A stretch of 64,000 bases of DNA from Nitrosopumilus sp. (GTDB lineage Archaea; Thermoproteota; Nitrososphaeria; Nitrososphaerales; Nitrosopumilaceae), in contig OZ245003.1 in NCBI GenBank assembly GCA_965223425.1, positions 736,001 through 800,000 on the forward strand, given 5' to 3'. Position numbers and translations under genes: made by a program. Below, piece after piece: positions 1 to 64,000 of this stretch (within the stretch, counting starts at the first letter, position 1; the number at the start of each line of letters is the position of its first letter). The notes under the pieces were generated by a model. It did not search any database, was not told where the DNA came from, and was given only the letters and a program-made list of their open reading frames with translations.

Positions 1-2943
1 GCCGACTTTGCAACTGACATCACCACCTCTGATGAATACGAGGAAGGCACAATCCAAGACATTACAAACATTGAGAATCCATCCACCAGCATAAAATATT
101 ACGATACAACCAGGCAAGAGATTGCTTCCTTTAACGGAACAACACCCCCCCAGGCAGGAACCTATACCGTAGAGTATACCGTGTCTACCCCAGGATCGTC
201 CCCGCCCATAACCTACACCATCATAGAGACGGTGACTGCCACCACACCACCGGGTGACACCACACCACCGGGTGACACCACACGCCCCACAATCTCACTT
301 GTCGGCGACTCTGAGATTACAGTCGAGGAAGGCACTGTCTACGATGATCCCGGAGCCGAGTGCACAGACTTGCAGGATGACTCCCCCGAACTGGTGACAT
401 CCGGCTCAGTTGACACCTCCGAACCGGGCACCTACACGATAGAGTACACGTGCAAGGACGCTGCAGGCAACGAGTCAGAGACTGTTACCAGGACAGTCAC
501 CGTACCTGACACCACGCCTCCAACCTTTGCGGTAAACGGCAACACAGGCGACTTTGCGACGTCCCTGGCAGAAGGCCAGACCTACAGGAACGGCAAGATA
601 CAGAACATTACCGAGACTGGCAGCCCTCCGACTCGCACGGAGATAAGGTACTATAACGGCACCGGCGATGCCGCTGTCACCACTGCCGAAAACGAGATCG
701 ACTCCATTAACAATACCAGGCCTGCCATAGGACATTACACCATACAGTATACAGTCTCTGACTCGGCCGTTTCGCCAAACAACCACACAATCACAGAGGA
801 ACTCACCGTGCGCGCACCTGCCACGGTAACCATAGGGGCAATCGTCTCGACTACCGGCTCCATCTCGTCACTTGGCATACCTGCAAATGACACCATACAC
901 CTGGCAGTAAACGACTTTAACGACGATTACCTTGCGCCAAAGGAGGCCTTGTGGAGGCTTGCAGTATCTACATATGATGACGGGTCTGCCCCCGGGGACG
1001 CCATTGCAGCACTGGAACTGCTTGCAGGCAGCAACATAACCTCCATTGTGGGCCCCCTCACAAGCGATGCGCTGTCTGCAGTAAAGGGCCACGCCCTGTT
1101 TGACAATCCGCCAAGGCTTGTCATAAGCTACGCATCTACTGCGCCCACAGACGATCTCAAACAGAAAGACGACCGCGTCTTTAGGATCGTCCCTGACGAT
1201 TCCAATACAGTCAGGGCATACGTCAGCCTCTTTGAGGCAGACTCTGTTGATTACGTGATTCCGGTGTTCCGCAACGACGCGTGGGGGGTAGCACTGAACC
1301 GGATCCTTGCAGATGAAATTGATGATCATAACAATAACAACAACAACAAAATAACCGTACACGGCGGAATACTGTACAACCCTGACCCAATGTCATTTTC
1401 TGCCAACACAACGCTTGCCCTGCTAAATGACACGCTAAGTCGGGATTCCGTCAGTGAAAAGACCCCCGCAGTGGTGGTGTTCGGATTCAATGAGACCCTT
1501 GACATACTCAACGAGGCTGCAGCCACTGCGAATCTGCCTGCAGCAAAGTGGTACGGCAGCGACGCCGTGGCGCCATCAAAGCTGCTTGAGGGCAACACCC
1601 CACGGGACGAGAATCGCAAGACATTCCTTGAGCGCACCGACTATAACGTGCTCACCCTTGCAATAGACGAAAACGAGAAAAACAAGAGGATAGACCGCTC
1701 TGTGGACAACGCTGACGTGTACTCCTATGCGGCATATGACGCAGTATTCATACTCGGCACTGCCATACACCTCAACGGCGGCCCTGTAGGCAATGTGGTC
1801 AACGGGGGCCTGACTGACGCCATCGCGCAGGTGGCAGACAACACAAACAAACACTATACAGACCCTGCCATGGGCAACACCACGCTCAACGAGTACGGCG
1901 ACCTGCTGCAGGCTGATTACTTTGTCCTCTCCCTTGATGCAGGCAGCGGGACATCCTTTGAGCCAGAATTCAGGTATGATCACTCATCAGGCACCCTTGA
2001 GGGTCTTGTCTTGCTTGGCGGCGGCGGTGGCAGCAGCGGAGACGTCTCTGCCCCCTCAATCCGCACGGGCTTTGATGCAAACCAGTACCCCCTGATATAC
2101 GACAGGGTAAAGTACGACCATGACACGATCAACTCTCCCCACACTGCCACGATACGCGCAGGTAGCGGCGAAAAACTTCTCAGCACCCTCACAGTATACG
2201 AGAACGGCGGGGCGCAAAACGTCCGACACGTCGACATGTTTGTCGCACACAGCGGCAGGACAATACACAACGACGGCACGGAAACCCACGTTACCTACGA
2301 TTCGGGCAGCGTCCGTATAACTGATCCGCACGGCCTGATTGCCAGCGCCACGGTGGAGGCATCTGCCATTGATGCCACAAAGGCGCAGTTTGAGTTTGCC
2401 ATAACCTTTGCCAAGAAGGTTCCGCTCTCTGACGTGCTGTACCGCCTGTGGGACACCAGCAGAAACGCGCTTTACATCCACCTTGAGGACGCACTTGTGG
2501 TGTCTGAGGGAAGGAAAGGCGGCAGTAGCAGCGGAGGCGGAGGCGGAGGCGGCAGCAGTAGCAGCAGCAGTGCTGCCACCACAACCGCTGGCGGCAGCGG
2601 CAACGGCACAACCACAACAACAACCACCGCCGCCGCTGGCAACGGCACCGCAGCTGACACTGCAGACAAACAGCAACAACCACAACAACCCCGACAGGGC
2701 TTTACCGCAGAACAGCTTGCCACCCTAAAGCAGTGGGGCGGATTTGCGTCCCAGTCCGCATCTGACTCGCAGCTTTTAGCCCAGTTCGGAATAGAGGGCA
2801 CCAGCATCCCCCCATACTTTAAGCAGACAGCAAAGTGGTTCCTCGATGCAGATGACGGCGGCGGTGACGGCGGCAGCCTGACTGCGCAGGAGTTTGTCGC
2901 AGCGCTGTCGTACCTTGGGCAGCGCGGCCTGCTGCTAAACTGA
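1..2943 (+). CDS. Large surface/secreted protein (5' partial): Ig-like DUF5011-type repeats, branched-chain amino-acid-type periplasmic binding domain, thaumarchaeal C-terminal domain
   Basis: Frame is open from base 1. Contains 'DTTRPTISLVGDSEITVEEGTVYDDPGA..GTYTIEYT', 'IVGPLTS..ISYASTAP..VFRIVPDD' and C-terminal 'IPPYFKQTAKW..EFVAALSYL'; low-complexity G/S/T/N tracts. Confidence 0.8.
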   Translation, partial: ADFATDITTSDEYEEGTIQDITNIENPSTSIKYYDTTRQEIASFNGTTPPQAGTYTVEYTVSTPGSSPPITYTIIETVTATTPPGDTTPPGDTTRPTISLVGDSEITVEEGTVYDDPGAECTDLQDDSPELVTSGSVDTSEPGTYTIEYTCKDAAGNESETVTRTVTVPDTTPPTFAVNGNTGDFATSLAEGQTYRNGKIQNITETGSPPTRTEIRYYNGTGDAAVTTAENEIDSINNTRPAIGHYTIQYTVSDSAVSPNNHTITEELTVRAPATVTIGAIVSTTGSISSLGIPANDTIHLAVNDFNDDYLAPKEALWRLAVSTYDDGSAPGDAIAALELLAGSNITSIVGPLTSDALSAVKGHALFDNPPRLVISYASTAPTDDLKQKDDRVFRIVPDDSNTVRAYVSLFEADSVDYVIPVFRNDAWGVALNRILADEIDDHNNNNNNKITVHGGILYNPDPMSFSANTTLALLNDTLSRDSVSEKTPAVVVFGFNETLDILNEAAATANLPAAKWYGSDAVAPSKLLEGNTPRDENRKTFLERTDYNVLTLAIDENEKNKRIDRSVDNADVYSYAAYDAVFILGTAIHLNGGPVGNVVNGGLTDAIAQVADNTNKHYTDPAMGNTTLNEYGDLLQADYFVLSLDAGSGTSFEPEFRYDHSSGTLEGLVLLGGGGGSSGDVSAPSIRTGFDANQYPLIYDRVKYDHDTINSPHTATIRAGSGEKLLSTLTVYENGGAQNVRHVDMFVAHSGRTIHNDGTETHVTYDSGSVRITDPHGLIASATVEASAIDATKAQFEFAITFAKKVPLSDVLYRLWDTSRNALYIHLEDALVVSEGRKGGSSSGGGGGGGSSSSSSAATTTAGGSGNGTTTTTTTAAAGNGTAADTADKQQQPQQPRQGFTAEQLATLKQWGGFASQSASDSQLLAQFGIEGTSIPPYFKQTAKWFLDADDGGGDGGSLTAQEFVAALSYLGQRGLLLN

Positions 2944-2996
2944 GAAGACGCCAAAAGGCGCCACCTGCCCGTCAAAGACTGACGGCTTGCCGCAGA

Positions 2997-3403
2997 TCAC
3001 CGGGAACGCGGCCAGGATCCGCATTTATCTGACACGCAAGGTGTTATCAAACCCCCGCGGTCCACGGTTCTGATCCTGCAATCCGGATTGCGGCACATCA
3101 TCATCCCATATGCGCTGTTTTCCCTGGCCGTTCCAAACAGCAATGTTTTTTTCAAGGTCTTTGGCCGCAGTACTCCCGATGCTTTGCAGGCTGCCAAGAG
3201 GAGAGACTTTCCGCTGCAGAACCACACACGCCCAGAATCTGCAGGATCGAATCACTGGTTACAGTTCAGAGGAGAACCTGGTACTTTTGTGAAGACTTTC
3301 TCCAGCTATGAAATGAAATGTGCCCTAACTAAGGAACCACTTCTCATGTGCAGAACCAAACCGCTGATCTGTTCTCAGATTTGAGGCACATTTCGCTTAG
3401 TTG
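2997..3403 (-). pseudogene. ISH3-like IS remnant with one terminal repeat
   Basis: ACATTTCGCTTAGTTG at ~3388-3403 matches the CAGCTAAGCGAAATGT end family seen elsewhere in the window; degenerate transposase-like text including a 'DRG' motif. Confidence 0.5.
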
Positions 3404-3448
3404 TTGGTTGGAAAAACAATTAATTATGCAAACTGATTCATACAAATT

Positions 3449-4294
3449 ATGAGTTACGCCCATCCAGAAGTTTTAGTAGATACTGACTGGGTATCACAAA
3501 ATCCTCCCAACGAACATAGGAAATTAGTTGAGGTTGACTATGATCCTGTAAACGGATATCAAAAAGGCCACATTAATGGCGCCAGTCTTATCTGGTGGAA
3601 ACGTGACATCAATGATCCAGTTACACGAGATATTATTGGTAAAAAACAATTTGAAGCATTAATGTCAAAAAACGGAATTACTTCAGACAGCGAGGTCATT
3701 CTTTATGGTGATTTTAACAACTGGTTTGCAGCATTTGTTTTCTGGGTTTTCAAATATTATGGACATGAAAACCTAAAGATTATGAACGGTGGAAGAAAAA
3801 AATGGGAGTTAGAAAGTAAGGACTACACTACTGATGAACCACAAACTGCTTCAACAACATACAACGCACAACCTCCCGACGAGGGATTACGTGCTTATCT
3901 GTTTGATGTTAGTAGAGCATTAGGAAAAGAAGACACTGTAATGGTTGATGTAAGATCTCCTGCTGAATTTTCTGGCGAAATTACTGCTCCTCCAGAATAC
4001 CCGATGGAGCATGCACAAAGAGGCGGACACATTCCTAACGCAAACAACGTTCCATGGGCAACTGCAGTAAATGATGCTGATGGAACATTCAAAGCAGTTG
4101 AAGAATTAAAACAAAACTATGAACCAAAAGGTGTAACTCCGGACAAAGATGTAATCTGTTACTGTAGAATTGGAGAAAGATCATCACACAGCTGGTTTGT
4201 TTTAAAATATCTATTGGGATACTCCAAAGTTCGAAACTATGACGGTTCTTGGACTGAATGGGGAAACATGATAGGAAATCCCGTGGAAAAATAA
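3449..4294 (+). CDS. Thiosulfate sulfurtransferase (tandem rhodanese)
   Basis: 'YCRIGERSS' active site and 'YDGSWTEWG' signature. Confidence 0.95.
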   Translation: MSYAHPEVLVDTDWVSQNPPNEHRKLVEVDYDPVNGYQKGHINGASLIWWKRDINDPVTRDIIGKKQFEALMSKNGITSDSEVILYGDFNNWFAAFVFWVFKYYGHENLKIMNGGRKKWELESKDYTTDEPQTASTTYNAQPPDEGLRAYLFDVSRALGKEDTVMVDVRSPAEFSGEITAPPEYPMEHAQRGGHIPNANNVPWATAVNDADGTFKAVEELKQNYEPKGVTPDKDVICYCRIGERSSHSWFVLKYLLGYSKVRNYDGSWTEWGNMIGNPVEK

Positions 4295-4295
4295 A

Positions 4296-4613
4296 TTGCT
4301 TTTAGACCTTCCTGTTCTTAAGAAGGGCTCTTTTTATTTTATCAAAGACGGCAATGCCGATTTTATCATGGAGGACAAAACCAAGCGAGGGCTTGCAGTT
4401 AAGGAGACATCAATTGATGAAAAACTGAACGTAAGAGCCGACAAGGGAATGATCCATGATATGGATGGAATTGGGCATTGGGTTCCTATCAGATGGTATT
4501 TCCCTAAGGGTTCCCATGATCTCTCCCAGATAGCAGAACATGCCGAAGCGATGGAAGAAAAATACACTAAACTTAGAGAACTCACGTGCCCTGACGATGA
4601 TGATGACGACTGA
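4296..4613 (+). CDS. Hypothetical protein
   Basis: ORF tightly coupled to the rhodanese gene; core-like composition. Confidence 0.75.
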   Translation: MLLDLPVLKKGSFYFIKDGNADFIMEDKTKRGLAVKETSIDEKLNVRADKGMIHDMDGIGHWVPIRWYFPKGSHDLSQIAEHAEAMEEKYTKLRELTCPDDDDDD

Positions 4614-4649
4614 TAACCTTTTTAAATAAATTAGAGCTAGAAAAATCAA

Positions 4650-5597
4650 ATGTCATTACTGTTAAAAGATCGAGTTTGGTCAATGGAGGCCCCGACTGCA
4701 AAACGCGGTGTTTATCCACTGCATGGATACAAAATTGGGCTTTATCGATTACCAATCACACTTGAGGATCCGGCGGAACTAAAGTCGGTTCATGATGGCC
4801 TCAAAAAGGCATTTGAAATGGACATGTATGCAGATAGAATTTTTGCAACATACAGTTGGAAAGAACAAAACATGAAAGATCCGGATGCAAAAGGATACGA
4901 GGAAGTTGACCTGTCCGTTACAGTAGAAATTGTCACCGGAGAAGTCGTTGATATCATTTATCAAATTTTCCCAATTGAAAAATTTGGTGACCCAAACTGG
5001 GTCAAAAATTATAGAAAAAAGGCAGATCATTTTGCAAAAATGGTAATTGATACCGTTTTACGTAATACCATCTTGGCTGACAAGATGGTTTCCTACTATG
5101 TTAAAACTGAAAAAATTTCCGAAGTTGCCGCTATTCAAAAACTTGAAGAGCTTACGCCATTGGCAAAAATTGTCCTTGGCGCAAAAGCAAAAGCTGTTGA
5201 AGTAACAGAAGATGAGGATGAAGAAGATGACGGTACAATTGAAATTCCAGATGGCGCCAAACCTGGCCCAATCGACGTTGAGTATAAATCAAAACTGAAA
5301 GCATCTGCGTCATACGAGGCCCCTGAACACACAATCAAGACTTGGGGAAGAAAGGGCACAAGCAACGGAATCATGGGAGTTTGGGGGGAGTTTGTTTCAG
5401 TAGACTATGATATTTGTATTGCAGACGGTGGATGCATTGAGGCATGCCCAGTGGCTGTTTACGAGTGGTTTGATACTCCGGGAAACCCTGGATCAGAGAA
5501 GAAACCGTTGATGTCCAAAGAACCTGACTGTATCTTTTGCCTTGCATGTGAGGGTGTTTGTCCGCCACAGGCAATCAAGATCTATGAGCAAAAATAG
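4650..5597 (+). CDS. Protein with C-terminal 2x[4Fe-4S] ferredoxin domain
   Basis: 'CIADGGCIEACP' and 'CIFCLACEGVCP'. Confidence 0.9.
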   Translation: MSLLLKDRVWSMEAPTAKRGVYPLHGYKIGLYRLPITLEDPAELKSVHDGLKKAFEMDMYADRIFATYSWKEQNMKDPDAKGYEEVDLSVTVEIVTGEVVDIIYQIFPIEKFGDPNWVKNYRKKADHFAKMVIDTVLRNTILADKMVSYYVKTEKISEVAAIQKLEELTPLAKIVLGAKAKAVEVTEDEDEEDDGTIEIPDGAKPGPIDVEYKSKLKASASYEAPEHTIKTWGRKGTSNGIMGVWGEFVSVDYDICIADGGCIEACPVAVYEWFDTPGNPGSEKKPLMSKEPDCIFCLACEGVCPPQAIKIYEQK

Positions 5598-5650
5598 TCG
5601 CAATTTCTTGCAAGTATAAATAGCAAATAGTAATTCTGAGAAATTAGAAC

Positions 5651-7714
5651 ATGTCGGCTAACCCTTTCACCCAAATTGTATTTGATCTGTTTATTATTTC
5701 AGCTGTAATAATCACTGCGTATACCTGTAATTTTTACTATCTTGCATTTCTTTCTCGAAAAAGAAGAGACGCTGTATCTACAACTGATTTAGGAACCCCG
5801 TCAATTACAGTACAGCTGCCAATTTACAATGAAAAGTATGTTGCAAAACGACTTGTAGATTCTGTGTGCAACCTGGATTACCCAAAGGAGAAGATGAGAA
5901 TTATGGTACTGGATGATTCTGATGATGATACTGCGGAATTGCTTAGAGGTACAGTTGATGATTACAAGAAGCAAGGGTTTCAAATTGAACATGTTAGACG
6001 TGGAACCAGAAAAGGGTACAAGGCAGGCGCGCTCAAATACGCCATGCAGACAACTGATACGGAGCTTGTTGCAATTTTTGACGCTGATTTTATTCCCCCT
6101 GAATGGTTTCTCAAAAGAGCAATCCCTCACTTTTCAAAACCAAATATTGGCCTGATTCAATGTAGGTGGGGACATGTAAATGAAAACTATTCTGCAATCA
6201 CCCAAGCACAGGCACTAAGCCTTGACTTTCATTTTCTCATAGAACAAAAGGCAAAAAGCAATTCCCATTTGTTCATGAATTTCAATGGGACTGCCGGAAT
6301 CTGGAAGCGTAGTTGTATTGAGGACGCAGGCGGTTGGCATTCTGCTACGCTAGTTGAAGACCTTGATCTCAGCTACAGGGCACAAATGAAAGGATGGAAG
6401 TGTGTTTTCCTACCTGATATTGTAGTTAATGCAGAACTGCCTGTCCAGATGAACGCAGCTAAAAGACAACAGTTTCGTTGGGCCAAAGGCTCTATTCAGT
6501 GTGCCATAAAACTACTTGTCGCTATTGCAATCAAACGTAAGGTGGCAGTTGAGGCCAAGGTTCAGGCCTTCATTCAATTAACTCGCCATATTGTTTACCC
6601 ATTAATGCTAATCCAGTTTTTGGCGTTACCAGTTTTGCTGGCAGCACAAATCAACCTCTATGTGGTAAGCTTTATTCCTGCTATAACAATTGCAACGTAT
6701 CTTGCAATGGGACCTGGTGCATACATTATGATTATACAAAGCATGTATCACAAGTCATGGAAATCTAAAGCAAAGATACTGCCTGCTTTGCTAGTCTATA
6801 ACGCTGGAATGTCAGTAAACAATACTGTTGCCGTGTTTGATGCAGTGTTTGGAAAGAAAAACGAGTTTCTTAGAACCCCAAAATATGGAATTATTACAAA
6901 AGAGGATGATTGGAGGAACAAAGCATACAATCTGCCGTTTACGCAAACCACCCTTTTGGAGATATTTTTTGGCGTATATGGAATAATGGGAATCTTTGTT
7001 GCAATATTTTCAAACAATCCCATTTTTGTTCCCATCATCGCGCTTCAGGCAGTTGGGTTTTTCTTTATTGCCTACATGAGCCTGTCCCATACACGATTTA
7101 AAAGAAATAAATCAAGCGTCCATCATGCGGTGACTAAGAACGAGAAGATGGCTAACATTATCTACAAACTTTCTATGGTCGGTATTGCCGCAATTATTGT
7201 TTTTGGAGGATACATGGCAATTACTGGCTACCATGCTGATGTCTATCCACTTGACCTGATGAGGGGGTACATGACTGCAATAATTGGCTCATCTGATCCT
7301 GCCGCAATTCGCGCTAGTTTGGTGGCAACCCAGGCACAGTTGGACATAGTTTTAGAAAAACTGCCTGAGACAACAAGTGTTAGCGGTGCAATTTCTAAAA
7401 ATCCGGTATGGCTGTTTCCTACAGAATCCACCAATTTCCTTAGAATACAAAATGATGTAAACACCATGATGGCAAGCGTTGAAAAAATATCAACTGTTCC
7501 AAGGGACAGCTCTGCATATCATACTGGAATGCTGGATGTCAATGACAGGGCCATGTCCTTGAGAGTAGACATTATGGATGCCACTCCATACATGTATGTG
7601 CAAATTCAAAACATTATGTTCAGCGCAGTTTGGATTGTTGCCATCATATTCATATTTGCTGCACTAAAACGAAAGAAAGATCAACTCAAAGAAGTTGATG
7701 AATCTGGAGTTTAA
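5651..7714 (+). CDS. Membrane glycosyltransferase family 2 (cellulose-synthase-like)
   Basis: 'DDS', 'KAGAL', 'FDADF', 'EDLD' and 'QQFRW' motifs; several TM segments. Confidence 0.92.
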   Translation: MSANPFTQIVFDLFIISAVIITAYTCNFYYLAFLSRKRRDAVSTTDLGTPSITVQLPIYNEKYVAKRLVDSVCNLDYPKEKMRIMVLDDSDDDTAELLRGTVDDYKKQGFQIEHVRRGTRKGYKAGALKYAMQTTDTELVAIFDADFIPPEWFLKRAIPHFSKPNIGLIQCRWGHVNENYSAITQAQALSLDFHFLIEQKAKSNSHLFMNFNGTAGIWKRSCIEDAGGWHSATLVEDLDLSYRAQMKGWKCVFLPDIVVNAELPVQMNAAKRQQFRWAKGSIQCAIKLLVAIAIKRKVAVEAKVQAFIQLTRHIVYPLMLIQFLALPVLLAAQINLYVVSFIPAITIATYLAMGPGAYIMIIQSMYHKSWKSKAKILPALLVYNAGMSVNNTVAVFDAVFGKKNEFLRTPKYGIITKEDDWRNKAYNLPFTQTTLLEIFFGVYGIMGIFVAIFSNNPIFVPIIALQAVGFFFIAYMSLSHTRFKRNKSSVHHAVTKNEKMANIIYKLSMVGIAAIIVFGGYMAITGYHADVYPLDLMRGYMTAIIGSSDPAAIRASLVATQAQLDIVLEKLPETTSVSGAISKNPVWLFPTESTNFLRIQNDVNTMMASVEKISTVPRDSSAYHTGMLDVNDRAMSLRVDIMDATPYMYVQIQNIMFSAVWIVAIIFIFAALKRKKDQLKEVDESGV

Positions 7715-9159
7715 GGAATATTTAGATCCCCCCTAATTTCATCCACTGCCCTAATTCCGTAGATGTCTCTTATTTGCTGGATTCTTACGGCCTCTTTTAG
7801 CATGTCCCTTCCAATTGCATTGGTTAGAATTGAATAAACATCACCAAATCGGATTTCCCATTTGTCTGCACAGTCTAAAATTTTACTTACCGCCCACTGT
7901 CTTACTTCGTGAGGCAACGGAATTCTTTCACCGGACTCGATTGAAATTCTATCAAACAGGTTAACAATATCTGCAGTCTGCGCTGCCATCTTTTCAAGAT
8001 CTTTTGAATCTCCATATTTTGACTCTGCATTCATTCTGATGTTTGATTGATACTCTGAGAGCTTTAACAGAGCCATCATCTCTTTTGACGAATCACTTGA
8101 TGTCTTGTTAGTAACGTTTTTGACTGATTGTAACTCCTCAAATAATCTTTCAGATTTTTTATGAAATTCTGCAGTAGATGCATCCTGCCTTTTTATGATA
8201 TCTGAAACCGAAGCCATTTTTTCTTCAATTTTGCTTATTTTGCCTTCAAGTTCTTTGACTGATTCTGCGCTCAATCCTTCTACAGAACTGGCCTTTGATG
8301 CGATCGTGTCAAACTGTTGCTTGAGCCCATCAATTACCCCTCCCAACGAATCAATTTTTGATGCCTTGGATGATATGGCGTCAATTGTCACCTTGATTGC
8401 ATTTAATTCCGCGTTAAGGTTTGTCCCGTCCCAAGATGATCCCTCAACGATTCTTCCAAGTTCTTGTTTAAGACTTTCAATAATCTGAGATCCTGCCTCT
8501 AGTTTTCCCGTCTTTCCTGAAATCTCATCTATGCTGGTTTTTAGTCTGTCTATTTCAGAACCGACTTCTACCACCGAATCTGTCTTTCCAGAAACCTTCT
8601 TGAGCTCATCTCTTACTTCATCAATTCTTTGTGCAATTTTAATAATCATCTCCGAATTGTTTTTAATCGAGTGTACACTGTCTTCTACCTGTTTGGATAG
8701 CTCTGCAGATTTTGATGCCTTTTGTAACTCAGAAACTCTGTTAACTTCTTGCTGTAGTTTGTCAGTTTGACTGTTAATCTTATTTATCAGGTTAGATTGC
8801 GTTCTTACTTGATTTAACCCTGCATACAATTTTTGCGTGTCCTCTTCTATGATGTTGATCTGTTTTGATTGTTTTTGTATGTGCTCTAGTGTCGATGTTA
8901 GCGTATCTATCATCCCCTTCATTGATACTAGGACTTTTTGATTATCCCCAAAAATTCTTGACATTGCCTTGATCTCTTTTTGTAATGCCTTGTTGGAATC
9001 TGAAACTGATGCCACTTTCTTAAGCAATGCCGATGAGCTTGGCCCTCTGGCGGCTTTTTTTGTTCCCTTTGCTGCTTTCTTAAGCAATGCCGATGAGCTT
9101 GGCCCTCTGGCGGCTTTTTTTGTTCCCTTTGCTGCTTTCTTCTTGGTTTTAGCGGCCAT
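7711..9159 (-). CDS. Coiled-coil protein with Lys/Ala-rich N-terminus
   Basis: Long heptad-rich ORF. Confidence 0.8.
   Translation of the reverse strand: MAAKTKKKAAKGTKKAARGPSSSALLKKAAKGTKKAARGPSSSALLKKVASVSDSNKALQKEIKAMSRIFGDNQKVLVSMKGMIDTLTSTLEHIQKQSKQINIIEEDTQKLYAGLNQVRTQSNLINKINSQTDKLQQEVNRVSELQKASKSAELSKQVEDSVHSIKNNSEMIIKIAQRIDEVRDELKKVSGKTDSVVEVGSEIDRLKTSIDEISGKTGKLEAGSQIIESLKQELGRIVEGSSWDGTNLNAELNAIKVTIDAISSKASKIDSLGGVIDGLKQQFDTIASKASSVEGLSAESVKELEGKISKIEEKMASVSDIIKRQDASTAEFHKKSERLFEELQSVKNVTNKTSSDSSKEMMALLKLSEYQSNIRMNAESKYGDSKDLEKMAAQTADIVNLFDRISIESGERIPLPHEVRQWAVSKILDCADKWEIRFGDVYSILTNAIGRDMLKEAVRIQQIRDIYGIRAVDEIRGDLNIP
9021..9140. repeat. Exact 60-bp tandem duplication (20 aa)
   Basis: 9021-9080 is identical to 9081-9140. 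Confidence 0.95.
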
Positions 9160-9220
9160 ACAAATCCAATTAAAAATTTAATAATAAAAAAGTTAGGTCT
9201 AAAATAAAAAATGTAAAGAG

Positions 9221-9328
9221 TTACTTGTTTACAACTTCAGGTTCATGAAGTAACTCATGAAAGGTCTTTTCGGCCAATCCATTTGCTGTCTCAATAAACC
9301 CTTTTGGACAGTATTCACATTGAATCAT
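9221..9328 (-). CDS. 35-aa C2H2-like zinc-finger microprotein
   Basis: MIQCEYCPKGFIETANGLAEKTFHELLHEPEVVNK (CxxC..HxxxH); below the ORF-track cutoff. Confidence 0.65.
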   Translation of the reverse strand: MIQCEYCPKGFIETANGLAEKTFHELLHEPEVVNK

Positions 9329-9573
9329 GTAGTACGGTATGGTACCGTACTATTAATACTCAGGTAATTACGACGTAACCAATTATGCAGTCAGATACCC
9401 CAGGGTCATATCTCTACATTTTATTCAGTTGACCTAATCATCACTCTGCACTTGGATTGTGGCTACTAAGCATAAAGAGGTTAAACATTGAGAATTCCTG
9501 AGCCTGTCTAACTGTTCAATATATTTGTGATTTTGTTTCTAAATTTTTGATGAGCAATCATTTTTAAACAATT

Positions 9574-10917
9574 TTGTTAAATGATAACATGCAAAACCTT
9601 CCCCTTCAATTAGATTCAAGTGGAATTCAAACCTCTCTTAACAATACTGTCAGTAGTTTGATAGAACAAATTACTCCTGAATTGCCTCACACAAGTTTCG
9701 TCACTGATTTGGCATTTATCATGATTATTGGTGCCGTTGTTACACTTGCATTTTTCAAAATAAAACAACCATTGATCATTGGCTATCTTTTTGCAGGAAT
9801 GCTAATTGGGCCACTATCTCCATTTTGGTCATGGGTTTTACCTGAAGGCGGCCCCCCTACTGACGTGCTTGAAGGTGTAGGAATTTTATCTGATATCTCT
9901 GCGTTGAATCTTTTTGCCGAAATTGGTGTTATTTTACTTCTTTTTGTAATTGGTATTGAATTCCCATATGCGAAAATCAAAAGTATTGGACGTGTAGCTG
10001 TTGGAGTTGGAACTATAGGCTTGCTTTCAACATTAGGTGTCATATTTTATACTGCCGGCGCACTTGGAATGAGCTTCATGGATTCGCTGTTTATTGCAGC
10101 TGCGTTGTCCATATCAAGTACAGCGATTATTGTCAAAATTTTAGAAGAGATGGGGAAAATCAAAAAAGAATCTTCAATACTTGTTTTGGGTATTTTGATT
10201 GTAGAGGACGTAATTGCTGTTATCTTAATTTCTACGTTACAATCTGTTGCATTAGTTGGAACTGTTTCAATAGAATCTATTATTGTGGTAGTAGTAGTTG
10301 CCATCGGTTTGATTGTTGGAACATTTACTGTTGGAACACGTGTAATCCCCCCATTGATTGATAGAGTTGCAACAGCAGAACATCGTGAAATTTTGTTACT
10401 TAGCCTACTAGGCGTCTGTTTTGGATATGCCCTGTTGGCAAACATTGTGGGATTGTCTGTTGCAATTGGAGCATTTCTTGCAGGTGTATTGGTTGCCGAA
10501 TCCAAATCAGCTGAAGTTGCAAAGCTGCTTTCAAGCCCAATTAAGGACATGTTTGTGGCCATATTTTTCATATCTGTAGGCGCATTGATGGATATCTCCC
10601 AACTTGAAAATTACATCTTTGTGGCTATCGCACTAATTGCAGTTGCCACTGGCATGAAGTTTGGAGGCAATATGATTGGAAATATAATATTTAGGCAAAG
10701 GCGTGGAAAGGCGCTTCGCTCTGCATTTACCTTAGCTGCACCTAGGGGCGAATTCTCCATTGTAATTGTAAAGGTGGGCGTCGATATAGGTGCCGTTAGC
10801 TCTTTCCTGTTCCCATTGATAGGTATTATCTCTATAATCACCGCATTTATTTCCCCATTTTTGATAAAAGCCGGTGATAAAATAATCCCGGCATTGGAAA
10901 AGAAAGAAAATGTCTGA
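9574..10917 (+). CDS. CPA2-family cation:proton antiporter
   Basis: 'SISSTAIIVK', 'LIVED' and 'PRGEFS' motifs; many TM helices. Confidence 0.92.
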   Translation: MLNDNMQNLPLQLDSSGIQTSLNNTVSSLIEQITPELPHTSFVTDLAFIMIIGAVVTLAFFKIKQPLIIGYLFAGMLIGPLSPFWSWVLPEGGPPTDVLEGVGILSDISALNLFAEIGVILLLFVIGIEFPYAKIKSIGRVAVGVGTIGLLSTLGVIFYTAGALGMSFMDSLFIAAALSISSTAIIVKILEEMGKIKKESSILVLGILIVEDVIAVILISTLQSVALVGTVSIESIIVVVVVAIGLIVGTFTVGTRVIPPLIDRVATAEHREILLLSLLGVCFGYALLANIVGLSVAIGAFLAGVLVAESKSAEVAKLLSSPIKDMFVAIFFISVGALMDISQLENYIFVAIALIAVATGMKFGGNMIGNIIFRQRRGKALRSAFTLAAPRGEFSIVIVKVGVDIGAVSSFLFPLIGIISIITAFISPFLIKAGDKIIPALEKKENV

Positions 10918-11341
10918 TGAATTAAAGCAATTACTGGAACAAGCACATGACGGTGTCACCACTTTTGATTTTGATGGTAAAGAAACTCCCTGTATTGTTA
11001 TTGAAGAAAAGAAATATGATGAGATGCTCTCAAAAGTTTCCGGGCAATCATTATCAATTAGCACTGATCTAAATATTCTACAGGATGGATTAGGGAACGT
11101 TTTTGTTGAAATAGCTTTGACATTTTCGAAAGGCAATATCGTTGAAAAATTTTTAATCAATGCAAAAGATGACCTCATCTTTTTTGAAACCCTTGCAAAA
11201 ACATCAATGCTTGCACTCTCTTCCCCAAAATCTCATTATGGAAAGGATAATGTGTTTATGATTCAACTGCCTCGTCCCGAAAAAGCCCAAGACGCATTAG
11301 AAATTATTCAAAACGCATTGATACCAAAAAATCCAAAATAA
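10910..11341 (+). CDS. Hypothetical protein
   Basis: Overlaps the antiporter stop codon. Confidence 0.8.
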   Translation: MSDELKQLLEQAHDGVTTFDFDGKETPCIVIEEKKYDEMLSKVSGQSLSISTDLNILQDGLGNVFVEIALTFSKGNIVEKFLINAKDDLIFFETLAKTSMLALSSPKSHYGKDNVFMIQLPRPEKAQDALEIIQNALIPKNPK

Positions 11342-11342
11342 A

Positions 11343-11419
11343 TGGTGCAGTTACCGGGATTTGAACCCGGGTCACTAACTTGGCAAGCTAGAATATTAAC
11401 CAAACTGTACTATAACTGC
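11343..11419 (-). tRNA. tRNA-Gly(GCC)
   Basis: Cloverleaf GCAGTTA..CTAGC-TTGCCAA-GTTAG..GGTTCAAATCC..ACCA. Confidence 0.95.
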
Positions 11420-11620
11420 AACAATCCTAAAGGCTAAATTTGGATATTAAACTGTTTTTTAATCAGCATTTTTCATCATTTTATTTAACAAAACAAATAA
11501 TCCATTCTGATGAGAACAGCTACAGCATATGAGATAATCTCAATAACTCCAAAATCAAACATAAAAATCCCTGAAAAATTCCGACTGATGCTTATCTGAC
11601 GAGTCTGTTGGTAGTATAGG

Positions 11621-11836
11621 TTACAGCAATTTGATGAATTCTTTTTTTGTTAACCCACAATCAGAAGTTATCTGTAACAGTAAACCCCTGCCAAGTTCTT
11701 TTTTTCTAGGGACAGAAGCCCACAACCCAACACCATTTTCAATTATAATGTGGCTTCCAGTCTGCCTAACGGGATAAAAATTTCTTTTTCGCAATGCTTT
11801 GAGTATTTCCATATATCCTATAACAGGAAGGCTCAA
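11621..11836 (-). CDS. hicA: HicA-family toxin
   Basis: 'RQTGSH' motif, size, and position next to a HicB-like gene. Confidence 0.85.
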   Translation of the reverse strand: MSLPVIGYMEILKALRKRNFYPVRQTGSHIIIENGVGLWASVPRKKELGRGLLLQITSDCGLTKKEFIKLL

Positions 11837-12051
11837 AGTGATACGGTGATTAATTTTGATGCTAAATCTTTCTTTTTATCCTCAAGATAAGATTTGCATA
11901 GAATGATTGCTTTTTTGGTATCTGCCACTGCTTCTTGTCTAGTATCACCTTGACCTCTGGCTTGAGGTATTTCCAAACAATAACCAACATAAAATTTCCC
12001 GTCTTTTTTGATTAGAATATTATAGTCTTCTTTTTTACTCATATTTTTCAT
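11833..12051 (-). CDS. hicB: HicB-family antitoxin
   Basis: 'YVGYCLEIPQARGQGDTRQEA'. Confidence 0.85.
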   Translation of the reverse strand: MKNMSKKEDYNILIKKDGKFYVGYCLEIPQARGQGDTRQEAVADTKKAIILCKSYLEDKKKDLASKLITVSL

Positions 12052-12139
12052 ATGAATTTTAATTATATAAAATGGATCTAAAATTTGTATTGGGTTTCTC
12101 GCTGTCTAACTATTGTATCATAACAACTATCTGGAGTGG

Positions 12140-12402
12140 AGATCCGGTTTCTTTCTTGGCACCGGCATCCCGTATCTGAGGAGATGCCACAGGGACGAAA
12201 AGAATCCAAGGCCCATGCAGGCTGCTGGCATACATCATGAGAAAGGAGGATCTCTCAATACGTCAGATAGCATCACCTACCAACCGCAGCTATTCGACGG
12301 TACGTGACTGGCTTGTGCGCGTAAGGAACGGCAGGCTCCACAGGAGGTACGACAACCACAACGGAGGACACCCGTACAGGCTGGACAGATCCCAGACAAG
12401 GA
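12140..12402 (+). pseudogene. IS630 transposase N-terminal remnant
   Basis: 'RLLAYIMRKEDLSIRQIA..STVRDWL' aligns with 'RLLAYMQRKDGVPLDRIG..STISAWL' of the 22032-23141 transposase; frameshifted. Confidence 0.75.
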
Positions 12403-12899
12403 TCACCACTAATGGAATTAAGCATCTAGAGAACAGAATTCCTAAATTTATTAAATTCTCTTTTCCAATTATTATTTCAATTACAGCACTTTTAATTTCA
12501 ATAATTGCAATTATCAAATAACATAGAAATACACAGTTTGAAAATTATCCAAAATAGCCCAACATCAAAATGTAAATTTAATTTGCAAAGATAGCATCTG
12601 ACTTGGAAGATGCTAATGCCACTAAAGCACTTTGGCGTGACATTTGCTGACGGATTGGGGGGGGGGGATGGAGGGAGGGTAGATACAGCAGAAAGTTACC
12701 GTTTTATTGAACAAGGGCAATGCAAGGAAACTACAGTCTGGCTGCAATAAAAGATGTGCAAGTTTCAGAGATGGCAGAACGACACTGTCTGGTATCTGAG
12801 GAGAATGCAAGTATAGGCATGAAATACGCTTGCTCTGTTAAACAAAATGTAGAACATTGTGGCTTAAACTGTTTTTAACTATTTCAAACAACATCTAAT

Positions 12900-13163
12900 A
12901 TGGATGAAATTCTTCTAAAGAAGATAGAGCAAAAAATTCAAGACACGATTTCAAATAAAGATGAAATTAAACAATTAATCCAACTGCTCTCAAACCTTGA
13001 TGATTCAAAATCATTTGCTTTGGGCATTGTTGTGGGTAGGATTTACAATGCCTTTTACTATCAATCCAAACGCATACTTGGTCGAGAACCGACTGATAAA
13101 GAGTTTAACGAGTTTTTAGAGTTTATTAAAGACAAGAAATCTGATTTGGAAAACCTATGGTGA
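12900..13163 (+). CDS. Hypothetical protein
   Basis: TATA-like box upstream; core-like composition. Confidence 0.75.
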   Translation: MDEILLKKIEQKIQDTISNKDEIKQLIQLLSNLDDSKSFALGIVVGRIYNAFYYQSKRILGREPTDKEFNEFLEFIKDKKSDLENLW

Positions 13164-13673
13164 TAATTTATTCCAGTCAATAACCTTGATTGTCGGCGTG
13201 CCTGGTAATTTTACACATGCCCCTTTGAGTGCCTTCTTTGCGGCATTAAGGTGATCCTCCCCATTTACATACAACTCCATGATGCATTGGCCCTGTTTGA
13301 CCCTGGCACCCAAACTTGTGGCCTTGCCCCAAGCTCTTCTCATTCCTTCTGAAATTCTATCTGCACCGGCAGTTGCAATCTGTTTGTTCTCTCTTAGAAG
13401 ATTGTGCGGATAAATTCTGAGTCTTGAATAATAGCCTGTTTCACCAGCTGTTTTTTCCAGTGTTTTGTTTGCTGCCAACCTTGTTGATTCAATTGCCATA
13501 TGTCGAATCTGGATTTTTTCATTTAGACATAGTTGAACACAGTACTGATATGTTGATCTCTTACCGCCTTGGAATTTTGCAATTTTGATTTGTGGTTTTC
13601 CTTTGATGTACTCTTTTCTGGTAAAGACTTGCCCATTACCATCCCTATAATTGGCACCATGCATTATTCTCAA
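13155..13673 (-). CDS. rpl10e: 50S ribosomal protein L10e/uL16
   Basis: 'RIYPHNLLRENK..AGADRISEGMRRAWG..KLP'. Confidence 0.97.
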   Translation of the reverse strand: MRIMHGANYRDGNGQVFTRKEYIKGKPQIKIAKFQGGKRSTYQYCVQLCLNEKIQIRHMAIESTRLAANKTLEKTAGETGYYSRLRIYPHNLLRENKQIATAGADRISEGMRRAWGKATSLGARVKQGQCIMELYVNGEDHLNAAKKALKGACVKLPGTPTIKVIDWNKLSP

Positions 13674-13703
13674 ACAAAAATGCCCATATTTTAACGGTTA
13701 GCC

Positions 13704-14327
13704 ATGACTTGCCCATACTTTCCAATGCTTATATGGAAATCCTTTGATTTTCTTTTCATCATGGAAGACACTCTTTTGGTCAGGGGCACTATGATTTCGG
13801 GCCAGACTTGTATTTCTGATAAGGAGATGATCCATGAACTTGAACAAAAGGGCTATGGAGATCTTGAAAAGGAAAAACTGTTCCTAAAAGAGTTTGAAAC
13901 CCTTTACTTGCTTTACACTAAGAGACTGATTCTAAAGAAAGGACAGAAACAAACTGATTTTGACTCCTTCATGAATCTTTGTCAAAAAAATGATTCTGAG
14001 ATTCTTACTAAATTCTTGATATACCGTGATCTTCGAAATCGCGGATATGTTGTTAAAGACGGATTTGGATTCGGTTCGGATTTCAGGGTTTACGAAAGAG
14101 GCCACTTTGGTGAAAAAGGCGCAAAATTTTTAATTTTTGGGTTCAACGAAGGACAAAAGGAAAAAATGGGAAACCTTCAAAAAAAAATTGAAGAGATTAC
14201 TCATATGGGAAAAGAGCCAATAGTTGCAGTAATTGAACGACGTGGGGAAGTCATCTATTATAAAATCAACAAAATGAATTTCTATGAAAACAAATCTAGA
14301 CTGGAAGAAGAGTCATTTCAACTTTAA
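13704..14327 (+). CDS. endA: tRNA-splicing endonuclease subunit (start probably 13761)
   Basis: 'IYRDLRNRGYVVKDGFGFGSDFRVYERG'. Confidence 0.88.
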   Translation: MTCPYFPMLIWKSFDFLFIMEDTLLVRGTMISGQTCISDKEMIHELEQKGYGDLEKEKLFLKEFETLYLLYTKRLILKKGQKQTDFDSFMNLCQKNDSEILTKFLIYRDLRNRGYVVKDGFGFGSDFRVYERGHFGEKGAKFLIFGFNEGQKEKMGNLQKKIEEITHMGKEPIVAVIERRGEVIYYKINKMNFYENKSRLEEESFQL

Positions 14328-14983
14328 TCTTTCATTATCCATTCAGATGAATATTTTAAAAGATTATTTTGTTCTGCATAAATAAAATCATAAACTTCAA
14401 CCTGCTTTGTTTTATTTTCCCATAGCTCCTCGAAATCTTTTACTTTTCTTTCAACTCTGGATTTATCGTTCCATGATGTAAAGACATCCACTGATTCAAA
14501 ATCTCTTGTTTGAGCTGAAAACGACTCTTTAGACGTTCCTGTAAATGCTACTGTTTGGTCTTCACCATCTCTAAAAATTCCAATTCTTTCTGAAAACGTA
14601 TCCACAATTCGCTCTGAATTTGGGATTGCAATTTTTAATTCCACCTGTCCTTTATTTACAATGTTTTGAAGTTTTTGAATTTTAGTGTCTTTGATTAGTT
14701 TTCCTTCGAATGTTTTTGTATACTTTTCAGAAAAGAGTTTTGAAAACAGGGTCAAATCTGCAGTTCTAAATCTGTGACCTGTGATTATTCTTAGTTTTGC
14801 CTTTCCTGATGCAAAATTATCAAATGCGACCGAAAATGTGGATAACGTCTGAACTGACAAAAAATCAACACATCTATCATATTCTATACAATTGCTTAGG
14901 CACGGAAGAAAAAATTCTGCTACAATATCGTCTCTATCTGAACGATATTCTTCTTTGAGTTCAATTTCCCTTAAGCCCAACAA
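14324..14983 (-). CDS. Stand-alone PLD-like domain (as at the N-terminus of PLD-helicases), HKD motif degenerate
   Basis: 'YRSDRDDIVAEFFLPCL..YDR', 'FSERIGIF..D..FTGTSKES' and 'FEELWEN'. Confidence 0.65.
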   Translation of the reverse strand: MLGLREIELKEEYRSDRDDIVAEFFLPCLSNCIEYDRCVDFLSVQTLSTFSVAFDNFASGKAKLRIITGHRFRTADLTLFSKLFSEKYTKTFEGKLIKDTKIQKLQNIVNKGQVELKIAIPNSERIVDTFSERIGIFRDGEDQTVAFTGTSKESFSAQTRDFESVDVFTSWNDKSRVERKVKDFEELWENKTKQVEVYDFIYAEQNNLLKYSSEWIMKD

Positions 14984-15235
14984 TATTGAGCCATGATTTT
15001 GTTATTTAAAGAAACAATTTTGAATTTTGTTATAGTTGAAGTGCTCCCATCGGTAATAACGGCGTTGAGTTTCTTATCTCTGACTTGTCACATCGTGTAC
15101 GCTCAAAAAGCCGTTGTCCATATGCGGCGCAAACGTGTTCTTGAACGTCTGACTAGATGAATCTTGGAGGGTCATTCCTTTTTAACACCACTATGGTAGT
15201 TGTCCATGTCTTCGTTTATACTTTAATGCCTTCTC

Positions 15236-15297
15236 CAGTAGTTGGGATTGTACCGTTCCAGAACAGATCACCAATCACCCGGTAGGCGGTGGCCACC
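15236..15297. mobile_element. Orphan ISH3-like end
   Basis: Near-identical to the end of the 36913-38216 element (CAGTAGTTGGGATTGTACCGTTCCA..). Confidence 0.85.
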
Positions 15298-15705
15298 TTG
15301 CATCCCGTTTCAAATCGTTCCATTTATGCCATTCACTCCAATTCAAATTAATGATTGGTATTTTGATTATTTCTTCCACAAAAATATTCTAAAACTATCA
15401 GATAAAAAATTTAGGAAATTATCTTGAGCCAATAACGGTTCTTGCCATTAGACAACCAGCTAAACTCATGCAATCTTAGAATATCACTGATTTCTCGCCA
15501 GATGTGTTTATCAATTCAATCTCTAGGAGTTATTTTGACAGAGTCGCCAAAACAATAAAAAATGTTACACGCGTACCAAGTCTGAAAACCCATATTTTGT
15601 ATCAACGTATAGAGAAATGTGTAACCTTGAATGTAACACTCCTCCAAAATCAGTGAAAACTCTCTAAGATGGAAGAGTCCAAATCTAGGCAACACCCGCC
15701 TAGAT

Positions 15706-16005
15706 TCACACTGCATAATCTGTTAGCAATGTGTTTTTTCTTCTATTCTCCCTCTTTATCAACAAGATTTCCTCGTTACTAATGTTGAATCGTAGCATGT
15801 TGTTTCCCATGTTGTACGGTATCTCATTTCCGCCTGCAAGCACTACCAGCGTCGTCACATTCTCATCTGGGTGTAATTCCCAAAACAAAGGCAGGGGATC
15901 GTCCATAACCACGTACCCGTCTGGAGTTCTGCCTACTATGAGCAGGATGGACGGGGAGTCATCCACCAATTTGACCGAATACACGTTGGTGTCTGACTGT
16001 AACAC
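15706..16005 (-). pseudogene. Fragment of hypothetical protein
   Basis: Protein-like ORF inside the island with no clear start. Confidence 0.35.
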
Positions 16006-16244
16006 GAAATCTCCGTAAAATTCTAAAATTTTAGGATCGATGTTGGTAACTGGATCACCACTGAAAGTCCACGACGAAGATAACTGACAGTCCGATACCG
16101 ATTATGATTGGTATTATGATTGATATAGTAACGTTGTTCATGTTCAATCAGATATCAATTTTAAAAATATAAAAAAATATGGTGGATTGTGCTTATGATG
16201 CCAGTAGTGCCAAACTACTTGCAGTGTGAGCGAGTCTGACATGT

Positions 16245-16510
16245 CTCAGTGTTTTAGTAAAAAATATCAAAAAGCAAAAAATAGTTTCAGGCCTACATAC
16301 AATTGCATTACGTGATAAGAACAAGAACACTCCCTTAGATTTTAGGGCGTACTTGACATCAATCAAATCTGTAAAAATTCAGATAATTGCATATGTGACT
16401 GGAATCTCAGTATATGGATTGTCTAAGAAAAATCTGAATAACATGGTGGTTCCACTTCCTCCAATAGAAGAACAAACCAAGATTGCGTCAATCCTATCAG
16501 GAGTTAATGT
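16245..16510 (+). pseudogene. hsdS: Type I R-M specificity subunit remnant
   Basis: 'SGLHTIALR..GISVYGLSKKNL..PLPPIEEQTKIASILSGV'. Confidence 0.8.
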
Positions 16511-16590
16511 AATAAACACTGTATTGTTAGCCACAAAAACACGAATGGGATTAGCAATATTTTTAATACTTTTTGTTATTATTAATCAGT

Positions 16591-16797
16591 ATGAGCACTA
16601 CAGTCCAAAAGAGAACGTATGATGTAGTAATAACTAAAGACAGTGAAGTTGGAGGCTATGTTGGTGCATGCGAGGAACTACATGCATATTCTGAAGGAGA
16701 TACATTTGGCGAAATCATGGAAAACATGAAGGAGGCAATAGAGCTTGGAATCGAAGATGAGCCAATTGAATTCAACATGCTCATAATCCAAAAATAA
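16591..16797 (+). CDS. hicB: HicB-family antitoxin
   Basis: 'GGYVGACEELHAYSEGDTFGEIMENMKEAIEL'. Confidence 0.88.
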   Translation: MSTTVQKRTYDVVITKDSEVGGYVGACEELHAYSEGDTFGEIMENMKEAIELGIEDEPIEFNMLIIQK

Positions 16798-17033
16798 TGC
16801 CAAAAATACCAAGACCTCCTCGTAATGATCTGATACGATATCTGATCAGAAAGGGTTTCTCTACAAAAAGTCAAAACGGAAGTCATGTAAAACTAAAAAG
16901 ACAAAACACAACCCTGATCATTCCAGCAGGAAGCAAGAGAATTAGACCTGGACTGCTTTTGCAAATACTTGGAGCCGCAGAAATAGACAGAAACGAGTTT
17001 ATTCAGGATTACAACAATGGTCTAGTAAAATAA
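16797..17033 (+). CDS. hicA: HicA-family toxin
   Basis: 'SQNGSHVKL..PGLLLQIL'. Confidence 0.88.
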   Translation: MPKIPRPPRNDLIRYLIRKGFSTKSQNGSHVKLKRQNTTLIIPAGSKRIRPGLLLQILGAAEIDRNEFIQDYNNGLVK

Positions 17034-17093
17034 TATTGTCGCCAAGATAGGACCAGCCCGCATCTGGCAAAGTCAGATTATGATGTAGACATT

Positions 17094-17672
17094 ATGGGGC
17101 TGGGCATGGCCGCACTAAGAAAAAAGCCGCACTATGTTATTGTGGGGGAGGTAAGAGGCAAAGAAGCACAGCAGCTGTTTCAGATTGCACTGACTGGACA
17201 CGGATGCGTCTCCAGTGTCCATGCGCCAAGTGCACAGGATCTGCTGACCAGACTTGGAGGCGATGAGATTGGAATTACAAAAACCCAGCAGATGAGCATC
17301 AACTATCTGCTCAACATACAAAAGGTAAAGACGCAAGGCAAGATCAGCAGAAAGGCAACATCGCTAACTGAGATTATTCCAGGCGTGGATGGACCTCAGC
17401 TGTATGAGCTGTTCAGCTATGATCCAGAAAATGAATCCTTTGAGCCACGTGAGACTGATGATGTAATAAAAAACAGCAGGCGGCTAGAATACGCAACACG
17501 GTTCTTGGGAATATCTGACATAACACAAGACATGCAGAATCGCATCTCTTTGTTGGAACAATGTGTAAAGCAAAAGGCGTACAGAATCAAAGAGACATTT
17601 GAGATAATCTCAAAGTACTATGGTGTAGCTGATCCTTCAGACACAGTCTTTCCAGAAGTACCTCGAAAATAG
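17094..17672 (+). pseudogene. C-terminal fragment of type II/IV secretion (VirB11/FlaI/TadA) ATPase
   Basis: 'ALRKKPHYVIVGEVRGKEA..TGHG..SVHA' present; Walker A missing. Confidence 0.8.
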
Positions 17673-17718
17673 TTCCTAAACACAGTCTTTCCAGAAGTAC
17701 CTCGAAAATAGTTCCTAA
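17641..17718 (+). repeat. 39-bp tandem repeat, 2 copies
   Basis: ACACAGTCTTTCCAGAAGTACCTCGAAAATAGTTCCTAA x2. Confidence 0.95.
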
Positions 17719-17719
17719 A

Positions 17720-17822
17720 CAGTAACAGATCAATTAGGGCAGTCCCAGAAGGCCTTCATGCACCACCAAAAAGACCAACTGGGACGTGACATGCTTAACA
17801 ATCCACGCATATATCAAGATGT
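17720..17822 (+). mobile_element. ISH3-like 5' remnant
   Basis: AACAGATCAATTAGGG and AACAATCCACGCATATATCAAGATGT match the reverse complement of 24484-24585. Confidence 0.75.
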
Positions 17823-17981
17823 CCTAGAGACAGTAGAGGCTGTGGAATTTGGTATCTCTTCAAGGAAGTGTTTGAGATTTTTTGCATAATTTCTTAATGT
17901 CTTATCATTTTTGATACCATCGAGAAATTTTTCATATGGATTGCCTCCTTCTGAGATGGTTCTTGAGTCAATTTCTAACAT
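17823..17981 (-). pseudogene. Tyrosine integrase N-terminal remnant
   Basis: 'PYEKFLDGIKNDKTLRNYAKNLKHFL' resembles the N-terminus of the 38450-39511 integrase; lies just downstream of the tRNA. Confidence 0.65.
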
Positions 17982-18025
17982 GTTATTTGTGCGTAAAGTA
18001 TCTATTTTAAGACTTTGAAGAGTAG

Positions 18026-18100
18026 TGCTCCCATCGGGATTTGAACCCGAGTCTTTGGCTTGAGAAGCCAAAATGCTTAACCGGACTACACTATAGGAGC
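18026..18100 (-). tRNA. tRNA-Glu(CTC)
   Basis: GCTCCTA..TTGGC-TTCTCAA-GCCAA..GGTTCAAATCC..GGGAGCA. Confidence 0.95.
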
Positions 18101-18171
18101 TTGATAAAAAACAAACACAATCTCAATTTAAAGGAAATGCTTGAATGAATTTGTAAAACTTTGTGGGTTGA

Positions 18172-19089
18172 ATGCTTTATAGAAAATTCAGCATACTGTA
18201 TTATGTGGATTTGCAAAAATTTGTCAAAGAACAGTCCTTGACTGATTTTCCAGTTGGGTTGGGAGGTTGTAGAAATTCTGATTTTTGTTTTGATTCATGC
18301 GAGTATGATCTTGTTGTTTTTGATGAAAAATCAGAGCCAGAAAAAGTTATCCGGTCCGGAGATGAGTTTGTAATCCTTCATCATGCTTCGCTGTCTGAAA
18401 CTTTGTCAAAAAAACTTCTTCAATATGACAACCTAGAGATAATTCATGATGAGTCTTGGGATTTACGAATGCTACTTTCCAAAATCCACGAAAAACATTC
18501 CTCACTCTTTAGTGATTTTGCAAAAAATTGTTTGATCGAGTCTTTGTTTTGCTGTCAAAAAACCAAAGAAGCAATTCAATCATCTGATGTGTTTGCCCCA
18601 TGCTGGCAAAAATGTGCTTCTTATTATCTAGCTGATGCTATATCTTCTCTAAACAATCAAAGATCTAGCCCGTCTCATATGCTAGACTTGCTTCGAAAAC
18701 TAGAAAAAAATCCAATCAATGAACACATCCTAGTTGTTGCTCAAACAGTTGGGATTGAGAGGGCCACTCCGACTTTGCTTGAACGTATGTTAAAGTCCAC
18801 CATGGGATTCTCTGATTTGATAGAAAAAAACAACCATTCTCAAATTATTCAACAAAAACATGATTTCTTTGTAAAAAACTCGATGCTTTCTGATTGCTAT
18901 TTCTATCTGGGCTATCTCAACAAAGAAAATTTTGTAAAAATCAAGGATGCTCTGAATCGTAAACAAGATCTTATCCATATTCTAAAAATTGCCTTTGATG
19001 TTGAGGCAGACCCTAATCTACTGTCTCAACAGGCAGACCTTGTACAGCAGTCCTGCAATGATATGCTGGAGATAGTTTCAAAAGCCTAG
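18172..19089 (+). CDS. Hypothetical protein (nucleotidyltransferase-like N-terminus)
   Basis: 'GLGG..CEYDLVVFD' motif. Confidence 0.75.
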   Translation: MLYRKFSILYYVDLQKFVKEQSLTDFPVGLGGCRNSDFCFDSCEYDLVVFDEKSEPEKVIRSGDEFVILHHASLSETLSKKLLQYDNLEIIHDESWDLRMLLSKIHEKHSSLFSDFAKNCLIESLFCCQKTKEAIQSSDVFAPCWQKCASYYLADAISSLNNQRSSPSHMLDLLRKLEKNPINEHILVVAQTVGIERATPTLLERMLKSTMGFSDLIEKNNHSQIIQQKHDFFVKNSMLSDCYFYLGYLNKENFVKIKDALNRKQDLIHILKIAFDVEADPNLLSQQADLVQQSCNDMLEIVSKA

Positions 19090-19337
19090 CATTCTGGCCT
19101 CTTCAGCTAAGCGAAATGTAAACAGAATATTCCTGACTATGGGCGTCTGCAAGAAATAGTGCCGGGAATCGACGTTACATCTTAAATTCGTGACTAAATT
19201 ATGATTGGCGACAAATTGTTGGTTCTCTAGGCAAGCCTCGTAATTTGTGCCTAAACTGAGAATGGTTCTGTTGCATCTTAGTGACCTAATCACAAAATAC
19301 GGATCTTCTCTGAATCAAATTTTATGCCTGATTCCTG

Positions 19338-19676
19338 TCAAGCAATGTCATATTTTGACCAACCAAAGACATCTTTTACAGTTTTTAATTTAATCTCAAT
19401 TTTGTTTTGTTTTTTAATCCGTTCAACCTCATTTATGGAATCCTTACTAAATTCAAAGGCTACTATAATTCCACTGGTTTTTCTGTCTCTTTCTATGGCA
19501 GTCTTGAACTTGTCAATCTCAGGCCGTCCTACCTTATGCTTCCATCTTTTGACCTGAACAGGAATAGTTCTAAGATCTGTCCATCCATCAATACCCAAGT
19601 CTCCAGTTTTTTTGGGATTAACTATGCCTTGCATTTTTTCCACTATGACAAGACGTGCAAAATCATGCGGATCCAT
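19338..19676 (-). pseudogene. Mrr-like restriction endonuclease domain (probably truncated)
   Basis: 'GDLGIDG..VQVKRW..VGRPEIDKF'. Confidence 0.75.
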
Positions 19677-20056
19677 TTTTGCTAGACATGAGAGTAAGTT
19701 TGGTGATACACCACCTTAAAAAATTAAAAGCATTGGGCCTCTTACAAGTAACAGATAAAAAAATTGTAAGAAAAGGTAACGACCATAAACATTTTAAAAT
19801 AATTCCAAACATATTTGTGACTCTCAATAAAATCGAAGAGAATAAAGAAAAAAGACTTGAGAAAATTTTCAAAAACACAATAAAATTCCGTGTTTTAATA
19901 GCCTCCTTTGCCTTTGCGTCAATTTATCATGAGTTTTTCAGCATCAAAACATCCGAAACGAACACATTGGCGATTCCTCTAACCATTCTGCTTATTGGTT
20001 TTATTATTCACACCATAATTTATTCTCTTCCAGGAAAAAGGAAGGAGCGCCAGTAA
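19655..20056 (+). pseudogene. wHTH regulator-membrane protein fragment
   Basis: 'VSLVIHHLKKLKALGLL' followed by a TM tail; 5' truncated. Confidence 0.55.
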
Positions 20057-20773
20057 GCTAAGATACAAGAAAATCAGTCCGATAATTGTGATGTTGAGCG
20101 TAACTTCTTTTATCGGATCCATCATTTTGTGGTAGCTGCCAAAATAAACTAGTATACCACCTAAAAAAAGGAGTGTGGCCAACAGCGCTGTAAGGATTAT
20201 CTTGGGCTTGTTAAAGAGATAAGGAATGAAACGGCTCTTTTCCTGGTTGCCTCGCTTACGCGTTCCGTCATCTGCATCGCCCTTTGCTCTCAGCCAGGAA
20301 AAAGGAAGGAGCGCCAGTAAGCTAAGATACAAGAAAATCAGTCCGGTAATTGTGATGTTGAGCGTAACTTCTTTTATCGGATCCATCATTTTGTGGTAGC
20401 TGCCAAAATAAACTAGTATACCACCTAAAAAAAGGAGTGTGGCCAACAGCGCTGTAAGGATTATCTTGGGCTTGTTAAAGAGATAAGGAATGAAACGGCT
20501 CTTTTCCTGGTTGCCTCGCTTACGCGTTCCGTCATCTGCATCGCCCTTTGCTCTCAGCCAGGAAAAAGGAAGGAGCGCCAGTAAGCTAAGATACAAGAAA
20601 ATCAGTCCGGTAATTGTGATGTTGAGCGTTAATCCGTCTATCGGGTTCAGCAACATACGATGTCCTCCAAAAAGAGCAAACCCCCCTCCTAAAAAAAGAA
20701 GTGTGGCCAACAGCACTGTAAAGATTATCTTGGGCTTATTAAAAAAAATAAAGAAGTGGGCGGCTAGTGCCAT
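19979..20773 (-). CDS. Membrane protein with three ~88-aa repeats
   Basis: 264-bp repeat period; ATG at 20773 overlaps the upstream stop. Confidence 0.6.
   Translation of the reverse strand: MALAAHFFIFFNKPKIIFTVLLATLLFLGGGFALFGGHRMLLNPIDGLTLNITITGLIFLYLSLLALLPFSWLRAKGDADDGTRKRGNQEKSRFIPYLFNKPKIILTALLATLLFLGGILVYFGSYHKMMDPIKEVTLNITITGLIFLYLSLLALLPFSWLRAKGDADDGTRKRGNQEKSRFIPYLFNKPKIILTALLATLLFLGGILVYFGSYHKMMDPIKEVTLNITIIGLIFLYLSLLALLPFSWKRINYGVNNKTNKQNG
20031..20630. repeat. 264-bp near-exact tandem repeat (~2.3 units plus diverged remainder)
   Basis: Units start at 20031, 20295 and 20559. Confidence 0.92.
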
Positions 20774-21507
20774 TCCGCCACATACAAGCCCCACCACCAG
20801 ACCGGCCAAGTGTATGCCAGAACTTCGGGGTTAGGCTCGCCGGGAGAGTGGTGCTCGCTATGATACCACTCTTCGCCGCGCTCAGCTACTATCGATTGAT
20901 AACGGAATGAGTCGGTTGTACAATTATAGAGAGTTCTTGGATCGTGATAGTCATCTTCATAATTATATGATGCATAGAAAGGAACTAGATGGTAACTGCT
21001 GGGGATTGCATTTCTTGCTGCAGTCTCAGTTGGCCATGGACCAGATGTAGTTGTTGATGGTTGTGGGTGCGGGTTTGAACTGGATCCACCACAAACATCT
21101 TCTGCAGATGCAAATTGGACTCCTAACGATTCTGCAACGTCACCTCCTCCTTGTTTGCCTTCTTTGATGGATTCTCTAAATTTCTCAAGCCCTTCAGAAT
21201 CTTCTTCAGCAACATACATCCTTTGATTTGGATTATCGTGTATGCGCTGAATCATGTTATTTTGAGCTGTTAGAAACTGTGTGGTGATATTTAGTGTTTC
21301 ATTACTCACACCGTTTATTTTAGCCGCTTCTATGTCCATTGTGCCAATTTTTTGGTCATTTATTTCGACATAAGATTGAACTTCTTTCAATGCACGGTCT
21401 ATCTTTTCTGCGGAGGGTGTTTCTGTTGCGATTGTCACCGTAGTTGGGATTGCAATAGACACAACCAATAGGAAAAACAGACCTGTTTTGACGGTATTCG
21501 TAATCAT
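20764..21507 (-). CDS. Secreted hypothetical protein with Trp/His-rich C-terminus
   Basis: Signal peptide; ends 'EPNPEVLAYTWPVWWWGLYVAEWH'. Confidence 0.8.
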   Translation of the reverse strand: MITNTVKTGLFFLLVVSIAIPTTVTIATETPSAEKIDRALKEVQSYVEINDQKIGTMDIEAAKINGVSNETLNITTQFLTAQNNMIQRIHDNPNQRMYVAEEDSEGLEKFRESIKEGKQGGGDVAESLGVQFASAEDVCGGSSSNPHPQPSTTTSGPWPTETAARNAIPSSYHLVPFYASYNYEDDYHDPRTLYNCTTDSFRYQSIVAERGEEWYHSEHHSPGEPNPEVLAYTWPVWWWGLYVAEWH

Positions 21508-22030
21508 TAAAATTGCTTACGTTTAGTATATTAATAAAAAGTATTTCAATTCAAATTGAGCTGATCCCTATATTCAGTCTTCCCAGAAGTACTTCGTAGA
21601 GATTACCAAGAGGAGAAACTTTCTACTATAAAGAATCGCACGCACCCATAATCAGTAGATGAAAATGTACTAGCCGGCAGACGGCTGTTCTAGCCAAATC
21701 CCCCTGCCAGGAACCACATCAGCAGAAAATTTTTCCATCAGCTCGAACATTATCAGCAGAGGAATAACGGCAACATCACGCCGCCCTCCATTGCATCTCC
21801 TGGACCTTGCAGCCGATATTACCCACAAATTATACATTACAAGTGCCATAAAGAACAGAAATATTCTGATGACTGCGTTCTGGCTTGTGGCTTTGGGCCT
21901 TGATCTCTCTGCGTCCCGGTACCCCGTTTCTATGCCCCACCTCTTTTTGTACTCCTCTGGAATTCCTTCTGTCTCAAAGAGCGGGTTACGGCAGTCAAGG
22001 TTGGTGGCATACGCCAAATATCTGTCCGTA

Positions 22031-23168
22031 GTTAGCACATTAAATAATTGAACATTTTCACAGGCAGGATCTCCTTTCTGGCAAACAGCTTGCGTACTGA
22101 CTGCTCCATCCCACCTGGCGTGCCAAACACTTTTGCAGACAGTACCCGCTTTATCACCCTCCACTGCATCTCAATGGGATTAAGCTCCGGCGTGTACGGC
22201 AGCAGGTACTCCAGAACTATCTCGCCGTTGTATCTTTCCAGAAACTCCTTTACCTTTTTGGATTTGTGATATGACGCATTGTCTACAAACAGCAGCACCT
22301 TGCCGAATCTTTTGTGAACCCGTTCCAAAAAGTTGCAAAAGCTGTCGCTGTCTGGCTTTTCATAAAACATAAAGTAAAATGCGTTTGCCGCCAAAGCTCC
22401 AAAGATGTATCTTCTTTCGCGTGACAAAACAGAGGGGGATGTGGCGCGCTTGCCGCGCCTTCTCCACCCGTAGCCGGGCCTGTTTGATGCCTTTTGAATC
22501 GAGGATGCATCGCCGGCCAGTACGGTGTATCCCTGCGCCGACTTTTCTGCAACGAGTTTTTTTGCCCGCTCCTGAAACTCTTTTTGCTTTCTTTTTGAGG
22601 CTGATCTTGGGTTTTTTGGACGCGCCTTGCTCCACGAAAAGCCCATCTCCCTGATCAGCTGCAGCGCGCCTGTTTTGCTGTACTGCACGCCGAACTTTTT
22701 CTTGATGTGCAGCCTTACCAGGTTGGAGTCCCACAGGCTGCTCTCAAAGCCGCATGACTCCGGCCCCGCATCCAGGTCCGCTGCAAGCTGTCTTGCCTGC
22801 GGCCCGCCTATCAGGTGCTTTCGTCCCCTGCCGCTGCGCTCGAACCTTGCGCGCATTCCCTCGTCCTGTGCGCGGTTGAGCCATGCAGATATGGTGGACT
22901 TGGGCCTTCCCAGCATCCTTCCAATCCTGTCTAGCGGCACGCCGTCCTTGCGCTGCATGTACGCAAGCAGCCTGTCGCGCCTTCTGGGATCGGTCTCTTT
23001 TTTGTATGCCCTTTTGAGGTCTGCAACGCTGGTGTTTGGCAGAAATTTTGCCCCCCTTGCAACCTGTCTCTTTTTTTGTTTGTACATGCAGTGTGTGCGG
23101 TATGGCCTGTCTTGGATCTTTTGGCCAAAAATAATTGTCAAAATGGTTCAGGTTTTTTATGTACTTAC
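22031..23168 (-). mobile_element. IS630-family element
   Basis: TA on both sides; imperfect TIR GTTAGCACAT/ATGTACTTAC. Confidence 0.9.
22032..23141 (-). CDS. IS630 transposase, apparently intact
   Basis: 'GDAS', 'DNASYH' and 'PELNPIE' motifs. Confidence 0.92.
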   Translation of the reverse strand: MTIIFGQKIQDRPYRTHCMYKQKKRQVARGAKFLPNTSVADLKRAYKKETDPRRRDRLLAYMQRKDGVPLDRIGRMLGRPKSTISAWLNRAQDEGMRARFERSGRGRKHLIGGPQARQLAADLDAGPESCGFESSLWDSNLVRLHIKKKFGVQYSKTGALQLIREMGFSWSKARPKNPRSASKRKQKEFQERAKKLVAEKSAQGYTVLAGDASSIQKASNRPGYGWRRRGKRATSPSVLSRERRYIFGALAANAFYFMFYEKPDSDSFCNFLERVHKRFGKVLLFVDNASYHKSKKVKEFLERYNGEIVLEYLLPYTPELNPIEMQWRVIKRVLSAKVFGTPGGMEQSVRKLFARKEILPVKMFNYLMC

Positions 23169-24148
23169 TACGGTATCTTCTCCGAATCCCATCCCCCCCC
23201 TATCTCCCTTCTTTTTTGCCACAATGACCAGCCGAAACGACTGGCCCTGCTTGTGCTTGCGTGTCATAAGCGTGTGCGTGGAGACTGCATCCCTCTTGCC
23301 GTCGTGGTGATCCAGTATTGCCCTTTTTATTGCAAAAGTTTTTGATGCCGGCATGATGAATCTGTGATCTGCCTGCCGGATCTCCCTTGTGACATCGCTT
23401 GAAAAGAATCCGCGGTCAAGCAGCAGCAGCAGTTTGCACCGAACCCCCACATCGGCGCAGTCCTGCAGCAGATCACGCACGATACAGGCAGGTTTGTACC
23501 CCTTTTTGAGGGGCCTGCATGCCACATCAAGATTGGGCCTGTCCACGCACTGCATCGTGGCGTATCCCTCAAACCTGGTGGTTCCATTCCTGTGTTTTGA
23601 GCGCACCAGCTGTTTTTCTCTGGTATCGGAGCTCCTGTCGTACCGCGGTATGTTGTGCGTGTCAATTGCCATGACATGCGGGGTTCTGCGCAGGAGGCCT
23701 GCCTGTGTTGCGCACAGTACGGTCTTGCGCACCATCTCCCGGCACCTCTTCTCCATGATGTGCCTGTCAGAACATGCGTCCCTTATCTTCCCCGGAACCC
23801 ACACCGATGACGGTATGCGGCTCGCGGCGTGGCGTACTGAGAGCATCTGTGTGATGCCGGAGGCATACGAGCCTGACTTGCACATCGATATGACTGCCCG
23901 TATAAAATCCTCCATGCCGTATAGCGCGTTGTGTCTCCCAGAGAAGCTGAGGCCTACCGCGTCTACAATGTCAGGCAACATTTTAAATGCCTTGCCTGCC
24001 GTATCAAGACGGTGTCCCAGTTGATCTTTTTGGTAAAGCATAAGGAATGACAGGGGCACTGATCAATTGCTTTTTCTGTCCGAATTGTTTTCACAGTTGG
24101 TCTAAAACTTGGATCCCGGGCGAGTCAAGAGTACATTTTCATCTACTG

Positions 24149-24600
24149 TGTCATAGCGCGGTATGAGGTGCATATCGATTGCTATGTCCAGTCCTTTTTT
24201 TGGAACCCTGCCCAGTCTTTTGAGGGTTTCAAGATGCCTTGCTATCTGGCCCTCAAGCGTGTGCTGGATTGCATCCTGCTCAATTCCCTTGATTGCCGAT
24301 GCAATCCACCTGTCAGACGGGGCATTGCAACCTTTGCGCCCTTGCGCCTTTGCGCATCCGCCTACAGAGGAATCCATGGTGGCAGCCTTTAGCATGCCGC
24401 AGTTCAGATCATCTGGTCCAAACGTTGCGTTGTACCTGTCTGATGTGTTGGCGCATGCAAGCATGTTTTTGGCGCCGTCTGCAACATCTTGATATATGCG
24501 TGGATTGTTTAACAGTTCGCGGCCCTGTCTGGTTTTTTGTATTGACAACAGAAATCATGGGGTCGTACCCTAATTGATCTGTTTGCATTTTGTAGCCGAT
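24149..24600 (-). pseudogene. ISH3-like transposase N-terminus, cut by the nested IS
   Basis: 'APSDRW..IAIDMHLIPRYD' ends at the nested IS boundary. Confidence 0.8.
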
Positions 24601-24677
24601 TTGGCCCGAATTAGAGCAGATTTCGCTTAGCTGCTCTTGCACTAACCTTTTAAAACAAGTAAGATTACTGGTTTGTC

Positions 24678-24821
24678 ATGGTAGATCAAGCATGTGGATG
24701 CGAAGCTGATAGCGGCGATCCAGATTATGCATGTGATTGTGCAATGCAAGGTCATTGCATATGCAGTGCTGATTGCAACTGTAAAACTGATGTTTGCAAA
24801 GAAGCAACTAAAGATATGTAA
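24678..24821 (+). CDS. 47-aa Cys-rich metallothionein-like protein
   Basis: MVDQACGCEADSGDPDYACDCAMQGHCICSADCNCKTDVCKEATKDM; TTTTAAAA box upstream. Confidence 0.7.
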   Translation: MVDQACGCEADSGDPDYACDCAMQGHCICSADCNCKTDVCKEATKDM

Positions 24822-24854
24822 TTTAACAGTTAATTACAATCTTACTTTTTATTT

Positions 24855-25025
24855 TTAAAATTCTTCTTCTTCTTCCATGCCCCATGATTTTACCAAATCT
24901 TTTTGGAACTTGTCAGCTTGTTTTTCATCTAGTGCAAATCCACAATTCTTGTGTGTGGGAACTACCGTCATTCCATCAAGTTTGAACTCTACTTCATACA
25001 AGTGAACCTTTGTACATTCACACAT
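24855..25025 (-). CDS. 56-aa hypothetical protein
   Basis: MCECTKVHLYEVEF..THKNCG..EEEEF. Confidence 0.65.
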   Translation of the reverse strand: MCECTKVHLYEVEFKLDGMTVVPTHKNCGFALDEKQADKFQKDLVKSWGMEEEEEF

Positions 25026-25149
25026 TCTGAATTTCAGTGAATTTTCCTCTATATTTGCTTATTTGAATTAAGTATCAACACCTGTTTTTCTCATTTTTTC
25101 CAAATTTGAATAACGTTTAACTATCCGAATTTCCAATTTTTTTACAGAT

Positions 25150-26700
25150 TTGAAAACAATAGTTCTTCTTCCAATTATCGCAGCTTTGCTATTGGGTTCA
25201 ATGGCACTTCCATCAGCGTTTGCACAATTCCAATCCGGTGGCGTTGATAAAGAAGGTACGTGGTATGCAGGCGAAGGTCTCAAACAAGGTGACTATTTCT
25301 CTTATTCAATGTGTCATGTAGACTACAAAGAATGTGCCCCATTTGATCTAGACTTGTGGATTAAGGGCGACATTCAAGTTGGAACTGAAACAAAGTGGTT
25401 GGCAGAAGCTGTTGTTTATGACGGCAGCAAGATTATCGTCGGTGAAATGCAATTAGGAAAAATTGCTCCAGAACCCACAGGTGGTAGTGAAGAATTAGGA
25501 ATTTACAGAGGCGCATTCAAATCTTCTGTTGTTTGGTTATCTGCATTTGCTACTTCTGATGGCAGTTCTGGTGGAAAGGGGCCAAAAGAATTTACTGCAA
25601 AATCTTGGGGCAAAATTGGAAATATTGGTGGAGAGCAAGTTGTCCCATTGGCACTTGAAACAACTACAGTTCCGGCAGGGACTTGGGAGACAGTTGTAGT
25701 TGGATGGAAGACCGGTGGTGCTGAAAGTAAAGTTTGGATTGCCGATGACTTTCCGTTCCCAATAAAAGCCAAAACTTTTACTCATGTATCTGAAGGAATT
25801 CCTCCCACTGAATATGAATTCGCATTAGTGCAATATCGAGAAAATATTCAGCAAACTCCATTTGCAGGAATTGTCTCTACTGCAGATCAATTCTTAGCAC
25901 AAGGTTGTGAAACCAATTTCGATAAAGATGTTAGCATAAAGAAACCTACGCGTAATTTTGATTATCAGTTACATGTATTCTATGGTCCAGAAGATCCAAC
26001 TCAGGGATGTGAAATGCAATGGTTAATCAAATTTATCAGCAAATACGATGACACTGAATTTTTGAATCAAGTTCAGTTTGACGTTTTTGTAGTGGATGAC
26101 CAATTTACATTGCCTCCTCTAAGATCCATTGCAGGCGAAGAAGGTAGAAACTTTTTGTATTCCCCATCAGGACAATATGTTTTGGATACAATTGTCAAAG
26201 AGAAACCTGGTGATGCAAACTATGTCATCTGGATATATGGCTTGGCTCCTGATTGGACATCTCCGACTACTGCATCTGATTATTTAGGAATCACAGTTCC
26301 AATATTTGCTAATGATGGAAGTTCAATTCCATTCGCTGATCCAACACCTGATCCAACACCTGATCCAACACCTGATCCAACACCTGATCCAACACCTGAT
26401 CCAACACCTGATCCAACACCATCTCAAGAAATTCCAGTCTGGGTTAAGAATAACGCCGGATGGTGGGCAGAAGGCATAATTGACGACAGCTCTTTTGTTG
26501 GAGGAATTCAATATCTAATTGAAGAGGGAATTATGAAAATACCTCCTACAACTCTGGGCACATCTGGCACCACCACTGAAATTCCCTCTTGGATCAAAAA
26601 TAACGCCGGATGGTGGGCAGAAGGCATGATTGACGACAGCTCTTTTGTTGGAGGAATTCAATATCTAATTGAAGAAGGAATTATGAATATCTCTTCTTGA
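25150..26700 (+). CDS. Secreted/surface protein with DPTP linker and two thaumarchaeal 'IPxWxKNNAGWWAEG' domains
   Basis: Signal peptide; duplicated C-terminal motif. Confidence 0.85.
   Translation: MKTIVLLPIIAALLLGSMALPSAFAQFQSGGVDKEGTWYAGEGLKQGDYFSYSMCHVDYKECAPFDLDLWIKGDIQVGTETKWLAEAVVYDGSKIIVGEMQLGKIAPEPTGGSEELGIYRGAFKSSVVWLSAFATSDGSSGGKGPKEFTAKSWGKIGNIGGEQVVPLALETTTVPAGTWETVVVGWKTGGAESKVWIADDFPFPIKAKTFTHVSEGIPPTEYEFALVQYRENIQQTPFAGIVSTADQFLAQGCETNFDKDVSIKKPTRNFDYQLHVFYGPEDPTQGCEMQWLIKFISKYDDTEFLNQVQFDVFVVDDQFTLPPLRSIAGEEGRNFLYSPSGQYVLDTIVKEKPGDANYVIWIYGLAPDWTSPTTASDYLGITVPIFANDGSSIPFADPTPDPTPDPTPDPTPDPTPDPTPDPTPSQEIPVWVKNNAGWWAEGIIDDSSFVGGIQYLIEEGIMKIPPTTLGTSGTTTEIPSWIKNNAGWWAEGMIDDSSFVGGIQYLIEEGIMNISS
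26338..26420 (+). repeat. 12-bp tandem repeat GATCCAACACCT x7 (coding)
   Basis: Seen directly. Confidence 0.95.
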
Positions 26701-26751
26701 TATTGCCTACATTCAAATTGATAAAATTATTCAAATAATGGTGGAACAGCA

Positions 26752-27111
26752 ATGGTTGGTCTTTTTAGATATCCCAAACGTCGTTTGAAAAAACTAGTAA
26801 AAGACGGTGAATACGTTGAGGCTATTGAACTAGGAAAAAGTTTAGAATCCGAATTTGCCGACGATCATGATTTTATGTTCATTATGGGAAGCGTATACTT
26901 TATTGTAGAAGACGCAAAAAAGGCACTTCCATATTTTGAAAAAGCAATCCTACTAGACAACAACGATGTTGAAACTCTTGCTCTAAAAACAAATGTACAC
27001 TTGGCTTTACAACAAAAAGATGAAGCAATAGATTGCTGTAAACAAATTATACAATTAGAGCCAAAAAATTCTGAGGCACAAGACTTGCTTGAAAAACTAC
27101 AAAACCTATAA
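26752..27111 (+). CDS. TPR protein
   Basis: TPR consensus pattern. Confidence 0.85.
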   Translation: MVGLFRYPKRRLKKLVKDGEYVEAIELGKSLESEFADDHDFMFIMGSVYFIVEDAKKALPYFEKAILLDNNDVETLALKTNVHLALQQKDEAIDCCKQIIQLEPKNSEAQDLLEKLQNL

Positions 27112-27120
27112 TCTGCCAAG

Positions 27121-27615
27121 CTACTCTTTTTTCTTCATCTGATAGGCATTTTCCATCAACCAGTCACAAAACTCTGTGACTTTTTCATCAAACTCTGTCC
27201 AAATATGTACTGAATGGGGCAAGATGTCAATCTTCCAGTTTTTCGTATAAACTCTGACCCCTTCTTTATTTTCATACATGTATGCATCTTCGGTCTGTAC
27301 ATCTCCGAGCAGTTCCACTGCTTTTTGTTTTATTGTCTCTCTGTCTATGGGAAATCTTTTCCGATCATAATCTACGATTAAGCTCAGATCCCTTTTTCCA
27401 TACATCTCAAACTCTTCAATTCTTCCTTCTTTTGGGAAATTTACTACTAGTTTGATATTGTAGTTTTTGCCAACTTCTTTTCCAATCTCTACAATTCTGG
27501 TGTACGCCATGCCGGGATTTTTCTTCAAAAGAAATGTTATTTGCGCCAAGTCTTTTTTCAGTTGGGCTTGAAGGTCTGAAACTAATTCTGAAAATATCAT
27601 CATTACATACAACAA
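27121..27615 (-). CDS. Hypothetical protein
   Basis: Core-like ORF. Confidence 0.75.
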   Translation of the reverse strand: MLYVMMIFSELVSDLQAQLKKDLAQITFLLKKNPGMAYTRIVEIGKEVGKNYNIKLVVNFPKEGRIEEFEMYGKRDLSLIVDYDRKRFPIDRETIKQKAVELLGDVQTEDAYMYENKEGVRVYTKNWKIDILPHSVHIWTEFDEKVTEFCDWLMENAYQMKKKE

Positions 27616-27659
27616 AATTCTTTTAATTAGTATTTTTCACTATATTTATTTAATAGAAT

Positions 27660-28727
27660 AGATGAGTTGCACAATTGATTCAGTTTGAGTATAATCTCAA
27701 TATTTCCTGACAACAAGATCCAAAGCTAAGAAATAACCATTTTCAATTCATGTTCAATCACACGAAACTAGCAAAAAGACCAAAACAATTCCTGTCAATA
27801 ACAGGACTGACTGCTCCGCAATTTGGTTCCTTGTCAAAAGAAATACAAAAAAAATACAAAACTACAGAAGCAAGACGTCTATCAAAAAAGAAAGGAAAAA
27901 GAGACATTGGTGCAGGACACAGGTTTGATCTACCAGTCAAAGACAGAGTTCTGATGCTGTCAATGCACTACAGAATGTACACAACACACGATATGTCGGG
28001 AATGATATTTGACCTGAACAAGTCGAATGTGATGCGAGATATCAGATATTTGGAGCCCGCAGTAAAGCAGTCAATCCCAATTCCCGCCAAAAAGTATGCA
28101 GGTTCAAAAAAGATCAGCGGCATGCAGCAGCTCCAAGAGTTCTTCCCGGAACTAATTGCAATCACAGGCGGCACGGAGCAGCCAATACCGAGGCCAAAAA
28201 ACAAGCGCAAACGTAAAACACACTATTCGGGCAAAAAGAAAACCCACACAGTACAAAACCAGATTACGATAAATCTTGACGGAACCATAATTCACAAACC
28301 TGCACGTTCACCCGGACGTCGCCACGGTTACAAAATTTACAAATCAAAACATCCGACACTCCGAAGAGCTGTTAAACTTTTATGACCTTGGATATTTGGG
28401 GATTGAAAAGGACTTTCCAAAACAGACCAGCATTTTGCCATACAGAAAAAAGAAAGGAAAAAAGTTAACTGATTCTCAGAAAGAGCGGAACAAATCTCAA
28501 GCTAAAGTTAGAATCAGGATAGAGCATGTCATTGCACAAATCAAAAAATTCAGAATTAGCGCAGATGCATTTGGGAACAGATTGTGTCGTTATGACGCCA
28601 TTGGCGAGATAGTTTGCGGAATTGTTAATTTCAAGATACGGTGGAGGCAAGAGCTTGCTGTGATTCCATAAAATCAAAAACTATCGAGTGAAAGATGGGA
28701 TTTTGATTGTAATTGCGCAACTCATCT
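27660..28727 (+). mobile_element. IS5-family (ISL2-like) element with frameshifted transposase (27750-28671)
   Basis: TIR AGATGAGTTGCACAATT/AATTGCGCAACTCATCT with AAT on both sides; 'HYSGKKKTH' and 'RIRIEH'; first catalytic D appears as G (ITGGTE, versus ITDGTE in the second copy). Confidence 0.9.
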
Positions 28728-28889
28728 AATCATGCAAAATCCGGTGCATCGTCAGCAGAACGCGCAAAATGCCCCAGATGCAACAAGTCGGCAGACTCGA
28801 GAAAAGAGATCGAAAAAGAGTTCGGATATCGCAATATGGACGGAATGGCAAGACCGCAGTCATGGTGCAGGGATTGCAGAACACGGTGA
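28728..28889 (+). pseudogene. 5'-truncated Zn-finger gene remnant
   Basis: Frame not in the ORF track: 'KCPRCNKSA..EFGYRNMDGMARPQSWCRDCRTR*'. Confidence 0.65.
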
Positions 28890-29069
28890 CCGACAAAACA
28901 ACGCTGAAGTTAAACGTGATGATGGTTTTTGACAACATTCCAGATGTTAAGTACAAGGTCAACGGCAGGACACCGCTGGAATGGGCAATATATTGTAGCG
29001 GTCTACATACGGATACCTGAAATTCCAAAGGAACCATCATTTTTGCCTTAAATACCAAACTGCGTATCT

Positions 29070-29954
29070 ATGTTAATGTCGCTTACATCCTTCCTGAAGA
29101 TTCCAGAAGTAAAGGCCATGTTCAGGGAAGAGTTTCCTGTCAAAAATACCAACACGAAACTGAACGGTGAGATGAAGGCTCCACCGCTAACAAAAAACTA
29201 CACGCTTGTAGGCACGGCCTTTGATTACGTCCTTCGGTTTCTGCTAGAGCATACAAACCCCACATGTAAGGCAAGGCAGTGGGTCGTCGAGGAGTTCATG
29301 CATCCCAAGCCAGACCTCACCCAGTCACCCAGATATGGGGAAAATTTTGCAGGAGACATGGATGCCATAATGGGAAAAATGGAGTTATACCTAGATGATG
29401 CAAAAAAGAGACATACCGGGTACATCGAAAGAGGAGTCATGGACGATGGCATATTTAAAACAGCAATAGTTCTTGCACAGATGGAACATGCATATCGCAG
29501 TCGGGCCTCAGATAACTTTGATACCCTTCTTGGAAGCGTAGACGGCGGGGACATCGAGGACCTTTGTAATCTGGCGGCCGTAGTGGATGTGGACAAGTTC
29601 CACGCAAAAAAGGCTTGCTACCTGAATCCGGTATTTGGAGATGCCTCAATCCTGGTGGGCGGCGCAGATGCAGACCTCATTGTGGACGATGTTCTAATTG
29701 ACATCAAGACCACAAAGAACCTGTCGTTCAGGCAGGATCACTACAACCAGCTTATAGGGTACTATGTACTCTCAAAGCTTGGCATGGTCAACGGGACAGA
29801 AGAAGTCGCCATTTCACGGCTTGGGATATATTTCTCAAGACATGGACTGCTGCATACCGTTCCTGTAGAGGACATAGAGAACAACCCAAACTTTCCAAAA
29901 TTCGTAGAAACTTTCGAAAAACTGGCCTTGGCCAAATTTTCCCGAGCCGGATAA
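29070..29954 (+). CDS. PD-(D/E)XK nuclease-like protein
   Basis: 'GTAFDY', 'ADADLIVDDVLIDIKTT' and 'QLIGY'. Confidence 0.75.
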   Translation: MLMSLTSFLKIPEVKAMFREEFPVKNTNTKLNGEMKAPPLTKNYTLVGTAFDYVLRFLLEHTNPTCKARQWVVEEFMHPKPDLTQSPRYGENFAGDMDAIMGKMELYLDDAKKRHTGYIERGVMDDGIFKTAIVLAQMEHAYRSRASDNFDTLLGSVDGGDIEDLCNLAAVVDVDKFHAKKACYLNPVFGDASILVGGADADLIVDDVLIDIKTTKNLSFRQDHYNQLIGYYVLSKLGMVNGTEEVAISRLGIYFSRHGLLHTVPVEDIENNPNFPKFVETFEKLALAKFSRAG

Positions 29955-30098
29955 TCAGAACTTCTGCGAGGGCAAACCGGGGAATAAACCACCGGACCGG
30001 AGACACAAATGATTCTCACAACCACCATTTCCACTCTACGCTCATTGGCAAAAAGGTCTTAAACTTCCCATAGCCTGATCCAGTAATTGGGCAAGACC

Positions 30099-33000
30099 AT
30101 GACAAGGTACTATCCACAGAGTACCGGCATAGAATCCTCAAAGCCAAAGTCATGCTACTGCGGGCACGGGGACGACTTTAGGACGATATCCAGGGCAGAC
30201 AAGAACGACACGCGCTACATCAGTAGTTCCCAGATGTAGATTTGTGCCTAGATGTAGGTTTATGCCCAGATGCCGGTGCGTTACCGCATAACTGCAATGC
30301 AAAGATCCAGATTAGGCTACGGCGTGCAATATGTCATGAAAGTCGAATTACATGACGAACTGATCGCACGCCAGTACAATATAACATCAAACCGGTTTAA
30401 AATCCTGCGCTCGTCGTTTCAAAAGCTTGGCATGCCAATGTCTGAGAGGCACAACGCCGTATACGGATGCAATGACATACTGGACGTGCTAATCAAGGCG
30501 TCTGAGAGAAACACGTTTGTAGAATCCCTCGTACGGCACAACAGGCTTCAAGACACGGGTGCACGTACGCCTGATGCAGACCTGGTCATGTCTGCAGTCC
30601 GTGGCGTCGAACCGGCAGACGTGCAGGCCTGGTGTGCAAGGACGCTGGCACGCACGGTGCGGCACGCCCGCCGTGCAGGAATGCTGCAGGACATCGACGC
30701 CATTGCAATAGACGTTACGGACATACCATACCATGGGGAGCAGCTGCAGGAGCATACAAGAAAGTCGCGTCCAAGGGCAGGAACATCCACGTTTCTCTCG
30801 TATGTCGCAGTGCACGGAGTCGGCAGGGACTCCTCGCAGGTTGTCCTGGAATCGAAGCTGCTGCCGGCAAAGGAAAAACTGGCCGATTTTATAGCCAAAA
30901 CACGCACGAAAATCCTCAGAGGGGGGGCGCACACTCAAAGATTGTGTTCCTGTACGACCGCGCCTTTTACAACGTTGACTGCATGACAGAGGCAGGAAAG
31001 GGCGGGTGCCGCTACATTATGCCTGTCATCATGAACTCCAAGATCAAGAGGATAGTCAAGATGTACAAGGACGGAAAGGCAAGCCAGGTATCGCAGCAGT
31101 CAATGACCAACAAAGACGGCGTAACTGTGACCTACAACCTTGTAATTGTCAAAAGAGACAGGAAGAAGAAGAAGAAAAAGGGGGAGGGGGAAGAGGAGGG
31201 GGAGGAGCAATACATTGCGTTTGCAACAAACATTCCCATCAGGAGCGCCAGAGCCATGACAGGCATCATACCGGAGCAGTACCGCAAGATGGGGCATCGA
31301 GACGGGGTTTCGCGTCATAAAGGAGATCATGGGCAGGACATGCAGCAACTCCCTGTCTGTGAGGCTGCTGATGTTTTACCTGCCGCTGCTGCTGTACAAC
31401 CTGTGGAGGATTGCCAGGTTCTGCCTTGATGCGGGAAAGAGGCACGGAAGAGCGTCTTCTGCGGGAAAAAAACTCACCATGGCGCTGTTTATCGTGTACA
31501 TTACAAGCAGAAACGAGTTGTTTGTCAATGATCGAGGCAAGTAGAACCGATGCCAGTTGCGGTTGCGGTAAATCTACATCTGGGAACTACTGACATGTGC
31601 AACAAGTGCAAGAAGAGCTACATTGTCAGGAATCCCGAGACGGACAGGCAGCAGATCAAAAAGATGGGCAGCATCCTGGACAATGTCATACTCGGGATGA
31701 GCTCAAGGCAGACGTGCCTCAAGATGTTCATAGACTGGGGCCACGTCATAAAGCACCCCACCATACTCAGTTGGTCAAAGAACCACGTCCAGTACGCAAA
31801 GATGTTCACAGACGACATACTCTGCTGCCTGGAGTACGGGAGCGTGTGGGGGATAGACGAGACGGCAATGGATATACGCGGATGGTGGCACGAGGCAGAC
31901 CCCGAGCTCCTCTCCCAGATGAGGACAATCGAGAAGAAGGCAAGGGAGTACGGGCTTCTCAAGGACCCGGAGTTCAAGAAGGAATGGGAGAGGCTGCGCG
32001 CAAGGTCAGAGAGGTCAAAGAGGAGCGCAAAAAAGAAATGGCTCACAGCAGTAGTCGACCTGAAGACGAGACTGGTCATACACTATATAATCACCGATAA
32101 GCGTCCAGACAACAGGGACATCTACCGCCTCGTCAAGATGGCCACCGTCGTGGCAGGTATGCCCACAGACATCATAACTGACTGCTACCTGGCATACAGG
32201 CCCGCAATCCGAAGGCTTACCGGGGACATTGAAAAGCAGGGCGGGAAGCTGAACCACATACTGGTGCGCGCAAAGAACCAATCCGAGCTCCACTTTAAGC
32301 CAAAAAAACCCACAAACGGCGTTCCCAACCACAACAACAGCATCGAGAGCGCATGGTCTACCATAAAGAGGAACATGGACATAATGTCCGGGTACGGGGA
32401 GTACCATTCTGACCACGTTATCAGCTACAACATCATAAACCACAACTTTATCAAGCCGCATTCCTCCCTGAGAAAGTTCAGGGCAGTCAGGCAGGGACAG
32501 GCAGACATGGTAAACATGACCCCGGCCATGGTGGGGGGATACCCAAAGTGGTTTGCCAACTTTAACGAGCTGCTCACAGAATCGTGGGGGTATGACAAGT
32601 CGTTTATCTTCAAGCTGGGCCCGAAGATGCTGGACAGGCTCCGCGTCGGCATACGGGGCAGGAAGACTGTAGCCATAGCCGTCAAGGAGCGGACTGCAAA
32701 AAGCATGGTTGCAAAGATAGACAGGAAGCTTCAGACAGAGTGCGGCTTTGAATACGTGCCGGGGAGAAGGGAGTGGCGGCGCGAGATACCGTCGATTATG
32801 AACATGAACAGGAGGCGCGAGGACAATATGGGTGCGGTAATGCCGATGCAGACATTTGAGGTGTGCAACAGGTGCGGACTGGCAGCACTCACCATGCAGA
32901 CCGTGGTTGAGCTCATCGGGTACAGGAAATCCAACGGCAGGATGATCACGCAGCCAAACTGCCACGGGTGCAGGGCCAAACTCTCCAAGAACCCGAAACG

Positions 33001-33181
33001 CCGGACTGGCCGGAACCGCAAAAAAATGACTGAAAAGGTAACAGTTCGAGTTTCTGAAGTTGCATGCGTAAAACACATCAAAATCACAGATTTTACATCC
33101 AATTTAGGCACGGCACTCCAGAAATCCGAATTGTTACCTGAAAAGTCGGTCCTTTTGGGCATCCAGAAGAGACTTGACTGA
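30099..33181 (+). pseudogene. Large IS6-like DDE transposase with N- and C-terminal Zn fingers, interrupted at codon 41 by an ISH3-like IS
   Basis: Removing 30221-31592 and one ACAT restores MTRYYPQ..SCYCGH..RYMCNKC; 'WGIDET', 'ITDCYLAY', 'NNSIES' and 'HNFIKPH..TPA' motifs. Confidence 0.82.
30221..31592 (+). mobile_element. ISH3-like IS with frameshifted transposase
   Basis: 23-bp TIR CAGTAGTTCCCAGATGTAGATTT; 4-bp TSD ACAT. Confidence 0.93.
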
Positions 33182-33182
33182 T

Positions 33183-33379
33183 GATCACAAAAATTTAACA
33201 GCAGGGTCTGCGGATCACTTTTGAACAGCAGGCCAAAGGGCGGATCACTTTTGAACAGCCATACTGCATTGGCCGGAACCGGCAATTCCGAATCGGGAGA
33301 AGATCTGAACAGCTCACTTTTGACCAACAAGAACCATAGATCACCTATTTTTACCAGAGCCCCAAAATCTTCCAGAACC
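33183..33379 (+). repeat. Cluster of GATCAC repeats and stacked AGAACC-type ends
   Basis: GCGGATCACTTTTGAACAGC x2; CAAGAACC, CCAGAGCC and CCAGAACC in tandem. Confidence 0.7.
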
Positions 33380-33460
33380 TATAGTTGTCGCTGATTCAAG
33401 GTGATCGACTCAAAAACAGCTAGCCGCATGACTTACCAAACTTACCTTTTTCTTTTTTTG

Positions 33461-33531
33461 TGGACCTGTCGGGAATCGAACCCGGACCTTAAAGTTCTGA
33501 AGTTTAAATGCAACCATTACACCACAGGCCC
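33461..33531 (-). tRNA. Atypical tRNA: CAG anticodon, short variable loop, G3:U70 and A73
   Basis: GGGCCTG TG GTGT AATGGTT GCAT T TAAAC TTCAGAA CTTTA AGGT CCGGG TTCGATT CCCGA CAGGTCC A. Confidence 0.75.
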
Positions 33532-33681
33532 ACAATCTTTTTAATGTGGTATACAATAATAATATTGAGTTCTGAGTTTTAAAAAAAAATGCCAATTACA
33601 CCGGCCTTTTTTCTTTTTTCCGTAAATCAACAGGCTTTACAGATATTTAGATTTATAACCCAAGATTTTGAAGAAAATTAG

Positions 33682-34455
33682 ATGAATCTGATATTTGGCT
33701 TGATTCCTGTTTTTGTTTTGTTGTCTGCTATGGCGTTCCCTGTGGTTGGTAATGCAGAATCAGACGGAACCATACCCTCCTGGATCAAGGATATGGTATT
33801 ACTTTGGGGCAATAATGAAATTAATGATACTGAGTTCATTCAAAGCTTACAATAGACCTTATGCGTAATCGACTAAGAATTCAAAATCAAATTGGTTTAC
33901 TAAGGTAAAAATCATCTAGCAATATTAGTTTGATCGATTACGCATAAGGTCTAATATTTGATTAAGCTAGGAATATTAACAATTCCTGAATCAAAAGAAG
34001 TTCCTGCTGCAGCATCTGAATTAATTGATTCGCAGGAAAGGAAGATTGCAAATTTAGAAGAAGAAATAAAAAAATTAAAATCTAAAGAGCAATCACAAAT
34101 TACAGAACCTGTTAAACCGAATAAAAAATTTGATTCAAAAGTAATTGCTGATTTTAATCGTTTTTATCACGAGTTTTTTGAAGCATTCAATGGTTTGTAT
34201 TCTGCATGTCAAAAAGTGAATGATGTAGCCAGTTATTCTGAATATGTTGTGTTATTGTATGAAATTGACAATGCGTTGGTAGTAGAAGTTGGTTATGGTC
34301 TTGAGGGTGTTATAAATAAAATGGTGGATCTCTTGGAATTTTTAGTGTCAGCTGGTTATGATGACAGTTCAATAGGTAGTAAAATGCGTGCTTTGGATAG
34401 TATTAATTCAAAATTTTTTGCTTGCGCGACTGATCTTGGGAAGAGATATGGATAG
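33682..34455 (+). pseudogene. Secreted protein ('IPSWIK' domain) disrupted by a MITE
   Basis: Removing the MITE restores '..EFIQSLQYLIKLGIL..'. Confidence 0.85.
33854..33952. mobile_element. 99-bp MITE
   Basis: Perfect 19-bp TIR AGACCTTATGCGTAATCGA; AAT TSD. Confidence 0.92.
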
Positions 34456-34496
34456 TAAATCAAAACAGGAGAGATTCATAATGGATATGGAGAGAC

Positions 34497-34694
34497 TTGG
34501 CTGTTAAAGAATATGCTGCAGCTGTATTCATATCTCTTGTTGCTACAATAGTTACTTTTTGGATTACATTAGGACTCGTAGTATTCACCATAGATAACAC
34601 GGTGTATGGTGGCCTTATTGTAGCTGTAGCAACTAGCATTATGTTTTTTGGAATGCTGTATTATATCATAATGGATATAGAGAAGAAGAAGTAA
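34497..34694 (+). CDS. Small 2-TM protein
   Basis: Hydrophobic ORF. Confidence 0.6.
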   Translation: MAVKEYAAAVFISLVATIVTFWITLGLVVFTIDNTVYGGLIVAVATSIMFFGMLYYIIMDIEKKK

Positions 34695-34704
34695 GCCAAT
34701 GAGA

Positions 34705-34751
34705 GGTTCTGGTAAATTCTAGTGATCTGATCACCAAAATCTTCCAGAACC
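34705..34751. repeat. 47-bp imperfect palindrome GGTTCTGG..CCAGAACC
   Basis: Seen directly; right 18 bp identical to 33362-33379. Confidence 0.85.
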
Positions 34752-34902
34752 ATCGAGTGTTCCGCAATGACGAAGATCGAGGTGAAAGTACGTGTAACGG
34801 CGAATTAGGCAACAACTTCGAAAAACTGTGATTATGATTCCTTTTATAACCATTAATTTTTTGCCAAGATTGGTTTTTTTAGAACTTTGATTCATCAAAA
34901 GC

Positions 34903-35547
34903 ATGGCAATGCCTATGGACTATGACGGTTTGAGAACTGACGATGCATCCGAGCGGACTGACAATGTTGATGAATATAGACGAACCTGCATTGACTTTAT
35001 CGAGGATATCTCCCATGACTATGAATCTTGGGTTGATTATTACAAATTACCTGAGGATGAAGACAAAAGAAGGCGAGCAGGTATTCGTGCTACCATCACA
35101 AGAACAAATGAATGGATTGCCAAGGTAGCTCAATCAATTCAAGCAGTAGATGTTGTCATGAATGATGGAATTCAAAAGATGGCAGAATCTACTGCTGGCA
35201 AGCCCTTGGAAGTTGGAGTTTTTATAAATCACCAGTCTAGCTATGCTGAAACAAAACCTGGAATCATAGATGTTAATGTCAAAGCAAGCGGAAGGGAGGG
35301 AAGAAAAATGAAACTAGGATTTCATTTTAAGGATGATCGATTTAGAATAGAATCTACTTGTGGTGCGTATCTGGATGAAAATAATCTGCCCACTGGAGAA
35401 TTTGAAATGATGGATATACATCTGAAGCTCCATGCTGAAAATGCTAAGCAACGCGATGTTATTTCATTTACAGTAACTGTTAGTGAAGTTGAAAATGATG
35501 TTGAAATTGATAGAAGGGGACTTTCAACAATAGTTCATTTGGTGTGA
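34903..35547 (+). CDS. Hypothetical protein
   Basis: 214-aa ORF. Confidence 0.75.
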   Translation: MAMPMDYDGLRTDDASERTDNVDEYRRTCIDFIEDISHDYESWVDYYKLPEDEDKRRRAGIRATITRTNEWIAKVAQSIQAVDVVMNDGIQKMAESTAGKPLEVGVFINHQSSYAETKPGIIDVNVKASGREGRKMKLGFHFKDDRFRIESTCGAYLDENNLPTGEFEMMDIHLKLHAENAKQRDVISFTVTVSEVENDVEIDRRGLSTIVHLV

Positions 35548-35813
35548 CTTGACGCACAATATCTTCTTCAAGACACTCGATAAAGTTTCCAGTGTTTTCC
35601 AATTTGACCGAATTGATTTCTTCTAACTGTAATAATGGACAACGCGCCGCAGCACAGGACAAGCATTGCACAGGAATTCCTGGTACCCGAACAACAAACG
35701 ATTGCGTCAGTCCTGTCGGGAGTCGATGCATTGAATTATTATATGATATTTTTGTTGGGCTTGGGTTTGCACATAGGATTTACAACCATGAAAACTCCAC
35801 ATCTTACTTACTG

Positions 35814-36742
35814 TCACGCAAAAGGTTTGGAATATCCAGAAATGTATGCCTGTCCATTCTGGTTCTCTATTATCTTGATAGCAGGAGTGTTCATAATTGT
35901 CAGTGCTGAGGAGTGATGGATTGAAAGAATGATGTCTTGCAGCTCGTGATCCTTTTCCATCTCAGTTATTTTCAATCCTGTATTTTGGCATGCCGGCATT
36001 GGAATATGTCTTGAATGTGATTTGGTCAGGTTTTGATCCGTTAAGGAACGTATGATGTTTTGGATTTTTTTCTCGGCTGTATTACGGTTGGACTCCAATT
36101 CATCCTTGAACATAGAACCTGACAAATATTCGGCAGCGAGCTCCTTGGACCAAGATATTGCTTTTTTGCAGTTTTCGATCAGCGACGGAGGGTAGCCAGA
36201 TATGATCGGCCCCCATATGTTGATTTTGCTTCTGTCCTGTTTCATCTCCTTATTTGCATGGTAAAATTCCGACACAATCCCGGATGCTGGCAATCCATTT
36301 ATCTGCGGATCAATGGGGCCCAAACTGGATTGTTTGCCCATCAGGATTTCCTTGCATGCACATGCAATAATGGTTCCACCAGACATGGCAAGCTGGGGGA
36401 CTATTGCCCGCATATCTCCTTGAAATTTTTGATTGATATAGTCTATCAGCGATTCCGTAGCTGCGATATCACCTCCTGGTGTATGCAATATTATATCAAG
36501 GCCTTTTGAGACATCCAATCCCCGTATGGCATTCATGAATCCGTTTTTGTCATTGTCATTAATCGACATTAATGGAGCGATACTTTTCACCGGCTTTTGT
36601 AACCAACCGAATAGTACAGTATAGTGTTTCTTCCAGTCTTGTCGGATATTTTTGTCAGATACCTTCTTCGGATTATATCATACTGAGTGTCTGGAATCTT
36701 TTGTTCTTGTATCTCTCTTTGAATTTCGCTGAAGCTTGGCAT
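35814..36742 (-). pseudogene. SDH/ClpP-class serine protease, frameshifted near the 5' end
   Basis: 'LHTPGG', 'AMSGGT', 'LGPIDPQ' and 'SHSRHI'; N-terminal part lies upstream of 36590 in another frame. Confidence 0.8.
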
Positions 36743-36912
36743 TGTCTTTCTTAAGAATGAGAGCTTAGACTCAGATAGCTTACGTCCAATTCCTCCTCAT
36801 CATTGTACGTACGATTTTTGTAGTATTTTTCGGATTCTGCCCGGATTTCAAGATCTGTTTCTTTCTCCAATCTGTATGATTTTTCCATAATGTAAAAAGT
36901 ATTTCTTACTAT

Positions 36913-38216
36913 CAGTAGTTGGGATTGTACCGTTCCAAAACAGCCCACAAATCACCCGGTAGGCGGTGGTGGCCACCTGACATACACACATGCTGCAAAC
37001 ACGCGGATCATCCTGTTTAAAACACCGGCAAGTGTCACATGATATCTTTGTCTGCCCACCGTGCGACGCAGGCCTATCCAGATGTTGTTTATCACCAGTG
37101 ACAAGACAAACAAAAGCATCCGTACGGAGGGGTTCCTGCTGGCAGTGCGCGCGCGTACGCTCTTTGCAGACCTGTACCCCGTTTCAATTCCCCAACGTTT
37201 TTTGTACTGCTCTGGGATGTACTTGACAACGTCCCTTTCATTCTCGCATGGCAGCGACGTTGCAAATGCGCGATACCTGTCAAACATGGTGCCGTCTTTT
37301 TTCCTGGCGTCATCCCTGATCAGAACCAGGTTGAACGTGAACTTCTCGGAGCCTGATTTTATGGTGTACCTGGAGACATCACCGCGCTTTCCTTGGGCGT
37401 GCTGTACAATGGCGCGCTTGATGCCGGCATTCTTTTTTGCCGGCATGATAAAATGCCTGTGAAGCGATCTGACAGTCCGCATCACGTCTGTTGCGTAAAA
37501 CTCCCTGTCAAAAGGTAGAGGCAGATTCCAAGGTGCAGCTTGGAGCACTTTTTGATGGTTTTACGCACGAACTCGCCGTTGGATGTACCCCGGGTGACCG
37601 GACTGAAGCACAGGTTGGCCTCCTTGCCGCCCTGCACTATCTTGGATGTCATGTATGACTCAAACCTGTACGTTCCTGACTCGTATTTTGACTGTATGAG
37701 GTGTTTGAGGTCGGGGTTTTTGTCATGGTGCGGAATCTTGTGCTTGTCTATTGCAGCTACCGTTGTTTCGTTGCTGATGCGTCGCCTCATGCTGCGGCAT
37801 GCCGTGTTGACCGTATCATGCATCATCTGGTCGCAGAAGCGGTTCATCTTGTCCTGCTTTATGATGCGCAGCTTTTTGAGCAGCCAGCTGCCCGACGGCA
37901 TGCGGATGCCGGGAGAGCCGAGATCGCGTGCGCCGTTGGCGTATCCGTTGGAGCTGGCCATGACCAGAAGCATGTGCGCTGCATCCCTGAGGCTGTACAG
38001 CGTGTTGTGTCTTGTGCCAAAGGCAAGGTTCAGGTGTTGCAGTGCGGACTGGAAGATTTTAAATCCCTTGATGTCTTGATTCTGTTGGTGTGTTTGCCCA
38101 TCTTTTTCGTACATGTTAAGGTGGGTGAGCATGCCTTGTATTTGGATCTGGTTGATCGTGTTTTGTTCTCAAAATGATCAGTTTGGGCTATCCAAAATGT
38201 ACAATCCCAACTACTG
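36913..38216 (-). mobile_element. ISH3-like IS with frameshifted transposase
   Basis: 18-bp TIR CAGTAGTTGGGATTGTAC; 5-bp TSD ACTAT. Confidence 0.95.
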
Positions 38217-38449
38217 ACTATAAATAAAGATTGATTTGAGTGTTCTGTTTTGACACGTAGTTATTCTTCATGTAATATTGATTTGTTAATTCATTGTCTC
38301 GAGCAGGCGGATCAGTAAACTACACATTAATTCTGTCCATCAGTAACAACTCATTGCAACTCTAACGTGACTAATAGTGAATTCACCAGAAAAGATTATC
38401 CATGTATGTTTCATATGTTTTCATAATACGACTCTAGGAATTGTTTAGA

Positions 38450-39511
38450 TTAAATCTCTATTTTACGCATAACTTTAATAAATTCTAAGAATAACTCCTC
38501 TAGCGTGGGTGTCAGGTACACCCCATCAAGACCATTCTTGTGACCCATTAGCTTCTCTGCTATGTTATAGTTTACACTGTTGTTCAATTTCAGTATGGTA
38601 TTGAATCTTTTTCTAAATCCATGATCTGCCTGCACATCATAGCGTTTGTCTTGTTTGTATCTTGTTATTCCGCTACTTGATAGCATTCTGTATATGACAG
38701 AGCGCACGCCGCTCCATCCAAGCTGTTTTTGCGTCGTTGTTTTACATGTTGTAAAGATAGGAGTGTCATCATAAAAAGACTCGCCATTTCGCCTGCGAAG
38801 ATCATGGTATTGTTTTAGCATCCGTGATGCTTGTGGAGTAAGAAATGTCCAATACTCTTCTATGTGATCTGCATAAAGCAGAACACCAATGCATCCGTGC
38901 GGCATCTTTCTTATGTGTCTGACCAACAAATCATGATCAAAGACTCCTATTCTAGCACCTGTTGATGCAAGAAAGTGAATTAGGGCCTTGTTTCTAATGT
39001 TTTTTGTGCTAGACAATAATATTTTGATCTCATCGGCGGTGCATGCTCTCAGGTTTTGGGTCTTTTGTTTTTGTGGGAACATCTTGTGTATTATGTTCCA
39101 GTTGAGGTTGATTCCATTCATTACACAAAAGTGCTTTATCCCACGAAACAATGACGGTAGTGTGTTTGGATTTGTTGTCTGTTTTAGATCTATCAAATAA
39201 TCTTCCAACAGGCGTTGTAGTTTCAGAGTAGGAATATGTAAAAGCTGATCCGAGGAATTTTTCTCCGTAAATTTCATGAATTGGTTCAGATGCGATGTAT
39301 AGTTCATTTTTGTGTATTTTGAATGTATTGATTCTTCAAACAATATCTGACTTCTCTGGAGGTTTGATTTTAGGGTCATTAGTTCATTATTTGCTTGCAC
39401 AATCAATATTTTTGTGCAAGTGTTTACAGATGTGGATGTTTTATTTTCATATCCTAGATCAATCTTCCCAGAAGTATCAATTTTTCCCTTGAACTGCAAC
39501 AGGTAATTCAT
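38450..39511 (-). CDS. Tyrosine recombinase/integrase (start may be ~39379)
   Basis: 'STGARIG', 'HGFRKRF' and 'LMGH..Y'. Confidence 0.92.
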   Translation of the reverse strand: MNYLLQFKGKIDTSGKIDLGYENKTSTSVNTCTKILIVQANNELMTLKSNLQRSQILFEESIHSKYTKMNYTSHLNQFMKFTEKNSSDQLLHIPTLKLQRLLEDYLIDLKQTTNPNTLPSLFRGIKHFCVMNGINLNWNIIHKMFPQKQKTQNLRACTADEIKILLSSTKNIRNKALIHFLASTGARIGVFDHDLLVRHIRKMPHGCIGVLLYADHIEEYWTFLTPQASRMLKQYHDLRRRNGESFYDDTPIFTTCKTTTQKQLGWSGVRSVIYRMLSSSGITRYKQDKRYDVQADHGFRKRFNTILKLNNSVNYNIAEKLMGHKNGLDGVYLTPTLEELFLEFIKVMRKIEI

Positions 39512-39612
39512 GATTCTACAGATTCTAGGCGTATGTGATTCTTTGTGGTAGAAAGTTTCTCCTCTTGATAATCTCTATGAAGTACTTCTGGGAAGACTTG
39601 ACTAATAATGCC

Positions 39613-40060
39613 GTGAGTACGACCATACAAAAAAAAAACGTATGCTGTGGTAATAACCAAAGATCTTGAAGAAGGAGGATTTGTCGGTGCGTGTGATGAG
39701 ATGCACGCAGTCTCAGAAGGAGAGACATTTGGGGAGATAATGGAAAACATGAAGGAGGCATTAGAGCTGGCAGCTGAGGAGTGCGGAAGTCCAACTGACT
39801 TTAACATGCTCATAATAGAACAATAGTGTCAAAGTTTCCAAGGATATCAGGCAATCAAATGACAAGATATCTGCAAAACAAAGGATTTGTCATAACCCAA
39901 AGAAAAGAAAGTCATATAACGCTAAGAAATAGAAACGTCGTTACCGTTGTACTGTAGGCAATAAAAAATTGAGGATTAGAACTCAGTTTTCTATATTGGT
40001 ATATGCCAACATAAGTAAAGAAAAATTTGTTGATGATTACGAGAATAGATTGATAACATA
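39613..40060 (+). pseudogene. Degenerate hicB-hicA pair
   Basis: Homologous to 16591-17033; hicB frameshifted in an A10 tract and hicA stops early. Confidence 0.8.
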
Positions 40061-40202
40061 AAATCTACAAAAAATACCGACATTGCAAGTGTCACGTACC
40101 CATAACCCCCCCCTCCTGTTGGGCCTTCTTCAATCACTGATACTGCGCAACGGACAAAAAATAATTAACATTTTAAGGGCACTAAAAAAACAGCCATACA
40201 TA

Positions 40203-41546
40203 ATGATCAAAAAAAAGAAGTTTCTCATTGTTGGTGGAGGCGGTCGCGAATGCGCGTTTGCGACCAGGCTTGCCGAAGATACGCAGCTGTATGCAGTCAT
40301 GCCGCACGAGAACACAATCATCGCAGATTGCACCAGACGATCAGGGGGGGCATACGTGGTAGGCGATGCAGACGACCCGCAAACGGTGGTAAACTTTGCA
40401 AAAAAACATGCCATTGACTATGCCTTTATCAATTCGGACAGGCCTCTGGCCAACGGAGTCGTCGATGCCCTTCTCGAAAACGACTTCAAAGCCATCGGGG
40501 GGACAAAAAATGCAACGCGAATTGAATGGGACAAGGTATACTCCATACAGATGATGCAAAAAGTATGTCCAGAGTTTACCCCCTTTTACAGAGCAGTCTC
40601 AAATGTAGGAGAGATAAACAACGCACTCTCTGAGTTTGAATCAAGGGGACTTGATGCGGTGGTAAAACCGCAGGGGCTTACGGGCGGCAAGGGTGTCAAG
40701 GTTATGCCAGAACACCTATCGACATACAAGGACTGCGCCGATTACGCCTCCTTTCTTATTGCCAAAAACCCCGGCGAGAAGGTTCTGCTGGTGGAAAAAC
40801 TAGAGGGGATAGAATTTACTGTCATGGGAATAACTGACGGTGAGAGACTGGTGGCATCTCCTGCAAGCTATGACTATCCGTTTAGATGTGAAGATGACCG
40901 TGGGGCTGGAACCGGCGGCATGGGCTGCTTTACTGACTCGGAGAAAAAACTCCCATTTATGAACGACGAGGATCTGGATGACTGCAGGTTCATAATGCAG
41001 AGAATAATCGACGAGATGAGATCAGAGGACCTGTTTTTTAACGGCGTCCTCAACGGGGGATTCTTCAAAACACGCGACGGCATAAAGTTCATGGAGTTCA
41101 ACGGACGCTTTGGCGACCCGGAGGGATTAAACATTCTCAGCGTTCTTGAAGGGTCCTTCTCCGGACTGTTGATGCGCCTCTGGGACAAGACGCTGTCTGA
41201 GGACAACGTGTCCTTTCTCAAAAAGGCAAGCGTTGTGAAATATATGGTGGCAAAAGAGTATCCGGATGAAAGCGACGATGCAACCTCCTTTGCAATGGAT
41301 GAAAAAGACATAGAGGAGCTCGGCGTAACAATATTCCTTGCATCATGCATAAGGACGGGGGAACACCAATATACAACGCTCAAAAAGTCGCGGGTCGTGG
41401 CATTTTGCGCAGTTGCAGACAGCATAGAGGCAGCATCGTCTGTCATAGACACGGCAATCGATGCCCATTTCCACGGGGAACTGGAGTACCGACGCGATAT
41501 CGGATCCCCCAAGAGCTTGGAAAAATTGCAAAACGCACTGAGTTAA
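40203..41546 (+). CDS. purD: Phosphoribosylamine-glycine ligase
   Basis: 'GGGGRECA', 'VVKPQGLTGGKGV', 'TGGMG' and 'EFNGRFGDPE'. Confidence 0.9.
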   Translation: MIKKKKFLIVGGGGRECAFATRLAEDTQLYAVMPHENTIIADCTRRSGGAYVVGDADDPQTVVNFAKKHAIDYAFINSDRPLANGVVDALLENDFKAIGGTKNATRIEWDKVYSIQMMQKVCPEFTPFYRAVSNVGEINNALSEFESRGLDAVVKPQGLTGGKGVKVMPEHLSTYKDCADYASFLIAKNPGEKVLLVEKLEGIEFTVMGITDGERLVASPASYDYPFRCEDDRGAGTGGMGCFTDSEKKLPFMNDEDLDDCRFIMQRIIDEMRSEDLFFNGVLNGGFFKTRDGIKFMEFNGRFGDPEGLNILSVLEGSFSGLLMRLWDKTLSEDNVSFLKKASVVKYMVAKEYPDESDDATSFAMDEKDIEELGVTIFLASCIRTGEHQYTTLKKSRVVAFCAVADSIEAASSVIDTAIDAHFHGELEYRRDIGSPKSLEKLQNALS

Positions 41547-41721
41547 ATCCCTTATTTCAAAAAAAAAAACAGGCCAGAAATCAAACCAATGTATCCTGTA
41601 GATGTATCGCACTAGCGGCAACCTGATGCATAATCGATCAAGCTGATACCTCTGGATGATTCTACCATGTAAACACAGTTTGCTTTTGAATCTTCACTGA
41701 TTACGCCTAATCCGCACTGAA

Positions 41722-42051
41722 TTAGTTGGAGCTAGAGTCTAATGTAACTTCGACTGTCACTCTCTTCTCTTTTGCCCGTTCTTCTCCTGGATACTTTAAC
41801 TCAGAAATTTTTTTACTCAATTCATCATCTGTCACAACTTTTGCTTTTCCTGATAAGACCAAATCATTATGTTTTATTTTCACTTCTGGATTTGTTACAA
41901 CATTTTTGAACCAGTCGCCGTCTGGCCTGTGTCTTGAAAAATAGATTTTCCCATCATAATTTACTGCACGAAGCATGACAGAGTGCCGTTTTCCGGTCTT
42001 TCTTCCCTTTGTAGTGAGAATTGGACAAAATAATTTCTCCTTTATTTCCAT
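41722..42051 (-). CDS. Deazaflavin-dependent nitroreductase-like (split barrel) protein
   Basis: 'LTTKGRKTGK..DWFKNV..NP'. Confidence 0.8.
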   Translation of the reverse strand: MEIKEKLFCPILTTKGRKTGKRHSVMLRAVNYDGKIYFSRHRPDGDWFKNVVTNPEVKIKHNDLVLSGKAKVVTDDELSKKISELKYPGEERAKEKRVTVEVTLDSSSN

Positions 42052-42141
42052 GCGTGATTTTTTCCTGTCAAGTAATTTAACCTCATTGCTAGAAATTTCT
42101 GATATTTGGTATGATAAGCAAATCCGAACATTTGAAGATAC

Positions 42142-42594
42142 ATGTCCGTAAAACTAGAAGGAATGCCTACGCACCTGGCTACTGCAGACACATTTACTGG
42201 AAAAAAAGTCATAGATAGAGAAGGAATAGAGTATGGTAAAGTCAAACACATACACATCAATCAAGATACCCTCACTGTATCTGGTGTTACAATCCATCAT
42301 GGATTCAACAAAGACTATTTTCTTTCAGAAGACTACATAGACAAGTTTTCTAAAGAAACACTGCTTCTTAGTCGACCCCCTGTTAGAACTGGAGTTCCAG
42401 TAGTGGATATTGATCGCCATAAAATTGGTAAAGTAAAACGACTACACAGACATCCTGATACCAATGAATTGGAGTCAATCGAAGTCACTGCCGGTCTTAG
42501 GCATTCTAAGATCCTCTCTAAATCCGAAATTTGGGGAATAGGAGAAAAAGTCATTTTACGAATGACCAAAGAAGAATTCAAGAATATTGAATAA
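42142..42594 (+). CDS. Tandem PRC-barrel protein
   Basis: 'GKKVIDREG..GKV' motif twice. Confidence 0.85.
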   Translation: MSVKLEGMPTHLATADTFTGKKVIDREGIEYGKVKHIHINQDTLTVSGVTIHHGFNKDYFLSEDYIDKFSKETLLLSRPPVRTGVPVVDIDRHKIGKVKRLHRHPDTNELESIEVTAGLRHSKILSKSEIWGIGEKVILRMTKEEFKNIE

Positions 42595-42633
42595 TTTCTT
42601 TCAGACTTCTTTTTTCAAAATAACATTTTTTGG

Positions 42634-42732
42634 TTAACCTGTTTTTTTAGTACATGTCGTACAAACAGGAATTCCTTCCCGGACTGTTATTTCTACGTTT
42701 GATGAGTGACATTTCTGGCAAAGCCCTTTCAT
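42634..42732 (-). CDS. Small CxxC-CxxC zinc-ribbon protein
   Basis: MKGLCQKC..VCTTCTKKTG. Confidence 0.55.
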   Translation of the reverse strand: MKGLCQKCHSSNVEITVREGIPVCTTCTKKTG

Positions 42733-42802
42733 AAAGTAAATTCTCAAATCACTCTTTAAATTTTTTATGAGTGTGGCCAAATCAATACTTAGCAATTTAT
42801 AA

Positions 42803-43819
42803 TTGACAAGTGCGATCAATGTGTTGTATTCGATAGAAACAAAGTCTCTCACAAAATCTTTTGGTGATGTAGTTGCAGTTGACGATATTTCTTTTTCAGT
42901 TCAAAAAGGTGAGATCTTTGGATTTTTGGGACCTAACGGTGCTGGAAAAAGTACCACAATGATGATCCTTACAACATTGCTAAAACCAACATCCGGTCAA
43001 GCCTTGATCTCCGAATTTGATGTAGCGACAAATGCAAAACAAGTCCGAGAAAATATTGGATATGTGCAGCAAGAGACAACTGTTGATGAATATCTAACTG
43101 GACGGGAAAATCTTTTGCTACAAGCAAAACTCAATCACATCCCAAAGGACGAAATGAGCAAGAGAATTGATGAAGTTTTGGATCTAATTGAGCTTGGTGA
43201 CAAGCAAGATGAGCCTGTAGTTACATACTCTGGTGGCATGAGAAAACGCCTGGATATTGCCTGTGGTTTCTTACATCGACCAAAAGTGTTGTTTCTTGAC
43301 GAGCCTACTGTAGGCTTGGATATTCAAACTCGTAGAAAAATTTGGGAATATATCAAAAAAATTCATGATGCGTTTGAGATGACCATATTCCTCACAACTC
43401 ACTATATGGAGGAGGCAGATCAACTCTGTGACCGAATTGGGATAATTGACGGTGGAAAAATTCAGGTGATTGACTCTCCAGAGAATATGAAAAATGCAAT
43501 GGGCAACGAAGTCATTTCACTAGTTTTTGAAGGCAAAAACCGTGACTCTTTCTTATCTGAGCTTCAAAAAATTGAATTTGTAAACAAAATTAATGAAGAT
43601 GGCTCTAAACTTACTTTGTTTGCATCAAACGGAACCGAAGTTATTCCAAAAGTTTTTCAAATCTCATCTGAACTGGATACCAAAATCACTTCTATCTCTC
43701 TTACACAGCCAACACTTGATGACGTGTTCATATCGTACACCGGACATGAAATTAGAGACGATGATTCTGGTTTTAATCGAAAACGTGAACATGCAAAGAT
43801 GACGAGGTTACGTGCATGA
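42803..43819 (+). CDS. ABC-2 exporter ATPase (DrrA-like)
   Basis: 'GPNGAGKS', 'YSGGM' and 'LDEP'. Confidence 0.95.
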   Translation: MTSAINVLYSIETKSLTKSFGDVVAVDDISFSVQKGEIFGFLGPNGAGKSTTMMILTTLLKPTSGQALISEFDVATNAKQVRENIGYVQQETTVDEYLTGRENLLLQAKLNHIPKDEMSKRIDEVLDLIELGDKQDEPVVTYSGGMRKRLDIACGFLHRPKVLFLDEPTVGLDIQTRRKIWEYIKKIHDAFEMTIFLTTHYMEEADQLCDRIGIIDGGKIQVIDSPENMKNAMGNEVISLVFEGKNRDSFLSELQKIEFVNKINEDGSKLTLFASNGTEVIPKVFQISSELDTKITSISLTQPTLDDVFISYTGHEIRDDDSGFNRKREHAKMTRLRA

Positions 43820-44601
43820 ATCCTCTGATGTATGATACCTATACAATTTTTTGGAGGGAACTAAAGCGATACAAAAAATCACGAAGTGGGGTTCTAATTA
43901 GGCTGATTCAACCTGCAATTTGGATCATAGTAATTGGAAATACTTTTTCAGGAACTCAGCCATTAATCCAGTCCGTTGGATTTGAAGGAGAATACATCGA
44001 GTTTATGGCACCTGGCGTCATTATTCTTACTGCAATTTTTACTAGCATTTTTGGTGGCGTCAATACGTTATGGGATAGACGATATGGTTTTATGAACAAG
44101 GCATTGACTTCTCCAATTTCCCGTTCTGCAATCGCTCTGGGAAAAATGTCTGCAATTTCCTTGATTGCAGCTCTGCAGGCTAGCTTGATTTTAGGAATTG
44201 CTTTGGCAATTGGCGTTACTTTTCCAAACCCAATTATGATTGCACCAATTATGGCAATTGTTATCTTGTTTTCATTGGGATTCTCCGGGATTTCTGTACT
44301 GGTTGCAGCAACTGCAAAGTCCCAAGAAACCTTTTGGGGCATGATCAATTTTCTTGGAATGCCGTTGTTTATGCTAAGCCCTGCATTATTCCCATTGGAG
44401 TTACTACCTGGTTGGTTGGCCGCAATAGCAAAGCTGAATCCGGTTACTTACACAGTTTTGCTGGTAAGGGAGATGATGACTGGGATCTCTGAAGGTGGGG
44501 TTCCAATACTGCTCAGCCTTGGAATCATCTTTGCATTTGTGCTTGTAATGGTTGGCCTGACAAGCTATGTGTTTACGCGTGAAGTAAACAAGCCATTTTG
44601 A
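43816..44601 (+). CDS. ABC-2 permease
   Basis: TM pattern and 'NPVTY'. Confidence 0.92.
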   Translation: MNPLMYDTYTIFWRELKRYKKSRSGVLIRLIQPAIWIIVIGNTFSGTQPLIQSVGFEGEYIEFMAPGVIILTAIFTSIFGGVNTLWDRRYGFMNKALTSPISRSAIALGKMSAISLIAALQASLILGIALAIGVTFPNPIMIAPIMAIVILFSLGFSGISVLVAATAKSQETFWGMINFLGMPLFMLSPALFPLELLPGWLAAIAKLNPVTYTVLLVREMMTGISEGGVPILLSLGIIFAFVLVMVGLTSYVFTREVNKPF

Positions 44602-44672
44602 CAGAAAATTGACAAAAATTGTAACATTTGCAAACTCTTGTTATGTTTCTCTAATTTTATCACCATAATCTG

Positions 44673-46247
44673 TTGAAATTAATCCTTGGAATAATGGCAT
44701 TTTCCGTACTGCTGCTAGCTAGCCCGTTTTCTCAAAGTTCACTTGGATTGGGAGGCTATGATCTTATCTCTGAATGGGGCTCATTTGGAATAGTGGAACC
44801 CGGCCATTTTTCACATCCACAATTTATTGCAGTGGGAGGTGATGGTAGCATCTATGTCGGTGATTTTGGAAACAAACGCGTCCAAAAATTCTCAAGCAAT
44901 GGTGAATACATTACTGAATGGGGTAAAAGCGGAAAACAGTCCGGAGAATTTCATTATCCCTCAGGGATTGCGATACATGGCGATTCTGTTTTTGTTGCAG
45001 ACCGTGACCTAAATAGAATTCAAAAGTTTTCAACTGATGGAGAATTTGTTACCGAATGGGGTGAAAAAGGAACCCATGAAGGCCAATTTCGATTTCCAAA
45101 TGGAATTGCCGTAAATAATGGAACTGTGTATGTTGTTGATACTGGCAATTACCGAATTCAAGCGTTTTCAACTGATGGAGAATTTATTTCATCATTTGGT
45201 TCTAGCGGACTAGGGGAAGGACAGTTACTAACTGCTATTGGAATTGATATTGATTCGGATGGAACTGTCTATGTTGCTGATAGAGGCAATGGCAAAATTG
45301 AAAAGTTTACTGCTAACGGTGAGTTTATCGAGTCGTTAAAATTTGATTCACACGATTACACCTTTTCCCCTGAAGCAATAGCAATTGATCCTAATGGTGA
45401 AATGTTTGTTGTTAATGCCGGAAATAATAGAATTTTACACTTGTCTCAGGATTCTAATTTGTTTCTAAATTACATTGAACGATTGGGACCCTATCCTGAT
45501 TCGTTTGATGTTATCACTGACCTGACAATTGGACCTAATGGCGAACTGTTTGTTGTGGATTCTCTAAAACATAAAATCCAATCTTTTAAAACACCGTTTT
45601 ACGTAGAACCTGAAATTGTTGCCTTTGTAGAGGTTCCTGTAGTCGAAGATCCCCCAGAAGATCAAACAAAGCCTGAAATCATTGCACCAATTTCATTGGA
45701 AGTTGAGGCCGAAGATATGCTAACTACTGTGTCTTATGGTAAGGCAACTGCAACTGATGCCAGTGGCATCAAAGAAATCATCAATAATGCCCCTGAAGCA
45801 TTTCCTCCTGGTATCACAAACATAATTTGGATTGCATTTGATAACGCAGGACATTCTTCTAACGTATACCAGACAATTAATGTAAAGACATGCGGTAAGG
45901 CATACTCTGATTATAATCTCATTGAAGGAACTCAAGGATATGATGTAATTAATGGTACGGATGGTGATGATCTAATCTTTGGATTGGCAGGAAATGATCT
46001 TATTTTTGGCGGTTTGGGAAATGACTGCATCTTTGGCGGTTTTGGCAATGATACCATCTTTGGCGGCCCTGGCAATGATGTCATCTTTGGCAATGATGGA
46101 AATGACACAATAAACGGAGGCTTTGGAATTGATCTACTTTATGCAGGTCCTGGATCTGATGAACTAGATGGCAACTATGATCATGATCGATGCTATACTT
46201 CAGATGCCAACGGCGATCTGCTGTTAAACTGTGAAGAAAAATTCTAA
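44673..46247 (+). CDS. Secreted NHL-repeat protein with HYR-like domain and RTX Ca-binding repeats
   Basis: 'F.P.GIA..YV.D..N.RIQ' repeats and GGxGxD repeats. Confidence 0.9.
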   Translation: MKLILGIMAFSVLLLASPFSQSSLGLGGYDLISEWGSFGIVEPGHFSHPQFIAVGGDGSIYVGDFGNKRVQKFSSNGEYITEWGKSGKQSGEFHYPSGIAIHGDSVFVADRDLNRIQKFSTDGEFVTEWGEKGTHEGQFRFPNGIAVNNGTVYVVDTGNYRIQAFSTDGEFISSFGSSGLGEGQLLTAIGIDIDSDGTVYVADRGNGKIEKFTANGEFIESLKFDSHDYTFSPEAIAIDPNGEMFVVNAGNNRILHLSQDSNLFLNYIERLGPYPDSFDVITDLTIGPNGELFVVDSLKHKIQSFKTPFYVEPEIVAFVEVPVVEDPPEDQTKPEIIAPISLEVEAEDMLTTVSYGKATATDASGIKEIINNAPEAFPPGITNIIWIAFDNAGHSSNVYQTINVKTCGKAYSDYNLIEGTQGYDVINGTDGDDLIFGLAGNDLIFGGLGNDCIFGGFGNDTIFGGPGNDVIFGNDGNDTINGGFGIDLLYAGPGSDELDGNYDHDRCYTSDANGDLLLNCEEKF

Positions 46248-46273
46248 TCTATATAGTTGACCATACTATATGT

Positions 46274-47857
46274 TTGCTAACTGTAAATAAATTTCAAAAT
46301 AACGTATCCCTAATGAGAACAAAAATAACATCACTGCTGATGATTGCAACCTTGGTTGCTATCGCACCGCCATTAAACGCAAATGCTGAATCAATGCCCG
46401 AAACACCTCAAGCAAATTTAGACTATAACCTAGTTGGAGCTGGTGCAACGTTTCCATTCCCATTAATTGATTTGTGGAGAGTTGAATACAACAAAATTTA
46501 CGACAACGTAAATCTGAACTACCAATCAATTGGAAGTGGCGGTGGAATTAAGCAACACATTGAAAGAACCGTAAATTTTGCAGCCTCAGATAAACCAATG
46601 AGTGAAGCCGAAATAGAGCTAGCTTCTGGAACACTACACATTCCTGAATCAGTTGGAGGTGTAGTTTTAGTGTACAACGTTCCTGAAGTTCCAAACAAGG
46701 GTCTTAAGCTAACTGCTGATGTCGTAGCTGGAATCTTTTTGGGAGATATTACAAAATGGAACGATCCTGCCATAGTTGCAGAAAACCCAAGATTGAACCT
46801 GCCTGACAAAGACATAGTTACTGCACACAGATCAGACGGCTCTGGAACCACTTTCATATTCACAGATTATCTATCTGTAGTCAGCCCTACGTGGGATGAA
46901 CAGATAGGTAAAGGAAAATCTATTCCATGGCCTTCTGGTCTTGCTGCTGCAGGAAATGAAGGTGTTGCCGGCATCGTAAAGTCTACTGAATATGCAATTG
47001 GATACATTGAACTTGCTTATGCATTCCAAACAGGAATGAGTTATGCATATATTCAAAACGCTGAAAAATCTGCATTCATTGAACCATCATTGGACAGCAT
47101 TTCTGCTGCATCTAGTGGTGTTGCTGACACTTTACCTGCAGCTGAAGACAGCTGGGTTGGAGTGTCACTAGTCAATGCACCAGGTTCTGATTCCTACCCA
47201 ATTGCTAGTTTCACATACCTACTTGTGTATGATGATCTAAAACCGGTAACAAAAAGCAAAGAACAAGCAAAAGCCATAATCCATCTAATTAATTGGATGA
47301 TTACTGATGGTCAGGAATTCTCACCAAGTTTGCTATATGTCCCACTTGCCGATAAGGTAACAAAACTTGGACAAGCAGGATTAAAACAAGTAACATATGG
47401 CGGTGAAGTTCTTTGGGGTGCAAAAGCATCTGCAGATTCAGGAAATATGCCAGAGATGACACAGCAAACTGTAAATGAAGAAAACGGAGGTTGCCTAATT
47501 GCAACTGCAACATATGGTTCTGAAATGGCGCCACAAGTTCAGTTGTTAAGAGAAATTCGTGATAACCAGCTAATGAATACCGCATTTGGCATGTCATTTA
47601 TGGCCGGATTCAATCAGTTGTACTATTCATTCTCGCCACACATTGCTGACATGGAAAGAGAAAGTCCAGCGTTCAAGGAAATGGTAAAGATCGGAATAAC
47701 CCCGTTGCTATCATCCTTGTCCATCATGGAATATGCCGAGTCAGACTCTGAAGTGCTAGGATATGGCATCGGTGCAATTCTGATGAATCTTGGAATGTAC
47801 TTTGCAGCACCGGCTATGTTGTTTTACAGAATAGCAAAGAGAATAAGGCATTCTTGA
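46274..47857 (+). CDS. pstS: Phosphate-binding protein with CFI-box-type C-terminus
   Basis: 'GAGATFP', 'GSGGG' and 'HRSDGSGTT'; 'GGCLIATATYGS'. Confidence 0.95.
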   Translation: MLTVNKFQNNVSLMRTKITSLLMIATLVAIAPPLNANAESMPETPQANLDYNLVGAGATFPFPLIDLWRVEYNKIYDNVNLNYQSIGSGGGIKQHIERTVNFAASDKPMSEAEIELASGTLHIPESVGGVVLVYNVPEVPNKGLKLTADVVAGIFLGDITKWNDPAIVAENPRLNLPDKDIVTAHRSDGSGTTFIFTDYLSVVSPTWDEQIGKGKSIPWPSGLAAAGNEGVAGIVKSTEYAIGYIELAYAFQTGMSYAYIQNAEKSAFIEPSLDSISAASSGVADTLPAAEDSWVGVSLVNAPGSDSYPIASFTYLLVYDDLKPVTKSKEQAKAIIHLINWMITDGQEFSPSLLYVPLADKVTKLGQAGLKQVTYGGEVLWGAKASADSGNMPEMTQQTVNEENGGCLIATATYGSEMAPQVQLLREIRDNQLMNTAFGMSFMAGFNQLYYSFSPHIADMERESPAFKEMVKIGITPLLSSLSIMEYAESDSEVLGYGIGAILMNLGMYFAAPAMLFYRIAKRIRHS

Positions 47858-47886
47858 TCTACGCCATTTTTTATTTATTTTTGAGA

Positions 47887-49134
47887 TCAACTAGTGGTTC
47901 TGATCAAATCTCGGTTCTGTGAAGTTATCGGGAGTTGACCCCTATAACTCGACTTTGACATATCGACTATTCGGACTACCAATGGTGTGCTGGGTTCCGT
48001 CATCGCCGGCTCAAAAGTGCCGGACTGCGCTTCACATATGTCATCTCTACTACCCCTAAACCTGGGGGGCAGCTTGCGTGATATGTTGTTCATGGCAGCG
48101 ACAATATCCCTGTCCATAAACAAACCGCAATTATTACACGACAGTTTACGATGTTGTTGTTGCATGTCCTCTTGGAGTCTCTTTCCGCATTGCGGACACT
48201 GCGTGCTCGTGTTTCTTGGGTCTACTGTCTCGACTGGAGGTAGCCCGACCCATTGGGCTTTGTATTCTATTTGGCGTTGCAGCTCGTAGAATTGCCACCC
48301 GTTCAATCTGCGCCTGTACTTGTTGCCTTGACTGTTTCCTTTTCGGTACAATTTTCTTATTCCTTTCAGGTTTTCCATGACGATTGCAGTCTTGTTTTTG
48401 ACTGCGTTGTCTACTATATCCTTTGAGATTCTGTGGATGTACTGCCTTGCTCTGTCAGTCAGTCTTCTCTGTCTTTCCTTGTAGAACTGATTTTTCTTCC
48501 TGCGGTCATTTCTGTGGAAGCCTGCCCTGGCGTGTATTGTGTTCTCCTTTATGGATAACAGCTTGTTTGTCTTGTAGACTGTCACCCCTTCCTCGTTCCC
48601 ACACGTCACATTTCTTAGGTTTCTGTCTATTCCGACTTTCTTGGTGCACTCTATCTCTTGTACTTTTTTTGAAACACAAAGACTGATGTTGAGGGCAGTC
48701 AGTGAAAACGAGCGCACCGTCAGGGCGGGATCAGACAGGATTTTTTGGGTGTGATCGTTGAGTAAAATGTTGATTGGGTTATGTTTCTTGTATGGGATTG
48801 TTAGTAGTGCACCGTTGTGTTTTATGCCGTAACAGTTTGTCATAAAGGGATTTTTGACTATTGGATCTCTTATTCTGACACCTCGTTTGACTGATTGTTT
48901 TCTGTTTGATAATATGCCTGCAGCTTTTGATATTGCACATATCTTGTATGTTGATAAAATGTCATAGTTACGCAATTCGTGATAACATAACATGGACAGC
49001 CTCTTCATATTGTGAGTGTCTTCTTTCAACCCTATCTTGATGCAATGATTGGCCATCTTTGTGAATGTAGCCGCCATATCCATTAGGTCAGAGTTCGGCG
49101 CATATTTCTGTGATATTGGCTTTATCGCCTTCAG
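47887..49134 (-). CDS. tnpB: TnpB RNA-guided nuclease (start uncertain)
   Basis: RuvC 'GIDRN', 'MENL' and 'DRD'; 'WQFYELQRQIEYKA'; CPQC/CNNC zinc finger. Confidence 0.92.
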   Translation of the reverse strand: MKAIKPISQKYAPNSDLMDMAATFTKMANHCIKIGLKEDTHNMKRLSMLCYHELRNYDILSTYKICAISKAAGILSNRKQSVKRGVRIRDPIVKNPFMTNCYGIKHNGALLTIPYKKHNPINILLNDHTQKILSDPALTVRSFSLTALNISLCVSKKVQEIECTKKVGIDRNLRNVTCGNEEGVTVYKTNKLLSIKENTIHARAGFHRNDRRKKNQFYKERQRRLTDRARQYIHRISKDIVDNAVKNKTAIVMENLKGIRKLYRKGNSQGNKYRRRLNGWQFYELQRQIEYKAQWVGLPPVETVDPRNTSTQCPQCGKRLQEDMQQQHRKLSCNNCGLFMDRDIVAAMNNISRKLPPRFRGSRDDICEAQSGTFEPAMTEPSTPLVVRIVDMSKSSYRGQLPITSQNRDLIRTTS

Positions 49135-49203
49135 CGAATATCTTGCGGTTTGGAGGCTTATACATTTTGGGAATTGACATATAACCCCCGATAACTTCAC
49201 AGA

Positions 49204-49396
49204 CGTTATACGAAATCTTTTCTGTATCCTGTGATGTATCGTTACTGTTGGGCCTGAGAGTTGAATGGTTACTGTCATGTACAAGGGCGTTTCACAGACT
49301 AACTCAAAGTGAGCGGAAAACAAAATACCACACAGATGATGGTGAATGGGAGCATTCCGCAGAATCAGGCAATTTGATCAGAAAGGAGGTGATAAT
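49204..49396 (+). ncRNA. Candidate bridge/seek RNA region
   Basis: Long leader containing TTCACAGA (target match) and ATGGGAG (donor match). Confidence 0.5.
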
Positions 49397-50471
49397 ATGA
49401 TCAGCATAGGAATTGACGTTCACAAAAACAGGTGCGTTGCAACAGTAAAAAAAGATACCAGAAAAAAGCTGGAACAGTCAAGCTTTGAGAACACCACACG
49501 TGGAATAACGGGTTTTATCAGACACGTCAAAAAGACATACGGCAAAGACATGCAAGCAGTGTGCGAATCAACTGCCAACTACTGGATTAGACTGCATGAC
49601 ACACTGGAGGATAACGGCATTGATACTGTTCTTGCACACCCTGCAAAGACCAAGATAATAGCACAGGCAAAACTCAAAAACGACAAGCTCGATTCAGACG
49701 TATTGGCAGACCTGCTAAGATCTGACATGGTGTACGAGTCATTTGTACCAGAAAAATACTATCGGGACCTGCGCAGTCTGGTAAGAACAAGACTGAATCG
49801 CGTACACAGTGTCTCAAAACACAAAAACATGATTTATGCAATACTTGCAAAATACGACTACACCCAACCGACAATAAAGACATTCTCACAGAAAGGAATC
49901 AGATGGCTGCATGAAATCAGTCTGACAGAAGTTGACAGGATGGCAATGGACGCATATCTTGAAAACATTGAGATGAATCAAAAACAGATTGACACATTTG
50001 AGACAAAGATTGCCGCAATTAGCAACGAGGATGAAAGGGCAAGACTAGTCATGACAATGCCTGGAATAAGCTATGTCACGGCACTGACAATAATATCCGA
50101 GATAGTTGACATTAACAGATTTGCAACAGCAGAGAAACTCGTCTCATATGCGGGACTTGCACCATCGCACAGGGACAGCGGAGAGACGCAAAAAGGAGGC
50201 GGCGGAATAACAAAACGTGGTTCTGCATGGCTGCGCAATGCAGGTGGAGGCTGCAAACACCACGATACGATTTGATCCAAGGATGGAATCATTTTATTCA
50301 AGAATCGCAAAGAGAAGAAGAAAACAAAAGGCAAGAATAGCAGCTGCAAGGCAGATGATGCTTGAGATAATCTGGCACATGCTAACAAACATGGAGGAAT
50401 ACCGCACACAGAATCACGAGTTGACGCAAAGAAAGTATAAGAAGATGCAAGACAAATCAGAAACATCCTGA
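49397..50471 (+). pseudogene. IS110 recombinase, frameshifted at ~50240
   Basis: 'IGIDVHK', 'CESTA', 'KNDKLD' and 'SYAGLAP..DSG'. Confidence 0.9.
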
Positions 50472-50611
50472 TTCAGCAAAGCACACTGAGAATGGCCCGC
50501 AGTAGGATAAGGGACGATTTCGTATGGGAGAACCCAAATCTCTATAGAACTATATTCTTCGCATAAAATATGATGATATCCTAGATAACTCCATTTTTAC
50601 GTTCAACAAAT

Positions 50612-51589
50612 GTGGGACATGTAAAGTTCAAACAAAAAAAGCCGAAAAGACGTTCAATTTCTGATAAAATCTTCAAAGTTGGCGCAACTGTAGCAGGCGT
50701 TTACGTTTTAGTGATGATTGTATTGTTAGCCTTTCAATTACTCTCTGAATCATATCCTGTTTGGGAAGAAGAAGGCTTGGGATTCATCTCCGGTACTGAC
50801 TGGAATGCAGTGGAAGGACGTGAGTCTTTTGGTGCTTTGCCTTATATTTTGGGAACGCTAGTTACTGCGGCTCTGGCAATGGTGATAGGCGTTCCGCTAA
50901 GTCTTGGCATTGCAATGTTTATCTCAGATGCTCCTGCAAAGATTGGCGGCCCGTTAGGATTTCTAGTTGAACTTTTAGCTGCGGTTCCAAGCGTAATTTA
51001 TGGACTTTGGGGTCTTTTTGTTTTTAGAATTTATTTTAAGGATTGGATTGAGGTTCCACTTCACAACGCGTTTGGTGATTCTATTTGGTTGTTTTCTGGC
51101 ACTCCTTTTGGTTTAGACATTATCACCGCAAGTGTCATTTTAGCTATAATGATCATTCCGACAGTTTCAGCAGTATCTCGTGAAATAATGAAGGCAGTTC
51201 CTCAACAACAAAAAGAAGCTGCATACATGTTGGGTGCAACAAAGTGGGAGATGTTCAAACTCGCGGTATTTCCATATTCTAAAACCGGTTTGATTGGTGC
51301 GTCAATTCTTGGATTGGGCAGAGCTGTTGGCGAAACTATGGCCGTAACAATGTTGATTGGAAATGCTACGGGTCTTTCAGCAATTCCATCCTCCTTATTC
51401 AAACCAAGTCAAACCATGTCTAGTATTATTGCAAATGAGTTTGTTGAAGCATCTCCTGCATCGTTACATCTTCCTGCATTGATTGCTGTTGCGTTGGTCT
51501 TGCTACTCATTGCAATTGCAATCAATGTTGTAGCTCACATTTTAGTAACTAGAATGCTCAAGGTAAAGGAGGGTGCTATTAACAATTGA
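50612..51589 (+). CDS. pstC: Phosphate ABC permease
   Basis: 'PSVIYGLWG' and 'GRAVGETMA'. Confidence 0.95.
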   Translation: MGHVKFKQKKPKRRSISDKIFKVGATVAGVYVLVMIVLLAFQLLSESYPVWEEEGLGFISGTDWNAVEGRESFGALPYILGTLVTAALAMVIGVPLSLGIAMFISDAPAKIGGPLGFLVELLAAVPSVIYGLWGLFVFRIYFKDWIEVPLHNAFGDSIWLFSGTPFGLDIITASVILAIMIIPTVSAVSREIMKAVPQQQKEAAYMLGATKWEMFKLAVFPYSKTGLIGASILGLGRAVGETMAVTMLIGNATGLSAIPSSLFKPSQTMSSIIANEFVEASPASLHLPALIAVALVLLLIAIAINVVAHILVTRMLKVKEGAINN

Positions 51590-52518
51590 CCACTACGCCA
51601 GAAAAACGCCGTGAATACCGTGCCTTATTCAAACAAAATGTCGAGAGACGACTTGTTGTTGACAAAGTTGTTCGAATCATAGTTTTCGCATGTGTGATAA
51701 TTGCAATTGTTCCCTTGGGCAGCATTCTTGTTGAAGTTTTCAAAAACGGTATAACTGCAATCAGTTATGAATTTCTAACTGAAACTCCTGGTTCTATTGG
51801 TTCTGGTGAAGGTGGGATTGGACCTGCAATTCAAGGCACTTTGATAATAATTGGACTTTCCAGCCTGATTGGAGTCCCGATAGGTGTTATGTCTGGAATC
51901 TTTCTATCTGAATACGGCGACAACAAACTTGCAAGATCAATTCGTTTCTTCAATGACGTATTCATGGAATTCCCGTCAATTGTTCTTGGAATATTCGCAT
52001 TCTTAGTAATTGTGTTGATTCTTGGACATTTCTCAGTGTGGGCTGGTGCTTTTGCATTGTCATTAATCATGTTCCCTATCGTTGCTAGAACTACCGAAGA
52101 ATCCCTCAAAATGGTTCCTGTAACTTATCGTGAGGCTGGAACTGCTTTGGGCCTCAAAAAATGGGTGATTACTTTTAGAATTGTAATCTCAGCTGCCAAA
52201 AATGGAATGATCACTGGAATTTTACTTTCTGTATCTAGAATAGGTGGCGAAACTGCACCTTTAATCATGACTATCCTGGGCAGCAGTCAATTCTTTAGCA
52301 GTATGGATGTGCCCATGGATGCTCTTCCTTTGAGAATTTGGAGACTTTCTCTGTTGCCATATGATAGTGCACAACTTCAAGGATGGGGAGCTGCACTGGT
52401 TCTGATCTTTATCATTCTGGGAATTAACCTCGCAGTTAGATACTTCTTTGCAAACAAGAAGGGAAAGAATGGACTATTCGGACAATTAATTAAGAAAGGA
52501 GTTAAAAATAGAAATTGA
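51586..52518 (+). CDS. pstA: Phosphate ABC permease
   Basis: 'GETAPL' and operon position. Confidence 0.95.
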
Positions 52519-53345
52519 TAGCGTTGAGTGCCAAACCATCTAACATGAACACGCAAGTAATATCTGATCCTCCTCCGACTGGTTCTGAAAAATACAAAAT
52601 GATTGCAGAAAATGTTACTGTCAGTTATGATGGAATTGAGGCAGTCAAAAATGTAACAATGAAGTTCAAGGAAAAATCAGTCACTGCTTTAATCGGGCCT
52701 TCTGGTTGTGGAAAAACCACTTTCCTTAGATGTCTTAACAGAATGCATGATATGACGAAAAACGCAAGAGTTGATGGGAAAGTTATGATTGATGAGATTG
52801 ATCTTTATGACAAGTCAATTGATCCGATTTATCACAGAAGAAAAGTTGGTATGGTTTTTCAAAAACCAAATCCATTCCCAACGATGTCCATTCATGATAA
52901 TGTCACCGCAGGTTTGAAACTAAACGGAGTTAGGGATAAAAAAATTCTCAATGAAATTGTTGAAGATTCGCTAAAGATGGCATATCTTTGGGATGAAGTA
53001 AAACACGATTTGAAAAAATCAGCAATTGAATTGTCTGGTGGCCAACAGCAGCGTCTCTGTATTGCAAGAGCATTGGCAATTCAGCCTGAAGTTTTACTTA
53101 TGGATGAACCTGCATCTGCACTTGATCCAATTGCAACTCAGAAAATTGAAGAAACAATTACAGAGTTGAAAAAAGAATATACAATAATTATCGTAACTCA
53201 TAACATGCAACAAGCGGTCCGTGTCTCCGATTATACCGGATTTATGTACCTGGGTGATTTAATTGAATTCAGAGAAACAACGAAAATTTTTACAGATCCT
53301 AAAAATGAGTTAACTGCAAAATATGTTCAGGGCCAGTTCGGATAA
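52515..53345 (+). CDS. pstB: Phosphate ABC ATPase
   Basis: 'GPSGCGKT', 'FQKPNPFP' and 'LSGGQQQR'. Confidence 0.96.
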
Positions 53346-54005
53346 ATGGCTCGATTAATTGATTCTCCTTTACAGGAACTCTCAACCATTATGACCAAGA
53401 TGGGAGACATGGTTATTGAGTGTGTTTCTCTTGCTATTGACTCGTATCTTAGCGGAACAAACACAAAAGATAAAGTTCTAGACATATCTAATTCAGTACG
53501 TTTAAAATATTTTGAAGTTGAAGACTTGACATTTAACATGCTTTTAAAATATCAACCTGTTGCAGATGATTTTAGATTAATTCGCTCGTCAACTGAAATC
53601 TCTTACGCATTTTCAAGATTTAGTAGATATGCATATGACATTACACTTGTACGTGATTTGTTTGGTGATGTTTCTGAATGTACCAATGATTCGCTAATTG
53701 AATCTACTAAAAAAGTAAAACATATGATCAAAGAAGCAGTATTATCATTTGCTGAACTGGATGTGAGAAAGGCAATCCAAATACGTGAAGATGAAAAAAT
53801 AGTTGATAAAATCTACAAGGAACGGCTACTACAACTAATCGAATCAAATAATACAAAATGTGCGCTAGCTGAGGCCCTATTGTTGAGATATTTAGAACGA
53901 ATTGGAGATCATGCCGTATTCATGAGTGATGCCATCAACTACATCGTTACTGGAAAACACAGACCAAGCGAAGAACGAATCGTTTCTCACACAAAGCAGG
54001 ATTAG
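53346..54005 (+). CDS. phoU: Phosphate uptake regulator
   Basis: 'LERIGDHA'. Confidence 0.92.
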   Translation: MARLIDSPLQELSTIMTKMGDMVIECVSLAIDSYLSGTNTKDKVLDISNSVRLKYFEVEDLTFNMLLKYQPVADDFRLIRSSTEISYAFSRFSRYAYDITLVRDLFGDVSECTNDSLIESTKKVKHMIKEAVLSFAELDVRKAIQIREDEKIVDKIYKERLLQLIESNNTKCALAEALLLRYLERIGDHAVFMSDAINYIVTGKHRPSEERIVSHTKQD

Positions 54006-54052
54006 TCAATATCTTGGTTTTTATTCCAGCAAAAACCTGCTGAAATATTCAA

Positions 54053-55138
54053 ATGGATATTTTACAACTAATTCAAGCTAATCTTCTAACTCCGATAATC
54101 CTGTTCTTTTTGTTTGGAATCATCGCTGCCAGAATAAAATCTGATTTAAAAATTCCTGAAGCAATTTCAGAATTCTTGCCAATCTATCTTCTTGCGGCAA
54201 TCGGACTTCATGGAGGAATAGAGATGCGGAATACTGGATTTGAGAACATGCTAATTCCTATGTTGGCCGCAATTGGACTTTCACTTTTGTTTACTCTGAA
54301 TCATTATCAGATTCTACGCAGATTGGGAAAATTCAATCTCTTTGACTCTTATGCACTAGCATCAACATACGGCGCAGTAGGTGCTGTTACATTTTCTGTT
54401 GGATTGTCTTTTCTCAAGAACCAGGGTGTAACGTCTGAAGGATATCTTGCGGCAATTCTTGCAGTATTAGAACCAGTGGCATTTATCATGGCAATATTTT
54501 TGACAAACATGGCAGTCTCAAAACAAATTCGTGCAAAAAAGCAATCATTCTCAAAGGATGATGTCTCTAATATTGATGTAGGAATGCAAGAAAGCAAAAC
54601 AAAACTTTCCCAAGTACTGCACGAGTCCATCACTGGTAAGGCAATAGTTATTCTGCTTGGGAGCATTGTTATTGGCTACATTATTGGGGAGGATGGGTTC
54701 AGCTCAATTCAAATTGTATTTGATGAGATGTTTGTAGGCGCCATTGTTATCTTTATGATAGAGATGGGAATTATTGCTGGTCAGCGGTTAGATGACATCA
54801 AAAAAGTTGGTGTTTTCCTTACTGCTTTTGCCATAATTGTGCCTACATTTAATGGCATTATTGGGGTTTTGGTGGCAACCGGATTGGGTTTGAGTCTTGG
54901 CGGCGCAGTAATGTTCGGATTGCTTTTGGCTAGCGCATCATTTATTGCAGCACCTGCAGTATTGCGTCATGCAATTCCCGAAGCAAAACCAAGCCTTTAC
55001 ATTACATCTGCGTTAGGAATTACATTCCCTTACAACATTATTGTGCTGTTACCAATCATGTTTACCATTTCATCTATTGTGCATAATGCAGAGGGATCGA
55101 TAGACTTATTCCATTATGTGGCGAAGAATTGGATATGA
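54053..55138 (+). CDS. sbtA: SbtA-family Na+-dependent bicarbonate transporter
   Basis: 'SDLKIP', 'ASASFIAAPA' and 'LGITFPYN'. Confidence 0.88.
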   Translation: MDILQLIQANLLTPIILFFLFGIIAARIKSDLKIPEAISEFLPIYLLAAIGLHGGIEMRNTGFENMLIPMLAAIGLSLLFTLNHYQILRRLGKFNLFDSYALASTYGAVGAVTFSVGLSFLKNQGVTSEGYLAAILAVLEPVAFIMAIFLTNMAVSKQIRAKKQSFSKDDVSNIDVGMQESKTKLSQVLHESITGKAIVILLGSIVIGYIIGEDGFSSIQIVFDEMFVGAIVIFMIEMGIIAGQRLDDIKKVGVFLTAFAIIVPTFNGIIGVLVATGLGLSLGGAVMFGLLLASASFIAAPAVLRHAIPEAKPSLYITSALGITFPYNIIVLLPIMFTISSIVHNAEGSIDLFHYVAKNWI

Positions 55139-55437
55139 AACTTTACAACGTAAAATTGCTTACCGTTACCTGTGAAATTCTTGCGCAAAAAAACATTATT
55201 AAAATTCTAAAAAAACATGAAATCACTGGATATACTACTTATGAAGTAGAAGGAAACGGAGCACGCGGCCTGCGCGGACAGGGATTTAAAAATGAAAAAA
55301 ATGTCAAAGTTGAAGTAATTATGAGAGAAGAAAAACTATCTGATGTTATTGAGGAGATTTCAAGAACAATGTTTGCCAATTTTGCCATAGTGCTTTATGT
55401 GAGTGATGTCGGCGTGGTACGCACTGAAAAATTTTAG
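55129..55437 (+). CDS. sbtB: PII-like protein
   Basis: 'TGYT..GxG.RG..VRTEKF'; downstream of sbtA. Confidence 0.82.
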   Translation: MDMKLYNVKLLTVTCEILAQKNIIKILKKHEITGYTTYEVEGNGARGLRGQGFKNEKNVKVEVIMREEKLSDVIEEISRTMFANFAIVLYVSDVGVVRTEKF

Positions 55438-55733
55438 CAGCACGTATCGTCTGAACATAAAACTGGAAGTTTCTTGCTTGTCTTTGTGACATTTGATATT
55501 AGTTCAGACAGCTGGTTGTTTGAAATTGTATACATTGCCTTTTTTCCTTCGTCTCTTGATTTGACAATTCCACATTTCTTCAATGTTTTTAGATGATGTG
55601 AAACTAGGGGTTGGTCTTTTTTTAACCTCTCAACAAAATCATTGACACATAGTTCCTTGTTTTTTTGCAATAACTCTAAAATCTCAAATCTGGTCTCGTC
55701 ACAGATGCACTTTAAGAGACTGACTCCGTTCAT
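55434..55733 (-). CDS. arsR: ArsR-family regulator
   Basis: 'ELCV..VSHHLKTL' and C-terminal CC. Confidence 0.9.
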   Translation of the reverse strand: MNGVSLLKCICDETRFEILELLQKNKELCVNDFVERLKKDQPLVSHHLKTLKKCGIVKSRDEGKKAMYTISNNQLSELISNVTKTSKKLPVLCSDDTCC

Positions 55734-55774
55734 ATCAATTTAAATTTATATAAACTAGTATTTATGTCATTGTT

Positions 55775-56185
55775 GTGACTGATGCCCAAAACGTCTTGTT
55801 TGTATGCGTAGAGAATGCAGGACGCAGCCAGATGGCTGAGGCATTTTTCAAAAAATATGCTCCTGCAAAATTTAATGTCTCAAGTGCTGGAACAACCCCG
55901 TCATCTGAACCAAACCCCTTGGTTGTCAAAGTTATGCGGGAGGTTGGAATTGAATTAGGTGAACAGCATCCAAAATTGCTGTCTGCTGACATGGCTGAGA
56001 CTTTGCTCAAAACAATCAACATGGGCTGCATGGATAAAGAATCCTGCCCTTCATTGTTTGTTAAGGGTGTGCCTGATTGGAATATTTCTGATCCGAAAGA
56101 AAAGACAATTGATGAAATACGGCACATTCGTGATCAAGTTAAGACCAAAGTGATGAATCTCATTGCATCACTTGAGGAAAAATAA
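55775..56185 (+). CDS. arsC: Arsenate reductase (LMW-PTP fold)
   Basis: 'CVENAGRSQMAE'. Confidence 0.9.
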   Translation: MTDAQNVLFVCVENAGRSQMAEAFFKKYAPAKFNVSSAGTTPSSEPNPLVVKVMREVGIELGEQHPKLLSADMAETLLKTINMGCMDKESCPSLFVKGVPDWNISDPKEKTIDEIRHIRDQVKTKVMNLIASLEEK

Positions 56186-56865
56186 TGCCTTATTCAAACT
56201 TGCAAATTTTTGCCGTAGAGTTGATTGGAACCTTTATTCTTGTAACTTTTGCTACAGGCTCAATCGTTTATGATGCTGAAGTATTTGATGGAAAATTAGG
56301 AATGCCGTTTGCAGCTCTTGCGCCCTTTGTTGCGTTACTTGTTGGAGTTTATTCATTTGGAAAGATTTCTTTGGCTCATTTTAATCCCGCAGTGACTATC
56401 GGCTATTACATCACAGGACACATCACAAAAGTTCAAGCTGTGTATTATTTTGCAGCAGAAATTATTGGTGCGTTGTTGGGTTCGTTTTTTGTTTTAAACT
56501 TTATTGGAGAAAAAGCGAATCTTGGAGCAAATGCGCCGAATTATGACTTTTCATTATTTTTGATATTCCCAGTTGAAGTGTTGGCTTCTGCAATGCTTAT
56601 GGGCGTTATCTTTTGTGTTGTTTATACAAAAGGCTTGAAGGGATTTAGCGGCGTTGCAATTGGTGGAATTGTTGGCCTGGATATTTTATTTTTAGCATTT
56701 ATCTCAGGGGCATCAATGAATCCTGCTCGGGCACTTGCCCCTGCTTTGCTCTCTGGGGCGTCAAGTGATCTGTGGCTATATTGGACTGCACCTTTTGTGG
56801 GTACGGTCATTGTTGGATTTTTGTTTCGGAAAAAATTTCAGGCACAAAGACAGGCAAAAGTATAG
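56185..56865 (+). CDS. Aquaporin/MIP
   Basis: Two NPA motifs. Confidence 0.95.
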   Translation: MPYSNLQIFAVELIGTFILVTFATGSIVYDAEVFDGKLGMPFAALAPFVALLVGVYSFGKISLAHFNPAVTIGYYITGHITKVQAVYYFAAEIIGALLGSFFVLNFIGEKANLGANAPNYDFSLFLIFPVEVLASAMLMGVIFCVVYTKGLKGFSGVAIGGIVGLDILFLAFISGASMNPARALAPALLSGASSDLWLYWTAPFVGTVIVGFLFRKKFQAQRQAKV

Positions 56866-57068
56866 GTCTACAGGTTCTACATAGATTTACCTGATCTAAC
56901 AGCTAAGCGAAATGTAAACAGAATATTCATTTTGTTTTGTTGTTAAACACAATTTGAGTCACATTCCATTGTTCTATTCCTATTTTTTGTCCAATTTTTA
57001 GTACATTTCGCTTAGCGGTTCTGTGAAGTTATAGGCACCTGAAAATATGAATTTTCTCTGAATTGAAA

Positions 57069-57965
57069 TCATGCATGCTGATTCAATGAGGCGTTTTGTA
57101 TGATGGTTTTCCACTTGTTAGAACCATCCACTAGTATTCCTGCCATCTCTGCTGGAGTCTTCTTTTCAATACCGCCATGCTTTTTTGAGAAATTATAGAA
57201 TGTCTGGAATCCGTCAAACAACTGGGCTTCTTTAAACATTGGTCTTACATTTTCAGTACCTTTGGTATCTGCTACAAACTGGGTAATCATGAATCTGGTC
57301 TCATGGTCAAGCATGGAGTATTGTAGTTTCATATTGCCCTTAATTTTCATAAAGATTTCATCAGTACGCCAAGTTTCTGATACTCTTGGAACTATGCCTT
57401 TGACATAATCTGCTACCGTTTTAGAGTATTTTTCAATCCAGCCATAGACTGCTCTGTATGATACCTTGATTTCCTCCTGCTCAAAACAGTCTGCAATATC
57501 TCTAACTGACATTCCTGAAAAATACATCTGTAATGCTCTGGTGATCACGGTATTACTGTAACGCATTTTTTCAAATCCAAAATTTGCTGTAAATCCCCTT
57601 TTACAGTCATTGCACTTGAATTTTTGAAGACTGCCTGATTTGTTTTTCTTGATTCCTTTTTTGATAATATTACCTGAATCACAGAACTTGCACACCTTGA
57701 CTAGTGATCCCTCAATTATGCGGAATGTCTGTTCTTGCCCCTCATTGTTTCTGATTAGCTCCAAAACTGTCTTGATGTGCTTGCAGTCTGATTTTCTTTT
57801 GGTGTGATCCGGGCAATCACAAATTAATCCATTGCTTGTCTTTGAGACAATATAATGAATCTGTGGTATGCTTTGAGATCTTACGCTAAATCTTTCTGGA
57901 CTGAACTGCACTGCGCAGTTTGGTAACTCCATCATTTGTGTTGCTCTTTGGGTTCGTGTATTCAT
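57069..57965 (-). pseudogene. SWIM/Zn-ribbon IS6-like DDE transposase with internal deletion
   Basis: 'CDCPDH..CKH', 'CKFC..CNDC', 'WRTDE' and 'YNF..H..TPAE'; the second D/E region is missing; TIR at 57017-57032. Confidence 0.82.
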
Positions 57966-58195
57966 GCGTGATGCACCTCAAAAATTAAAATAGAACAAAG
58001 AGAATCAAATAATGGCTCAGATGTCACGGCTCTAATCATCTGCGACATCATGATTGGATACTGAGCCTCAATTTTCATCATTGCCATTTCTTGTCGCATA
58101 TACTGTATTATCCGTATGCTTATTTAATTGTTACTAATATCCGTATGCATTAATAACCGATCGCTTAATATAGTGAAAGATGTTTTGAGATAATA

Positions 58196-58363
58196 ATGAC
58201 CCGATGGAAAAAAGATGAAACAAATTTTTTGGTAAAACTTTCTGATGATGGCCGACATAGTACGATCTGTCGAATACCAAAACCGATCTTAAAACTCCTA
58301 AATAATCCTAATGCAATCAGGTTCGTAATTGAAGGGAAAAAAATCGTGATTAAAACGGATTGA
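58196..58363 (+). CDS. AbrB/SpoVT-like small DNA-binding protein
   Basis: MTRWKKDE..CRIPKPILKLL..IRFVIEGKKIVI; ATCCGTATGC direct repeats upstream. Confidence 0.65.
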   Translation: MTRWKKDETNFLVKLSDDGRHSTICRIPKPILKLLNNPNAIRFVIEGKKIVIKTD

Positions 58364-58548
58364 ATAAAATGACAAATCAAACTCCAGCTAAGCGAAATGT
58401 ACCTCAAATCTGACACTAGATCAGCGGTTTGAACCTGCACATGAGAAGCGATTTCCTTAATCATAGTACATTTCGCTTAGCTGTCTAAAGACCGTTTCCT
58501 TTAGTCTTTGATGCTCGTAGGATTGGTGATGATGTCATCTAATCTTGA

Positions 58549-58948
58549 GTGAAATGTAGCCATTTCACGTCCCTATGTGATGAGATTTTGGCCTCAAATG
58601 ATCATATCTATTTTGTATCCTCAGTAACCAAAAATGGGAGAGCAATCGAGTCCAAATTTCGCAATGATAGAATCATTACAAATATGTCAAAACAAGAAAT
58701 TGAAATGTTCTTTATGCAAAGAACCCTTCAAATCTCGCTTGGTAGAGAATTTGATGATTTGATTGGCCCGCTTGATTTTATTACCGTACAACGAGAGACT
58801 CTTAGAATTTGCCTTTCCTTATTCTGCAGGGAACATTTTAGTCATGTGTGACCTGGATGTTATTCCGAGATATCTTGCTAAAAAGATTTTATTTTTGCTT
58901 CGAGACTTTGACTGGAGACAAAGTAATACCCTTATGCATAATGCCTGA
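58549..58948 (+). pseudogene. Roadblock-like thaumarchaeal protein, frameshifted
   Basis: Two overlapping frames that join at ~58800. Confidence 0.6.
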
Positions 58949-59664
58949 CGAAAGCTGTCGTAAACGCGGTTTTCCTACAAGCGGTTATTTGAAATGCACA
59001 ACTTGTAATACAATATTTCAAAATATTTGCATTCAATGCAATGAAAAAGCATTGCCTCGATTTCATAACTGTAATAAAACGTTATCAGCTGTTTATGTTA
59101 GCGTAAACTGTTTTTCACATATTTGCTGTAAATCATTTGGGATGTTTTTTCAGATCTAAAATAATTGGGGTTGTCTATGCGCAAAATAAAACGTGAAAAA
59201 CGTGGAGGTGGTGAAGCTGAAATTCTACGACGCGGGAAATTCGCCGATGGTGTATTATTTTGCCCTTGTTGCGATGATCTTAGCAACACGCTCAAGTAAC
59301 AATATAATTTCTATACAGTTTGCAGAAAATAACTATGATTGTGTTTTATTGAATTTTGTGTTAGCATATCTGATGAATGCCGCATCCTTCCTTGAGCATG
59401 ACAATTCTTCGTTTTCAAAACTATTGTTGTCAAAAGAAGTAGCATACATTATTAAGCAAATTGTAAGACTCCGCCCAGACAGTTTGTCTACAATGCGATG
59501 ATGGGAAGAATGCCAAAAAGGCGCAATGGTTGAAACCCTTCAACGCAGTCCTAATTGTCGGTGCAAAATTAAAAAACGCCAATGTCTAACCCCTGTTTCT
59601 AGATTATGCCTAAAAAATTACTATAATTTGGTCTTTTACGAATAATAATAACCCAGTTTAGACT

Positions 59665-60945
59665 ATGGTGTTGACAAACTCCAAGCTGTTCTCAGATGCT
59701 AAAAAAGTAATTCCTTCAGGCGTCAATAGCCCTGTTAGATACTTTGAACCATATCCGTTCTTTACAAAAAAATCCAACGGTGCATACATTTGGGATGCAG
59801 ACAATAACCGTTACATCGATTATTGTAATGGTTATGGCGCACTGCTTTTAGGACATCGAAGAAAAGAGATCATTGAGGCTGTATCAAATCAACTCTCAAA
59901 GGGAACTCTTTATTGCACTCCAACTGAGGCTGAAATAAAACTATCAAAGTTAATCATTGGAAACTTTCCATCTGTTGACAAAGTTAGATTGGTAAACACT
60001 GGCGGTGAGGCTACAATGACTGCAATTAGACTGGCTCGTGGCTATACAAAAAAGAAGAAAATTATAAAATTTGAGGGATGCTATCATGGTGCACATGATT
60101 CTGTACTTGTAAAGGCAGGTTCAGGTTCTGCACATAACGGAATCTCTGTTTCTGATGGTGGATTAGATGAAGTTTCAAAAAATACGCTGGTTGTTCAGTA
60201 CAATAACATCGAAGATTTGGAAGAAACAATCAGAAAAAACAAAGACATTGCAGGAGTTATTGTTGAACCTATTCTAGCTAACATGGGGTTAATCTTGCCT
60301 GAAAAGAACTTTCTTTCTGATTTGAGAAAAATTACTAAACAAAACAACATCCCATTGATCTTCGATGAGGTAATTACTGGATTCAGAGTAGCCCCTGGTG
60401 GCGCACAAGAACATTTTGGAATTAAACCTGATATTACTACAATGGCTAAAGCGCTAAGTAATGGATTTACAATAGCTGCCGTTGGTGGAAGAAAAGACAT
60501 TATGGATCTGCTTTCTCCGGGAGGCAAAGTCTACCAAGCAAGCACTTTTGCTGGAAATCCGATATCTGTCAGTGCCGCAATTAGCTCAATTAAGACAATC
60601 AATAAAATAAAAAACCGGCTTTACTCTAAACTTGAAAGATTCAATCTGCTCTTTACTACTGCTCTAGATGACATGGCAACAGACATGAAAATTCCCCATC
60701 AAATCAACTTTACAGCCTCAATGTTCCAGATTTTCTTTACAAACAAACCTGTTGTTGATTATGCCACATCTAAAAATGCAAACGCCAAGAAATTCCAAAA
60801 AATGTTCCAAACCTTGTTGAAAAAAGGAATATTCATTGCCCCCTCACAGTTTGAAGTCGTTTTTCTCTCTGATGCTCACAATGAAAACGATCTAAACAAA
60901 ACCCTTGATGCCTATCATGCCGCATTAAAGTCGGTGAAAAATTGA
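59665..60945 (+). CDS. hemL: Glutamate-1-semialdehyde aminomutase
   Basis: 'GVNSPVR', 'FEGCYHG' and 'FDEVITGFR'. Confidence 0.97.
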   Translation: MVLTNSKLFSDAKKVIPSGVNSPVRYFEPYPFFTKKSNGAYIWDADNNRYIDYCNGYGALLLGHRRKEIIEAVSNQLSKGTLYCTPTEAEIKLSKLIIGNFPSVDKVRLVNTGGEATMTAIRLARGYTKKKKIIKFEGCYHGAHDSVLVKAGSGSAHNGISVSDGGLDEVSKNTLVVQYNNIEDLEETIRKNKDIAGVIVEPILANMGLILPEKNFLSDLRKITKQNNIPLIFDEVITGFRVAPGGAQEHFGIKPDITTMAKALSNGFTIAAVGGRKDIMDLLSPGGKVYQASTFAGNPISVSAAISSIKTINKIKNRLYSKLERFNLLFTTALDDMATDMKIPHQINFTASMFQIFFTNKPVVDYATSKNANAKKFQKMFQTLLKKGIFIAPSQFEVVFLSDAHNENDLNKTLDAYHAALKSVKN

Positions 60946-61877
60946 AGTACGTGGTAGGTTCAAGAGGAAGTCAGCTGTCTGTCGCACAGACAAACTGGGT
61001 TATCTCTGAACTAAAAAAAACAACTCCTGATTCAGAATGTGAAATTAAAAGCATCGCGACAAAGGGAGATACTGATAGCAGACCCTTATTTACAATAGAT
61101 CAAAAAGGAATTTTTGAAAAAGAGATTGATAGGGCAGTTGCGCAAAAAGAGGTTGATTTTGCTGTTCATAGTCTCAAAGATGTGCCATCGCAACTAGATG
61201 ATGATCTCACTTTGGCTTGCATTCCAAAACGTGAAGCAGTCAATGATGTCTTTATTTCTTCAAATGGTGCAACGCTGGAGGCGATCAAGCCAGGCGCCGT
61301 GATTGGTACAAGCTCGCTTCGTCGTGCAGTTCAAGTAACTCGAAAAAGATCTGATGTTACTGTAAAACCAATACGAGGAAACATTGAAACTAGAATCAAA
61401 AAAGCGTCTGGAGAAAACTATGATGCAGTAGTGCTTGCTCAAGCGGGAATCTCTAGATTGGGGGTTGATGTAAACTTCTCCTCATTATCGACTGATGATT
61501 TTCTGCCTTCTCCTGGCCAGGGTGCAATCGCTATTGTTGCAAGAACAGATGATTCTCAAACAATCTCCATGCTAAAAAAAATCGAGGATGCTGACTCTAG
61601 ATTAGAAATTGAAGCAGAACGTGCTCTGTCTGATTTTGTTGATTCGGGATGCAGATTTCCAGTTGGCGCATATGCAAAATCAAATGGCTCTGAAATGACT
61701 CTGTCTGCGGTTGCATTTTCTGTAGATGGAAAAAAATCATTAAAAGTGCACAAAACAGGAGACAAAAATGATCCTAAATCCCTTGGTAAAAGTGCTGGAG
61801 AGGAACTTTGTGAAAACGGTGTAAATGATCTTGCATTAAATTGGAGAGAAAAAGTGGAGGAGTGGAATAAGACATGA
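60942..61877 (+). CDS. hemC: Hydroxymethylbilane synthase
   Basis: 'AVHSLKD', 'GTSSLRR' and 'RGN'. Confidence 0.97.
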   Translation: MKYVVGSRGSQLSVAQTNWVISELKKTTPDSECEIKSIATKGDTDSRPLFTIDQKGIFEKEIDRAVAQKEVDFAVHSLKDVPSQLDDDLTLACIPKREAVNDVFISSNGATLEAIKPGAVIGTSSLRRAVQVTRKRSDVTVKPIRGNIETRIKKASGENYDAVVLAQAGISRLGVDVNFSSLSTDDFLPSPGQGAIAIVARTDDSQTISMLKKIEDADSRLEIEAERALSDFVDSGCRFPVGAYAKSNGSEMTLSAVAFSVDGKKSLKVHKTGDKNDPKSLGKSAGEELCENGVNDLALNWREKVEEWNKT

Positions 61878-62614
61878 CAGGAAAAGTGTATCTTGTTGGG
61901 GCTGGACCTGGAGACAGTAAACTAATCACATTACGGGCAGTTGAGCTGCTCAAAAAGGCTGACGTTGTTTTGTATGACAGACTGGTAAGCAAAAAAATTA
62001 TTTCCATGATTCCAAAACCTACAAAAAAAGTCCATGTCGGACGAGCAGTAGGGGATGACACTGCTCATCAGAACACAACTAATGATTTGATGGTAAGTTA
62101 TGCAAAATCTAAAAAAAATATAGTTCGACTAAAGGGCGGTGATCCAATAATCTTTGGTCGTGGTGGAGAAGAGGCAGAATTTCTCAAAGAAAATAAGATA
62201 AAATATGAGATTGTTCCCGGAATCACCTCTGGAATTGGCTCGGCAACTTATGCTGGAATTCCTCTCACTCATAGAAAACACGCTTCATCGGTGGTCTTTG
62301 TTACCGGACATGAGGATCCTGAAAAGAAAAATGAGATTGTAAAATGGAAAAGACTTGCAAAATCCGTAGACACCATTGTGATAATGATGGGGCTATCAAG
62401 AATTGATATTATCTGTAAGCAACTTGTATCTGGTGGAATGGACAAAAACACGCCTGTGGCAGTCATTCAAAACGGCACAACTCCTGAGCAGAAAATGATT
62501 AAAGGAACAGTGACAAACATCGCAAAAAAAATAAAAGCAAATAAAATTACACCTCCTACCAATATCATAATTGGTAAGGTTGTTGATTTGTCAGACACTG
62601 TTGGATGGAAATAA
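61874..62614 (+). CDS. cobA: Uroporphyrinogen-III C-methyltransferase
   Basis: 'VGAGPGD' and 'RLKGGDP..FGRGGEE'. Confidence 0.96.
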   Translation: MTGKVYLVGAGPGDSKLITLRAVELLKKADVVLYDRLVSKKIISMIPKPTKKVHVGRAVGDDTAHQNTTNDLMVSYAKSKKNIVRLKGGDPIIFGRGGEEAEFLKENKIKYEIVPGITSGIGSATYAGIPLTHRKHASSVVFVTGHEDPEKKNEIVKWKRLAKSVDTIVIMMGLSRIDIICKQLVSGGMDKNTPVAVIQNGTTPEQKMIKGTVTNIAKKIKANKITPPTNIIIGKVVDLSDTVGWK

Positions 62615-63423
62615 TGATGATGATGCTTGAAGGAAAGACCATAGCAATCACTCGGTCAAAAGATGATGCCACTGAATTTGTTGAACTTGCTCAGCAAAGT
62701 GGCGCAACGCCAGTACCATTGCCCACAATTGAGCTTGTAAGCAAAGGCGAAAAAATTGTTGACGAATTTTTAGGATCAATGGAACAGTACAATCCTGACT
62801 ACTCTGTATTTATGAGCTCAAAAGCAGTCAAACTGCTGTTTGATACTGCTGCCAAACAAGTTGGAAAACTAGGGAAATTACAATTGGCAGTTGCAAATAC
62901 TGCAGTCATGTCTGTTGGGCCAAAGACTACTGTTGCCCTTGAAGCTGAAGGAATCAAAGTGAATCATCAGCCTACGACGTTCTCATCAGTTGGAGTTGGT
63001 GAGGAATTTACAAAAATTAACGCTGTTGGAAAAAAGGCAATTGTTCCACGTAGCGGTGCATCGACTCCTTTTCTCAAAGAGCTTCTAAGCAAGATTGGAA
63101 TTGTTGTGTTGGAAGTTCACTTGTATGATGTTTGTACTTTCAGAGACACAACCCAGTGGAATGGATTCAGGGAATTATTTTCACAAGACAAAGTGGATGG
63201 TGTCGTGTTTACCAGCGCATCTTCTGTTCGTGGATTCTTTGATATAATGTCAAAAGATTATGATGAAGAAATCTTGCTTGATAATCTTGCAAAACTGTCT
63301 GTTGTGTCTATTGGCCCATTTACTTCAGGAGAATTAAAAAAATTCAATATCAAAAACACTGTCGCAGAAGTTCATACTGTCACAGGCGCCTTTGATGCTA
63401 TGAAAAATACTCTGACAGCCTGA
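62605..63423 (+). CDS. hemD: Uroporphyrinogen-III synthase
   Basis: 'ITR', 'VGPKT', 'FTSASSV' and 'IGPFT'. Confidence 0.92.
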   Translation: MEIMMMMLEGKTIAITRSKDDATEFVELAQQSGATPVPLPTIELVSKGEKIVDEFLGSMEQYNPDYSVFMSSKAVKLLFDTAAKQVGKLGKLQLAVANTAVMSVGPKTTVALEAEGIKVNHQPTTFSSVGVGEEFTKINAVGKKAIVPRSGASTPFLKELLSKIGIVVLEVHLYDVCTFRDTTQWNGFRELFSQDKVDGVVFTSASSVRGFFDIMSKDYDEEILLDNLAKLSVVSIGPFTSGELKKFNIKNTVAEVHTVTGAFDAMKNTLTA

Positions 63424-63652
63424 TTTTGCAAATCCTATCTTCTCTGTAATCCTCTCGATATTGGATCTCTGGAGATCTTTGGCAAAATGATACTCCATTA
63501 TTCAACATCTCCCAAATATCTATGCAAGTAAGTCAAGACATTTTTGTGTCTTGCAAGAGCTTCTAATCTGGTTTGATTTGTTAGGCTGTTTTCTAGTAGG
63601 TAATCTAAAATGTTTGCTAGTTCATCACGGACACAAGTTTGATCCATCAATT

Positions 63653-64000
63653 AAAGACAGAGTTCTGATGCTGTCAATGTACTACAGAATGTACACAACA
63701 CACGATATGTTGGGAATGATATTTGACCTGAACAAGTCAAATGTGGTGCGAGATATCAGATATTTGGAGCCCGCAGTAAAACAGTCAATCCCGATTCCCG
63801 CCAAAAAGTATGCAGGTTCAAAAAAGATCAGCGGCATGCAGCAACTCCAAGAGTTCTTCCCAGAACTAATTGCAATCACAGACGGTACAGAGCAGCCAAT
63901 ACCGAGGCCAAAAAACAAACGCAAACGTAAAACACGCTATTCAGGCAAAAAGAAAGATCACACAGTACAAAACCAGATTACGATAAATCTTGACGGAACC
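63653..64000 (+). mobile_element. Second, 5'-truncated IS5-family copy running off the window
   Basis: Near-identical to ~27940-28286. Confidence 0.9.

Follow-up and report, generated by a model that had tools for sequence, protein, structure and literature searches.

Between pstS and pstC of a Nitrosopumilus genome we found a tnpB gene lying inside what we read, with a probability of around 0.7, as a non-autonomous IS6-like DDE transposon that has tnpB and its omega-RNA as sole cargo, and whose insertions next to a TAM would be homed or retained by predicted TnpB cutting. The copy analyzed lies in a stretch of 64,000 nucleotides (hereafter the window), to which all coordinates refer unless a contig or another genome is given.

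Once a nested IS110-family element is removed, positions 47913-50534 make up an element of 1,294 bp with a single ORF and GGTTCTGT... inverted ends, in agreement with the ~1.29 kb and the lone tnpB gene given in a preliminary description of this DNA. As also described there, the element is located between pstS (46274-47857) and pstC (50612-51589) and is bordered by an exact duplication of the octamer CAAATCTC, at 47905-47912 and, on the tnpB 5' side, at 50535-50542. The ends had been taken as a perfect 20-bp inverted repeat; both copies were located in the window, but the repeat is 25 bp long in intact copies of the family. At the tnpB 3' side, the 20-mer GGTTCTGTGAAGTTATCGGG occupies 47913-47932 (plus strand) and the 25-bp family repeat 47913..47937 (minus strand), while the copy at the 5' side is split into its inner 17 nt (49187..49203, minus strand; CCCGATAACTTCACAGA) and its outermost 3 nt (50532..50534; ACC, i.e., GGT on the minus strand). 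Three matches to the 20-mer with no more than three mismatches were found within the window, where 0.02 are expected by chance. A related end, GGTTCTGTGAAGTTATAGGC (57017-57036, minus strand), forms part of a feature at 57017..57965 that also includes an internally deleted remnant of a zinc-finger/IS6-like transposase (57069-57965, minus strand, 298 aa) and whose first 30 nt recur at the ends of a tnpB subfamily located in other parts of the genome.

The IS110-family element (49204..50531, plus strand, 1,328 bp; Pfam PF01548 and PF02371; NCBIfam IS110 family RNA-guided transposase, 200 bits) is inserted between ...ACAGA and ACC of the inverted repeat of the tnpB element, with an uncertainty of 2 nt (GA) at the junction. 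A frameshift divides its DEDD transposase into ORFs 49346-50275 and 50217-50471, and contigs of two public runs carry a 2-nt insertion at 50242. A second full IS110 copy was detected in another IS6-type end, inserted at the equivalent position, which makes this a case of an IS110-family element targeting the end of another transposon. Since its 5' end is split in this way and its tnpB stop codon is mutated, the window copy is probably immobile. The closest relatives of the pstS-pstC site were those of genomes G005 (82% identity over the 3' part of pstS) and G018 (75%), in both of which pstS and pstC are separated by a 340-aa PhoU-like gene and no alignment of the intergenic DNA to the window site was obtained. 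Among contigs of four public runs over 47400-51000, none joins 47912 to 50543; they break at the element ends, as repeats would give, and hence are uninformative on an empty allele. Contigs from RNA libraries cover 47951-49118, one of them passing 47913 into a different flank, and say nothing on transcription or RNA ends.

The tnpB ORF, as it stands in the window, spans 47887..49203 (minus strand). Its identification as tnpB was upheld, with a correction at the 3' end: the usual stop codon, located in the loop of the hairpin described below and TAA in other copies, is mutated to CAA at 47935-47937, and the frame reads on from the last normal sense codon (47938-47940) to a TGA at 47887-47889. 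The start position aligned to homologues, near 49134, is CTG in the window's subfamily, where the candidate starts are a GTG inside the repeat and an internal ATG (49081-49083). The protein matched Pfam PF07282 with 72 bits (cut-off 26; 3e-20) and NCBIfam NF040570 guided_TnpB with 115 bits (cut-off 100), and the solved structures that it matched were those of Cas12f and TnpB. The RuvC D-E-D triad (D194 in GIDRN, E278 in MENL and D366 in MDRD) and the C-terminal CxxC...CxxC zinc ribbon, both noticed previously, were invariant in an alignment of 11 proteins. In this genome, tblastn with the window TnpB gave 23 matches, several of which contain stop codons or are fragmentary; together with the mutated stop codon and split end of the window copy, this might indicate domesticated or decaying genes without mobile-element function, e.g., guide-RNA-directed regulators. 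We consider this highly implausible, given the invariant catalytic residues, the large number of nearly identical copies whose ends are intact and whose duplications are fresh, and the presence/absence polymorphism between genomes.

Over the 3' end of the gene, and reaching the end of the element, lies a structured RNA, as is typical of an omega-RNA. Its scaffold, which overlaps the 3' end of the tnpB ORF, was assigned to 47948..48078 (minus strand) by covariance model R1 (148 bits; G000:C1:783948-784078(-)). The scaffold consensus comprises 30 pairs, 16 of them backed by compensatory changes, and pairing was intact in 98% of cells; none of 500 shuffles was as high, and slid controls paired in 24-40% of cells. 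The model matched 17 places in this genome, all of them tnpB elements or their derivatives. A search of Rfam 15 yielded no matching omega-RNA family but two sub-threshold chance matches, to the CPEB3 ribozyme (25.8 bits, cut-off 35) and to UCA1. The hairpin previously seen to overlap the TIR at the tnpB 3' end was located at approximately 47922..47951 (minus strand), where an upstream complement base-pairs with the inner half of the repeat. This adapter hairpin is kept across 33 distinct tails of different end subfamilies folded with ViennaRNA, with matching, compensating changes on both arms. Immediately ahead of the guide, the final 9-11 nt of the 3' repeat (..TTCACAGAACC) are expected to remain unpaired as single-stranded RNA. 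Since the scaffold, followed by the terminal hairpin built from the repeat, overlaps the tnpB 3' end, the guide should equal the octamer plus flank; its template was thus predicted at 47893..47912 (minus strand), consisting of the duplication copy at 47905-47912 and ~12 nt of flank and reading GAGATTTGATCAGAACCACT, from the omega-RNA architecture and a TAM-like motif. A guide read across the repeat into the duplicated octamer and flank, as we infer, has strong indirect support in the one-sided motif beside the duplication, described below. In mini-derivatives of 344-497 bp, precisely the scaffold and the two element ends are left.

Multiple copies of the family exist in this genome, and members were also detected in further Nitrosopumilus genomes, other genera of the Nitrososphaeria and metagenomes. 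The expectation that further copies would carry TIRs and variable 8-bp duplications was borne out: 10 of the 14 paired-end elements in this genome showed a 7/8 or 8/8 duplication, with a different octamer in each, and in two more of the 14 the flanks had been swapped through an inversion between copies (C1:1325308 with 1451399), compatible with homologous recombination between them. Paired GGTTCTGT-type ends were detected at 33 of 35 related loci of other genomes, 19 of the 35 with an 8/8 duplication, at 25 of 50 loci of distant relatives with 45-70% identity (Nitrosotenuis, Nitrosotalea and Nitrososphaera MAGs) and at 30 of 80 metagenome loci. For five family members, unoccupied alleles were identified in other genomes and, as had been anticipated, they contain a single octamer between contiguous flanks.

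With their 25-bp inverted ends and 8-bp duplications, which the empty sites confirm as true duplications, these elements do not conform to the IS200/IS605 (IS1341) group, and none of the family copies has IS605-like ends. In line with this, no PF01797 match (Y1 TnpA) was found in this 99.99%-complete genome by a search that was positive in 6 of 14 control genomes. The inverted ends and duplications are equally at odds with IS607, whose serine recombinase TnpA is absent: PF00239 (Resolvase) had no match in this genome, while the same search was positive in 12 of the 14 controls. Instead, the ends start with GG... and are accompanied by an 8-bp duplication, as in IS6/IS26. The preliminary description had itself named a case that would undo its proposal, namely an IS605 tnpB that simply entered a pre-existing IS6 MITE. 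In this reading, an IS200/IS605-type (IS1341-like) tnpB element and an IS6-like MITE were nested by chance, with the parts functionally unlinked. Such MITEs without tnpB but with related ends do exist, e.g., the 141-bp copies at C1:1088904 and 1892824, and a nested origin may conceivably lie far back in time. Nonetheless, there is no room for IS605-type ends, as the element is taken up over its whole length by the ORF and omega-RNA and normal copies have only 24 nt between stop codon and element end; the repeat-built terminal hairpin co-varies with the repeat; those short relatives with internal sequence in common have arisen from it by deletion and retain the omega-RNA; and the association persists across genera down to ~45% protein identity. 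Considering also the absence of Y1 and serine TnpA from this genome, chance nesting appears very improbable.

For these non-autonomous IS6-like elements, a candidate partner was identified. In genome G001, an element of 1,970 bp, the ends of which match those of two tnpB elements at 19/20 positions, encodes a transposase with a zinc finger and an IS6-like DDE domain. The partner protein (P0122) scored 42 bits against PF13610 DDE_Tnp_IS240 (cut-off 27), and its best NCBIfam model was the IS6 family transposase, at 102.8 bits and thus under the cut-off of 125. The Nitrosopumilus genome under study contains ORFs of the IS240-type DDE class; it yielded no intact transposase sharing the exact inner repeat (..CGGGAGTTA) of the subfamily to which the window copy belongs. 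Among 69 loci examined for autonomous elements, recognisable ends plus an 8/8 duplication within 1.2-kb flanks were detected in four full elements and in one 1,098-bp derivative, which makes for a small control.

The evidence for an involvement of TnpB in the fate of these insertions comes from the bases immediately 5' of the octamer on the tnpB 5' side. All 51 independent elements with a 7/8-or-better duplication have T at -2 and G or A at -1, and 48 of the 51 have T/A-T-G/A at the same three bases (35/36 in the first set, also restricted to duplications of 7/8 or better, plus the non-overlapping 6/7 of distant relatives and 7/8 of metagenomes), against a background frequency of 0.08-0.09 (binomial P = 2e-47). 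In the window, this trinucleotide is ATA on the tnpB strand (50543..50545, minus strand; TAT on the plus strand). At the mirrored position, the motif was present in only 3/36 and 0/9 cases and, when ends were counted individually, in 30 of 32 tnpB 5' ends and 6 of 54 tnpB 3' ends. The two sides differ beyond the three bases, with an A/T content of ~85% in the 5' flank and ~70% in the 3' flank. We suggest that this one-sided motif represents the TAM of TnpB, enriched by nuclease-driven homing or retention.

Alternatively, T-(G/A) might reflect a target-site preference of the IS6-like transposase or of a target-capture complex, TnpB being a passenger or, in a softer variant, its TAM having co-evolved to a weak transposase bias. 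This could account for the one-sided motif in 7 of 12 tnpB-less elements with a 7/8-or-better duplication, where ~23% is expected; in those of this genome that carry the motif, BLAST and the covariance model detected no omega-RNA, and the motif may be there by chance. It could also account for the ends in genome G018, which has neither tnpB nor omega-RNA in the 1.54 of 1.94 Mb scanned (all but the stretch 1.2-1.6 Mb): here, 19 of 76 ends carry the motif (25%, with a local mean of 12%), the highest count of 38 offsets. However, 19 is unexceptional in a genome in which the other offsets average 9.3 and reach up to 17 of 76, and it differs from the 30/32 at tnpB 5' ends (Fisher P = 1e-11). Further, the motif was found on none of the eight sides of the four autonomous elements with 8/8 duplications, in contrast with four out of four tnpB elements of the same end type (G001 724290 and 838811, L261 and L281), and at least eight end subfamilies, presumably with different transposases, share it only when tnpB or omega-RNA is present. 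A symmetric, two-ended DDE complex would hardly be expected to yield a motif that is strictly one-sided and follows the orientation of the cargo. The transposase may have a weak intrinsic site bias, but a passenger role for TnpB seems unlikely to us. Since sites of this kind seem to be favored little or not at all by the transposase itself, selection offers the best explanation for the near-total enrichment.

A host promoter or initiator required for tnpB or omega-RNA expression would likewise be one-sided if only insertions behind it persisted, and it would suit both the window's subfamily, in which the reading frame is already open at the element's first base and contains a GTG at nt 7-9, and the unusually AT-rich 5' flank at -12 to -6 from the duplication. 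Nevertheless, the subfamilies place the tnpB start anywhere from 0 to 194 nt from the 5' end, and in each of them the invariant bases directly adjoin the duplication, so that the motif cannot keep a fixed position relative to the transcription start. ATA and TTA, moreover, are not start codons, the triplet does not share the reading frame of the ORF and T/A-T-G/A shows no peak ~26 nt upstream of the motif. We therefore regard a promoter function as improbable.

Under the favored reading, a selectively retained TnpB target site, three steps can be envisaged. Firstly, a transposase with a zinc finger and a DDE_Tnp_IS240-type domain, encoded elsewhere, would bind the 25-bp ends and insert the element with an 8-bp duplication; the ends, duplications and empty sites are observed, and the enzyme is inferred. 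Secondly, the 3' part of the tnpB transcript would fold into the omega-RNA scaffold, with the hairpin from the inner half of the 3' repeat adapting the scaffold to the transposon end, followed by ~10 unpaired nt (..ACAGAACC) before the transcript enters the flank. Here, the structure derives from covariation and the RNA ends are predicted. A transcript running past the hairpin into the flank would have as its guide the duplicated octamer plus the next ~8-12 nt. Thirdly, on an element-free chromosome, the guide sequence would be directly preceded by the other flank, T-(G/A) and usually (T/A)-T-(G/A), acting as TAM; TnpB may then cut unoccupied alleles, and repair from the occupied copy would install the element, resulting in homing or retention. 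As read from the sequence, an occupied site would be safe, because the octamer on the TAM side is followed by the repeat and matches the guide over 8 nt only, and that on the guide side is preceded by ..GAACC rather than by the motif. Only insertions that land behind a TAM in the right orientation would be driven and kept. A point against this reading is that IS26-type elements are thought to move copy-in without excision (PMC6807381, in the part drawn on here); if this applied here, TnpB would need no "restorative" role and any drive would have to act on naive alleles.

TnpBs that come with inverted ends and a DDE transposase, together with solo TnpBs mobilised in trans, have been published as branches DDE-1 to DDE-6 (Altae-Tran et al. 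2023, PNAS, PMC10691335), and the part of a 2026 review drawn on here names their transposases as ISL2, IS630 and IS1031 (PMC13565253). The elements described here share with that class, as far as those portions of PMC10691335 go, a tnpB between inverted repeats, solo copies with the ends of transposase-bearing elements and thus moved in trans, a tnpB 3' end near the transposon end (24 nt here and "within 250 bp" there) and an omega-RNA "adapter hairpin" that takes in the transposon end. They differ in their IS6-like (DDE_Tnp_IS240) partner with an N-terminal zinc finger, a type not named in the same portions, where neither a one-sided motif at a variable 8-bp duplication nor omega-RNA-only mini-elements are described. 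Among the papers listed, our literature searches retrieved no report of TnpB on IS6-type elements or in ammonia-oxidising archaea, papers with both TnpB and IS6 concerning, by title, other matters; the supplementary tables of PMC10691335 lay outside their scope and may include an IS6-type or Nitrososphaeria branch. The general DDE-TnpB class is therefore already published, while for the IS6-like/TnpB pairing, as for the one-sided T-(G/A) site signature, we found no report.

TnpB of ISDra2 reportedly supports homing. With this system and with the tnpB-only elements of the IS200/IS605 type (IS1341 group), the present family has in common the protein family, the RuvC and zinc-finger layout and an omega-RNA overlapping the gene 3' end, as well as, by prediction, a guide from the flank beyond the element end and a TAM on the other flank, so that only the empty site is targeted. 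It is distinguished by its 25-bp inverted ends, by an 8-bp duplication that forms the first 8 nt of the predicted guide and by a predicted TAM that the transposase does not dictate. According to the sections of PMC13565253 used here, IS1341-group elements lack inverted ends and duplications, have subterminal hairpins and insert 3' of a fixed target of 4-5 nt, and in the IS605 type the TAM abuts the left end and equals the TnpA target. Fanzors, the eukaryotic TnpB homologues, reside inside DDE transposons with inverted ends and duplications (PMC13565253; PMC3627910, both in part), and are therefore similar in placing an RNA-guided nuclease on TIR/TSD transposons with a guide that starts beyond the inverted repeat; there, a fixed 5' duplication, e.g., TA, is read as part of the TAM (PMC13565253), whereas here, in a prokaryotic host, the duplication is variable and predicted to be read by the guide, the TAM lying one step further out. 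With IS6/IS26 and the archaeal "IS6", as presented in the sections of PMC6807381 considered, the family shares ends beginning GG(T/C)TCTG, the 8-bp duplication and a single DDE transposase with an IS240-type catalytic domain. Its autonomous elements, however, are larger (1.9-2.1 kb vs. ~0.8 kb) and carry the extra N-terminal zinc finger, their transposase scores 103 bits and hence below the NCBIfam IS6 cut-off of 125, and the place of archaeal members in the IS6 family has itself been doubted (Harmer and Hall 2019, PMC6807381).

Several predictions are directly testable, among them the TAM, (T/A)T(G/A), the guide boundary at the first base after ..CAGAACC, and the activity of a compact nuclease of ~400 aa that comes with an RNA model and from a mesophilic archaeal source; the family also supplies natural omega-RNA-only mini-elements.

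The same 2026 review, in the part drawn on here, holds that DDE transposons should gain little from TnpB (PMC13565253). The present family addresses the question of what TnpB contributes to transposons beyond the IS605 and IS607 groups, as transposase and nuclease are uncoupled in it. Because nearly all surviving tnpB and omega-RNA copies carry the motif even though the transposase apparently does not choose it, the genomes would record the effect of the nuclease on the fate of the transposon. At roughly even odds, TnpB may thus provide a DDE transposon with a natural, RNA-guided gene drive, the transposase itself being indifferent to the TAM: each insertion would write its own guide, the roughly one in ten that happen to be correctly oriented next to (T/A)T(G/A) would home into naive alleles and be essentially the sole copies to persist and become the consensus state in Nitrososphaeria populations, and omega-RNA-only mini-elements would parasitise the nuclease in trans.

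The inverted ends, the exact 8-bp duplication, the single tnpB gene and the location between pstS and pstC, as claimed in the preliminary description, were all borne out in the window sequence. The left end, GGTTCTGTGAAGTTATCGGG (47913-47932), recurs as an inverted copy in two pieces (49187-49203 and 50532-50534) that are split by a nested IS110-family element of 1,328 bp (49204-50531). The octamer CAAATCTC is present on both sides of the element (47905-47912 and 50535-50542), and the insertion is flanked by pstS (46274-47857) and pstC (50612-51589). With the IS110 removed, the single gene of the 1,294-bp element is located on the minus strand and encodes TnpB, which matched Pfam PF07282 (3e-20) and NCBIfam guided_TnpB (115 bits vs. 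a cut-off of 100); the solved structures that it matched were Cas12f and TnpB. The RuvC D, E and D residues and the zinc ribbon, also described previously, were present in the window TnpB and invariant across 11 aligned homologues. In the window copy, the usual TAA stop is CAA and the ORF consequently extends to 47887. The interruption of its 5' end by the IS110 and the loss of the stop codon make it probable that this copy can no longer act as a transposon; the nuclease residues and the omega-RNA remain intact.

Two full-length copies of the IS110-family element exist in this genome, the one in the window and another at G000:C1:2061323-2062650. Each is inserted at the same point (between ...ACAGA and ACC) and in the same orientation within a terminal repeat belonging to an IS6-type element, which suggests that this repeat is the target of the IS110. 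The transposase of the window copy is frameshifted, and contigs from two public runs have a 2-nt insertion in it at window 50242. Also close to the insertion, a solitary GGTTCTG (47896-47902) is situated 3 nt ahead of the target octamer (GTGGTTCTGATCAAATCTC); it is like the GGTTCTGATCA... end at C1:258598 and could be what is left of an earlier element's end. The C-terminal part of PstS (47486-47857, approximately the last 110 residues from near GGCLIATATYGSEMAPQVQLLREIRDN) is a widely reused C-terminal domain, with very many matches elsewhere in this genome and further matches in 23 of 24 same-genus relatives.

Judged by sequence comparison, the tnpB element is a mobile family. In the window's genome (2.64 Mb, two contigs), 23 tblastn matches to the window TnpB were found, and the 16-nt end motif occurred 51 times with no more than two mismatches. 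Ends were paired in 14 elements, nine of which had a perfect 8-bp duplication and one a 7/8 duplication, with a different octamer each time among these ten, while two had no duplication. Intact copies measure 1,291 bp, with 25-bp inverted repeats, a reading frame that is open from base 1 and a TAA that sits in the terminal hairpin loop, 24 nt short of the element end. In the window's subfamily (element nt 1-126, e.g., minus strand of the comparison locus L033:2665-2790), CTG occupies the homologues' start position, and a GTG is found at nt 7-9 within the repeat, where two copies have GCG. The genome G001 (a Nitrosopumilus MAG) contains about 35 copies in several subfamilies, whose inner repeat sequences differ. 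That other copies share the end type with variable duplications, as had been anticipated, was observed in 35 related loci, 33 of them with paired ends, 19 with an 8/8 duplication and 2 more with 7/8. Like ends were also detected in 25 of 50 loci from MAGs of Nitrosotenuis, Nitrosotalea and Nitrososphaera, where protein identity is 45-70%, and in 30 of 80 loci on metagenome contigs. In most of the remaining loci, the ..AGAACC 3' end, at the minimum, is preserved. The other two of the 14 paired-end elements in the window's genome (C1:1325308-1326598 and C1:1451399-1452689) face opposite ways and have flanking octamers that are swapped as reverse complements, indicating an approximately 125-kb chromosomal inversion through recombination between the two copies.

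The expectation of a single octamer in unoccupied alleles held for five other family members, where the flanks are contiguous in the allele of another genome: three copies of the window's genome vs. G018 (also Nitrosopumilus), one G001 copy vs. G018 and one G001 copy vs. the window's genome. For instance, G018 reads ..GCGCCTA TTATAGAT TCAATGC.., and the window's genome ..GCGCCTA TTATAGAT (element) TTATAGAT TCAATGC... At the pstS-pstC site itself, the nearest relatives found, G005 and G018 (L222 and L223), have a PhoU-like gene in between, and the spacer is unalignable. This gene encodes 340 aa on the opposite strand, with a PhoU-like C-terminal region, and is absent from that position in the window's genome (47858-47912 and 50543-50611). 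In four public runs, no contig was found with the flanks of the window site joined; contigs break at the element ends, which is usual for repeats.

Elements with duplications of at least 7/8 were then oriented by tnpB and the flank directly 5' of the duplication was read. Among 36 elements from the window's genome, G001 and six other loci, T occurred at -2 in 36/36 and G or A at -1 in 36/36 (G 19, A 17), with T 25, A 10 and C 1 at -3, so that T/A-T-G/A was present in 35/36. Further elements, each counted once, gave 7/7, 7/7 and 6/7 for T at -2, G/A at -1 and the full motif, respectively, in genomes, and 8/8, 8/8 and 7/8 in metagenomes, which brings the totals to 51/51, 51/51 and 48/51. The genome-wide frequency of this trinucleotide set is 0.08-0.09 (binomial P = 2e-47). 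In the window copy, the trinucleotide is ATA (50545-50543). The motif is one-sided: at its mirror-image position in the 3' flank it was found in 3/36 of the first set and 0/9 metagenomic elements, and, counted per end, it was present at 21/22 (G001) and 9/10 (window's genome) tnpB 5' ends and at 5/37 and 1/17 3' ends, respectively. A promoter in the host flank is an unlikely source of this signal, since the motif is fixed at the edge of the duplication even though the distance to the tnpB start varies from 0 to 194 nt between subfamilies. In empty alleles, the motif directly precedes the octamer and 3' flank, which is the geometry of a TAM followed by its target, with a guide running from the first base past the element.

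We also considered whether the transposase may have a weak intrinsic bias toward the motif. Four autonomous elements with 8/8 duplications had it on 0/8 sides. G018 is rich in the same end type, and no tnpB or omega-RNA was found in the 1.54 Mb of it scanned; its ends had the motif in 19/76 cases, vs. at most 17/76 at other offsets of the same flanks (mean 9.3, SD 3.9). As the main cause of the motif in this family, the insertion machinery is not supported by these controls. The transposase may still have a weak bias, given that this count was the highest of 38 offsets and that, in a set of 12 tnpB-less elements flanked by a duplication, 7 had the motif on one side. Four elements with IS6-type ends and duplications that lack both tnpB and omega-RNA (G000:C1:1088904-1089044, 1860917-1862710 and 1473259-1473958; G001:883991-884841) had it on exactly one side each, which may reflect chance or such a bias. 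A TAM may, in turn, have evolved to match a weak transposase preference.

With regard to the enzyme responsible, neither a Y1 TnpA nor a serine recombinase was matched in the window's genome, and eight matches to IS240-type DDE transposases were obtained there, two of them within intact-looking ORFs. The ends of a 1,970-bp partner element in G001, which has an 8/8 duplication, match those of two tnpB elements at 19/20 positions. The protein encoded by this partner (378 aa) contains a CxCx(n)CxH zinc-finger motif (identified by eye) and scored 42 bits with Pfam DDE_Tnp_IS240 (cut-off 27). On the basis of these shared ends, this DDE protein and the lack of a Y1 or serine enzyme, the tnpB element was called IS6-like and non-autonomous. 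The name stops short of full IS6 family membership, since the top NCBIfam model, IS6 family transposase, gave 103 bits, below its cut-off of 125, and the archaeal placement is disputed, Harmer and Hall expressing doubt, in the relevant part of their article, that archaeal 'IS6' elements group with IS26 (PMC6807381). The window also contains an internally deleted copy of such an IS6-like transposase (57069-57965), whose end at 57017 has 30 nt in common with a tnpB subfamily that is represented at other loci of this genome. This remnant is bracketed by a sequence of about 16 nt (AGCTAAGCGAAATGTA and its complement) occurring four times as two inverted pairs (56902-56917, 57001-57016, 58387-58403 and 58465-58481), which may belong to another small repeat element entered by the IS or represent the ends of a different transposon.

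The final 230 nt from 23 diverse elements yielded a consensus structure with 30 pairs, 16 of them with compensatory changes, and 98% of cells were paired; none of 500 shuffles reached as high a value, and slid controls gave 24-40%. The covariance model of this omega-RNA region found 17 places in the window's genome, all in tnpB elements or derivatives and including window 47948-48078, and no matching omega-RNA family was found in Rfam. The structure reaches the element end, where the hairpin overlapping the TIR at the tnpB 3' end, already noted in the preliminary description, was recovered: 3' of the scaffold, a stem forms between the inner half of the 3' inverted repeat and a complementary stretch upstream, both arms vary together across end subfamilies, and the final 9-11 nt (..ACAGAACC) are unpaired. 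This arrangement is the 'adapter hairpin' across the end of the transposon whose existence Altae-Tran et al. inferred in their section on DDE-linked TnpBs (PMC10691335). Mini-elements of 344-497 bp (G000:C1:1199933-1200276; G001:143852-144348, 803351-803738 and 870887-871264; and others) keep the 5' end, the scaffold (approximately the last 270 nt of tnpB) and the 3' end, and nothing else. Most retain the T/A-T-G/A flank motif; they resemble omega-RNA-only MITEs with the potential to draw on TnpB in trans.

In that same section, Altae-Tran et al. 2023 reported TnpBs that lie within inverted repeats and are associated with DDE transposases, among them solo copies mobilised in trans, and a 2026 review, where it deals with such pairings, names ISL2, IS630 and IS1031 as partners and describes them as rare in prokaryotes (PMC13565253). 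Our literature search found no account of TnpB paired with an IS6-like element, of the one-sided site signature or of omega-RNA-only derivatives. Here, a DDE-type insertion with an 8-bp duplication is combined with a nuclease whose guide would be the octamer plus flank, and the flank motif would be its TAM. The occupied site would be spared in two ways: at the TAM-side octamer the guide would match only 8 nt because the repeat comes next, and ..GAACC precedes the guide-side octamer. Unoccupied alleles would be cut by TnpB and the element copied in by repair, and such a TnpB-driven filter would account for nearly all surviving copies sitting behind a TAM.

Follow-up and report, generated by a model that had tools for sequence, protein, structure and literature searches.

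An insertion sequence of the IS110/IS1111 family was identified in a 64,000-nucleotide stretch of the genome of Nitrosopumilus sp. (contig OZ245003.1; the whole stretch is called the window), where it interrupts the terminal inverted repeat of an element carrying tnpB. Insertion is very probably aimed by a predicted bridge (seek) RNA in the leader of the insertion sequence, with the IS6-like terminal repeat serving as an abundant and harmless landing site. The recombinase gene of this copy carries a 2-bp deletion, and the copy is probably no longer autonomous.

The genome comprises 2.64 Mb in two contigs, with 41% G+C. Relatives of the insertion sequence were found in 12 of the 100 other genomes of the family, as well as in Nitrosopumilaceae assemblies (the closest). 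Excluded from the counts given below were L029 (left end truncated), the deletion derivatives L016 and L035, five loci for which the left end or the ribosome-binding site was not found (L045, L047, L056, L069, L079), six partial matches (L051, L054, L065, L066, L073, L084), and the bacterial loci L070-L072, L074, L076-L078, L080-L083 and L085-L103, with 24-37% identity. The coordinates of the features are collected in Table 1.

Table 1. Features of the insertion sequence and of the tnpB element that it occupies (positions are those of the window)
Feature	Position	Strand	Remarks
tnpB reading frame	47887..49200	-	putative GTG start 49200-49198; normal stop codon gone in this copy
Left inverted repeat of tnpB element	47913..47936		unoccupied
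Right IS6-like inverted repeat, inner 20 bp (left half of target)	49183..49202		
Same right repeat, outer 4 bp AACC	50531..50534		severed by the insertion; intact copies read ...CTTCACAGAACC
8-bp target-site duplication CAAATCTC of tnpB element	50535..50542		partner at 47905-47912
IS110/IS1111-family insertion sequence	49203..50530	+	1328 bp including right AG core copy; junctions read
AG core (crossover dinucleotide), left copy	49201..49202	+	34 of 35 relatives have it before the left end
AG core, right copy	50529..50530	+	from junction reading and relatives
Left subterminal inverted repeat ATACGAAATC	49208..49217	+	preceded by extension ACGTT (AGACGTT, 7 bp, core counted)
Right subterminal inverted repeat GATTTCGTAT	50516..50525	+	followed by 3-bp extension GGG
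Recombinase frame 1, 292 codons	49397..50275	+	DEDD domain, GLAPSHRDSG serine motif; out of frame after 50242
Recombinase C-terminal part, shifted frame	50243..50471	+	parted from frame 1 by 2-bp (AT) deletion after 50242
Predicted bridge/seek RNA core	49254..49368	+	enclosing helix, target-binding loop and donor-binding loop; RNAalifold, 23 sequences
Right target guide (predicted) AAUGGUUAC	49264..49272	+	5' strand of target loop; GGUU (49267-70) complements AACC (50531-34)
Left target guide (predicted) UUUCACAGAC	49290..49299	+	3' strand of target loop; UUCACAG equals left flank plus core (49196-49202)
Candidate right donor guide	49317..49325	+	5' strand of donor loop plus last stem base; pairs left-end bases 1-7
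Left donor guide (predicted) AAUGGGAGCAU	49345..49355	+	3' strand of donor loop; AUGGGAG equals right end plus core (50524-30)

Ends, core and junctions

Both junctions were read from the letters of the window. The left one runs ...ATAACTTCAC-AG (49201-02) and then ACGTTATACG (in a longer reading, ...GATAACTTCAC-AG and then ACGTTATACGAAATC...), while the right one runs ...GTATGGG-AG (50529-30) and then AACCCAAATCTC (longer reading, ...GATTTCGTATGGG-AG and then AACCCAAATCTC). The first-pass annotation, made from the window letters, had described a split flanked by AGA, 10-bp subterminal inverted repeats and two matches within the leader, and the positions of all these were confirmed. The AGA is indeed present at both junctions, but the core is AG, the sole part that is constant in the relatives; the third A is base 1 of the element on the left and base 1 of the target on the right. 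The single exception to AG before the left end is L022, which has TG, and the bases beside the core vary among relatives.

The subterminal inverted repeats are perfect over 10 bp. Noncoding stretches of 194 nt (49203-49396) and 59 nt (50472-50530) lie upstream and downstream of the recombinase gene, respectively. Insertion is site- and orientation-specific and produces no target duplication beyond the shared core, all junctions reading ...ACAG then ACGTTATAC and ...ATGGGAG then AACC.

The host element and its IS6-like repeat

The host is a 1291-bp element whose single gene encodes a TnpB-family protein, with matches to PF07282 and NF040570. Its 24-bp terminal inverted repeats (GGTTCTGTGAAGTTATCGGGAGTT) show one mismatch between the two ends. 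The insertion point lies 4 bp from the tip of the right repeat, and the putative GTG start of tnpB sits 2 nt from it. Since the 8-bp duplication CAAATCTC flanks the repeat pair, the insertion entered a pre-existing, complete repeat. The genome has ten full-length copies of the tnpB element, and in nine of these neither repeat tip carries the insertion. The 8-bp duplication is intact in four of the ten and differs by one base in another; in the remaining copies it has been exchanged between copies or is masked by insertion. Relatives of TnpB were found in 10 of 101 genomes of the family, a count that includes this genome and the unpublished G077 and that supports no other statement made here.

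Hallmarks of IS6/IS26-like elements are 8-bp duplications and a repeat whose first two bases are GG and whose seventh base is G (Harmer & Hall 2019). The host repeat, which reads GGTTCTGTGAAG..., starts with GG, has G at position 7 and is accompanied by an 8-bp duplication. An IS6-type DDE transposase gene is absent from the tnpB element. PF13610, the IS6-type Pfam model, has nine matches in other parts of the genome, of which one is separated by about 180 bp from a repeat end of the host type. Based on the IS6-like ends and duplications, together with the PF13610 genes located elsewhere, the tnpB element is a non-autonomous passenger of an IS6-like system, and as such it is no self-moving "RNA-guided-nuclease transposon". 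No description of tnpB inside IS6-like elements of these archaea was found in the literature searched.

The repeat tip TT[CG]ACAGAACC occurs at 48 unoccupied sites in the genome, compared with 2.5 predicted from base composition. These unoccupied tips belong to several element types, and tnpB elements share the repeat with small non-coding elements and with elements carrying an IS6-like transposase. About 8-10 of some 58 repeat ends are occupied, mostly by decayed fragments. The first-pass annotation had proposed an RNA-guided recombinase programmed against the end of a tnpB transposon; guide-directed targeting is upheld by the comparisons given below, while the target has to be widened to an IS6-like repeat shared by several element families.

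Other copies at the same target

A second full copy of the insertion sequence, 99% identical to the first, is located at G000:C1:2061317-2062663 with different flanks. It occupies the repeat of another element, the sequence running ...CGATAACTTGAC-AG, then the insertion sequence, then AACCCAAGG. Four of the six left junctions in this genome follow CGATAA[CG]TT[CG]ACAG, and AACC comes next at six of the seven exact right junctions. Three relatives from other genomes (L046, L062 and L068) have the same flanks as the window copy. The same target is thus used in this genome and in three others, and the sites of these copies are not unrelated ones.

The fifth base of the right flank lies outside the repeat; a C stands there in 6 of 7 occupied sites and in 16 of 48 empty ones (binomial probability approximately 0.007, calculated by hand). 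The two empty repeat ends in the window, at 47913 and 57017, both have G at this position. A preference for C would fit the GGGUU guide of the twin copy. The target of the L023 class was also searched for as a repeated element end, giving two one-mismatch matches in each of two genomes against one control match.

A 225-bp derivative of the element is present in this genome, and identical internal-deletion derivatives (L016 and L035) occupy two different sites in genome G084. Such derivatives at different sites indicate that the lineage moves in trans. Neither an empty-site joint nor a circle junction was seen in the contigs of four sequencing runs, a kind of material that cannot show absence. 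Among the runs listed as containing this part of the genome, none is recorded as an RNA run.

Predicted bridge (seek) RNA of the leader

The consensus fold of the leader consists of five helices. An enclosing helix pairs 49254-56 with 49366-68. The first internal (target) loop is closed by 49258-63/49300-05 and capped by 49273-76/49286-89, and the second (donor) loop is closed by 49313-17/49356-60 and capped by 49326-30/49340-44. Pairing was possible in 96.8% of cells, with compensatory changes in 9 of 23 pairs; none of 500 shuffles reached the observed values, and slid controls paired at 33-47%. Folded as a single sequence, the leader was no better than its shuffles (z = -0.04). An Rfam scan of 47700-50700 with E up to 10 gave chance-level matches only and no bridge RNA family.

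Two stretches of the leader repeat sequences at the junctions of the element, as the first-pass annotation had observed. The 8-mer TTCACAGA at 49291-98 is identical to the left flank plus core, and this segment follows the left flank in the relatives. ATGGGAG at 49346-52 is identical to the right end of the element and the motif is present in 23 of 23 aligned leaders. Both matches are predicted to be unpaired, one lying in the 3' strand of each loop. When the leader was shuffled 20000 times by mononucleotides, the 8-mer arose 69 times, the 7-mer 406 times and the two together twice.

Covariation of guides and targets

The ends, flanks and loop strands of 35 elements from Nitrosopumilaceae genomes were compared. 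For the left target guide, the six loop-strand bases preceding AG were scored against the six bases to the left of the insertion. Among 29 distinct pairs the cognate mean was 4.34 of 6 matches, compared with 2.05 for non-cognate pairs; at least five positions matched in 16 pairs and fewer than five in the other 13. Examples of matching sequences are GTAATAG (L017), CGTAAGAG (L052), TTACACAG (L058-60) and CCGGCAG (L031).

For the right target guide, the 9-nt 5' strand of the loop was searched for a complementary run that had either the core or base 1 of the right flank as its anchor. A perfect run of at least 5 nt was found in 10 of 25 distinct pairs and in 2% of non-cognate combinations, the runs in the remaining 15 pairs being shorter. 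Examples are UGAAUACU with AG-TATTCA (L055) and GUAACCU with AG-GTTAC (L064). For each of the two target guides, none of 10000 permutations reached the observed mean, counts which overstate significance because related sequences are not independent. The window copy itself has four paired nucleotides (GGUU) in this guide, while the twin copy has GGGUU for AACCC. In the window copy the AC before the helix pairs with the core only if one A bulges, and the guide is offset by 1 nt relative to its siblings L055 and L060.

Several of the non-matching relatives come from one genome, in which near-identical copies with exchanged flanks were recognized (L053, L058 and L067). The non-matching pairs may be attributed to decay and to recombination that exchanged flanks between copies.

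In the donor loop, a candidate right donor guide, read in a fixed register, pairs at 7 of 7 positions in L019, at 6 of 7 in L023, L024, L026 and L033, and at 4 of 7 in the window copy, and a compensatory change was observed between L023 and L026. With a cognate mean of 4.71 compared with 4.07 for non-cognate pairs, it ranks last among the four guides. Of the 10 distinct pairs of left donor guide and right end that were listed, 8 match; as the motif of this guide is invariant, it is consistent with a guide function yet allows no covariation test. Right-hand guides can thus be pointed to in both loops, and the earlier statement that only short left-guide matches are visible no longer holds. Taken together, the location of the matches in unpaired strands and the covariation of the target guides with the flanks make RNA-guided targeting of the IS6-like repeat by the window element a well-supported prediction from sequence comparison.

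Recombinase gene

The recombinase matches PF01548 (E = 6.4e-24) and PF02371 (E = 3.9e-21), and NCBIfam model NF033542 ("IS110 family RNA-guided transposase") scores it at 200.5 bits with a cut-off of 140. The structure of the IS621 recombinase (8wt6) is matched at E = 1.3e-13, and the IGID and DSG motifs of the window protein align with D11 and S241 of IS621. The DEDD recombinase and the PF02371 domain with its SG motif place the element in the IS110 superfamily. The other IS110-family genes of the genome encode proteins at most 35% identical to this one. In a search of plasmid proteins the best identity was 37%, to a haloarchaeal plasmid protein with the generic name "IS110 family transposase", a result that favours neither an IS1111 nor an IS110 affinity.

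The frame is broken after 50242, approximately 25 residues past the serine motif, a feature which had gone unnoticed in the earlier annotation. The recombinases of intact relatives are read straight through and have 357-365 residues. The AT is missing from both full copies and is kept in the partial copies L003-L006. Public-run contigs carrying the deletion allele without any further difference were found in runs from two studies, and the contig of a third run likewise lacks the AT; the AT-bearing contigs differ at nine more positions. Because the deletion allele recurs in these contigs, it is not an assembly error. No intact cognate recombinase gene was identified in the assembly, where the only further copy of the lineage is truncated at its 5' end. 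The window copy, which does not have the intact recombinase gene of an autonomous element, and its twin are therefore probably non-autonomous now, and movement in trans is the simplest explanation for the existence of two copies of a broken element.

Comparison with known systems

IS4321 and IS5075 target the 38-bp Tn21-type terminal repeats of the Tn21 family in bacteria. These IS1111 elements resemble the window element in having a DEDD recombinase and subterminal inverted repeats, and in entering the terminal repeat of another transposon family at one set position and in a single orientation. They differ in that their RNA region lies downstream of the gene and their hosts are bacteria, whereas the window element has its RNA region upstream, resides in an archaeon and occupies an IS6-like repeat. 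The target logo of IS4321 was built from nearly 900 insertions (Siddiquee 2024, section 13).

The ends of the window element are IS1111-like. For the subterminal inverted repeats of IS1111 elements, a usual length of 11-13 bp is given by Siddiquee (2024) and a length of 7-17 bp by Durrant (2024); the terminal extensions are unequal, measuring 7 bp at the left end and 3 bp at the right (Siddiquee 2024). The extensions of the window element are AGACGTT (7, the core being counted on the left) and GGG (3), and L019 and L023 are alike in this. In seekRNAs of the IS1111 family the complement of the top strand lies 5' of the complement of the bottom strand, the IS110 type having the opposite order (Siddiquee et al. 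2024). Here the right target guide (49264-72) likewise precedes the left one (49290-99). The recombinase motif GL-P----S(t)G and a length of 330-350 residues are given for IS1111 (Siddiquee 2024); GLAPSHRDSG is present, and the 357-365 residues of intact relatives are slightly over that range.

The long downstream non-coding region of IS1111 elements is not found here, the predicted RNA gene being upstream. That upstream position is the only feature in which the element fits the IS110 subgroup, from which its 10-bp repeats and reversed guide order depart. Its assignment as IS1111-like would thus rest on end structure and guide order. The first-pass annotation had called subterminal repeats with an upstream non-coding region an atypical layout, in agreement with Siddiquee et al. 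(2024), where exceptions such as ISMtsp17, which like the window element has features of the IS1111 type and yet a non-coding region upstream of the gene, are mentioned in one sentence without further description. The layout is rare but already in the literature. No description of this archaeal lineage was found; the supplementary tables of Durrant and the supplementary trees of Siddiquee may list such elements.

ISEc21, an IS110 element, shares with the window element a guide-RNA region upstream of the gene and a natural target within other insertion sequences (Siddiquee 2024). According to the same source it differs in its target, the coding region of IS3-family transposases, in being without long subterminal repeats and in its guide order, in which the bottom-strand complement comes first. 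IS621 also has a two-loop RNA in its left end and a homologous recombinase (Durrant 2024; Hiraizumi 2024), and its loops are similarly organised, the left guide being top strand plus core and the right guide complementary. IS621 has the left guide 5' of the right guide in each loop, a CT core and subterminal repeats of just 2-3 bp (Durrant 2024), whereas the window element has the reversed guide order, an AG core and 10-bp repeats.

Proposed mechanism and alternatives

The 5' non-coding leader would encode a two-loop bridge (seek) RNA, which would be transcribed and bound by the recombinase. Its target loop would read the outer end of the IS6-like terminal inverted repeat, ...CTTCAC-AG-AACC(C), and its donor loop the sequence formed when the element's two ends are joined, ...GTATGGG-AG-ACGTTAT.... 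Recombination at the AG common to target and donor, with a crossover chemistry presumed by likeness to IS621 and ISEc11, would then place the element 4 bp from the repeat tip and 2 nt before the putative start codon of tnpB. The repeat, of which there are about 50 in the genome on several element families, would be used as an abundant and harmless landing site, and splitting of the occupied end would be a side effect. Such a choice fits the habit of IS110/IS1111 members, which target REP sequences, attC sites and other elements with no demonstrated host benefit (Siddiquee 2024). Loss of mobility or of expression in this one copy of the host element is plausible, since the terminal GGTT is parted from the repeat and the insertion comes between tnpB and the DNA upstream of it. 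The majority of host-element copies carry no such insertion.

Alternatively, in line with the first-pass annotation, the guides might be kept because IS6-like elements and the tnpB passengers they move would be immobilised once the repeat is split, the element acting as an anti-transposon device. The severed GGTT, the insertion just upstream of the putative tnpB start and the repeated strikes on this repeat here and in three other genomes would all be expected of such a device. It is nevertheless unlikely: only a minor part of the repeat ends is occupied, and mostly by decayed fragments; ten full-length tnpB elements persist, nine with both tips insertion-free; unrelated targets are used by relatives within the lineage; and the other members of the family cited above hit repeats, attC sites and elements without demonstrated benefit to the host.

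It is still less probable that the frameshifted gene is alive, either because a +1 shift after GCA is bypassed or because the 292-residue product is active, so that the element would be autonomous. The deletion is common to two copies at different sites and recurs in the public-run contigs, and the break comes only after the catalytic serine motif. Against this, intact relatives read through to 357-365 residues, partial copies in the same genome have the AT, a slippery motif is not evident, and movement in trans accounts for two broken copies without any bypass. Recognition of the repeat by protein-DNA contacts alone, with the leader matches as coincidence or as relics of recombination with target DNA, might be argued from the shortness of the matches (7-8 nt), the invariance of the left donor guide and the mere 4 nt of the right guide in the window copy, but is hardly credible when both target guides change with the flanks across many target classes, when the guides lie in loop strands between helices kept by compensatory changes and when both matches so rarely arise together in shuffled leaders.

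Significance

The preferred reading, a guide-directed element landing on IS6-like repeat ends, lends itself to a broader and more tentative picture, which we put forward as possible though rather doubtful. The Nitrosopumilaceae may carry a distinct IS1111-like lineage in which the RNA gene has moved to the 5' side and the IS1111 guide order has been kept, the guides being naturally reprogrammed among variants of IS6-like repeat ends. Such a lineage would be a parasite of parasites, splitting the tips of the repeats and uncoupling repeat-embedded tnpB starts from outside promoters, and its broken or deleted copies would spread in trans by means of the RNA and the ends.

The element offers a clean natural archaeal example of predicted bridge/seek-RNA targeting, with about a dozen guide/target reprogrammings in related genomes. 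The intact relatives L019, L023, L026 and L052 are compact recombinase-RNA pairs whose natural targets are known. The target draws attention to tnpB genes which travel inside IS6-like, duplication-generating elements, and the presence of a predicted IS1111-type RNA at the upstream end bears on how the RNA gene has moved between the ends in the evolution of the family.

Derivatives and nested copies of the insertion sequence

Internally deleted derivatives of the IS110/IS1111-family insertion sequence, without its gene, were recurrently identified. Since one such form occupies two sites with different flanks, this gene-less form has moved in trans. At locus L049 (about 1697-2001) a 95-nt left-end fragment precedes a full element, and its end coincides exactly with the DNA that codes for the left target guide (GACCGGCAG); the same arrangement was found at locus L019. 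The DNA specifying the guide thus appears to have been used as a half-matching target itself. The second full copy in the genome lies within a short repeat-bounded fragment, and a different IS110-family gene (32% identical) is located ~900 bp from it. Based on these two features, this region (G000:C1:2062640-2064650) is a nest of mobile elements.

tnpB-only elements and their repeat ends

The tnpB-only elements end in IS6-like inverted repeats of 24 bp and have 8-bp target duplications. Ten full copies were identified, which share 83-97% identity with the one in the window. Translation of tnpB putatively starts at a GTG within the inverted repeat (positions 7-9), and the stop lies 22 nt short of the opposite element end. 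In the window copy the stop codon is gone (TAA to TCA), and the frame continues across the left repeat and a further 26 nt of flanking DNA (47887-47936).

Two copies, G000:C1:1325308-1326598 and 1451399-1452689, are inverted relative to each other and have exchanged target-duplication halves (AGTTTCTA and TAACATAA). This swap indicates an inversion of ~126 kb through recombination between the two copies.

Beside an unoccupied repeat end of this type in the window (57017-57965), a 298-residue frame partially matched the IS6 transposase model, with a score of 70.9 bits where the cut-off is 125; the other end of this element was not found.

Coordinates of the elements and repeat ends
Feature	Location
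tnpB-only element, window copy	47913-49202 + 50531-50534
tnpB-only element copies, contig G000:C1 of the same genome	134372, 286119, 1025392, 1259858, 1325308, 1451399, 1984056, 2033639
Loci entered under the same tnpB-only element observation	L105, L109, L110, L115
Unoccupied IS6-like repeat end GGTTCTGTGAAGTTATAGG, of the tnpB-element type, and adjoining frame	window 57017-57965
Internally deleted derivatives	L016 and L035 (genome G084); G000:C1:1142834-1143058; run X6 joint 49255>50378

Repeat ends of the same IS6-like type also adjoin TnpB relatives (46-60% identity) in other genera. Unlike IS200/IS605 and IS607, the usual contexts of TnpB, the tnpB-only elements represent a DDE-type vehicle, which raises the question of which sequence the TnpB guide RNA targets.
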